A stretch of DNA of 64,000 bases from Octopus vulgaris (Eukaryota). Numbering within the stretch: the first letter of the stretch is position 1; the number at the start of each line of letters is the position of its first letter. The translations under genes and the position numbers were made by a program. The notes under the pieces are model-generated. The model ran no database searches and was not told the DNA's origin. It saw only the letters and a list, made by a program, of their open reading frames with translations. Positions 1-64,000 of the stretch are shown one piece after another. The stretch lies in the NCBI GenBank assembly GCA_951406725.2, contig OX597834.1:14446001-14510000 (forward strand), written 5' to 3'.

Positions 1-430
1 TGATGCTCAAATCTCCTTATACCGCACAGGTTTCAATGTACAGGCTCAGTCATTTATAGCCCTTTAGAAGTGACAGTGTTCGTGCATTGCTAGGGTGTGG
101 AAGACAGGAATGTCTTTAATTTTAAAGCTAAATTTGCAAGTATATGGGATTGCGAATAAGCTGATGCCCACAATTGGTGTTGTAACCACAACTTCACGAT
201 ATATTTGTCATGCTTTGTTTATGAGGGTTTTTCACTTTATTAAGTAACCATTTTGAATGGACGACACGGTTTTAATCTTTCTTTACACACACATATTGGC
301 CTTTCTTCTTACATAGGACTTGTATCGAATGTCACAATGTACCACAGTTCTGAGAGTCCGCTCTGACACCCGATGTTCTTTGGCAACGGACCTCATTGAT
401 CTTCTGGGATTTTCATCGATAATTCCTACA
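1..430 (-). pseudogene. Tc1/mariner (maT/DD37D-like) transposase relic, N-terminal HTH region
   Basis: Minus strand of ~420-230 translates IDENPRRSMRSVAKEHRVSERTLRTVVHCDIRYKSYVRRK...NRVVHSKWLLNKVK with frameshifts, the typical second HTH of Tc1/mariner transposases; probably continues past the left edge. Confidence 0.75.
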
Positions 431-1372
431 CGATATATTTTGCAGAACTTCACCCGTGCCATACAATTTAAAAATTTGGTTTGATGTTAATATTAGATTA
501 GTGGCGTGCAGTTTAATTATGCGCCATCGAAACATTCCAACATGCTCTTCTCGTGGCCTTATGTGACCACTGAATTAAACTCAACCGGATTTGTTCTTTC
601 TTTTGGACCTGAGATATACGGTCAGCTGGGGCATAGTTGAATGTTATTTATGTTGACATCACCACTAAGCACTGTATGAGGTTATAAATACTGCCGGCGA
701 AGTATTAACCCCTGTATCATATAAACGATTTGTGTAGGATATGATTCGTCATGTTTCTGGTGATGTAGTCACTGCGACGAGGAATAGATATTTTGCAGTC
801 TTATCTCGTTGCCTGTCGGTATATGTGCTGTGTGTAGTTGCTTTCCAATCGTCACCAAATAACAAGTGCTATTGATTCTCGGCTACGGTTCAGGGTAAGA
901 ACTCCAGACACGAAGCATATCATACTTATTTACGAATCTTGATACTCTAACTGAAACATTCGGTAGCTCATATTTGCTTTTCATGATTTGGGGTAGTTAA
1001 AATAAATATTTATCAGCTACTTGACTCTGTCTACAGACCAAAGTCTGCAGCAAATATTTATTAGCGTTGTACACGTTTGGAAATCAATAATTTGAAAGTG
1101 TTGATGTTTAGCGTAGTCAGAAAAGAATGGTAATGATGTTTAAGCCATTCAGCTTTATCACCTGGTTCAAATGATGCTGTTTTGAAATTCTCTCTGCGTA
1201 CTCTACGGACGTTAATATAAATACAACTCGAGTGTCTTAGGATTACTTTTAAAATTAAGACAGTAATAAGACGCTGCATCAATAATATTACCATTTGAGC
1301 TGCGGACACCTTGTGGTATTTCATTAGAAGATTTAAACCTCGTTTAACATTTATGGCTTCTAGGTCAATACT

Positions 1373-1780
1373 CTTTACTCTTTTACTCTTTTACTTGTTT
1401 CAGACATTTGGAGCACCGCCTTTAATCGAGCAACTCGACCCCGGGACTTATTCTTTTTTAAACGCCCAGTACTTATTATATCGGTGTCTTTTGCCGAACC
1501 GCTAAGTAGCGGGGACATAAACACACCAGCATCGGTTGTCAAGCAATGCTAGGGGTACAAACACAGACACACAAACACACTCACGCATATATACATATAT
1601 ATATATACATATATACGACGGGCTTCTTTTCAGTTTCCGTCTACCAAATCCACTCACAAGGCTTTGGTCGGCCCGAGGCTATAGTAGAAGACACTTGCCC
1701 AAGGTGCCACGCAGTGGGACTGAACCCGGAACCATGTCGTTGGTAAACAAGCTACTTACCACACAGCCACTCCTGCGCCT
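1373..1780 (-). mobile_element. tRNA-derived SINE family A, full length
   Basis: Minus strand begins GGCGCAGGAGTGGCTGTGTGG (A box) ... GGTTCAGTCCC (B-box-like), then ccttgggcaagt, an internal TA/TG microsatellite and a short-repeat tail; candidate TSD aatact at 1367-1372 and 1781-1786; near-identical to copies at 6311, 15125, 38921, 46303. Confidence 0.9.
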
Positions 1781-1854
1781 AATACTATAGATCACTTATG
1801 AAAAACTAGCAACAATATCAAGGGGAACATGTGTCTGGCAATCATAGATATCAA

Positions 1855-2305
1855 TATTGGTTTCAAACATTAGAACCAGACGAGCAATTGCATGGGGAGG
1901 TTAAGTCCATTAGATCGACATCAGTATTCAACTGGTATATATATTTGAGCTGGCAGATACGTTAGCACGCCGGGCGAAATGCGTAGCCGTATTTCGTCTG
2001 CTGTTACGTTGTGAGTTCAAATATCGCCGAGATCGACTTTGCCTTTCATCCTTTCGGGGTCGATAAATTAAGTACCAGTTACGCACTGGGGTGGATGTAA
2101 TCGACTTAATACCTATGTCTGTCCTTGTTTGTCCCGTCTTTAGCCCCTTGTGGGTAGTAAAGAAATAGGTATATATTTGATCGACCCCGAAAGAATGAAA
2201 GGCAAAATTGACGTCGGCGGTATTTCATCTCGGAACGTAAAAGCGGACGAATTGCAACTGGGCATTTTGCCTGGAGTGGTAACATCTCTGCCAGATCACT
2301 GCTTT
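1855..2305 (-). mobile_element. Old SINE B-type copy, interrupted by a younger SINE B
   Basis: 2181-2305 is the reverse complement of the SINE B head/core; 1855-1945 is its 3' part with an alternative tail. Confidence 0.75.
1947..2167 (+). mobile_element. tRNA-derived SINE family B (MetaSINE-like core)
   Basis: gagctggcagatacgttagc...gagttcaaat (B box), core gcctttcatcctttcggggtcgataaattaagtaccag, tail ttagccccttgtgggtagtaaagaaat; TSD tatatatttga on both sides. Confidence 0.9.
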
Positions 2306-3365
2306 TAATTTAATAATTAGTACTAAGAGATCACTTTGAAGCATAAACGATAGGTTAACTGGATTCAATAAATTACTAAATGAAATATTTTCTTATATCT
2401 ATTTATTCCTTGGTTCAAAACCCACCGATGTCTCACATTGCAGTGCATCGATATTTATTGGATAAAATTCAAGGTTCCATTACATGAACAATACATATAC
2501 TAAAATACTGCCGTAGCTTTTTAACTACGACGGATAATTTTACCAATTTTCTAAAGAGTGGATTTGTAGAGTGAGTAGCACATCTCATTCCCCTTCACTC
2601 ATTAATATAGGGTTTCAATAACGCCCAACGATTAAAATAATTATCGAAAAATCTCTTCATCTTTGATGTCCGTGGATTTAACAAATAGCAATGTTTATAT
2701 TCTTTTATCGCTATAATTACTCCCCTAGAAGTAGCAAAAAGAATTAATATTTTAGGTGATCAATTATAGTTATATAAGAATTTACATTCTATTGGATAGA
2801 TACAACATGAAACGTGAAATATCATCTAATTGCTAATTATATAGATATTAATTATTGTATTTGTATATATATGAACAAGAAAATCGTGTAATTGGTTTTA
2901 TTAATATTTATTTGAACTCCAGTGAAGTACATTCTCTTAATAGCAAAAAATTTCCTCGTGATTATTTTCCATTCTCAGGGCGCCGTTTTCCTGTTAAGAG
3001 ATCATCTAGGGGATTATCGTGTAGCTGTTATCAAGGAAAAATTGTCACAGAGCAGTTATCAAAGGCAATTTTATTATAGGGTCAATTAGTCAGAAGGAAA
3101 ATATCAGAAGGGTATTATCAGGGCATTGCGTTTCAAATGGGAAAGGGTTGTTGTGGCGTTAATATTAAGAGGTAAGGCACGGTCTAATCGATTACTCTGT
3201 GTTTAAATGAAAAACATTCTTCCAAAATTTTACTGGACGTTATTCGTTGTTAAATGTTCATTAACAACACAAGCAATATTCCTATAAATAGTTGTTAATA
3301 TTCCCTGACAACAAAATCACTGGCGAACAAAGAGACAGAGTGATTTATGTTATATAGTTCTAAGT

Positions 3366-3750
3366 TGTGAAGGCACAAAGGCCCAGTGGTTAGGGCAGCG
3401 GACTCGCAGTCATAGGATCGCGGTTTCGATTCCCAGACCGGGCGTTGTGAGTGTTTATTGAGCGAAAACACCTAAAGCTCCACGAGGCTCCGGCAGGGAT
3501 GGTGGTGATCCCTGCTGTACTCTTTCACCACAACTTTCTCTCACTCTTACTTCCTGTTTCTGTTGTACCTGTATTTCAAGGGGCCGGCCTTGTCACTCTC
3601 TGCGTCACGCTGAATATCCCCGAGAACTACGTTAAGGGTACACGTGTCTGTGGAGTGCTCAGCCACTTACACGCTAATTTCACGAGCAGGCTGTTCCGTT
3701 GATCGGATCGACCGGAACCCTCGTCTTCGTAACCGACAGAGTGCTTCCAC
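3366..3750 (+). mobile_element. tRNA(Arg)-like SINE family C with tail type 1
   Basis: A box ggcccagtgg, ggactcgc anticodon-like arm, B box gtttcgattccc; 12-bp TSD atagttctaagt at 3354-3365 and 3751-3762; near-identical to 30116-30501. Confidence 0.92.
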
Positions 3751-3814
3751 ATAGTTCTAAGTGCCTGTAAGGAAACAGCGAGGCGAGGGTGTTGAAGCTG
3801 GTGATGTTGGTGCT

Positions 3815-4250
3815 TTCTTCTTCTTCTTCTTCTTCTTCTTCTTCTTCTTCTTCTTCTTCTTCTTCTTCTTCTTCTTCTTCTTCTTCTTCTTCTTCTTCTT
3901 CTTCTTCTTCTTCCAATCAGGACTCGCGCCATTAGCCACAAAGAATAATCCCTAATTCGAGCCTACTCTAAGCTACAAAGAATGCGTGCGGCAACTTGAA
4001 GATTCACCCACCACACGCGATAGACTGGCGGTTGCACGGGCGCGAAACCTACGTTGTTATCCTCATTCCGTAAACGGTGGCTTTTAACGGGTGGAGTGCT
4101 GAATCATCCAGGGATACAGAGGATTCGCAATTCTCTGTACTACACCATATATGTGTTACACTATGCAGAAGTAGGAAGAATGAGTGAGAGAAAGTTGTGG
4201 TGAAAGAGTACAGCGGGGTTCAACCCACCCCGCCGGAGCATCGTGGGGCT
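3815..4250 (-). mobile_element. 5'-truncated SINE C central domain with a distinct tail (type 4) ending in (GAA)33
   Basis: ~4165-4250 is the reverse complement of the SINE C core (gctccggc...gctgtactctttcaccacaactttctctcactc); 3914-4165 is an unrelated tail; (TTC)n at 3815-3913; tgttggtg near both flanks. Confidence 0.75.
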
Positions 4251-4701
4251 GGTGTTGGTGATATGTAATATGTTCAGTTATAGTCCTATTTGATAGCAAT
4301 TGACTAGAAGCTACGAATATCAACATCAAGGAATATTCTGAGTCATAAGAAATAACACAATATCAGTCGTACATCAATATATATGTAATCAAATAGGGTA
4401 TAGTGAACAATAAGCGATATCAGGATATATATATAGTAAATTAAGCAGTCAGAAAGGAATACTCTGAGAAATTTGTTATTCTCTTTTCGAAATCAATAAA
4501 TTAAGACCATATTCACGATGGCTAACCGGTGAAGATAGCAAACAAAGAGGTGAACGAGTGAGATCAAGGTAGATTTTGAATCGCTTTCATCGCTTATATG
4601 ACGTATGTAGCTGGAAAGGCGATAGGTTTACGATTTGTTGCTAGGACATCATGGAGTGTAAAGCGTAATTATGAACGGCTTGTCTTCACTATTTGCAGTA
4701 G

Positions 4702-4998
4702 CGTGGAGGCACATGACCTAGTGATTAGAGCAGCGGACTCGTGGTGGATGGATCGTGGTTTCGAATCTCAGACCGGGCGATGTGTGTGTTTATGAGTGAA
4801 ACACCTAAGCTCCACGCGGCTCCGGCAGAAGGTAATGGCGAACTTCTGCTGACTCTTTTGCCACAATATTCTCTCATTCTTCCTTCCTGCATCTTGCAGC
4901 TCAGATGCTACAGACCGGTGTCCAGTTCAGGTGGTGAACCTATACGCCAAGGAAACCGGCCCTAATGAGCCAAACATGGCTCTAGAAGGAAAAATAAA
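4702..4998 (+). mobile_element. SINE C head and core with tail type 2
   Basis: Head homologous to the 3366 copy, diverging after ttctctcattcttccttcctg into ...gaacctatacgccaaggaaaccggccctaatgagcc...; this tail recurs inverted at 60677-60750. Confidence 0.8.
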
Positions 4999-5472
4999 AA
5001 AAAATTTTTTTAATATTTGCAGTAGGCTCACTACACAGGTTGTGAAGCTGACAAAATCAAAAACGTAAAATTTCGAAGAGATTTGTCTTATTCAGAAACG
5101 ACTCAACTTTGTTGGTCGTGATGTGAGCCTAAAAAAAATACAGCAGATGTATTCCTACAATCGATATAAGGTCGGAATAAGAAAATATCTACCTGAAACT
5201 GAGTAGCGGAAATAACGTACAGGAACAGGCAATTATTATAAAACATAGTGAGGGGAATATTATTACTATTCATAAAAGCATGAAGACGAGGTATGAATTT
5301 GAATTCGGTTTGCCGAAATGATAATTTAATATACTGCAAGGATATCCAGCTTAACATATCATTCATATAATAGAATTCGGTGAATAAAAATGCACCACAC
5401 TTTTCTGCATATACTTGATTATGAGCCAGTATGTATCGATATTACTCTAACAGTTATGATACCTATGTATTG

Positions 5473-5514
<42 letters not shown>

Positions 5515-5553
5515 GTGTGTCTGTCTATATATATATATATATATATATATAAA

Positions 5554-5587
<34 letters not shown>

Positions 5588-5624
5588 GTGGGGAGAGGCA
5601 GATAGAGTGACTGATAGATAGATT

Positions 5625-5671
<47 letters not shown>

Positions 5672-6310
5672 GATTATATATGTGTATGTGTGTTTGTGTG
5701 CGCGTCTGTGTGTCTATATTTCTATGTACATAGTTATGTATGGATATGTGAGGCCATATGTATATTGGTTGGAGATACGATATTTCAGATTGCCATACAA
5801 TAAATCTAATATATTTACCGTGACCGAAATGCGAACGGCAGTTTAATGATATACATATCAATATCAAGTGATTATGAAGATGTCAAGAAACAAGTTAAAT
5901 GAAATTCCATCGGATTACAAATAACTACACATGGCGAGCTGCAAATATATCGTTTATTGTATGTGATACAGCGACCGAATAATGATACATATTACGATAT
6001 ATGCTGCTGACGATCGCATTCCTACAAATAGTGATAGCGTCATGAGATATAAACTAACGAAATTTGATATGTAAGAGCTGTAAAAATATTACAATAAAGC
6101 AATTACAAGCCATATTATGCATCTAGTTGTCGTATCAAATTTACCTATAGACACTTCTGAGGGAAAAAATTCCGTACAATTTGTAATGGACCTATGGAAT
6201 AACAATAATAATATTTATAATATTTTTCCCCGGTCCAAAACACTGGAAAAACAAACATGTAAAACACCGCTAGAGGACTTAAGAAAAGCCTAAATTAGAC
6301 CACCTGACAT

Positions 6311-6674
6311 ACTCTTTACTCTTTCACTTGTTTCAGTCATTTGACTGCGGCCATGCTGGAGCACCGCCTTTTAATCGAGCAACTCGACCCCGGGACTTAT
6401 TCTTTTTGTAAGCCCAGTACTTATTCTATCGGTCTCATTTGCCGAACCGCTAGATAACGGGGATGTAAACACACCAGCATCGGTTGTCAAGCAATGCTAG
6501 GGGGACAAACACAGACACACAAACAAACACACATACATGTATATATACATATATACGACAGGCTTCTTTCAGTTTCCGTCTACCAAATCCACTCACAAAG
6601 CATTGGTCGGCCCGAGGCTATAGCAGAAGACACTTGCCCAAGATGCCACGCAGGGGACTGAACCCGGAACCATG
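6311..6674 (-). mobile_element. SINE family A, slightly 5'-truncated
   Basis: High identity to 1373-1780. Confidence 0.9.
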
Positions 6675-6809
6675 CGTCGGTTTCGTTACTCTTCTCGCTA
6701 TGCCTGCAAATACTTTGTAGTAGGACAATAAATTTCGAATTATCCCCCTTGATTATTTTCTTATAGCGCTCATAACCTTTTTATTCACATAATTATTTTC
6801 TTACATTTT

Positions 6810-7250
6810 TAGTTAGTTAGTTAGTTAGTTAGTTAATTTGGCTCAAAAGCAAATAGCAAGGCCATGTAGGGGGACATGGAGTTAAGTACAGGGTGGTGTT
6901 CATGTAAAGAGTTCAGGCCACTTGAGGTCCAGGGAGGCTTTGAACAAAGCGGTCGTCGGCATCTTCACCATCTCGTCTGGCAGCTTGTTCCACGGATCCG
7001 CAACCCGGACGGAGAAAGCTCCTCTCCTTCGATTGAGATGAAATCGTCGCAGGTAGAGCTTTTCGGAATGACCCCGCAGCCGACGCTCTGGAGCAGGAGT
7101 GAAGAACAGCTCTTTCGAGAGGTTACACTTTCCGCTTATGATGTTGTGGGCGAGAATGAGATCACCACGGCGGCGGCGTTTTTCAAGAGAATAAAGGTCG
7201 AGCGTCCTCAGCCTTTCTTCGTAGGACAAATTTTTGAGACCATGAACCAT
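6810..7250 (-). mobile_element. 5'-truncated CR1-clade LINE: ORF2 C-terminus, 3' UTR and (TAAC)n tail
   Basis: Uninterrupted frame GLKNLSYEERLRTLDLYSLEKRRRRGDLI...RLRGHSEKL...FSVRVADPWNKLPDEMV...FKASLD, the canonical CR1 post-RT region; 3' hairpin ccatgt/acatgg; (TTAG)n on plus at 6810-6835. Confidence 0.9.
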
Positions 7251-7654
7251 ATCAATCTTAAATTTTGATTTCTCTATTGTAATTTCCACCCACAAAGTAT
7301 TTTCTTAGTCAATTCACAGGTCGTCGTTTTCTATGTTCCTATCGCATAATTCTTTTCTCTATCATTCTTCATAACATATACCGATTCTTTCTTAAATCAT
7401 TCATAGTTAATTTCTATCTTGTTTCTATCCTAGTACAAGTCTTATGACCTAATCCTCTGAGATTTTCTCCTTTCTATGTTTGTCTCTGTTTGTCTGTCTC
7501 TATTCTCTCATACGCAACACAACTATATTAGACTATACCTTCCCTTATCACAATATCTCATTATCACTCCCTTTAATACACCACGGAAATATATACACTC
7601 TTCTCTCACTGTCGTTCTATTTTCCTCTATATAGATTGCTAGATATATAAATAG

Positions 7655-7709
7655 ATGCATAGATAGATAGACAGATAGACATAAATCGATAGACAGATAG
7701 ATAGATAAG

Positions 7710-7764
<55 letters not shown>

Positions 7765-7781
7765 TTAGATAGATAAGTAGG

Positions 7782-7847
<66 letters not shown>

Positions 7848-8110
7848 TGTTTCTTTATTAGCCACACCGGGCTGCACACAGATAGAACAAATTACAAGGT
7901 AGAGCTTTTCTTTTGAAGGGTTAGGAAAAAAAAAAAAAGGAAGGGGGAGTTTCGATCAAAAGGGATCGTAAAAGGAGAGAAAGAGGACAAAAAGGGGGGT
8001 TAAAAAAAGGGGGGAGGAAGAAAAAAAATAGATAGATAGATAGACAGACAGATAGATAGAGAGTTTGATAGATAAGTAGGTAGATAGATAGATGAACAGA
8101 TAGATAATAA

Positions 8111-8176
<66 letters not shown>

Positions 8177-8190
8177 GGATAGATAGATAG
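7655..8190. repeat. (GATA)n arrays flanking an inserted element
   Basis: (GATA)n at ~7655-7846 and ~8028-8190. Confidence 0.9.
7847..8027 (-). mobile_element. 3' end of a retroelement embedded in (GATA)n
   Basis: Minus strand ends aaagctctaccttgtaatttgt...gtgtgcagccc...gtggctaataaagaaacat(atct)n; second copy at 31541-31680. Confidence 0.75.
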
Positions 8191-8544
8191 ATTCGTTTCA
8201 CTCCCTCATTTTCACCGCCATGTCCCTCTTCTGTTCTACAGTTTAAACATCTCCCTGTTTGTCAGCTGCCAAATTGTAAATTACCTCAAAGACATTTATT
8301 GACCAAGTTCCAAAAGATTAACTTCAAACTGTGTTTGTAACTTATGCTGAGCTGTCAACAGAACTCCAACACAAATATTTCTACCAGTGGGTATTCCTTG
8401 GAAGGTCAGACGGTTTCAAAAGGTAGAGAGAGAAAGACGTAACGCGATACAAGCTGAAATAAATACAAGACAGAATATTAGAAACATATAGAAATGTAGA
8501 AAATGGAGAGAGAAGAGGAACAAGAAACTAATAACAACAAAACT

Positions 8545-9204
<660 letters not shown>

Positions 9205-9241
9205 CCACTATACAAGAAATTGAAAACGAATGAAAATGAAA

Positions 9242-9390
9242 ACAAACTACTTAAAATACAGAATAGACAACACAGCAGAAAGTGATAAGTGCTGAATCTG
9301 TGGACAAAACGGTGAAACTGTATGGCATAATAGCAGCCAATGTACGCCACTAGCCCTGAATGAAGAGACGCCACCACAATATAGCCAGGC
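9242..9390 (+). pseudogene. R4/Dong-clade non-LTR retrotransposon fragment (CCHC zinc knuckle)
   Basis: Translates TNYLKYRIDNTAESDKC*ICGQNGETVWHNSSQCTPLA..KRRHHNIAR: C-x2-C-x8-H-x4-C followed by the RH motif that precedes the restriction-like endonuclease; one stop and one frameshift. Confidence 0.85.
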
Positions 9391-9405
9391 TATTATTATA
9401 ATTAC

Positions 9406-9441
<36 letters not shown>

Positions 9442-9445
9442 CATC

Positions 9446-9522
<77 letters not shown>

Positions 9523-9526
9523 CATT

Positions 9527-10076
9527 ATTGAGTGAGAAAGCAGTGCATGGCATCAAAGTGACACTGGGGTAAAATATACAAAACCCTGTATACCCATCAT
9601 GACTACCCGTCTGATACGTGTACACCAGACACATGCATCACAATCATATATGCGCGACATGGTGATCTCATATCAAGATAAACAGCGCATGACCTTGCAG
9701 GTGGGGCCCAGTTAGAATTTTTTTCTTTTGGTCGAGTAGCCCATCCCGCTCAAAAGGTCCCTGAATAAGGATTCTTTAAGGATGTTGAATGAACCACCCA
9801 TGTTTCCAAAGGTGAGCTATCCAAACCTCTCAGAATTCCTTTCAGTACACGACTATGATGCTCCCCCACTACTTCTGCTCATGATCAGGGATGCACTTAT
9901 CGTCAGCCAATTAGGGACATGCTCAACTGGTTACAGTCAAACAACTGATAAGTAAATATGTGGTATTGAGCAGAATATTCGCTGTAGCCATCTTTTATAC
10001 CAATACGAAACAATGTACATGATAACACTTCCAATCAGTTAAGATCAGAAGCCATGAGGGCCATTGTCTCGTACTG

Positions 10077-10078
<2 letters not shown>
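9527..10078 (-). mobile_element. Unclassified ~550-bp non-coding interspersed repeat embedded in (TAA)n, probably a LINE 3' UTR
   Basis: (ATT)n on both sides; a diverged partial inverted copy lies at 58329-58436 plus 58766-58805. Confidence 0.7.
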
Positions 10079-10166
<88 letters not shown>

Positions 10167-10207
10167 CATTATTATTATTATTATTATTATGATTATTATT
10201 ATTATCA

Positions 10208-10245
<38 letters not shown>

Positions 10246-10291
10246 GTTATTATTATTATTATTATTATTTTTATTATCATCATCATCATCA

Positions 10292-10364
<73 letters not shown>

Positions 10365-10375
10365 CATTATTATGT
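10079..10375. repeat. (ATT)n microsatellite
   Basis: Directly visible. Confidence 0.97.
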
Positions 10376-12343
10376 TCATCATTATTGTCACTATTATCTC
10401 CCTTTCATTCAGAGTCTCTCTTCTGGCCATTTCATCTTGTTGAACCTTTAATCTCTACGCTTTGCTTCTACTTCCGTATTTTTTTCTTTTCATTCTCTCA
10501 CGACCCCCACAATTTTTTTTACTTTTAAATCCTTCATGTAGAAAAGCTTAGGCTCGAAACGTAAAGCACTTTTTCATTCTTCCCGAGCGCTAAACTAATA
10601 CACATGCGTGCTGTTCCTCAGCTCTCTGCATCTTTCTTTTCCGTAAGTTTTAACTACATATGTATATTTCGAATATTAGATTGTATAAATATACCCTCAT
10701 CAAACACATATGAACTCTCTATCTTCAGGACAATTCCGTAATTTCTACGTATTTCATTATGCAGCGAAGATTTACGGCATTACGTAATTACAATGTTTAA
10801 ATCATCGCAGCATTAATGCATATTGTGAGAAGAATAGAGTCCACACTCCATTGTAACACACTGTCTCAATATTTGATTCACGAAATGCGGAGAAAGCAAA
10901 GAATTTATTGCATGCATTCAAAAAAAGAATCTTGAACTGGAGGTGATTGGATTCGTGTTCTCAGGTTTGTCTTAGAATTATTGAGGAATGAAAAGCCAAC
11001 GGGGAGAAGTTCATTGAATATTGATTCCACATAGAGATGTTGTGGATTTTTAACAAAGCTTGTGTTTGTTTCGGTGCCCAGGATAACGCTGATTATGCGA
11101 AAACTTTATCCCAGACACCAAAAAAATTATCATTACTAAAGAAATGAAATAATTCAAGCTAAAAATTGCAATGGCGTTCATAATTTAGAACAAGACAATA
11201 GAATTGTTACAAAAAATTAATTCTTCGTTTTGTAACCTCGGGCTAATTCTGTAATAAAGATATAATTTACTCTCAGCGTTTTGCTTTTATGAAAAGTAAA
11301 TCTATTTTTGTAATTTTCCTCAACGAAATGTTTTTCATCGCTTAAATATATTTTACATTTACCTTGCATATTTTGTCATTAACATTAAGCCATTTAAACT
11401 GAAAATTTAATTTAAAGATTCAGAAGACATTTACTTAATATATCTAATATTTTGCGTAAATATGGTTAATATTTCTTCTTCCTATTCCGCCTGGGTAGAC
11501 ATTGCCTTATATACTTTAAAGATCGATAAAATATGTACCAGTTGAACACTGTGTTCCATATAATCCTCCTACATCAGACTCCAAAATGGCTGGCCTTGTG
11601 CCAGAATCCGAAAGCAATGCATGCGATATAAATTATATCTCCTGGTAGAAAAATGTCGCAAATGTAATGAATACGTGCTTTTCTCCGCGACACATTGCGT
11701 GTGCATGTACTAAGAAAATATTTACTGCTATATTTATCGACGTGTGAGATTGTTTTGAGAATACGTTCTTAGATATGTGCTTGTGAATACGTATGACCAT
11801 AAACCCAAATGGCTGACGTACAATGTTATAGGTAATGTTGAAATAGGAGCGAAAAATACTGATTTACTACAGGTTCAGGAATAAGCAAGCATGAGAAAGA
11901 ATACAATACATGTTTTAAAGCACGTATCAAAAATGGTTACGTCATGCACATTGCATCAAAGAAATTAACGAGGTAGACGTTTTATGCCACATTGAAATAG
12001 ATACATATGGAAGAACAGAGGGGAAGTAACACAGACCTAATACAAATTGAGAGAAACGGGAGCAAAGGGAGACAAAGGTCTGCGACCATAGTAAAGGTGG
12101 TTATGGTTTCATTTACTATTAAAGTAAACATGTGTGTGTGTGTCACCGCGCGTGTGCCTGTGTATGTGTGTTTATATATGTTTATATGTTTATATATATG
12201 TGTGTGTGTGTCTCTCTCTCTTCCTTTCTTTCTCTCTCGATATACAAATATCTGTATATATATATATATATACATATCTCTCTCTCTCGCTCTCTCTCCC
12301 TCTCTCTCTCTCTATATATATATATATACATATCTCTCTCTCG

Positions 12344-12413
<70 letters not shown>

Positions 12414-13269
12414 ATTTATATACATATGCATTTACATATACTTATATATGTATGTATGTGTATGTATATAAACATATGTGTATATATAAATATATTTATA
12501 GACATATAAGCATCCAGATATATATAATATGTATGCATATGTGAGTTACGTCCTGGCTAACATATTGGAATAAAGTTAAGGATACACATAGTTATATATG
12601 ATACGAATGTGCTCACGATATCGAATACGATAATAAATTAGGATAGGCATTATTCATGATTCTCATAAGGCCTGAAGTTAGAGAAATGATTAAAAAAAAA
12701 ATTAACATGGCGGTAAGTACGCTTCTAGATACGTATGGATCTGTAACTGAATATAATGAGCAGATTTAAGCGACATCAGATACGCAAGAACGAAAATAAC
12801 CACAAGAATCTATAGAGATGCTGGAACCATAAAGTAAGAGAATAAATAGAAAGCAAAACAGTTAGCTAGTGAGTAAAGAGATAAATTCTCTTAGGCTGAC
12901 GGAATTTACTAAAATTAGCGACATTTATTTGATATGAATGAAAGGAAAACATCATAGAGTATACGACAAACCGCTCCTGCGCTTATATTATGTATCATAT
13001 TTTAAATAGCATCAAATGATATATGTGCATCGAAGAACTTTAGAGTATTAATGAACAAAGAATTTTATTGAAGTTACAGTTAGCAGAAGTTTTGTTAATT
13101 GGAGAAAAATTATTTCTAGAATTATTCAAAAACTGACTGAGAGGCAATGCCATGAAATGTTTTTATTATTTGAAGAAATATGTGCTTTCGCATAAACGCA
13201 TTAAATACATTTTAAATGTAACAATACATCAATACACGCATACTTACTTATATATATATGTATACATAC

Positions 13270-13354
<85 letters not shown>

Positions 13355-13503
13355 GATACATACATATGATGCAACGCACACAAACGCATAAACACATACA
13401 CTTGTATGCGTGTATGTATGTATACATGCATATACATATGTTTGGTGCGGTGTACATATATACATATATCTTTATAGGTTTCTGTATGTTTCTGTAAGTG
13501 CTT

Positions 13504-13915
<412 letters not shown>

Positions 13916-14599
13916 GTTTCGGTTATCAATTTCCGTGTATGTCATTTCTGCAATTTCTCATAATTTTATGTTACGTAGCTTCAAGTCATGGCACGAACAA
14001 TAGAGAGGAAATTATTTTTGAACGTAGAATTATTTTGTTTACTCTCAATAAAAACTGTCTGTAGCTGTAAAATGAACGCCCTTCAACCAAAAATAAAAGT
14101 TTGAGAGCAAATTAGTTAACAGAGAATGAAGCAAGATGTTAATGTGATATATATATATGTCATAAAAAAGATTTGCTATTTCTATGAAAAGTTGCTAGAC
14201 TTTTGTGGTATTCTATGTACATTTTGGAAGCATCTTCGACAACCATCCAACTGCTAAACATACACATATTTTAAAAGAGAAAATAGATGAATTGTTATTG
14301 AAATCAATGGATGCTATTTTACCAGCATTAAGTCGGAATGTTTTTCACATGGAACAAGCACAGGGAAAGTGGGTGGCAGGACAATGGTCAAAAGTGAAGG
14401 CTACAGGATATGTGTTACATTACGCCATGAGGGCTTTCATTCCTCCATCAATTATCAGAAGTGTGATTTCCGTTTTATATGCAAGAAGGATATCGTTCTC
14501 TCGCTGCCGACTGCTTGTCCAGAATTATGTATTCCATAAATGGCAAATATATTCAGGTTAGACTGAATATATTTCATACTCAGTGTTGTGGAAGGCTGT

Positions 14600-14745
14600 C
14601 GTTATGTTTACGTCCCTGTAACTTAGCGGTTCTGCAAAAGTGACTGATAGAATAAGTACTAGACTTAAAAAGAGTACGTCCCGGGCATGATGTATTCGAC
14701 TAAAGGCGATGCTCCAGAACGGCCGCATTTCATTACTAAAATAAC
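14600..14745 (+). mobile_element. SINE A 3' half, diverged
   Basis: gtaacttagcggttc...gatagaataagtactag...aaggcgatgctccag. Confidence 0.75.
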
Positions 14746-15124
14746 ATAAGTATAATATTGTTACTACAAATGCTGGTGTTCCTTTTTGTCGCTTTACGTT
14801 TCAATATGCTGTGTATAAAATAAAAGTTATCTATTCCACTATCTTAACTTTGTTGGAAAACTTATACACAATGAGACAATGGTTTTAACTAATTTATTTC
14901 TGTCCTTATTTATTTTCTTACCTTAATGAGCACGACCGCCTACAGGCTTTTAAGTTTTAAAATAACTGAACGTTTCAATAAAAAAAAAAGACCTATTCAG
15001 AAAGAAACAACATCTGCTGAATGGAAAAGTGATTTATTTTTTAATTATTTACCTTTCCCTAATTAGAAATCCGCATCTTCGCCTACGTAGGAATATGTAT
15101 ATCTGTATACGTGTGTGTGAGTAT

Positions 15125-15546
15125 ACTCTTACTCTTTTATTTGTTTCAGTCATTTGAGTACGACCATGCTGGAGCACCGCCTTTCGTCGAGCAAATCGAC
15201 CCCGGGACTTATTCTTAGTAAGCCCAGTACTTATTCTATCGGTCTCTTTTGCCGAACCGCTAATTGACGGGGACCTAAACACACCAGCATCGGTTGTCAA
15301 GCAATGCTAGAGGGAGAAACACAGACACACAAACATATACACACACATACATATATATATAAATATATATATATATATACATATACGATAGGCTTCTTTC
15401 AGTTTCCGTCTACCAAATCCACTCACAAGGCTTTGGTCGGCCCGCCCGAAGCTATAGCAGAAGACATTTGCCCAAGATACCACGCAGTGGGACTGAACCC
15501 GGAACCATGTGGCTGGTTAGCAAGCTACTTACCACACAGCCACTCG
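15125..15546 (-). mobile_element. SINE family A
   Basis: High identity to 1373-1780. Confidence 0.9.
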
Positions 15547-16062
15547 TGCTGTGTTTGTGTTTGATTTTTAAACAGGAATAGTAGACAGACAAATCAAAAC
15601 TAATTGCAATGGAATAATGACAGAACGAACAGCGCTAAATGTGAATGCATGGGCATACATTTAAATATTTATACTTAATGTAACTATGGGATTAATGTAC
15701 TTGTGAGCACGTGAAATACGTTGAACATAATCAGAATATAAATCCGTAAATCTTGTCTAATTACAGCAACTCATTGGTACATCTCCAAAACAAATTACTT
15801 AAGATATTACTTGTTATTACTATGCCAAATATTGAAATAACTTTGCGTCGATACAGAATAGCATGCATCCAATTACAGCAGGTGACAGGAAACTCACAAA
15901 GGAGAATACATACACAGGCATGGAACTGTGTGCACATGCCCATAAACAGACACACATACATGTGTGTATGATTGGAGGCTTATCTGTATATAAGTGGATG
16001 TATAGGGATATATATATACATAAAGTGAGGGCTATATGTATACAAATATATATATATTTATA

Positions 16063-16124
<62 letters not shown>

Positions 16125-16319
16125 GATGTATCTATATATATTTGTCTGTTATATATATATGCATGTATATATATGTATGAATGTATCTATATATATTTGT
16201 GTGTGCATATGTATATATATATATATATATATATGTATATCTGTATCTATATCTATCTGTACACACACACGCACACACACACACATACACATACATACAT
16301 ACATACATACATACATACA

Positions 16320-16355
<36 letters not shown>

Positions 16356-16559
16356 TACATATATGTATATATATATATATATGTATGTATGTATGCATAT
16401 TCATATCTGGCTATATCACTATCGATATATATATATATATGTGGAGGGGGGAAGGTTGGATGGTCTGAATAATTAATTATACTCAACGTGCTTATGGAAT
16501 TTTTCCCTGATGTCAGCAAAGTTCGCTATGGAAGTATTATTACTAGACGTGATCACACA

Positions 16560-16970
16560 CGGGGCAGGACTGCTCAAGTTTCAATTTGAACAGTCAGTCA
16601 TCTTTCATTTCTGATTACGATGTGGTGAATGGTTTCATAAACAATGAACCAATGACAAGTTTTCTTATACTCGATGTCATCAATATTCACAATTCTCGTT
16701 TTGAAAAACATGTCAATTGATTCGCTAAATATTATCGACGTTAGAGGCTTGATTCAGAATTTCGATTCCTGCTTGATGATTGCTTCTTCTGCAAATATGT
16801 TACAATGTCTCAGTTTAATATCTTTAGAGTTCTTGACAGCAAACCAATTTCTGCAAACTGGCATCAAATTTTTCAGATCCTGATACACACTGTGCACATC
16901 ATAAAAAGAGCGTTGCACTGCCATAATTAATCTAACATACGAAATACCTAATTTCGCGTTCTCTTTTCAT
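16560..16970 (-). pseudogene. Highly decayed mariner transposase, N-terminal part
   Basis: Minus-strand peptides VHSVYQD...VCRNWFA (mariner HTH, compare xCxxWFxxF) and HHIVIRNER*L (compare RIVTGDEKW). Confidence 0.45.
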
Positions 16971-17109
16971 AGTGGCTAACGGGAATCCATATATTTTTAC
17001 AGCTAATAAGGGCTAAATTACAGCAACATTCGTCCTAAACCAGGCCTGCCATGTTATGTTGGCAAACAACCGTTACTAAAATCTAATCATTTAATATTTT
17101 CAATAGAAT

Positions 17110-17560
17110 GGAGAAACTACTCCCAAGAAATGGATGCTATATGGTCGGAGCCAAAAACAATCAGTGTTACCAAGTCTTCACTTGTAATACGTTCACAATA
17201 GAAAACCGATCCGTTTCCCGATTGAATTTTGAAATTTGACAAACCATGAACTTTATTCCAAGAGGTTCGGTGCATTACATTGACCATGTTGAAGCAGAAA
17301 TCCATTTCTCAATTCAAAACTGCATTCCAAGAAAAATTAGGATCACGGTATTTTAGTTGCCAATTGGAATCATTTGATATGATTTTCTGAAGTCTGTAAA
17401 AATATCACTACTGAGGAATATTGCCGGGAAACCATTAAACTTCCCCTACAGCAGCCAAGTTTGCCTCCAGAAATGGCCAATGGAAGTGGCTCGATTGTTC
17501 ACCTTGAAGACATATGACAACTTAAGTCAGGCATGACTCAACAGAAATTGAAATAACTGA
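17110..17560 (+). pseudogene. Mariner (DD34D) transposase relic, catalytic domain
   Basis: Collinear peptides KWMLY, SSLVIR, DPFPD*ILKFDKP*TLF (compare EPFLDRIVTCDEKWILY), DHVEAEIHF, LHSKK..ITVF, GII*YDFLKS, ITTEEYCRE, PEMANGSGSIVHLED (compare PALVNRKGPILLHDN), MTQQKLK*L. Confidence 0.8.
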
Positions 17561-18489
17561 TATAAATTGTAATTTCGTTTGGATTACTACATCGTCTCGG
17601 TTTTAGTTGGCACAATTCGTAAAGCTGGGCAATTACATTACAGAGTTCCTCACGTTACGTTCAACTATGCCACGTCAATAAATCATAACTTTTTGTTTTT
17701 TAAAGATAATATTTAAACAATGAATATCATTATTGTTGGAGAACAAGAATTATTACGATTTCAAAATTGACATCGTGCATTATTAAAAAATATGGCATAT
17801 TTCCAAAATAGTTTAATTATTATTAAAAATATAAAATTGTAATTATCTAACAGTAAAGAAGTATAATTACTTAAGAATCATAACTATTTCAAAGATAAGG
17901 ATTATTAATTAATTATTCAGAAAATTTATTATTCAAAAAATATCAATTAAGCTTATCTTAAATAGAAGCACTAGAATTTTTCAAAACGAAGATTCTTTAA
18001 AAATAAAAATAATAGTCAACAGGAATGAATTGGACCATATCAAATATCATTATTTCCTCCAACTCAACCCGCTTCTGTTAGCTCATGACCACCACCATGG
18101 AATTTTTAATTGTTCGGTGACCTGCAACTATTATTAATGATAAAAGTACTTCCATTTTCTAATAGATATATAATATTCACAAAATGTCTCTTTTCAAACA
18201 ATAAAAGCCTTAAAGAGACTTAAAATTCGTAAAGGATATTAAATCAAAGATATTTTAAATGCTGTTTCAAATTAATTTTATTATCATTAGATTAATATTT
18301 ATAAATATCTAGAAACTCATTATTTACAAGGGAAGCACTTTATGAATTAAAATTTCTAATAATAAATATACATATTTAAAAGTATTTTTCAAACTTGACC
18401 TCTTCAGCACATTTAGCGTCACAAAATCCATACAATATCTGTGTCTACGAATTGCATGATGTTCGTTTTTATCCTACCATTTATCTCTT

Positions 18490-18852
18490 ATTTCTTTCAG
18501 CTATTAAAGCGGGGGTATGCGGGTGCTTAGTCGACCAAAGCTACCTTTTTACATAATTTTTAAGCATAGTATTTATTCTATCAGTCACATTGCGAATTGT
18601 TAAGTTAATGGAACATAAGCAAACCGAAATCAGTTGTCGATCTTTGTTGAGGGACAAACACAAACACGAATACATACACATATATACAAACAGACGACTG
18701 GCTTCTTTAACTTTTCACCTACAAAATCTTCTCTCTACGCTTTAGTCATCCAGATGCTATAACAATAGATGACACCTCTTCAACATGCCATACAGTGGGA
18801 TTCAAACTGGAGGCACGAAGTCGAATCTCCTTACAACACAGATATGCCTGAG
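18490..18852 (-). mobile_element. Old diverged SINE A
   Basis: Collinear degenerate matches to SINE A (atttattctatcagtc, ggacaaacac, ggcttcttt, cagtgggattcaaac). Confidence 0.65.
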
Positions 18853-19407
18853 CTTATAATAAAACGAATCACCTGAAGATGCATTGCAATGATCTCCAAC
18901 CTGGAGACTTATGAATGCAAAGCAAACTTGCTAATCCTACATTCATCCTTACATCCTATTTCATTAACACCTACTTTATTGGTGGCTTCAATAAAGCAAT
19001 CACCAATAATTAAGCATTAGTTTTCTAATTAAAGACATATAAGTAAATTCTTCATACACGGATAACCTTTTCAAAAAAATTAATCTTAGTCCCCACCAGA
19101 TCCCTTAGTAATTTGTATAATTACGATGAAGCAATTTGCATATATACCGATGAAGATGTAAGGTGTTACTCAGTATCCCAACTGTTAGTCCCCCGCATCT
19201 AATAGCGGAAACAGCTGTAGGCCAATGAAATCCATCAGATAATCGCTCGTTATTTTTTTCATCACACTTTTTTCTTATTAAAATTCTGTACTTGTTTAAT
19301 GCTCTCTTCGGATTTTACGTATAATTAATTCTAAACAAGATTCTTAATATCGAAACTTCTGTGTGTGCGTGCGCGCGCGTGTGTGTGTGTATTTATATAT
19401 GTTTTGT

Positions 19408-19655
19408 CTACTTGTTTCGGTCATTAGATTGCGGCCATACCGGAGCACTGGCATGAGGAATTTTTAGTCAAGTGTATCGAACCCAGTACTTATTTTAAAG
19501 AAAAACTTGGTACTTAATCTTTTGTACTGTTGCCGAACCGCTAAGTTACAGGGGGGTAAACACACCAGCAACGGTTATCAAAGTGGTAACGGGGGATAGG
19601 CGCAGACAAAAGTACACACACAAGCATATATATATATATACATACACACACACAC

Positions 19656-19722
<67 letters not shown>

Positions 19723-19727
19723 TATAC

Positions 19728-19765
<38 letters not shown>

Positions 19766-19796
19766 GTGTATATATATATATGTATAGATATATATG

Positions 19797-19830
<34 letters not shown>

Positions 19831-19880
19831 TATATGTATATATATATGTATATATATAAATACATATATATATATATATC
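19408..19880 (-). mobile_element. SINE A 3' half running into a long (TA)n-rich tract
   Basis: 19408-19625 matches the SINE A tail; a ~250-bp TA-rich microsatellite follows at the position of the internal repeat. Confidence 0.75.
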
Positions 19881-19973
19881 GTGAAATATATTTGCCACTG
19901 AAATGTGTCTAACACATAAGGGTGGATGCTTACACTTGTTTACGCTTTTTCGAGATCAGTGACTCGAAAAAAG

Positions 19974-20018
<45 letters not shown>

Positions 20019-20368
20019 TTTTCCTGGAAAAAAGATATATATATATTTGCATTGGTAACCACTTCATATCGAAAACCGGGGATTGTCACACGCTGATGAA
20101 GAATCAATACCCAGAAGATCGGGTCCATGTGTATCACGTCAGGTTAGAGATAGGAAGGATGGCTTCCCTTTGCAAATACTGATAGAGCACAGAAAGCGTG
20201 TCAATAGCCAGCTGGAGAAGATATCCACCTGGGGCTACAAGCTACAGTAGCATCTACCCTTAAGGGTTAGTCACATTTAGTAGCAAATATACTTCACGAT
20301 GTCGTGCAGCTCTCTGTTTATACCTCGTTCAGTGATTTATTTTATACATATATATATATATACATATG

Positions 20369-20437
<69 letters not shown>

Positions 20438-20876
20438 ACAAACACATAAACATAGAGGTATTCATACGCGCATTCACAGAAGCAAACACGCGCACATGTT
20501 CACAGTATAATGCAATAACAACTACATTAGGCCGAAAATTATTAGAAAAGAATATCATATTTGTTCAGGCTGTTTTGTTTCTGAAGAAATTTTAAAATGG
20601 TAACGAAATCGAAATTTATAGTCGAAGCTGATAACATAATCCCATAATTTTATTAAAGAACTATAAATTTTACACCAGAAACTGAATGGCTATTAGTCAT
20701 AAAAAACAAAATTCCTACGGGATCCGCTACTTTATTTTATTCTAGCCAATGATCGTACGGTCATACTTGCATTCTTAATTTGAAATATTTCCTTATATAG
20801 AATTATTGATACATTTTTCTTCACATTCATATATATAATATGGCGGTGTTTCGTACCATAATTAGTTAATTTAGAA

Positions 20877-21227
20877 GGCGGCGACCTGGCAGAAATGTTA
20901 GCACGCAGAGCGAAATGCTTAGCGGCATTTTGTCTACCGCTACATTCTGAGTTCAAATTCTGCCGAGGTTAACTTTGGCTCTCATCCTTTCGGGGTCGAT
21001 TAAATAAGTACCAGTTACGCACTGAGGTCGATATAATGGACTTAATTCGTTTGTATGTCCTTGTTTGTCCCTTCTGTCTTTAGCCCCTTCTGGGTAGTAA
21101 AGGAATAGGTATTTCGTCTCCAGTTCAAATTCAACCTGGTTCGACTTCAAATCTTTGGGGTCTATTAAATAAGTAACAAGTTATTGTCCCGTCTGTGTTT
21201 AGCCCCTTGTGGACAATAAAGAAATAA
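20877..21227 (+). mobile_element. SINE B plus an abutting internally deleted second copy
   Basis: Full copy at 20877-21106; partial copy at 21108-21227 ending with the same tail. Confidence 0.85.
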
Positions 21228-21237
21228 CAAAATTATG

Positions 21238-21345
21238 GGTACGCGTATTTGAGGAGTGCTCAACCACTTGCACGTTAGTTTCACGAGCAGGTTGTTCTGT
21301 TGAATGGATCGAGTGGTGTACTCATCGTAGAAACCGACGGAGTTC
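21238..21345 (+). mobile_element. Isolated SINE tail type 1 fragment
   Basis: gggtacgcgt...gagtgctcaaccacttgcacgttagtttcacgagcagg...accgacggagt matches 3637-3745. Confidence 0.8.
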
Positions 21346-22227
21346 CAAATATGCTTTGTGATCGGAATATCAAGAAAAGATTCCTCAAGGGATGTGCTAT
21401 CTTTAACATATTTGATTTTCATTGCTACTACATAAAGTCGTTTATCCAGTAATATCATGTAATTTTTTAAAAATGATTTCTATTCACTGTTATTTGCTGA
21501 CGAAGTTAATTAAGTATATGTGCATATGTGCCATTGATTTATGTAGGTTTTTGTGTATGTGCATTTAGATACACATTTATACACTTCTCTGTTGTATTTT
21601 TATTTTTAAACACTGTGCATAGAAACCTCATTCTTCTTTCGGATGGCGCATTTAGAATCATCAAATTTAACAATACGTTTGAAAAATTTAAGAGAAAACT
21701 TCGTTGTTCTTACGATCACTGCTTGTTGTTTTTGGACATGTTGCTGTTATCATGATATCTGTTTTTCAGAAATTGTCATTGGTATTGCTTTTGCGTTTGC
21801 AACTGCTAATTTTTTTTTCTTTCGTTGTTTGGTCTTATCCGTTTAGAGGTCATTAATGAATGCATCTTATAGCCCGAAAGGGAAAAGAAACGAACAAAGA
21901 CAACAAATACACAAGATGAAGACACAACAATATCACAAAAATCTCACGATAAGATTATTTCCATATATTAAGATTGCCCGAAAGAAAATTCTTAATGCAT
22001 TCTAAACGAAATTACAAGCCAAAAACTAAAATCAATACATATATTATTACAAAAAATACAAGATAAAAATAATTTTCAAGAAAGAAAATAAGAATTAACA
22101 AAAATGCCGACAAACCAAAAAAGAACAAACAAGAAAACGAAAAAGACAATGTGAAATGTCATAAAAAAAAAGACGGTAAATATAAATAGTGAAAGCATTA
22201 GAAAAAATACTTAAAAACAATAAAACC

Positions 22228-23480
<1,253 letters not shown>

Positions 23481-23885
23481 TAATGATGCTGATAATGGCG
23501 AATGCTTTATAAATAGAGAAAATAACAAAATAAACGGAGAACATATGAGATAAACAGAGATAAAGAAAGAATTAGATTTTTGCCTGAAACATCTGATAGA
23601 CTCTCTGAGGAATCTTTATCAAAATCAGTCGACATCTTGACAGGTCTTGAAATCGCAAAGGTATTTGATAATGACGTTTCTTATTAATTCTTTGAATGTT
23701 TGTCAAGGGAAAAAATACAAAAGACGAGATTTGTAGAAGGTATACAAAAATGTGAATTTTTCCTTGGAAATTTCATTCAGTAAGGGAGAGAAAAGGCGAA
23801 AATACAATACAGCATACACACACACACGCACGCACACACACACACACATACACACGCACACACACACAGACACACACACACTTAC

Positions 23886-23940
<55 letters not shown>

Positions 23941-23984
23941 TATATGTATAATTATCCATATTTATACATACATATCCTTCAAGG

Positions 23985-24064
<80 letters not shown>

Positions 24065-24158
24065 CATATATGTATAATTATCCATATTTATACATACATA
24101 TCCTTCAGTGCCCATATGGATATATATATATATATATGAATGTATGTATATTTATATA

Positions 24159-24203
<45 letters not shown>

Positions 24204-24831
24204 ATGTATATATATAAATGTATGATGTAATCATTTTGCTTTTCCATCCGAATGTATATACATACATACATGAATATATCTGTTTTATTGTACGTTCTGA
24301 AAGTATGTGCGCGTGCATGTTTCTGTGTGTATAAATGTCCATTCACACTCATTATACACAGAAAAATATGATACGCATTATTTACATAATACGCTGTCCA
24401 TTGTATGTAAAATAACTTAGTCGATATCATACAGATGCACTACATTTAAAATAGACGCGGCCGATATCTTTGATAGGAAGTTTACAGTTATATTTTATGT
24501 ATATTAAGAGCCATACAGCCACATAATACCTAAATTACACAATGTCGTGGTTTAAATAAGGTAATACTTTATGTTAAATGATAGCTCTTCTACAATTTAT
24601 CTGTCCGTACAGGCGTTTATCCAAGGTCTAGTGATGAATATATTTAAATGTATTTCTGGCGACGACGAATCCTGCAGCTGTTCACCAGATATTTTTGAAA
24701 TATCCTTCACATGATATTACATTGAATATAGATGTTGGATTGGTTTGTGGATAAACAATATTACCGTTTTTGCGGAGATGTACTTGCATAGCCTGTGACT
24801 TGATCTGAGATCGTGTGCTGGAACGAAAACA

Positions 24832-25067
24832 ATTGCAGCGTGGAAGGTGTTTATTAGCCATTGAAGAAAACACAAAAACCGTAAGATTCACTTCAACATT
24901 TAAATTTAATTTGTGAAAATTTGATGCAGTACGAAGTTTTGTCAGTGAACAGGTCGCAGTCTCAAAGCGACGAAAATATTTGGACAAATTAAATTTAAAT
25001 GTTGAAGTGAATCTAACTGTTTTTGTGTGTTTCTCAAATGGCTTATAAACACCTTCCACGCTGCAAT
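24832..25067. mobile_element. Fold-back element with ~83-bp inverted arms and a hammerhead-like centre (Penelope-like pLTR remnant)
   Basis: 24832-24914 is the near-perfect reverse complement of 24984-25067. Confidence 0.8.
24938..24988 (+). ncRNA. Minimal type-I hammerhead ribozyme-like fold, G3-C8 core variant
   Basis: Stem I tttgtc/gacaaa, core GTGAACA 24945-24951, stem II gtcgc/gcgac, GAAA 24972-24975, palindromic stem III aatatt. Confidence 0.55.
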
Positions 25068-25414
25068 AGTACCAATATTTAACAACAAACAAAGTTTAGT
25101 CAAGTTTCGAAGCATTTTCAATATAAAATCATTTGATCAGAATTTAACCAGTAACATCAAAAGGCATTTTCTTATCGCATCTGATAATTATTTTTGGAAA
25201 GTGAAGCTAAATATATGTTGAGGCATTGTAGAGTCCTAGAGTAAACAGAGTGAAACTGGTAAAAGTATATGTATGAGCGACAGAGGCAGTATTAATACAG
25301 TGAGGTAATATTTAGCACCACTTAAATGTGGATGTTCTGTTAGAACTTTCACGTTTAAGTAGGTAATAAGAAAATAATAATAGCAAAAATGTATATATTA
25401 TATATTTATTTTAT

Positions 25415-25704
25415 ATTTTATCTAGTTTCAGCTCACGAGCTGCGGCCATGCTGGGGCACCGCCATTTGGTGTTGCTACATGATTTTACTTCACGAATGCT
25501 TTTTAGCAACTGCCATTTGGTGCATGAGAGAGTTCGATGCAGCTGCCCTCATCTGCGCCTCCTGCTATGAAGTTGGTTCATCCGGGACACCTGACAGGAA
25601 GAGATCCAGTCCTACTTTAAAGACATCCGCATCCACCCCATGCAGATCCCTCAGGTTCTCCGGGAGGATATTGAAGAGCTGTGGGCCTCTGAAGCCCAGG
25701 CTAT
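25415..25704 (-). mobile_element. 5'-truncated CR1/L2-group LINE end whose 3' tail is shared with SINE A
   Basis: 25702-25490 translates SLGFRGPQLFNILPENLRDLHGVDADVFKVGLDLFLSGVPDEPTS*QEAQMRAAASNSLMHQMAVAKKHS* (FNxLP...FK..LD motif, one premature stop); tail ggcggtgccccagcatggccgcagctcgtgagctgaaac. Confidence 0.85.
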
Positions 25705-25725
25705 CATATTATCTAACTTTTCGTG

Positions 25726-25868
25726 TCATCCCGACTCATAAGTGCTGGTTTCTTGGTGTTTATTTTCCCCAACTGGACAGTACATCGGATCGTCACAGGA
25801 TTACTCATTTTCGCCAGGTGTGTGCATCGGGGCAACGGGAAATGAAGTGCTTTGCTCAAGAGAATAAC
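25726..25868 (-). mobile_element. Old SINE D core joined to a type-2-like tail
   Basis: Minus strand cttgagcaaagcacttcatttcccgttgc...ctggcgaaaatgagt (compare 58522-58580), then ...tccagttggggaaa...gaaaccagcacttatgagtc. Confidence 0.6.
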
Positions 25869-25919
25869 TTTCCCTCCACTTTTCACTTCACTGCGTCCCT
25901 GTCATTTTTCTCGCCCTTT

Positions 25920-26391
25920 TTAATTGTCCCTCTGCTTCTGCTTCTCTCACTTCTCTTTCCACTCCTTAATTCTACTGTCCCCCTGCTTCTACTTCTCTCA
26001 CTTCTCTTTCCCCTCCTTAATTCTACTTTCTCCCTGCTTCTACTTCTCTCACTTCTCTATCCCCTCCTTAATTCTACTGTCCGCCTGCTTCTACTTCTCT
26101 CAATTCTCTTTCCCCTCCTTAATTCCTCCTTCTACTTCTCTTTCCCCTCCTTAATTCTACTGTCCCCCTGCTTCTACTTCTCTCACTTCTCTTTCCCCTC
26201 CTTAATTCTACTGTCCCCCTGCTTCTACTTCTCTCACTTGTCTTTCCCCTCCTTAATTCTACTGTCCCCCTGCTTCTACTTCTCTCACTTCTCTTTCCCC
26301 TCCTTAATTCTACTGTCCCCCTGCTTCTACTTCTCTCACTTCTCTTTCCCCTCCTTAATTCTACTGTCCCCCTGCTTCTACTTCTCTCTCT
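25920..26391. repeat. 51-bp pyrimidine-rich minisatellite, ~9 units
   Basis: Unit ttaattctactgtccccctgcttctacttctctcacttctctttcccctcc starts at 25966, 26017, 26068, 26151, 26202, 26253, 26304, 26355; a 32-bp deleted unit at 26119. Confidence 0.95.
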
Positions 26392-26891
26392 TCCCACGTG
26401 ACCGATCGGCCAAGCCTTCTCTTTCGTTTTGGGTCCGACCATTTTCCGTGCAACATCGATATTCTTCCCTGCGTCTGTGAAACCTTTCTATCTCTACCGT
26501 AAGGCATCGGTTCCGTACGCGCCAGATTAATAAAATTCGTCCATAGTCGAAAGACATCTGTTATTACTTATATCATATATTTTTTATTGTATTTATATTT
26601 GTGTAACATTGTCCGTTTCTTCCGTCCTTATTTTTGTACACATTCGCTGTTTTCTTCCAAGGAATCTAATGCTCTTAGCTTAGTTTTTTCTTGGGGCTGC
26701 CCAGATTGGAGTAATCTCAAGAATAATCGGCCGAAATTGCAAGGATAATCTGGTACTTGAATGAGGAATGAAAACTTGGAATGACCCGTCCTTGTTTTCT
26801 TTGTATCGTCTATCTGGATGTTTCTTTGTCCGTTTTTGTATCACGTAGCTGTGCGGATGTATTGCGTTCTTGTCCCATTTTACATATTATA

Positions 26892-27423
<532 letters not shown>

Positions 27424-28060
27424 ACTGAGGGAGAGAGAGAGAGAGAAAGTGAGAGAAAGTGAGAGAGGAGAGAGTGGAAGAGATGGTTTATGAATTGGAT
27501 ATCTGCTGGTAGCGAGGTAGCTTTCTGAAATTCTAAGTTTGAATTTCACAAACTATAGTGCAGCTGCAATGGAACGCGAATTCGACTTACAACATTTGCT
27601 TATGTCAAGCAAATCATCGGCTGCATCATTTCAGTTACATGCACAGAAGCACAACGGTCAGCAGTAGCATGCATCTTGTACGCAATCATCCACTGTCATA
27701 ATCAATATAAAATATAAATAATAATAGTCATACACAAACATGTGTAAATACACAAACTCATGTACTTCCAAATTAAGAAACATCCGTATTGTATGTATGT
27801 GTGTGTGTATGTGTGCATAACATGGTGCATATGTCTGCTATAGACTTATGAAATTTTGTAAGAAAAATCATTTTCCTACTTTACGTACATTGAAGTCGAC
27901 ATGTCGTTCATCTTTACATATATCGATTGATGAATCAATAAACCGATAGATGATTGATTGATGGAGATTCATGTATGTATATGCCTATCTATCTATCTAT
28001 CTGTCAGTCTGTCTAAATATATATATATATATACACATATATATGTACATATATATATAC

Positions 28061-28134
<74 letters not shown>

Positions 28135-28163
28135 TTGTATACATATATATATATATATATATG

Positions 28164-28226
<63 letters not shown>

Positions 28227-28713
28227 GGACAGATACATAGATAGACTGATCGATAGACAGACAGATAGACAGGAAGATAGATAGATAGATAGATACATAC
28301 ATAGATAGATAGACAGACAGACATACAGACATATAGACAGACAGACAGACAGGTAGGCAGGCAGACAGACAGACAGATAGATGCAGAGTAAATATTTCAA
28401 CTAAACGTTGAGTGAAATATTGAAAATCGAGAATATTGACAAGCATCCAAGCAAATAAATAACTTGCATTTGTCTAACTTAAATCCAAACATTGTGATCA
28501 AAAGCAAATTCTTTTTTGATGGTCACTGTTTGTTTGTAAAAACTATCTCTCATGTCAGAAATCTTCTTTCAGATTGCAAGTAAATATTTGCGAACTCTCA
28601 TTACGCTTCCACTTTATAAATGCGGCGACTTCCATGTATATTTATGCATGTGTATGTATATGTGTATATATGTGTTTATATATTTATATATATATATATC
28701 TGTTTGTGTGCGT

Positions 28714-28745
<32 letters not shown>

Positions 28746-29321
28746 TGCTAGCCTTTGTGATATTAGCAACAGGAGGGCGCAACTCAAGTGTGACTGACGG
28801 AAATGAAACGTACGATTGATTATATCCTCTTTAGCGTTACTTTTAACAGATTATCCGTGTCTAGTATCTTATCATTTGCTTAAGCATTTCTCAAATGATA
28901 GAGAGTAAATTGAAGCATACTTTGTGTGTTCTTTCTAATAGTAAAGGATCGTTTAAATCAATGCGTCCCAACGTTGTGTACACATTTGTAAATCTCGGAC
29001 GTGGAAAATAGTTTATGATATATTTCATATATTATTACCCGCTGATGAAAGCTTTGCAATGTAATGCAAACGTAAACGTAGTACGATTGGAATAGCTCAG
29101 GTGTGAGTAGATATATATCTCCCTATCTATCTGTCTATCTATCTATCTATCTATATCTATGTAATATATATAGAGAGAGAGCGTGAGAGAGGGGGAGAGA
29201 GAGGAAGAGTAAGACAGACAGACAAGCAGATATTTAATTAGATTGTTAGATATATTAATAGATTGAGAGATAGATACATAGATACATAGATACATATATA
29301 TATATATATATGTGTGTATAT

Positions 29322-29551
29322 ATTTTTTTACTACCCACAAGGGGCTAAACACACAGGAGACAAACAAGGACAGACAAACGGATTAAGTCGATTACATCGA
29401 CCCCAGTGCGTAGCTGGTACTTAGTTTATCGACCCCGGAAGGATGAAAGACAAAGTCGACCTCGGCGGAATTTGAACTCGGATCGTAACGGCAGACGAAA
29501 TACGGCAACGCATCTCGTCCGGCGTGCTAACGTTTCTGCCAGCTCGCCGCC
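29322..29551 (-). mobile_element. SINE family B, full length
   Basis: Reverse complement of the 1947 and 20877 copies. Confidence 0.9.
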
Positions 29552-29583
29552 TTTGTATATATATATATATATGTATATATGTA

Positions 29584-29653
<70 letters not shown>

Positions 29654-29806
29654 TAAATAGAGAGATAGATAGGACTGCATCTATGAATAGGCTGCATTAT
29701 GAATGGTAAAATATCGGTATCTTTTAATCAACCACGTGGTTATAGACGGGAACAAACCAACATAGATTGTCAACTGGTGTTGGGGGACAAACGTTTGTGC
29801 TTTTGT

Positions 29807-30049
29807 GAAGTTAACAGCTATAGCTAAGCTAATGTGGCAGTTCATAAATGAAAGATTAAAGCTGCCGTAGCTCCGAGAGGCCATCGTCTCTAGCTAGCTA
29901 AACGACACACGAACCTGTGTCCATTATAACCTTCAGGTTCGTGTGTCGTATACCTAGCTAGAGGTGATGGCCTCTTGGAGCTAATCAGCGCCAGCTTTAG
30001 TCTTATATTTATGGACTGTCACATTACCTTGGCGATAACTGTTAATTTC
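29807..30049. mobile_element. Fold-back/MITE-like hairpin with ~110-bp arms and a 16-nt loop
   Basis: 29807-29917 pairs with 29934-30049 (for example acgacacacgaacctg / caggttcgtgtgtcgt). Confidence 0.8.
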
Positions 30050-30115
30050 TAGTATAGCTGCCGTACTTTCCTTTAGAGAGACTTAGAAATTTTATTACTG
30101 ATATATGTATATACT

Positions 30116-30501
30116 GTGGAGGCGTAATGGCCCAGTGGTTAGGGCAGCGGACTCGCGGTCGCAGGATCGTGGTTTCGATTCCCAGACCGGGCGTTTTGAG
30201 TGTTTATTGAGCGAAAACACCTAAAGGCTCCATGAGGCTCCGGCAGGGGATAGTGATCCCTGCTGTACTCTTTCACCACAACTTTCTCTCACTCTTACTT
30301 CCTGTTTCTGTTGTACCTGTATTTCAAAGGGCCGGCATTGTCACTCTCTGTGTCACGCTGAATATCCCCGAGAACTACGTTAAGGGTGCACATGTCTGTG
30401 GAGTGCTCAGCCACTTACACGTTAATTTCACGAGCAGGCTGTTCCGTTGATTCGGATCAACCGGAACCCTCGTCGTCGTAACCGACGGAGTGCTTCCATC
30501 C
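30116..30501 (+). mobile_element. SINE C with tail type 1, full length
   Basis: A box TGGCCCAGTGG, B box GTTTCGATTCC; candidate TSD atatact at 30109-30115 and 30502-30508. Confidence 0.92.
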
Positions 30502-31092
30502 ATATACTAGCGATGTACATACGCAGCCATTTATGTATTACTATAGTTAACAATTGTCATCCCTTTGCTACTATTTTTTCCATATTTCCATAGATTGTAA
30601 ACAACGTCTAAGTTCGGTTTTAAGGCGATTAGTTATTCTTTATAAACGTTCATTACTCACTCGTCGCTCTTCGCTCTTACAGCCCGACTTCCCCATACGC
30701 AGATTCTTTCGATGAATTTTCTCAACATAAATAAAAGAAGCTAAATTTTACACTTGCTTGTTTTAATTCACTGAGTCAGAATGTGTAAAACACGAAAGAC
30801 AAATAAAACGTCAGACGAGTCAGAAAATATGAAAAGAAAATATAGAAATTCAGAAAAACAAATCTGCGTCACTTAATGAAGACCCAAGAAATGAAAACAA
30901 AGATTTAAATATTATTTGGTCAATGTTTAGCAAACATATATGCAACAATCTGCAGTAACAAAGGCTTTTTTTCCAAAATGTACTATTAAATGAAAAGTAA
31001 ATTCTAAGACAGATTTATCGATCTATTTATCTATCTATGTATCTATCTACATATCTATCTATGTACCTATCTATGTATCTATCTATCTATAA

Positions 31093-31322
31093 TATGTAAC
31101 AATTATCCGGTAGTCATGCTAAAACTCCGAGATTCAGATTTCGGTTGTCGATGGCTCGATAGCTGAAGAGATGCCGGCGTGGGTTGCCGTCCCAACATCC
31201 GAAACTGGGAGTTCCATCATGGCTAACAAATAATTGTCACATAATATATTTACAGATAAATACCTATATTTAAATAATATCGAGGTCTCTTTCATTCTTT
31301 TGTTGTCTTACCATTTTTATCA
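31093..31322 (+). mobile_element. Hammerhead-like unit with an inverted 5' copy (Penelope-like remnant)
   Basis: CTGAAGA 31163-31169, gatg/catc stem, GAAA 31201-31204; 31093-31150 is an imperfect inverted copy of 31193-31243; 31164-31300 is homologous to 60766-60905. Confidence 0.7.
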
Positions 31323-31404
31323 ATACATACATACATGCATACATACATACATACATACATACATACATACATACATACATGCATACATACATACATACAT
31401 ACAT

Positions 31405-31506
<102 letters not shown>

Positions 31507-31540
31507 GGATGGATGAATGGATGGATGGACAGTTAGATAT

Positions 31541-31680
31541 GTTTCTTTATTAGCCACACAGGGCTGCACACAGACGGGACAAATTACAAGGTAGAGCTTT
31601 TCTTTTGGGGGATAAAAAAAGGGGGTTTGGTTTTCAACCAAAAGGAATCGTAAAAGGAAAGAAAGAGGAAAACAAAAAAA
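31541..31680 (-). mobile_element. Second copy of the (GATA)n-associated retroelement 3' end
   Basis: Homologous to 7847-8027; abuts a CATA/GACA/GATA array at 31325-31540. Confidence 0.78.
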
Positions 31681-32621
31681 AATAGATATAGTTATATACA
31701 TATATTTATATTTATATAGAGAAAGAGAGGAGAGAGAGGGCGAGAGCGAGGAAGATAGAGAAAGAGAGACACCACAAATGTTCAAGAAACCTTCCTGTTG
31801 AATATCTTCCTTATAATTTTCTATGTACCGGTCCTAATAATAACCCAGTTCATGAATTATGGTAATATGTTGTTACAGATACACAATATATATGAAAGAG
31901 TGAACCAATGACTACAAAGTAATAATATATTTCCTATTTTACTGAAAAAAGCAGAAAAAAACTTTGCCGCGAGGCATTCATGAGGCACATTTTAAATGGA
32001 ATATTATTTGGAGACATCATCCATTCAATAATAGAGTTCTAATTGGATTTAGAGATAAGTCGATCAATAAAATATATTATATGATCAGATCCTTTTCTAC
32101 GTCTTGTAATTTTTAGTAATTGGTAATTTCTTAGTGTAGATTATCAGTGTAAAATTTACTCTAGATTAAGATCTTTTCTTCATCCCTTAATCAAGAAGAA
32201 AGGACGGTGCATGTCGCCTTTTACAGATCCTTCGAGAGATGGTGGAAGTAAAGTGCTTTTGTACCGGAGTCAAGAATACTGGGAGTGAAGTGAATACAAT
32301 TAAACTTACACAAGTACAAGTTAGTGCTGATAAGAGAGGCAACAGACTACGTTTACGATATCTCTCTCTCTTTGTCTCTCTTTCTCTATTCATATAAATA
32401 TATATATATGATGTGTGTACAACGATATCCATTCATAAATATATGTATATGCATACACATATATATCCAAATAAGTACATAAATGTGTATGTATATACAT
32501 ATATATATGCACACATATATATATATGTATATAGATGTATATATACATATATATATGCTTATATACATATACATAAATGTATACATGTGTGTATATATAC
32601 ATGTATATACACATATATAGA

Positions 32622-32865
32622 GGGAGTGTGTAGTAAGTAGTTAGCTTACCGACAACATGGTTCCGGATAACTCTCTCCGCGTGGAACCTTAAGCAAGTGT
32701 CTTCTACTATAGCTTCGGGCCGACCAAAGACTTGTGAGTCCGGCAAAAGAATCCGATAGAATAAGTACTAGGCTAAACAAAGAATAAGTTCTGGGGTCGA
32801 TTTGCTCCACTAAAGGCGGTGCTCCAGCATGGCCGCACTCAAATTACTGAAAACAAGGAAAGAGA
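32622..32865 (+). mobile_element. SINE A with an internal deletion (head fused to tail, microsatellite lost)
   Basis: Head to ...gacttgtgagtc joins directly to cggcaaaaga...gatagaataagtactagg. Confidence 0.8.
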
Positions 32866-33179
32866 GCACAAGTGCATGTGTATGGATGTGATAAACAGAA
32901 AGAGAAAGAAGTCCCTCTTAAATATATATATATATACATATAGACACATACATGTATTTGTGTGAGCGTGTGTGTGTGTGTGTGTACTCACCACCGATGT
33001 TGGTGTTCTTAAGTCCGCATATTATAGCCTTTCGGCACAGGATCCGATAGACTAGGTGCCAAACTTAAATTATGAATACACTGGGATTCTTGATTCCATT
33101 AAAATCCTTCAAGGCGGTGCTGCAGCTTGGCCGCAGTTTGATGACTTAAACAAGTAAAAATATAAATAACCCTTTGTAT

Positions 33180-33552
33180 CTTAGGAACAAGGCCTGACAT
33201 TTGAGGAACGGGTATAGTCCATTACATCGACCCCAGTACTCCACCGTTATTTATTTCCTCGACCCGGGAAGGATGAAAGGCAAAGATCGTCCTCTGCGAA
33301 ATTTGAACTCAGAACGTAGCGGCAGACGTAATACCCTCACGGGGCTAAACACAGACAGGACAAACAAGGACAGACAGACGAATTAAGTCGATTACATCGA
33401 TCCCGGTGCGTAACTGGTACTTATTTAATCGACCCCGAAAGGATCAAAGGCAAAGTCGACCTCAGCGGAATTTTGGACTCAGAACGTAACGGCAGACGAA
33501 ATACCGCTAAGCGTTTAGCCCGGCGTGCTAACGTTTCTGCCAGCCTGCCGCC
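33180..33552 (-). mobile_element. Two adjacent or nested SINE B copies (old 33180-33330, young 33335-33552)
   Basis: The core gaccccgaaaggatgaaaggcaaag...gaactcagaacgt occurs twice, with minor variants. Confidence 0.85.
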
Positions 33553-34087
33553 TTTGCAACAGACAAATAATACAAGATATATAGTTATATTTCATTCTAA
33601 AGCTCAAGAAATGTTTCTATCGTTCAGTTATATGAAATGTGAACCTCACATGTAGTTACGTATGTTTTAAGCTTTCATTCTTATTTATCATTCACGTTCT
33701 TCATATGTAGTCTTTTTTTCTTCTTTGGTTTTTCTGCTAAATATTTTTGTATATATATATCAGTTTTAAATGTCAATATATATTACCGTATTTAGACAAA
33801 GAATCATGTTTATCAGGCAATTACGTAAACATTTAAAAAAAGAAAACGAATTCGAGATCTGGCGGTGATAAAATAAAGGATGGTATTTCCACTATTAAAT
33901 AAAGGGTGTGGGTATATGTCGCAACGTTCTATCTCTAATCTACATGATTTAGCTTCTTATTTGCAATACACTTCATTGTAAAGGATATTATACGTTGTTT
34001 GGCTTGTAATCAACATGAGGCACACCCTAATATTACTACTACTACTAATAGAAATAATCGCACAATGCGCAGAACGGTTAGTTCCAT

Positions 34088-34120
<33 letters not shown>

Positions 34121-34140
34121 CACTACTTCTACTGATAATG

Positions 34141-34243
<103 letters not shown>

Positions 34244-34251
34244 TAATAATA

Positions 34252-34521
34252 ATTCAAAAGTTAGTGCTCATGGGAACTGCTCATATCCTACGCAAAATAC
34301 TTTCTATGTAATCTCAAGTTTTAAAGCAAAAATAAGTTTCGTATGTTTTTTTTAGACATTCCCTTGTACAACACTAAATACAAAACCAAATATATGGCAC
34401 ACTAGGCATAACAACAACATGAATGTCCAGCCTGTTGTCTCTTGAGGTCTCTGGGTGAGACTTGGAGCCAAATTGTACAAATGTAAAGCAAAAGTTAAAC
34501 ATAAAACAATAATAATAATAA
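34252..34521 (+). mobile_element. R4/Dong-like LINE 3' end inserted in (TAA)n
   Basis: IQKLVLMGTAHILRKILSM* (stop 34309-34311), typical C-terminus of R4-clade ORFs; (TAA)n on both sides. Confidence 0.87.
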
Positions 34522-34881
34522 GTTCTGAGTTCAAATTCCACACCGGTCTATTTTGCCTGTCCTCATTCCGGCGTCGATGAAATAAATACTAGTAGAGTAC
34601 TTGTATTTATCCTTTACTTGTTTCAGTCATCAGAGTACGACCATGCTAGGGTACCGCCTTGAAGGATTTTAATCGAATCAAGAGACCCGGGCTTTTCATA
34701 ATAATAATTTGAGGGGAAGGGGATAAGTCGATTACAACAACCCAAGTATTCATCATCATCATGATCATGATCATCATCATGATCATCATCATGACCATTA
34801 TCCTCACCGTCAACATGACTGGCACCGGTTTTATCTTTTCTTCTTCAATGACAACAACAACTACTACTGCTACTTACTACA

Positions 34882-34955
<74 letters not shown>

Positions 34956-35162
34956 CACTACTATTACTACTTCAACTTCTGCTACTACTATGCGATTTCA
35001 TTTTATGTAGTTTTTCTCTAACCTCACTTCTTTTACTCATTTCATCATACTAGATTTATTTTCTATTAAAATTCTATGTCTCTGCTCAATTTTTCTTACA
35101 TCAGTTACATTTATCACAATGACTGTATTCGTCACTAATATCATAATAACAGCAACAACGAC

Positions 35163-35200
<38 letters not shown>

Positions 35201-35269
35201 TAATGATAATAATAATAATAATAATAATAACAATAATAATAACAATAACAATAACAATAATCATTTCTA

Positions 35270-35455
35270 CTATAGGAGGAGGGGTGTAGCCGGTTAAATA
35301 GACACCAGTGTTTCGCTGGTATCTAATTTATGGAAGTCGGATGTATGAAAGGCAAAATCGACCTCGGCGGTATTTGAACTCAAAACGTTGAGACAGACGA
35401 GATGCCGCTCAGCATTTCGTCCGGTGTACTTTCGGCTCTGTTAGTTCGCCGCCTG
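35270..35455 (-). mobile_element. Old SINE B-type copy
   Basis: atgaaaggcaaaatcgacctcggcggtatttgaactc. Confidence 0.7.
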
Positions 35456-35562
35456 AATAGCAGTAATAATCACAACAGTAGTGGTAGTAAGAATAATAAT
35501 AATAAAATAATAATAATAATAATAAATATAATAAATAATGATGATGATGATCATCATCATGG

Positions 35563-35620
<58 letters not shown>

Positions 35621-35646
35621 TACTATAATTAATACAACTACCACCG

Positions 35647-35684
<38 letters not shown>

Positions 35685-36153
35685 GCTACTACTACTACTG
35701 CTACTACTAATGCTACTACTGCTGCTGCTACTTCTAATACTACTACCATCACCGCCACTACTAATACTACTACTGCTACTACTACTGCTGCTACTACTAC
35801 TACTACTACTACTACTAGTATGTCATCTCTTGTTTGCCGTTGTCGTCGTTTCTCTTGGTGCGTCTGTTGATGTTATTGTTATTCACATTTTTAACATCTT
35901 TACTAAAATATTTTATAATTTTCATTGAAGTATATACATTTATGTGTGAATTTATTGTTTTTCTTTGTTTTATTCATCATTACTTTTTCATTGTCTTTCT
36001 TATTTTGTTAATATATATTTCCTGTATCTTTTCTCTCTCTCTCTCTTTCTCTCTGTTTTTATCTTTTTTATTTCTTTTCGTTTTCTTTGTTTCAAACACA
36101 AATCATTATCTTTGACATTTTTCTGCTTTGAAGAATGTACACAAACGTTTCTC

Positions 36154-36205
<52 letters not shown>

Positions 36206-36849
36206 GTAATAATAATAATCATTACGATGATAATAATGCTAATAAAAACAATAATAGCAAAATACCAACAACAACAACTGGAAAACAATGAGAAAAACCA
36301 GGAAGAAAGAAAAATTCAAGAAAAATGTATTCTTTTATTTCAAAAAAATATTCATCAACTTTTGAGAGATTTATAAAATGCCAAGTTTTAACCACAAATT
36401 ATTATGTCTGGTTTGTTAGGTGCTTACGTCAAAGAAAAGAATATGCTTTATCATTGGAGATTAGAGTAACATTTCAGAAATAGAATTGCTATGAATAATG
36501 AAGTAGAAATCTTTACAAAATCAAAACGGAAAAAAAAAAATAACGATATTAAAATATTTTATTCATGTATAAAATATATTTGTAGCTTTTCAAAGTCAGA
36601 GACGGCCGACACTAGAGTCTCTTTGATTGCCATCAAGCTGTAAATAACTATTATGAAATGCCGGTGTAAAAACAAAAAAAAGAATATACCTTTTCCGTGT
36701 AAACATCGAAACATTGCATAGTTAATGAGTAGATCTTTACTGTGTTACATCGGGTTCGAATCCTGCAAATATATTAAAATTTCATTTTCTGTGTTTATTT
36801 GTATCATCATAGACAAACCATTTACAGGGGTCCATGTTTTCAGAATCGT

Positions 36850-37040
36850 TGACAAGCCAGGCAAAATACTTAGCGGCGTTTCGTTTGTGTTTACGTTCGG
36901 AGTTCAAATTCTGCTCAGCTCGACTCTGTCTCTCACCGTCTCAGCAGTGATATATTAAGAACCATTAAGATACAGGGTCAGAGTAATCGATTTAACTCTT
37001 CCCCTTAAATTGCTCTCGTTGCCCCAAAATTTGAAACAAA
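36850..37040 (+). mobile_element. Old SINE B head with an alternative tail
   Basis: cttagcggcgtttcgt...gagttcaaattc...aaattgctctcgttgccccaaaatttgaaac. Confidence 0.65.
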
Positions 37041-37122
37041 TACAGAGACAACTTATGATACGTTTCCGAAAATGCACATGGTGAATTTTTGACAAATGTC
37101 AACTATCTCATATCGTCTACAG

Positions 37123-37180
37123 CTGTGGTTCCCAACCTGGGGTCCGGTGCCTCCTGGTGGTACTCAAAATTAGTACTTGG
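37123..37180 (+). mobile_element. Solitary hAT (Charlie-like) terminal inverted repeat
   Basis: ctgtggttcccaacctggggtcc resembles the CAGTGGTTCCCAACCT hAT terminus; no partner end seen. Confidence 0.5.
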
Positions 37181-37209
37181 GTCCAGAAACAAAATAATAT
37201 ATATATATG

Positions 37210-37257
<48 letters not shown>

Positions 37258-38489
37258 GGGGGGGGGGGTATGTGTGCATATATATATACATACATATATA
37301 TGTGTGTGCATATAATATAGATAGATAGATAGATAGATAGATAGGTATTTATATATAGTTAGCTAGTTACGTGGCGATATATATGTATGTGTATATACAT
37401 ACCTACGTGCATACATACATGCTTATATATATGATCGCCCTGTTCATTGCACAGATAATAAAACAGAGGCTGGGAGGTATGAGCACTAGTTACAACCATA
37501 CCAATCGTTTAGTTTCAGATGACCGGGGAGATACATATAATCTCACCTACCCGAATTATATATCCTTTAAAATTATATATGTATTCTCGCTTACTTTATT
37601 AACAGGTGAAATTTCAAAATGCAATTAGACAAAATCATTATGTAATTACGACTACCTGCGTTAATACATTCAATATTTATACTCCTTACTCCTGAATGCA
37701 CATTTATATGCTGTTGTTTAGAAACCTATTCAATCATTCATCTGCGACAGTTAAACTATGTAGATGTATTACCTACGTGTCGTCTCCTTTTGGTATTGCT
37801 GTGTATTTGAACAATACAGACATTTTACTCTATCATTTTCTTACAATATATTCATTTTCATGTTTCACATTTCTGCTTTTATCACGTTGACAATTTCTAT
37901 GATATTTTCTCTTATTAATCGCGAAATTTTCGACGTTTTACGTCATTCACAAAGCGAGAAAAATGGCACATATTCATATATTGTTATATGTGTTGCATTA
38001 ATATTCGCCATTTTATTATATTTTCTTGTACTTCCATTCAATTCAGTTTCACTTCATTTTCTTACCGACACCAATACTCATTAAAGTCATTAAATATTTG
38101 CTTAAAACACATCTTTTTCTTTACCTTTACTCAACAATTGTCTTCTATCTTCAATACGTATATACATTTCAAAAATTTTAATAGGTATTTGCCAGTCTTT
38201 ATCTACTCTGCAATACAAAACATTCATGGATATAAAGCGTTAAGCGTCGGTCTGAGATCTATTGTGGCCAATACGTTCATTATGAGCTCTTTACCTTTGC
38301 ACTTTCACTAATAGGATGAGGTTGTTTGTAGCAGGAATAAATTGAGAGATGACATACCAGTACCCCATCACACAGACATCTGCGCTAAGTATATGACGAT
38401 ATAAGATAGTCTCAGCTCAATTTATTAGTTTTATTAGTAAGGTTTGCCAGCCTTTCACAACCTGGCTCCTATGAATCAGTGTCGGATTT

Positions 38490-38725
38490 TATTGGAACCA
38501 ATGGATATGAAAGAAATCGTAGTTATTGAGGACCTAGCCGGAAAGCTAAAGTCACTATGGAAGACTACGACAATAATTTTCTCTTGGTGACTAACGCACT
38601 TCGAACGAGACTACAAAGGCTGTCTAGAAGTGTGCAAGACATTGGAATTGAGACACGAATTATAGACCTACAGAAAAGTATATTTCACTATTTTGTAATC
38701 TTAATAAAAGTTTTTGGGTTTTGAA
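38490..38725 (+). pseudogene. Decayed C-terminus of a second R4/Dong-like ORF (restriction-like endonuclease region)
   Basis: EDLAGKLKSLWKT...LVTNALRT...DIGIETRIIDLQKSIFHY...KVFGF* (compare YxDLxxExxxxW...IGALG...LQK...RKVL). Confidence 0.7.
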
Positions 38726-38920
38726 GTATTTGTCACCAAATATCAAGATTAAATTCCTGCTAATTAAATTCGCATCTTCTAGCTTAATGATCCTCATGTT
38801 AATAATTAATGCCGTGTGATAGTAAACTGAATATCGGAGAAATTAAGATGATTGAACACTATCAACATGTAGACAGAGACATGTCGAAATAGAGAAACAC
38901 AAAACTGGTACTTGTTCCTC

Positions 38921-39090
38921 TCTCTTTACTCTTTACTCTTTGGTCGAGCAAATAGACCTCGGGACTTATTCTTTGTAAGCCCAGTACTTATTCTATCAGT
39001 CTCTTTTGCCGAACCGCTAAGTGACGGGGACGTAAACACACCAGCATCGGTTGTCAAGCAATGCTAGGGGGAACAAACACAGACACACAA

Positions 39091-39125
<35 letters not shown>

Positions 39126-39297
39126 CATATATACGACAGGCTTCTTTCAGTTTCCGTCTACCAAATCCACTCACAAGGCATTGGTCGGCCCGCGGCTATA
39201 GCAGAAGACACTTGCCCAAGATGCCACGCAGTCGGACTGAACCCGGAACCATATGGTTGTTTAGCAAGCTACTTACCACACAGCCACTCCTGCGCCT
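38921..39297 (-). mobile_element. SINE family A
   Basis: High identity to 1373-1780 with a deletion in the tail. Confidence 0.9.
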
Positions 39298-39299
39298 CT

Positions 39300-39540
39300 G
39301 TTTATTTTTTTATTTTTTTAATGCCCACAATGGGATAAACATAGACGGGAGAAACAAGGACAGACAAAGGGATTAAATCGATTACATCGACCACAGAGTG
39401 TAACTGGTGCTTATTCAATCGACTCCGAAAGAATTAAAGGCAAAGTCGACCTCGGCGGAATTTGAACTCAGAACAGTAAGACACACGAAATATCGCTAAG
39501 CATTTCGCCCGGCGTGCTAACGTTTCTGCCAGCCTGCCAC
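39300..39540 (-). mobile_element. SINE family B abutting the SINE A head
   Basis: Reverse complement of SINE B. Confidence 0.88.
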
Positions 39541-39979
39541 TTGTTCCTCGGTTACGTGATACAACACGCAAAGAAATTGAAGCTAAATTAAACGGAGACG
39601 GGAATTAGCGATCTGTAGAAAATGCCATCTTCTATTCCCAAATAAACTCCAAAATTCTTAGGGAAAACTTCCTACTAATCTTCAGGATAACATTGATTCT
39701 TTTACAAGTGTTGGTCCTTTGGCTGCGGCCTTTATGCATCAAATAATAATAATTCTCTGCAATTTTAAGGGGATGGGGTAAATCGATTATATGTGACTCA
39801 AGTATATTTTATAGATCAGGAAATAAGGAGTGACTGTGGTGACCTCATTGTGATTTGAACCCAGAACATAAAGAATCGACAGAATGGATCACGCTGAACA
39901 TGTTTTCCGACGCTCTAACGTATCTTCCAGCCTGTTGTCTTCATAATATTTGATCATAATAACCGTAGTGGTGATAATG

Positions 39980-40331
39980 TTGACGACGACCACGATCACG
40001 ACGATGATGATGATGATGACCCCGACGATGGTGACGTCGACGTCAATGATGATGATGTTCATGATGATGACGATGATGATGATGATGTTGATGGTGGTGG
40101 TGGTGGTGTTGGTGGTGGTTCTGTTGACGACGCGATGATTAGGACAATGGTGTTAATGATGATGATGATCATGACGATGATGATGATGATGATGTTGATG
40201 ATGATGATGATGATGATGATGATAGTGGTGGTGGTGGTGGTGGTGTGGTGGTGATGGTTGTGGTCTTGGTTGTGTTGACGACTGCGATGATTAGGACGAT
40301 GACGATGATGATGATGTTAATAATGATGATA

Positions 40332-40375
<44 letters not shown>

Positions 40376-40427
40376 AATGATAATGATGATGATGATGATG
40401 ATGATGATGATGTTAATAATGATGATA

Positions 40428-40471
<44 letters not shown>

Positions 40472-40549
40472 AATGATAATGATGATGATGATGATGATGA
40501 TGATGACGACAATGATGATTAGGAGGGTGACGATGATGACGACGACGAA

Positions 40550-40595
<46 letters not shown>

Positions 40596-40690
40596 ATGAC
40601 GATTATGATGATGATCATGATGATCATGATCATTATGATGTTGATGTTGCAGATGTTGATGACGATGATGACAAAGATGACGATGCTGCT
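39980..40690. repeat. (GAT)n/(GGT)n/(GAC)n compound microsatellite
   Basis: Directly visible; contains an internal ~96-bp duplication. Confidence 0.95.
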
Positions 40691-41789
40691 GCTAGCAACA
40701 ACAACAACAACAAAAAAATTAAAATATGAAAGATCTTGTAAGGTGACACGAAGCGTTTTATATATATTTCCTATCGATCGTTCAGAAAATCAGCAGTAAA
40801 AAAAAAGTCAACAGGAAACATTGTAAACGCAATGGAACGTACAAGCGAGTGGACAGCGAGACTGGAAATAATAAATATTAATTTTCTCCACGGAGGAAAA
40901 TTATGTCAATGAAAAATACATGAACGGTTTATATACAAACTACAATAAAATAAACTAAAACCAAAAAAAAAAAAAAAAAAATTGAAAGCAAATACATTCA
41001 GTGACGGAGCCATTGGAGACTGGGAATATATGTAAGCACACTTGCAATGTGATGTTTGATTAAACTAAATCTCTGATAGCGTGTTAGTGAAGTGAAGATT
41101 AGAAGCCGAGGGCGTAATTTTAAAACAATTTATATTTTGTTTACATTACTTTCAGTTGGTGCTACCGAGACGTTTTCTTCAACTCTGATTAAAACGGTGG
41201 CGACTAGTCAGTTTACAAATTCTGAACCTAGATGTAATTAAATTACTATAAATTTTCTAAACCTATTGTTGTATTAGATTTGATGGCAACGTTTTTCCCA
41301 GGATCTATGGAACCGAAAACTAAACATAGAATCGTTTCGACAATTACTTTTAAGCAGACGGAGAAGTATATAGAGGTGAAAACTGCAAGTGGTTGTTGTA
41401 AAATAGTGAAAACAACTGTAAAACAAACACGCTTTACAGAAATAGGTCCAGGCCGAGTATTGAGATGGTGTTATAGATGCTTTATTTACTGCCAAATTAA
41501 ACATCTCTACCAACACCCCCCAAAAAAAAAAATCAAATTTGTTGAAAGCATTGCGTCGATATTCGTCCATAAATGAATAGCACACGATTATAAAATGTAA
41601 AACGGGATATTGAATAAAAAATGCAAACAAATAAAGTCAGAAAAAAAGGAAATTATAAAAATGATAAATATTTTGATGATTATACGAAACAGTGCACGTT
41701 ATAATAGACGCATAGAAAGACGGTCAAAATAGGAGAGAACGCTATATGACAATCACGTAATTACTAATACAATCCTACATACAATGTCA

Positions 41790-42210
<421 letters not shown>

Positions 42211-43356
42211 AATACAAAAGAGATAAGTTCTATGTTTTATAGTTGAATAAGAAAACTAAGAAAAGAATTGGCAAGAAAATTTTATAGTAACAATATAATT
42301 AAATGAATGCAGTCAGGTAGAAACTATGACAGAAAATAATTAAACCTAATTCGAAAAGATAAAGCTCTTACAAATTGAACGTAGACAATTAACTCATAGA
42401 AAACGATGTAGAGCCGATAAAAAAGCGAATAGTTCTAAAGAAAAGCAAAAAGAAGGGAATCAGAATAACAATAAAAATTGGACGTTGAGACAAAGGAAAA
42501 GTGCAAGATATATCTAGCGAGTAAAAGTATCTAAGCAATTAGTTAAGAAAATTAAATTATGGGTATACGGGAAACTTAAGTGAGAGATTAAAAATAGACA
42601 AATGGAGACTGTTGATAATGTATAGCTTCAAGTGAAGAATATAAATCACAAAATTCAAAGAAGTTACACCTTACAAATAAGATGTATAGAATGGAACTCT
42701 ACAGAGTATATAGGAGCTAAACCACTACCCATAGAGATATGGAGGCCTTATGCGGTTTTCCCCCACAAAATATCGCTGAAATCATGCCTATAGTCTAATG
42801 CGTATACGCCCACGTTTTGGAGAGATATTGAAAAGGAAAGCACCGTCTTAATCCTTTTCTACTGAGAGCACAAGGCCTCAATAATTAATTTAAAACAAGG
42901 CGAGTAAACAGGCATTACATTTGACAGAGTAATTGGAATGCTAACGAGTTAACTGTTTGGAATCAGGATGTAATAAAAAGCCCTAATACTGAGAGCAGTT
43001 TAAAACGTTGCTGAACAGGATGGAAAACAGAACATTGGCTAAGTGGAAGAAGAAATCCAATGTTAGTGCATCTAGCAAAAACCATGTTATATACTCATGT
43101 ATATATATATATATGTATATATAGTACAAAGTAAGATAGGGTTATAAGGGTAACCCACTATGGGATATCAGTTATATATATATATACACACGCATATATA
43201 ATTTTATGTCCATGTACTCTATGAATACTATATATATAGCTGTTGAAACATTCCTGTCACAACATGGGATCTTGAAGACTGCTTAATTGCAAGAAAGTAT
43301 AGTAGTCCCTTAATATTTGATATTCAACATAAGACAATCAATACTTCACTTCATTT

Positions 43357-43394
<38 letters not shown>

Positions 43395-43496
43395 TATACT
43401 ATATATTCTATATTCTACATTAATATTATAAAAAATATAAATAAAACATATTCCTTTGAATAATATATAATCCTCTATACACAATCCTACAAACCC

Positions 43497-43543
<47 letters not shown>

Positions 43544-43544
43544 G

Positions 43545-43611
<67 letters not shown>

Positions 43612-44265
43612 GTTAATACTAAGCAAACAACATTATGTTAATAACAGCGAATGACATTATTGACGAAGGAAGCCACGAAAAGTCATTGGTGACTTGTGGG
43701 CGATTTGAACTCCGAATACATCTGGACGTAAAACAGCAGAGCATCTCATTGCGTTGTACTAAATTTGAAACAACCTTGTGAATTGTGAAATCGTTTGTTC
43801 TGAAAACAAACATTCTTCCATTTCGGTTCCTATATATACCATTAATCTTCATAACGATATTTCAAGGTACGAAATATTTCCAGTGTATCTACGATTTTCG
43901 TTCCGTTTTTAATGTTTTTCAAAGTGATACATCTGATCAGGATTTGAGTGTTTGATTTCTTGCCAGAGTTAATCTCGATGCAAACCAACAATTAGACATA
44001 AGTCCAGAAAACAGTAAACTATTTTTGCTGGTAATAATTATAATACCCAAGAGAAATACAGTCTAAAGTTATAATTGAGATAGACTCATAATTTCTCGTT
44101 TAAGATGAAGTTTTATATTTCACTCATACCGAAAGGTAGACATTTTCTTCTTCATTTGTGTCCTATTCTCTTATTTTCCTATTTCCATTCACCTTTACCA
44201 TTTTTCATAATCAGAAACGGAATAGATTGCAAAAATACAAACACACACACACACACACACACACG

Positions 44266-44323
<58 letters not shown>

Positions 44324-44493
44324 ACTATCTATACTTATCAATATATTTATTTATGCAAACAAGCATACAACTACATAAACGAACATACACACACACACAC
44401 ACATATATATACATGTATATTCATCTACAAATAAATACATATATATATATATATATATATATGCATATATATGCATGAACAAATAAATACATG

Positions 44494-44571
<78 letters not shown>

Positions 44572-44606
44572 CAGATATATATTAATATACATATATACAT
44601 ACAGAT

Positions 44607-44665
<59 letters not shown>

Positions 44666-45347
44666 TGACTGTATAGAAGACAAAACTATAAATTCCCTTA
44701 AAGTCATCGAAATTCCGTTCCGTTCCAAACTTACATTCTCATCACGTTTCCTATCTTCCTAATACTATTAATCACCTTTTACCAAAACAAACTTGTCACC
44801 GCCAGAAAACATTTCCAACAACTAGCCATCTTGCCAAACCACGAACAAATCCGAAGCCATTTCGTAAGATTCTTTCGCTAAGTTCATCACCGACTCCATT
44901 TGACCATCAAGAAATAGTGAGGAATTTGCCAATACCAATTCTTCAGATTTAGCTCATTTCTCGCCGTCAATGCCATTTATCTTCTAGACTTTCGCTACGC
45001 TCATAAATCACGTTGTTTCAGACTCGCTGTTAAGGTCGGTGACGTCAGTCTCTCTACACTATGTTGAGAGTAATTCAAACGAATCTTGGTTATTAACAGT
45101 TTCATTATGTTTCGCAACACGCTTCAAACATTTATTCCGATATATTACACAACGTATACACCACAACGGCTAATACCGAGACGCACACACACACACATAC
45201 ACACTTCCTCGCAAAGAAGTTCTCTAAAAGTTATCTCTGTATGCCATACATACATACAAAAAACACACACACAGACATATATGTAGGTATGTATATATAT
45301 ATGTATATATATATACTGTATATACATAAATATATATATACACATAA

Positions 45348-45381
<34 letters not shown>

Positions 45382-45386
45382 TCATA

Positions 45387-45427
<41 letters not shown>

Positions 45428-45630
45428 ATATAATCATATATGTGTATACATGTTTATTTATTTATGGGTATATATACTCATGTATATATATATATATATA
45501 GAGAGAGAGAGACATATATTTCTATATTCATGTATTCTATGCGTACTATGTATATACATAGATGTATTTATAAATACATATACGTACATATATGGCTATA
45601 GTCTCACATACAGACACATATGCATACATG

Positions 45631-45680
<50 letters not shown>

Positions 45681-46241
45681 CCTATGTATGTATATTCCTG
45701 TATACAATGCTTATCATTATATGTATATATTATTACATGTATAGATATGTAGAAAGGAAAATATGTGTAGACAAGCATATATACAGACGCACCTCTCCTA
45801 CAACAAACACACCGGCGCACTCCACATACAACACCCACACAGACGCAAACACACAACACATCTAGAACTGGTAATACTAATTGACTTGTTAATATTAATG
45901 ACAGCGTTTTGCCCGTTTTGCTTCAGATTGTCCATCAAAAACGATGCCGACAGCCTTTGCTTGTGTTCCTGTTTATATATGTATAGACGTAAAAATATTA
46001 CAAGCCGTTCCAATCGAAGTAGGTAACTGCACCTATCTGGCTTAAATAACTGTTTTATCTTCATCTCTAAGTCTCAAATCACCACGGAACCACCTAAGGC
46101 CATAGGCAGAAATATTGAATAGAAGCCTACGCAAGCGCATTCGAATTAAATGTTCACACTCCACAACAGAATCATCGTACTTGCATTATATATACTGGAT
46201 TGTGACTGGATTTAGTCGACGGAAAATGAAAGAAGCCAATC

Positions 46242-46302
<61 letters not shown>

Positions 46303-46305
<3 letters not shown>

Positions 46306-46700
46306 TTTTCTTTTATCTTTTACTTGTTTCAGTCATTTGACTGCAGCCATGCAGGAGCACCGCCTTTAGTCGAGCAAATCGACCCCGGGACTTATTCTTT
46401 GTAAGCCTAGTACTTACACTATCGGACCCTTTTTGCCGAACCGCTAAGTGACGGGGACGTAAACACACCAGCATCGGTTGTCAAGCAATGCTAGGGGGAC
46501 AAAGACAGACACACAAACACACACGCATACATATATATATATACATATATACGACAGGGTTCTTTCAGTTTCCATCTACCAAATCCACTCACAACGCATT
46601 GGTCGGCCCGGGGCTATAGCAGAAGACACTTGCACAAGGTGCCACGCAGTGGGACTTAATCCAGAACCATGTGGTTGGTTAGCAAGCTACTTACCACACA
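46303..46700 (-). mobile_element. SINE family A
   Basis: High identity to the other A copies, intact tail cagtcatttgactgc. Confidence 0.9.
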
Positions 46701-46703
46701 CCT

Positions 46704-46767
<64 letters not shown>

Positions 46768-46835
46768 AATTAAAATTAAAAAAACTGGAGAAGTAGGATT
46801 AATATAATATATTGACTGCAAAAATTTAACATATT

Positions 46836-46920
46836 CTCTTACAGCTGTTTCGATTTTGCCCAAATAATTAAGTTCCAGTAATTAAAACATTTTCTTTTTA
46901 GCAAAATCTCCTTAGAGGAG
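46836..46920 (-). ncRNA. Minimal hammerhead ribozyme relic (G5->A core mutation)
   Basis: Minus strand: CTAAGGA, perfect 8-bp stem II gattttgc/gcaaaatc, GAAA, palindromic stem III acagctgt, GUA site, weak stem I. Confidence 0.65.
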
Positions 46921-47244
46921 TCAAAAAGACATACCGTTATTTTATTAGATGTTATTCTTCCAAAATATCTGAAGTACTTTATAACCGAAAATTTACTCTT
47001 AAAACTTTTAATTTAGAATTATTACTATTCAGAATACTAGGCAACACACCTGTAATTCATTGAATTTCTTTTATCACTTTATGAGGCTATTTTAACCTCT
47101 ATTTAATTATATATAATTATATTTAATTATATGTGAGTGTACTTATGTATATATTTATATCTATGCATGTATAGATATGCATATATATGAACATAAATAT
47201 TTGTATAAGCATACATATATATTGTATATGTATCTATATATAAT

Positions 47245-47291
<47 letters not shown>

Positions 47292-47867
47292 GAGAACAAG
47301 ATTTTCCGCCGATCAGGCGATTCAGCGAAAACATTGTTTTCCAAACATTTTATGCCGTATTGTTTTGTACTGAACTTTAATTTTTATGTGAAAGAATTAA
47401 AGCTGTCTAACATTGTAATAATCATTTTAGAAGCAATGAAAATTATTTTCGATCGGAATTGTTTCGATTGCTGAAAAGTAAATTAAAAATGAAAAACAAG
47501 AAGATTTAGTTACTTTGTAAATTCAGCAAATTTTTCCATAATATTATGCAGATTAGATTATTTCAATAAAGTTATTTTACTGCGATGTACAAAACAAACA
47601 GACCTCTTGGTGACAGCTGTTTCAAAATCACTAACGAAAAGTTAAAAACAATGTATGCGAAACCCAATGTCAGAGTGTCTCTTTCAGAATGCCGATCTGT
47701 GCTACAATCACATACAGTGCACCTATACATCCATATGACCGTTAAACAATTTCCGAAGATATGATTAACGACAAAAAGTTAACGCAGCATCTTTAGTGCT
47801 ATTTCGTTACACTTTGTACATATTCGTTCTCTACACACATACGCACACACACATACATACACATATG

Positions 47868-47899
<32 letters not shown>

Positions 47900-47943
47900 T
47901 GTATGTATGTATGTATGTATGTATGTATGTATGTATGTATGTA

Positions 47944-47983
<40 letters not shown>

Positions 47984-47984
<1 letters not shown>

Positions 47985-48212
47985 TTTATTTAAAGTAGCA
48001 GACAATTCAACAAAACCTGTTACTCTGAGTTTCCCGTTGCCGTTCGTCGGACATTTTTTTCTAGCAAAAACTGTCCGACGAACGGCAACGGGAAACTCAG
48101 AGTAACAGGTTTTGTTGAATTTTTTGCTGCTTTAAATAAAGCATATTACTCTACCACTGATATTTGAGTACTCTTTTTTCCACCTTGTTTCACATTTATG
48201 TGTTTACTCCGG
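47984..48212. mobile_element. Young fold-back element with a hammerhead-like motif in each arm
   Basis: 47984-48053 is the reverse complement of 48072-48141 with about 3 mismatches; the right arm extends to 48212; (TA)n on both sides. Confidence 0.85.
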
Positions 48213-48574
48213 TATATATAAATATATATATATAAATATATATATATAAATATATATATATGCATATGTGAAGGCGCGTGGCGTTCGATCATATAATAAC
48301 AAAGTAATAAATAAAATTTATGTATATATACATACATATAGGTACATACCTACATCTATATGTATATATACCTGCGTGTATGGGAACAAGACACAAAAAA
48401 ACCCTCCAACACAATGAGAAACGAAAACTTAAAAACAAAACCATGGAAACGGACTTTTTTCAAACAACGGAAAGACAGAGTACAAGACATACAACACAAG
48501 GAAATTTTCCCTTCTTCAGCTGCCTACTCCGTGTATATATATATATATACAATCCGTGTATATATATCTACTCC

Positions 48575-48629
<55 letters not shown>

Positions 48630-48827
48630 TATGTGTTTGTTTATGCGTGAGATACTTCTCTCATTTCCCGCCAACCAGATTCATGCGCAATGGTTTGGTC
48701 ACTCCGAGACTATAACAAAAAGCAGTCGCAAAACGTGGAATTGAACCTGGAAAAGTGTTGTTGGGAACCAAATTTCCTACTACTGATGCGCCTATTATAA
48801 ACATATATATATATATATATATATATC

Positions 48828-49269
<442 letters not shown>

Positions 49270-49769
49270 TATTTACATACCGAAATTTACGGTAAATAAT
49301 TGTTGGTTATAAGAAAAGCCACTGAAAAATTATTTACCATTTTTATTGTATAACCATATGGATTTCTTATTCCATTGCGATCACCCAGACGGCGCGCATA
49401 GCAGAATTTTGGAGGGAAAATTTACGTTCCCAGCCATTACTTAGTTTTAACATCTGCACACCTCCCCCTACTATCTGATGTCGCTTGGTCAGAGGTGAGG
49501 GCTTGAGGCATTTGGTAAATCTATCGAATACGGTGTTGACGAAGGAAATCAAGCTATTTTCGAGCTTGTGATCTAGAAACATGTTTATCATTAACGGTAA
49601 GAGATTGTTTTCGTTTATTTGCTACTCCGATTTTGCGTATGTGAGTCGCAGGGTTCGTCGTATATGGAATCTCCACTTGTAGGAAATGGAAAAAACAGTC
49701 TTTGACTGCCATTTCTAATTCCTTCGGTATGCGGCGAAGCAGCCTGTTGCCCGCCCTTTTAATTATTTT

Positions 49770-49806
<37 letters not shown>

Positions 49807-49807
49807 C

Positions 49808-49872
<65 letters not shown>

Positions 49873-50352
49873 CACAAACGTAGTGTATATTAGTTCGATG
49901 CGCACATACAGAGATTTTTGCATATGCACATACACAGGCAAAATGAGAGTTCTGATGTAGTTTCACAGATCATATTAAACTATGAGCTTTCCTATATTCG
50001 AACATTATTTGTCTGCAACTGTCTGGTTAAATAGCTGAATTACTTTCCTAACCTATTCAAGAAGCTAGACACATGTTAATAGTCTTTAGATATATTGTAA
50101 TTTCCTATCAAAGTTTTTACGATAGGTAGTTTTTTTTCTTCGTTTTTTTTTTCATTTTTTTCCTTCTTTTTTTCAAAAATAGATTGGATGCTATAGAATA
50201 GAAGTTCCAAATAGAAGAAGGAGATTATGGTATCTAACCTGAACCAAACTGCAAAAAAAAAAGCAGAGGAATATATAACCGGCAGACATACATATGAGCA
50301 TACACAAATACACGCACTTAATCACATGCAGATACTCATATATGGAGATATA

Positions 50353-50431
<79 letters not shown>

Positions 50432-50448
50432 GTATATATATATATATA

Positions 50449-50491
<43 letters not shown>

Positions 50492-51389
50492 CTATATATA
50501 TATATATCTATATATATATATATATTTATATATTTATATATATAAGTATATTATATATATTATATATATTTGAATACTCATATATGTAAACCTATATATA
50601 CAGATACATATGTATATATATATATATATATATATCCATGCATAAATACATGTATATACCCACGTATATAAGCAGATATATTTATATGAATGAGTACGGG
50701 CGTGTGTGCTTGTCAACGCTTCCATGTGTGTATGTATTAATGTATGGGACCGCGCGCATATACATGTATCAATGCAACTATACGCGTGGATGTGTGCGTG
50801 CGTGAGCTTACATACAACACACACACACACACATGCCCGCGCGTATGCAAGCACTTTACTTTTGTGCTCACCGAGCAAAAACGACAAATACATATTTCGC
50901 AATATTATTGAATATTTCAGTTTCGACTGATGAATTAACAAAGTAACAAATGCCACATCAAATTTATTGTTCTACGCACTTTCTCTTTCTTTTTTTTTCC
51001 CCATTTTCTAGCTCTTTCTCTCTACACTTACAACAAATATATATACGCACAATCGCGTATACACGCACGCACCCAAACACACTCATATATATATATATAT
51101 ATGCATATATCATTGTACATATACGTACATTTATATACATGTACGTATATATATAAAGATATATGCATATATATAAAGATATATGCATATATATATATAT
51201 ATATGCATATATATATGCATATATATATATATGTATGTATATATATATATATAAATATGTACATATATATATATATATGCATATATCATTGTATATATAT
51301 ACGTACATTTATATATATGATATATGCATATATATATGCATATATATATGTATATATATATATATATGTACGTATATATATAAATATAT

Positions 51390-51462
<73 letters not shown>

Positions 51463-51467
51463 CTTCT

Positions 51468-51523
<56 letters not shown>

Positions 51524-52292
51524 TATGTGTCTGTGTGTGTGTATTGATTAACAGACAAAAGTTTGCAAAGTCTACCGACAGTGGCACCATTTTTGCTGCA
51601 ATATGAAAAAAATAATAAAATGGAAGCCGGAAAAGATCACATGAACGTAAAATTAAGTATGTCTTATCAGTCTCCTGCAGAAGTCGGGAACATAACGATA
51701 ATGAAAAGAATTCAGTTGTTTAAAAATTCACAGAAGACGAAAAATAAAAAAAATAATAAAAACTCAATACAAAAACGAATAAGCAAATGATGAAATTAAA
51801 TAGAAAATTTCCTGTTCACTAAACTGTTTTATTTTGCAGCTGTGTACATATATCCGGAGACACATATTGTATTTGGGATGTGAAACCCCCTATGGAAATG
51901 TTAGGATTTCTTCATATTTTGAATGCCTGTTTATGACAACTTGTTAAATAGTTTCATGAAAGAGTCTCGGGTCTCAGATAATTACGTTGTGAACGAGATT
52001 TCGTTCATTTCCATTTTGTGCTGTCTAAGTGTGTGATCCTTAATCATGGCTCCGTTTAACATGTTTCCTTAATCATGGCTTCGTTTAACAAACCTAAGAG
52101 GACGTTTTGATAGTTCTCTGTTTTGTTCGTAATATACGCGCTTGATCACTGGATGAATCATTTCTATATTTCTTGTAGCTGTTTCAGTGTTCTGTAGAAA
52201 ACAACGGCTACGTTGTTTTCTCTTTCCTGTGGATAAAGTAGAAAAATCTTTCTCTTCTCAACTGTCTCTGTCTCACCCTCATTCACGTTAAA

Positions 52293-52372
<80 letters not shown>

Positions 52373-52660
52373 GAGTGAGTGAGAGACCGAGATGGAATTA
52401 TATATGTATTTATATAGATATTTACACGCATGTATAGATACACACACATACGCAAAATATATGCAAACACATATATATGGTGTATATATATATATATATA
52501 TAATTAAATCATATATATGTATGTATACATGTTTGTATGTATGTATTTATATATATATACACATACCTATACGCATATAAACATTTTGTTTCAGAAAGGG
52601 AATTAATATATTTTTATTGTTTGACATGAAAATACTGACACAAATACACACACATACACG

Positions 52661-52699
<39 letters not shown>

Positions 52700-53409
52700 A
52701 TGTGTGTGCGTGTGTACATAATTACAATGATAATGTTTAGCATAAATACACGCAGGTAGAGACATTATCGATAAATTTTATTAGGTGTCATTAAGTATAT
52801 TAAGTATGGAAAATTACTTCAAATATTTGAAAAATAGTAAGCGATAATACAAAAAAAAATTGTTTTCTCTATTTAAGAAAAACGACAGACGTAAATTAGG
52901 TCAAAGGTGAGAGCCACTTAGGTGATTATCACGGTAAAATTAGGGAGAGAATATTTGACATGGATAGTATTTTTAACAAAGTGTTGTATTTGGTTAAAAA
53001 GTTCATTGGCTGAAAAACTTTGGCTGAAAAGAGAATTTTTTACAAATCTAACATTGTGAGAATTTTGATCAGAAAATATGATCGAATTTTCCACATTAGA
53101 TACTAACCTAATCCCTCTCATAATGAAGGATATGAAGAAATTACTAAATATATTGATGGGGAAAAGAGAGAATTAATACCATTGTTACCGTCAGTCTAAT
53201 TTTACGCAAAGTATATTGCATGACAGTGTATCCCAGATTTTTATGAACTGCTGATAAAATGTAAGAGGCCAAACGTACTCAATGAATAACAGAAAGGCAA
53301 TGGCTATTACAGGATATGCCATCTCAAACAGACAAGGATATGAAGACCATCTCTCTTTGCTTATGCACACATTAGGCTTGCCGGTTTGACATTCACCGAG
53401 GCAGTGTGG

Positions 53410-53586
53410 TTACTTCTATGTAGGTAGCATCTGTCGTTATGTTCTGAGTTCAAATTACCTTTCATCATTTCGGGGTCGATAAATAAAGTACCAGTTTCTC
53501 AATGGGGGGCGTATAATTCACTCAATCCCTTCGTCTGTCCTTGTTTGCCCCCTCTATGTTTAGCCCCTTCTGGGAAATAAATAAAT
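53410..53586 (+). mobile_element. SINE B, 5'-degraded
   Basis: gttctgagttcaaat...tttcggggtcgataaataaagtaccag...tttagccccttctggg. Confidence 0.82.
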
Positions 53587-53913
53587 ATATATTACACTAG
53601 ATTGAATGTATGAAATCCCTACCAAGTCGCTCCTTGCCATGTATAGTGTCTCGTCTATAAGGAGACAGTCAGAAACAAAGGTGTTAATTATTTTTGTACC
53701 AGACATATATTTGGTAACCCTTAAAAGAAAACTTGTCTGTCAGAAAGTATCAGTTAAAAAAATTGAACACGTATGCAAAACACAAGAAGTTGGCCGCCAT
53801 TATGTACAACAGACATATTACGTATAACGACTTCATTGCAATGGAAATACGAAAAAAGAGGCCAAACTCTGAATACATGCAAAAGGCACAATGATCCACT
53901 AGTAATGGATCAA

Positions 53914-54311
<398 letters not shown>

Positions 54312-54810
54312 ACGAAGAAGAAAACATTTTAAAATTACAATGATCTAATGCAAAATGTTACAACTAACAATAATAATAAATAATACAGCTTTTGATACGA
54401 AATACAAATGCGAGAGCAAAGTGAATTGTATGATTAAATAGCCTCATATATTGTAAATATTTCAAGGCCAAGAGGTCTTTGAGATTCACTGGACTATGTT
54501 AAAAACATTTATCAAATATCAATATACAATTGATCACTTCCCGTTTTTGAAGAAAGAGATGAGCGTCAGGGGGAGATAATTAGAGCAGAAAAACTAGACG
54601 TAACATATCATAGCATTGGCTTTTCGTTCATGAGTATGATTTTTTGTTCACGGAATTTATTGCAAAGTCACGTATGAGATACAGTGAAATTATACAGAAA
54701 ATCTCATACAGTAACAATAGCAGACATACACCCATCATAATCGACAATAGCACCCCCCCTTCCACACTATGTCTACACACACGCACACACACAGACACAC
54801 AGACACACAG

Positions 54811-54842
<32 letters not shown>

Positions 54843-54891
54843 ATATACATACATGTGTATATATATGCATATACATGTATATATTTAGATA

Positions 54892-54935
<44 letters not shown>

Positions 54936-55034
54936 ATATATATATATATATATATATATATGTGTTTATATATATATATCGATATCTATATCTGTAGGTA
55001 TATATATATATGTGTGTTTATATGCATATATATT

Positions 55035-55067
<33 letters not shown>

Positions 55068-55539
55068 GTATCTCTGTGTGTGTGTATATATATATGTGTG
55101 TGTGTGTATGTTTATATATGTATATTCAACTATATATACATATATAACCATATTAATGTTAATATATGTGTGTGTGCGTGTGTGTGCGTGTGTGTGTGTT
55201 TGTTTGTATGTATAAACATATTAAAATATATATATGTATATACCAATATCGATGTTATCAATAAACAATCACTCATCCATGGTTAGATTAGAAGAATTTA
55301 TATCTGTTGGTGTAGAAACGTTCTTCAAGGGGTACAAATATTGGTGGTGCAATGAATAGAAACGAAAATTGACTTCTTTCTCAATAACAGTTTTACTGCC
55401 AAAACTTGCTTTCGTTCTCTCTAACAAGGCACACCCACACCACGTACACACACAGGCGTACACCAACTCTTTAACATGAGATAGATAGATAGATAGATAC
55501 ATAGATAGATAGCTAGATAGATAGATAGATAGATGGATG

Positions 55540-55574
<35 letters not shown>

Positions 55575-55593
55575 GGATGGATAGATAGGTAGG

Positions 55594-55632
<39 letters not shown>

Positions 55633-56369
55633 TTAGATAGATAGATAGATAGATTAGATGCATATATAGATAGATAGATATATAGACAGATGGTTAGATA
55701 GACAGAGTGATAGACAGAGAGAGAAAGCAATATATGCATACCTACATACATATATATATATATATATGTGTGTGTGCGTGTACTTTTCTGTGTGCGTGTG
55801 TCTACGTGTTTGTTAATGTATGTACACACGCGCACACACGCACAGAGAAAAGTGCACGCACACACACAGAGGCACCCACACACCCAACAACACACACACA
55901 GAAAGTGTTATACTGTTATGCACATACATATGTGCGTATGTGTATCTGGGTGTGTGTTAATTTGTATCTCTGTCTATGCGCTTGCTCTTGTGTGTACGCA
56001 CGCGTCAGATTATGTATCCGCTTGTGTGTGTATGCGTGTGAGCATGTGTGCGTGTGTCTATGTAATTCTGTCCATCTGTATGTGTGTCTATGTGATTGTA
56101 TGTATGCATGTATGTGTTTGTATGTGTGCGTGAGTTTGCGTGTCTGTGTGTGTGTTTGTGTGTGTGGTGTGTGGTTTTTGTGTGCGTATGCGGGTTTTAG
56201 CAACCCGTTTGAAAATACGTTAACCAATCATTAACTAATTAGAACAAAAATAGACTTTGGCGCCACAATGTTAATGGCTATTCTGTAAGATCTAACTCTT
56301 CTGTTCGATCTGGTGAGAATGATTGGTGTGTCTGCAAGAATATTTACCGCATTCTCGGGCACTAGAAAC

Positions 56370-56870
56370 ACGAAGATACGGGGACGTAAGCACACCAGCA
56401 TCAACTGTGAAGCGATGGTTGGTGAGCGGTCGACAAAGATAGTCAGAAAGACACTCACAGAAAAACCACCTTTTATCAATTCAGAATGAACAATTAAATT
56501 ACACCATCTAGAAAATTACAAATAGTAGAAATATTAAAATAAAATAACAATAACATACCGATGATGCAAAATAATAATAAATTATAAGAAAACCGTGTAT
56601 ACGTTTTTCTTATTATTTTGTAATTTACTTAATCATCAGTACATCATTTGTCATTTTATTTTAATATTTCAATTATATGTAATTTTCTAGATAGTGTAAT
56701 TTAATTGTTCATTTTGAATTGATAAAAGGTGATATAACAAATCCATTCACAAGACTGTACTTGGTTTGAGGTTAAATTAGAAGACATTTGCCCAAGGTGT
56801 CCAAAAGTGTGACTGAACCCGGAATCATGTGGTTGGGAAGCTAGCTTCTTACCACACAGCTACACCATGT
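56370..56870 (-). mobile_element. Old SINE A split by a fold-back element
   Basis: 56370-56460 matches the A middle; 56738-56870 matches the A head. Confidence 0.7.
56467..56731. mobile_element. AT-rich fold-back/MITE-like palindrome (~130-bp arms)
   Basis: caccttttatcaattcagaatgaacaattaaattacac pairs with gtgtaatttaattgttcattttgaattgataaaaggtg; centre cgtgtatacg. Confidence 0.85.
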
Positions 56871-57185
56871 CTTTACAATATTATGAAAAGATATTGGGAT
56901 CGATTCTTCGCTAAATCAGATTATTCTATCCTGCGTCCTTATTGATTTCCTTTTTTTTTTTTTCAATCATTGTTTAATTGTTTTAAATCTTCTGTATGCT
57001 GCGACACCGTTTTAAATGTTTTACTCGAACAGATCGCACACATCGCTGGTTTTCGCAACATCCGGAAGTAAGTCTATCGTTCTCTTTAGCCGGGGCCGTA
57101 AAGAAACCAAAACCAGATGTTTAGCGTTGCGGAGAAAGACTCAAACATAGAGTTACACTCACACATACATACACAAACATTTACA

Positions 57186-57239
<54 letters not shown>

Positions 57240-57245
57240 TATATG

Positions 57246-57300
<55 letters not shown>

Positions 57301-57301
57301 G

Positions 57302-57334
<33 letters not shown>

Positions 57335-57399
57335 ATATATAGAGATAGATAGATAGATAGATAGAGAGAGAGATATATATAGATAGATAGATAGATAGT

Positions 57400-57454
<55 letters not shown>

Positions 57455-57785
57455 TTTGATATAGTAGAATCATTTTCATTCATTCTATTTATGTTTACTC
57501 ACGTAATCAGAGTCAGTAATGAACCCAGCTTATTTGAGGATATAACAATAAGCTACATTAGCAGAAGATGCGTTTAAACGACCAGAGCTGTTGACATTGA
57601 CAGCGTAACAGTCGAACGAAAAGATAAGACGCCGTCTGGAATGTTAAGAGCAAGAAAAGTAATTACATATATCATGTGACCAAACTAAGCTGCGTGTTCC
57701 CTAAAAACGTCGATAAAGCATTACTGATAGTACAGTCAGAAGATGAACACAATTACAGAAAATAGGTTAGAAGTAGCGCCATATG

Positions 57786-57855
<70 letters not shown>

Positions 57856-57867
57856 ATATATATATAT

Positions 57868-58090
57868 GCGTGTGTGTGTTTGTGTGTCTGTGTTTGTCCC
57901 CCTAGCATTGCTTGACAACCGATGCTGGTGTGTTTATGTCCCCGTAACTTAGCGGTTCGGCAAAAGAGACCGATAAAATAAGTACTGGGCTTACAAAAGA
58001 ATAAGTCCCGGGGTCGAGTTGCTCGATTAAAAAGGCGGTCCTCCAGCATGGCCGCAGTCAAATGACTGAAACAAGTAAAAGAGAGAGAGA
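57868..58090 (+). mobile_element. SINE A 3' half
   Basis: Near-identical to the A tail, ending aaggcggtcctccagcatggccgcagtcaaatgactgaaacaagtaaaagag. Confidence 0.9.
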
Positions 58091-58436
58091 GTATGGGTAT
58101 AACAGAATTACACTCTGCAAGAGTTTTTTTTTTCTTTTCTTCTTTTATGGCTTTGGTTAGTAAGTTCCCTATTGGATTCTACCTAGGAATTAAAGGAAAT
58201 GACAATAAATTCCTTTATAACTTTGCTTTTGTGAGCTGGGCATCAATGTTTTCAAACTGACCTATATTATATTACATTTCAGAGACATTTTCCGCTGTGT
58301 TACTGAACCAGTTATATCGTTATATCAAATATTCTGCTCAATATCACAGATGTTGCTGGACCTTCAACGCTTGAGCATATCCCTTAGGGGCTCACAATAT
58401 GTAAATCTCTGATCATAAGCAGGTGTAGTGAGGGAG

Positions 58437-58765
58437 ATGTGAGGGCGCGTGGCTTAGTGGTTAGGGCATTCGGCTCATGATCGTAAGGTTGTGAGTTCGA
58501 TTCCCGGCGACGCGTTGTGTCCTTGAGCAAGACACTTTATTTCATGTTGCTCCAGTCCACTCAGCTGGCAAAAATGAGTTGTACTTGTATTCCATAGGGT
58601 CAGCCTTGTCACTCTCCGTGTCACGCTGATTATCCCCGAGAACTACGTTAAGGGTACACGTGTCTGTGGAATGCTCAGCCATTTGCACGTTAATTTCACG
58701 AGCAAGCTGTTCCGTTGATCGTATCAGCTGGGACCCTCGTCGTCGTAACCGGCGGAGTCTTTAAA
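58437..58765 (+). mobile_element. tRNA-derived SINE family D (CORE/V-like centre) with tail type 1
   Basis: A box TGGCTTAGTGG, B box GAGTTCGATTCC, tgtgtccttgagcaagacactt; 3' half nearly identical to SINE C tail 1; 10-bp TSD agtgagggag at 58427-58436 and 58766-58775. Confidence 0.92.
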
Positions 58766-59967
58766 AGTGAGGGAGCAACATAGCCATGTGTTGAAAGAAA
58801 TTATTTTAGGTTTGACTAAATGTAACAAACAGAAAAGCTGAAGGAATTATTAGCCATTTTTCATACTTCCTAGGGTTAAGCGGATAGGAAATAACGGTTG
58901 TTCCCAAAGGACAAAAATCATGTTACGCTCCATTATGTATTTTTTCCGCGAATGTTCATATTTTTATTAAATAGACACTGTTTGTCTTGTTATAGCGTTT
59001 CTTTCTTCTCTGATACTAAGTGACAGAAACATACTTTGGATAACAATAGGGATTCGAATTTCAGATTAAATAACAATATTTGTATCATTCTACTATTTTT
59101 TTTTTTCCTTAAAGATATGACCTTAGCATGTTTTTAGTCTTTGTTGTAAATCATATTCAGTTCCAAGTTATAAATAATTCAGATATTATATAAAATATTA
59201 TAAATAGAAATGTAGTTTTGCAAATACGCATTCGAATAGAAATTTTTATATTTTTATTTGGTATAAACTTCAGAAATTTTTCTAAGAGTCATTTGTTTAA
59301 TTTAGCATAAATTTAAAATGGCAATGAATACTCTTGCCATTCAATTTAGATTTGTCGATTTCTCTCAAATCTCATTTAGATACTATGGTTTGGTTGGTTG
59401 GGGGTGGTTAATGTTAACAATTCGATTTTTGGAAGTTTTCCCATAATGGAAAATCTTATACGTTGAAAGATTGACAAACATAACAATTTGAAAAAAGTAA
59501 AGTGATTGTTGAAATACAAATTTATTTCGCCGACCATAACTGACAGCAATTTCTTGATTGACAAACAAAGGTCAATATCATGATATAAATTCCCATCAAA
59601 TCTCTTCGCTTTCTTTCCAGCTTTCCTTAGTGTTTAATGTATTTCGTTTCGTTATTCACTGGAGGTTAAACGGAACGACACACTTCTGCAATGTATATAT
59701 ATGCAATGAGTTGCCATAGAATTCCACATATCCGTATATGAGAATACAGATACATGCATGTATATGTATATGCATGTGTGCGTATGCATGTGTGTGTGTG
59801 TGTGTGAGCGTGTGTGTGTGTACGTCTGTGTGTGTGTGTATTCCCCATAGTGGTGTTCCAGTATGACCGGAGCCGCATGTCTAAAACGAATAAAGGAATA
59901 AAATAATATATACATGTATCGCATACACATACATATATATATACATATTTATATATACCCATATGTT

Positions 59968-60040
<73 letters not shown>

Positions 60041-60100
60041 TATATATATATATGTGCATACAACCATAAAAACATATATTCCTACCCATAGTTATGCGTG

Positions 60101-60142
<42 letters not shown>

Positions 60143-60676
60143 CGCATCTGTGTGTGTGTGTGTGCCTATGTCTGTCTGTGTGCTTGTGTGTGTCTGTGTG
60201 CCTCTGTGTGTGTGTGTGTGTGTGTGTGTACTTATTCATACGCACACATTTCATATATAATACACAGGTCATAAACCTGAATAAACTGATAGATATTAAG
60301 ATCATGTTTTATCAGCTAATTAATGATGTAGACGATAACGAAAGAAAACATTACAAAATACAAACAAAAGAAATTCCCTCCGACCATTTCCAAAAGTACA
60401 CATTTCAGTCTTCATTCCAGTTCCTATTTTGTAAGATAACTCTTTACTTCTAAACTGAGTGGTAAATTTAATGTGAATGATTCGTCCGGGCTAAAATCAC
60501 CAACTATCACTTTAGTTGCCTGTATCACCGTCCATATATCTCAAAGCGTTTTGTTAAGGGTATTTCTACAGATAATCTATAGAGATTATAACTAGCACTG
60601 ATTTTTGCTACGTTTCGAATCGAGATGTCAGATGTAAACACACTGTGTGATCGAGGAAAAAAAGTGGGTAACGAGA

Positions 60677-60750
60677 GTTGTTTGTTCCTTCTCGAGCCAC
60701 GCCTGGCTCATAGGGCCGGTTTCCCGGTTTCCTCGGCGTATAGGTTCCCC
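60677..60750 (-). mobile_element. Isolated SINE/LINE tail type 2
   Basis: Minus strand ggggaacctatacgccgaggaaaccgggaaaccggccctatgagccaggcgtggctcgagaaggaacaaacaac matches 4935-4992. Confidence 0.8.
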
Positions 60751-60765
60751 ATATATACATATATA

Positions 60766-60920
60766 TGATGAGATGCCGGAGCAGGCTTCAGCCCCGACAT
60801 CCGAAACTATGAGTTTTATTATGACAACTAAGTGATTGTCCTATATTATATTTATAGATAAGTTCCTCTTTTTATATTATATCGAGGTCTCATTCATTCT
60901 TTTTCTTTGATATTATTATT
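60766..60920 (+). mobile_element. Second copy of the hammerhead-like unit seen at 31163
   Basis: tgatgagatgccgg...ccgacatccgaaactatgagtt...atatcgaggtctcattcattcttt. Confidence 0.75.
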
Positions 60921-60921
60921 A

Positions 60922-60959
<38 letters not shown>

Positions 60960-60961
<2 letters not shown>

Positions 60962-61300
60962 TAGGTGAATGAATGATCCTAAGTGGATAATTCGGTTAAT
61001 CTATACCTGGGTAGCAAATTCACGTCAGAAAACACGGTTGAAGCAACATTCCAAGGGCAAAACCCCGTGTTCCTGTGTGGAAATTTGCGTGTTTTTTTTT
61101 GTCTTGTACCTTGCGGTCACAATGTAGGCAGTCATCAAACAGTTTTTGTTCATCGTGAGACTGATAGAGGCTCATTGTCTTTCCTGAAGAGAAGACGGTA
61201 TAATGCACACTTTATTCCTTCGGAATTAAGAATATGCAGTCTTCGAAACATGTGTCGAAAGTAAAGGAATTTTGTTAAAATCTTCGTTCGACTCCATTCT

Positions 61301-61305
<5 letters not shown>
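60960..61305 (+). mobile_element. ~345-bp non-coding unit in (TA)n carrying a hammerhead ribozyme (putative retrozyme or non-autonomous Penelope-like element)
   Basis: Bounded by (TA)n on both sides, no credible ORF, contains the hammerhead at 61179-61261. Confidence 0.6.
61179..61261 (+). ncRNA. Minimal type-I hammerhead ribozyme, apparently intact
   Basis: Stem I ctttc 61179-61183 / gaaag 61257-61261; core CTGAAGA 61184-61190; stem II gaagac 61191-61196 / gtcttc 61239-61244; GAAA 61245-61248; stem III AC-atgt-GT; GUC cleavage triplet 61254-61256. Confidence 0.8.
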
Positions 61306-61371
<66 letters not shown>

Positions 61372-61474
61372 TATATTGGGAGAGTTTACGAAGAATGGTT
61401 AGTTGAAGGAATCCAACTTTGGTGTTTTCTTTGAGAGCTTAATACTTATACTATAGGCCTCTTATATATGACAG

Positions 61475-61630
61475 GATTCGTTCGGTTTCCGTCTACCAAT
61501 TCCATTCACTAGGTTTTGGCTGACTCGCTACTATAGTAGAAGTCACATGTGCAAGGTGCCACTTCGTGAGACTGAACCCGGGGGACGTGTAGTTGGGGAA
61601 CGAATTTGTTGACCTGCACCCACATCTTCG
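61475..61630 (-). mobile_element. Old SINE A head
   Basis: gtttccgtctaccaattccattcac...ctatagtagaag...gactgaacccgg. Confidence 0.75.
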
Positions 61631-61649
61631 GCTCACACGCACACACACA

Positions 61650-61689
<40 letters not shown>

Positions 61690-64000
61690 GTGGGGGTGGA
61701 ATGGGATTCATAGAGAGTAAAAAATAAAAACATTTATAAAATGATAAATACCGAGAAACCTACACGTTACATTTTGACAATATGTGTATAAAAGATGTTT
61801 ACCGTAGGTGTTTCGTATGGAAGGCCACGAAAATATTGTATAAGAGTGCAAAATGCTAATTACATTTCCTGTAAATTACTTTTTGATTCCGTACACGATC
61901 GACTGTTTTTATTTTTATTTAATTTTTTTTATGATGCTATTTCGTTCACTTTATAATTTCTTTTCATTATTTAAATTAGCATTTATGGATAGAGGTCATT
62001 TGCATTGTTGAACATAAAACTAATCTAATACATAATTCATTTCTGAACTGGTCAGCGTTTGACCTGTTGTATTAAACTGTAACACCATCTGTAGTCGTAC
62101 GAAAAAATGATGTACGCTGTCAACTCCCGAGCAGAAAATCGCGCTTCCTAACGTTAGTTTTTATTTTAACAGTCCTACGACAGTTGCTAATCGATTGTGT
62201 ACCATATGGCTGCTGGTGTAAGAATACAATATATATTATGAATAGCACTAATGAATCGTATGTGATCGGATTTGACAATCTGTTGATATTGCACGCCCAC
62301 CGTTCTCTTGCGCTGGAAGAAATTAAACTGTTGTTAGAAAATTGCTAGGGGCCGCCGGAGAAAGAATAAATTACATAGGGCTCAAGAAAGAGAGACGTTG
62401 AGAGAGCAGGCAACAAGATCGTGCATTTGGGGACGACAGAAACATCTGGCTCAGAGTCACATCATCTGACTCAATAAAGCTCGCAGTGTAACGCCGTGGT
62501 TTTGTCTTGTACCTTGTTAGGTGGCATTGGGTAGCTGTGGTGACGCAGTGGGAGAGATCGAAACACGAACCACCAACAGATTTGCTACACCGTTTCATGA
62601 GGCATTGATTCTGGCATTCGGAGACAGAGTACAACATCACCTCTTCAGTGCGGAAACGTTTGCCCTAAATGTATCTCATTCAGTCAGATTGCAATTATTA
62701 CTTGATAATAATTACTCTGCACTTAATATTCACGATGTACGTTCAGACTATTTCGAATCGATGAGGTTATTAATATTATAGCTGAGTGTCTGTGAAAACA
62801 TTATTTATCCTTGTTCAATATTTAGAAAAAAAGGTAGCATTGATGTGAAACAGTTCTCGATTATCTTTCGGTGATTTTACAGCAACAGCTCAATGCAGCA
62901 AGAAATCGTATCTCGTTGAAGATCAGATCATTTGATTTTATATCATTTTATTTCATTTTATGTTTTCATACGCTATAAACATAATTTGTGCTTCACATGT
63001 ATAACACACAGTACGTTGATGTAAGCTGTTGTTAGCTTATAGCGGTTGTGTCTTCTGATAAGATTGAGTACCTGCGAAGGAACCGCATATTTTGCGATAT
63101 ATCTCCCAGAGTGATTTGTTTGCACACCATATAGATATGTTTGTACCACAATTGTGTTATCTCTCAACAACTTTATGTATGCATATGCTCAGGTGTAGTG
63201 AAGATCTATGTATCTTGTACCGTATTTTCTTTATTTGAATGAATCATATTTGTATAGTTAAGCATGATGTTTAGTTATAGTTAATGTTCTCTGCAGTTAC
63301 TGATAAGAAAGCCAATAAATGGGGCAGGCGCTGCTTTAAGGCTTGCTCAATCTGTAAAATATGGAAACAAACAGTTCTCAAATGTCTCATCAATGTTTAA
63401 AAAAGCGACTAAACATTGCTGATAACGAGCAATTTCTCTTAGAATGTTAGCAAAATGTGTTGCGGGTAAAACACCTTCGCTCGCTTCCCTTATCTGGAGG
63501 AAAATAAACTAAATATTTTCCTTTAGGCAAAATAAAAATTTATCATTTTGCAGCAAACGTCATAACTATAAAAAAACCAAAAGATTTTCATTATCACAAA
63601 CGATATGAGAAATTCGTAAATCCAGTAATACGTGGTAACCGGATTAGATTTTCTTAACTTGATACAGCCAAACATGGATGATCAGTAGATGAAAAGAGAG
63701 CGCATGTAAAGAAACAAGGTTTAAATTGTAACTTGTAAGCAAACTATTTATCAGCAGAGCCCACAAAAAAGTGTGTAGTAAGGCAATTTGTTGATAAAGA
63801 ATGAAAACTGAAGAAAGAGTTTATCAAAAATACTTTACCCAAAGCAGATCTTCAAATGCAGAAGAAACGTTATAAACCAAATCACGAATGGCGAAATTAC
63901 GGCTTCAATAAGCGTAGGTAATCGATTTACCGAACGAGTAATCAAACCATCGAATAATTGATTGTTTCAATGTTAATGAAGAGAGGAATAATCATAAAAG

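Follow-up and report, generated by a model that had tools for sequence, protein, structure and literature searches.

A hammerhead-bearing insertion in Octopus vulgaris, very probably two joined ends of a Hydra-like Penelope-like element

The window, i.e., the whole 64,000-nt stretch of Octopus vulgaris DNA analysed here, carries a short insertion in a (TA)n tract at 60960-61305. This is very probably a head-to-head insertion of a Hydra-like Penelope-like element (PLE), in which a 194-nt pLTR end with a hammerhead meets an inverted 141-nt tail, the cut ends of the (TA)n target having primed reverse transcription at different sites. The evidence lies in the two arms of the insertion, in the layout of full-length parent copies, and in a regularity in how insertions of the family end.

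The insertion and its hammerhead

The left (TA)n target tract (60926..60959) adjoins the B arm (60960..61100, minus strand), which is the inverted non-coding tail, the leader segment between ends A and B of the parent element. End B touches the TA tract at about 60958-60960. The arm is a reversed match to the pLTR-to-ATG stretch of the full-length copies L105, L106, and L107. The A arm (61112..61305, plus strand) consists of the last 194 nt of the pLTR; it is 5′-truncated and stops at end A, against the right (TA)n tract (61306..61376). It matches the 3′ end of L031 and other ORF-bearing copies at 95-97% identity; in these, a frame for reverse transcriptase (RT) and a GIY-YIG endonuclease accompanies that 3′ end. 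Between the arms lies an 11-nt filler (61101..61111), whose first 10 letters have no second occurrence among the loci examined and whose source was not found. A sequence-only reading of the window had placed the insertion in a (TA)n tract and linked its hammerhead to PLE pLTRs. The flanks are indeed present on both sides, and the motif sits in the arm that is the pLTR end. This copy is the short extreme of its family: one side is nothing but tail, the other is 194 nt long, and the filler separates them. Three PLE proteins had no tblastn match in the window. Standing alone and lacking an ORF, this copy is most likely a dead passenger.

The type-I hammerhead motif extends from 61179 to 61261 on the plus strand, with the cut predicted after C17 at 61256. 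Stem I pairs CTTTC (61179-83) with GAAAG (61257-61). The core strand CTGAAGA (CUGAAGA; 61184-90) leads into stem II, GAAGAC (61191-96) with GTCTTC (61239-44), which an extension of GTATA (61198-202) with TATGC (61233-37) lengthens to 61191-202/61233-44. Loop II is about 42 nt long and structured, with an inner hairpin at 61214-26. The core GAAA (61245-48) is followed by stem III, an 8-nt self-complementary palindrome, ACATGTGT (61248-55, plus strand), which among relatives reads ACAUAUGU or ACACGUGU. That is, a CUGANGA/GAAA/UH core and three helixes are found in type-I order. Each hammerhead part named in the sequence-only reading is at its given position, and its stem III is self-complementary as proposed, so that the palindrome can pair between two molecules and would suit cleavage as a dimer; the label "minimal" fits loosely, given the length of loop II and the palindromic stem III.

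The descriptor scan that had been proposed recovered this hammerhead as the sole match on both strands of the window under three settings, all with a loop III of ≤12 nt. As a control, 300 dinucleotide shuffles of the window gave no strict and two loose matches. A setting requiring a longer stem III found nothing in the 64 kb. The proposed Infernal/Rfam check came out negative: no Rfam family reached its gathering score anywhere in the window, and in 58000-64000 hammerhead families were absent even at E≤10, likely because of the long loop II. Judged on sequence, the motif is a real type-I hammerhead, and cleavage is predicted.

A profile search returned 194 near-full hammerhead copies, 122 of them distinct, from 174 loci. 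Of the 122, 21 copies were hand-picked by eye, one per visible sub-lineage, for measuring conservation. Among these representatives, mean conservation is 0.99 for the core, 0.79 for loop II, and 0.83 for the flanks. N7 and H17 are positions free to vary in hammerheads; here their conservation is 0.57 and 0.62, and H17 is never G. Stems I-III covary across the sub-lineages, the figures being inflated by the choice of related, hand-picked copies: stem cells are paired in 93.1% of cases, versus 88.6 ± 0.8 in shuffles (0 of 500 as high), and 8 of 20 pairs are changed on both sides, a number reached by 2 of 500 shuffles of these 21 related representatives. Slid controls pair at 35-54%. The palindrome centre is U-A in 12, U-G in 8, and C-G in 1 of the 21, always pairable between molecules. 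On the homologues that the sequence-only reading had asked about, the outcome is in its favour: in these copies the core is near-invariant and the stems covary. Despite the inflation, the conservation pattern as read from these sequences tracks the anatomy of the ribozyme.

One subfamily, represented by L161, L162, and L163 (G000:C5, C1, and C5), has a U4C change in its hammerhead core, present in each of the seven copies listed. Its members have open 778-aa frames, and the related L174 has a normal core. The U4C change lowers hammerhead activity according to PMC3088659.

Folding calculations give a mixed picture. The fold z-score of a 101-nt stretch, -0.18, marks no unusual stability. In the 83-nt motif as a monomer, pair probabilities are ~0.6 for stem I, ~0.95 for stem II, and ~0.04 for stem III. 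Stem I falls to 0.0 within the 194-nt and 346-nt contexts, which on this modelling would be a point against easy folding of the hammerhead. The active monomer lies at -11.3 kcal/mol versus a minimum of -14.7, and the active dimer, a double hammerhead, at -33.4 kcal/mol versus a dimer minimum of -39.8. The minimum-energy dimer keeps stems I and II of the active form, with stem III shifted.

Other hammerheads and repeats occur nearby. A second hammerhead-bearing repeat is present in two copies that are 77% alike, at 31152-31230 and 60763-60905 (both plus strand), and again in L038, L064, L024, and other loci; its hammerhead is almost intact at 31163, whereas C3 is lost under a TA run at 60765, which is 150 bp to the left of the 60960-61305 insertion. 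These copies are likely fragments of another (TA)n-targeting PLE family. At about 62590-62650 (minus strand) lies a weaker motif resembling a hammerhead, whose stem I is poor. Next to insertions of the studied family in L156 (5699, minus) and L170 (6433 and 6998, minus) there is a hammerhead of a third type, which has CUGACGA and in which the stem III loop is self-complementary. In L036, L043, and L044 (G000:C10, 95.3-95.5 Mb), three near-identical segments of ~9.5 kb, arms of the family adjoin a different PLE, that of protein P0002, which has DKG and a cysteine-rich endonuclease region and is flanked by its own inverted repeat; a Pfam search with this unrelated neighbour gave RVT_1 below threshold. 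The window also holds a 51-bp minisatellite, GC-richer and with higher-order periods (25925-26393), and a tRNA-like match at 58445-58514 (plus strand), possibly the head of a SINE, which scores 25.1 of the 29 bits of the Rfam threshold; ARAGORN called no tRNA in the window, there included.

The parent element and the ends of its insertions

Full-length copies (L105, L106, L107, L155, and L172) share one layout. The order of parts is pLTR with hammerhead, end A, tail, end B, ~53 nt, ATG, ORF, 3′UTR, and pLTR. In L105, end A is 57 nt past the cut, the tail measures 146 nt, and 53 nt separate end B from the ATG; end B thus falls at about cut+203. The cut-to-ATG distance is 255-267 nt in seven of seven aligned copies from several subfamilies, and the tail contains conserved blocks in the aligned parent copies. 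In L172, elements with intact frames are arrayed head to tail at a period of 3625 bp. A sister subfamily has numerous near-identical 899-aa frames, a sequence pattern that suggests recent activity.

The ORF encodes about 780-900 aa. A single ORF with RT and C-terminal GIY-YIG motifs is seen in P0003, P0004, L155, and L162. Its motifs are RW(L), SDKT, and YRDD, then a C-terminal GIY-YIG-type region that lacks CCHH and has CxxC and CxH near its end, around E and N. A CxCX5C linker is missing in P0004, L155, and L162, i.e., in the three subfamilies aligned; outside homologues P0005, P0006, and P0012 have a CNC...CP motif at the linker position. Pfam found no family for the partial protein P0001. 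The protein has 428 homologues, the best named match being from Argonauta hians. Asn-rich stretches lie between the RT thumb and the endonuclease in L031 (4700-5420) and its relatives, resembling those described for Penelope elements of Adineta. Together with pLTRs in partial tandem or inverted form, a hammerhead in the pLTR, and a tail at one end, all features of EN+ PLEs, these sequences identify the parent as an EN+ PLE of the Hydra type, which we file as Hydra-like and not as a Hydra member.

The ends of insertions, tallied by hand reading, follow a rule of one A and one B. Selection by RT-region DNA gave 40 insertions, of which 22 were two-ended, all 22 inverted A+B; 16 were one-ended and 2 had no end. 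Among 20 loci selected by the N-terminal protein, chosen from 151 matches, all 13 two-ended insertions are A+B; the other seven comprise four without an inverted arm, one whose arm ends at the ATG, and two arrays. Hence A+B holds in 35 of 35 cases in which an insertion selected by its ORF has both ends classable. Thirty loci selected by the tail gave 22 A+B, 8 incomplete or atypical, and no B+B. A candidate B+B insertion, L169, was rejected and counted as unclassable, as its arm continues to the ATG. The long arm may be either A or B. The target is (TA)n across copies of the family, and end B backed by TA also appears in contigs from other sequencing runs. Those contigs attest presence and show neither a splice joint nor a pile-up of ends, and none of the runs listed as containing the sequence is recorded as RNA.

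Partner arms come from one subfamily and are not reliably nearer each other than other copies. In a test of 28 pairings, three of them spurious, the partner was closer in 9, another copy was closer in 13, and 6 were ties. B arms often extend past A, which implies that strand displacement or a second RNA is needed. A reading of the similar ends of the window insertion as the TIRs of a MITE was discarded; they are ends A and B, which lie on one strand of the parent.

Formation of the insertions and the role of the ribozyme

We propose that a read-through RNA, running from the pLTR into the next leader, would be bound by the element protein, which may act as a dimer. With both (TA)n strands cut by the GIY-YIG domain, one DNA end would prime at site A and the second at site B, each of them AT-rich. 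Both cDNAs would stop early and then be joined head to head. A precedent is PAc of Anolis as reported in PMC11167929: both target strands are cut and extended in vitro, two internal RT starts bound the tail, a protein dimer is predicted, and the hammerhead is protein-assisted and dispensable in vitro. A more specific version, that one protein dimer primes one target end at A and one at B of a single leader RNA, always one each and with 146 nt between the sites, (TA)n targeting being achieved without the zinc linker, is offered tentatively, as somewhat short of an even chance. If it were true, the choice of target would come from the endonuclease core or else from AT-rich pairing where priming takes place, and thousands of natural copies would record asymmetric two-ended integration.

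The sequence-only reading took 60960-61305 as a non-autonomous unit of the retrozyme kind. On such a view, a retrozyme or SINE-like unit would be transcribed, self-cleaved, circularised, and re-inserted whole. Its size, low GC, and type-I hammerhead do match animal retrozymes as characterised in PMC7229834, 17 copies have the overall layout in common, and a descent of retrozymes from PLE pLTRs has been argued (bioRxiv 10.64898/2026.07.22.740005). These 17 copies, however, were picked by a whole-unit query, and in 17 of 17 aligned the join, read by eye, is different (28 of 30 loci were taken in, two redundant ones being omitted). With joins that differ in all 17, the 345-bp stretch does not spread as a unit. 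Moreover, arm lengths vary freely among the 29 other tail-selected copies, and the halves are separate and oppositely oriented in the parent. A 346-bp query is a high-copy repeat, with 3583 first-look candidates, 40 scored, and 59 matches in the 2.8 Gb genome (227 contigs), and query bases 1-140 and 153-346 are often found apart, on opposite strands. The short head-to-tail array that had been looked for was not seen, and there is one hammerhead per unit here; the tandems found are of whole ORF-bearing elements, with a period of about 3.2-3.7 kb. From these sequences, the variable joins appear to have largely refuted the retrozyme reading already, and we allow it hardly any probability. The inverted arm might instead have arisen by self-priming or fold-back, e.g., on an antisense template as for rotifer Penelope, and not from two target-primed events. 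This model is discussed in PMC3846280; symmetric joins at short palindromes do occur (6, 3, and 6 exact cases), and the shared subfamily of partner arms would fit. It is nonetheless unlikely: in the window insertion, L110, L111, L113, and L161, the arm made of tail only has little or no sequence in common with the A arm, and on the side of the target each arm stops at a fixed site of the element. Neither window arm contains the other; thus, neither is a fold-back copy.

Most arms run across the predicted cut site. Exact symmetric joins were counted at the cut-site TCGA (6), at +36 (3), and at -14 (6); in this rough comparison of patterns unequal in length and degeneracy, the cut shows no excess. 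From this it follows that the template would be mostly uncut; cleaved RNA as template was considered and dropped, the joins giving no genomic sign of it and an apparent cluster of B-arm stops near the core, noticed by eye and post hoc, being given no weight. The same joins, the arms that cross the cut, and the loss of stem I in longer contexts would also fit a hammerhead that has stopped cleaving and persists as a structural or protein-binding part of the pLTR, as would U4C, which is reported to reduce activity, in a subfamily whose frames are long and open. We regard this as improbable. The catalytic positions are fixed in the 21 representatives whereas N7 and H17 vary in the permitted manner, the palindrome covaries, and PLE hammerheads tested so far cleave weakly as dimers or with protein. 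In our favoured reading the ribozyme would likely be a slow dimeric cutter of tandem transcripts: it would cleave solely as a dimer, formed through its palindrome by the pLTRs that such a transcript contains, probably with help from protein, and its role would be the processing of element RNA.

Comparison with known systems

The ribozyme itself is ordinary, being of a known kind and expected in such pLTRs: hammerheads in PLE pLTRs and in Hydra elements are already documented in PMC4209133 and PMC8557442, respectively. Like the PLE hammerheads described by Cervera and de la Pena (2014, PMC4209133), the present one has a short helix I, a long helix II, G10.1-C11.1, and a palindromic helix III with predicted use as a dimer; unlike them, it has no extra nucleotide between 9 and 10.1, and its loop II is much larger and structured. 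Animal non-LTR retrozymes, as outlined by Cervera and de la Pena (2020, PMC7229834) and by Li et al. (2026, bioRxiv), share the type-I hammerhead, the scale of about 300 nt, the low GC, and the kinship to PLEs. Those are head-to-tail tandems of a fixed unit, whereas the octopus insertion is a one-off inverted fragment.

Our literature searches found no report of this O. vulgaris family, Repbase and Dfam, which may hold it, lying outside their scope; nor did they turn up a non-coding tail of ~146 nt, a tally behind an A+B rule, or linker-free targeting of (TA)n. A 2026 paper on O. vulgaris repeats lists Penelope-like families, and its main text, in the form available, uses neither "Hydra" nor "ribozyme". 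The published octopus family Hydra-1_Obim is another family, its N-terminus and hammerhead differing by eye.

The closest relatives by protein are in the Hydra clade (Craig et al. 2021), with whose published alignment the parent proteins agree by eye. As set out in PMC8557442, shared characters are a single ORF, the RW motif, DKT, a C-terminal GIY-YIG domain without CCHH, CxxC and CxH around E and N, a (TA)n target, and a type-I hammerhead near the 3′ end with a palindromic stem III. The octopus elements differ in lacking the CxCX5C linker, with an Asn-rich stretch instead in two of three subfamilies aligned, in a unit of up to 3.6 kb versus usually <3 kb, in RWL versus RWK, and in a loop II of about 42 nt versus 3-9 nt in the listed Hydra hammerheads. 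Loss of the linker with (TA)n targeting retained challenges the proposed link between CxCX5C and (TA)n. The intact 899-aa frames, together with natural hammerhead variants (three palindromes and U4C), provide material on what the ribozyme does for the element.

In insertion structure, the family resembles Poseidon PAc of Anolis (Frangieh et al. 2024) and Pen2a of Adineta (Arkhipova 2013). PMC11167929 and PMC3846280 describe pLTRs, inverted arms, and an AT-rich target, two fixed ends with a tail between them on one arm, and a hammerhead upstream. One-sided tails of 30-40 bp are thus already known from these accounts, and they lie inside the ORF; the octopus tail is about 146 nt, non-coding, and ends about 53 nt before the ATG. 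This length bears on how inverted one-tailed PLE insertions form, as it clearly separates the priming sites and exposes both the one-A-one-B rule and arms that cannot have been copied from each other. PAc showed no difference between strands in the start site, whereas in the octopus family A is strictly paired with B.
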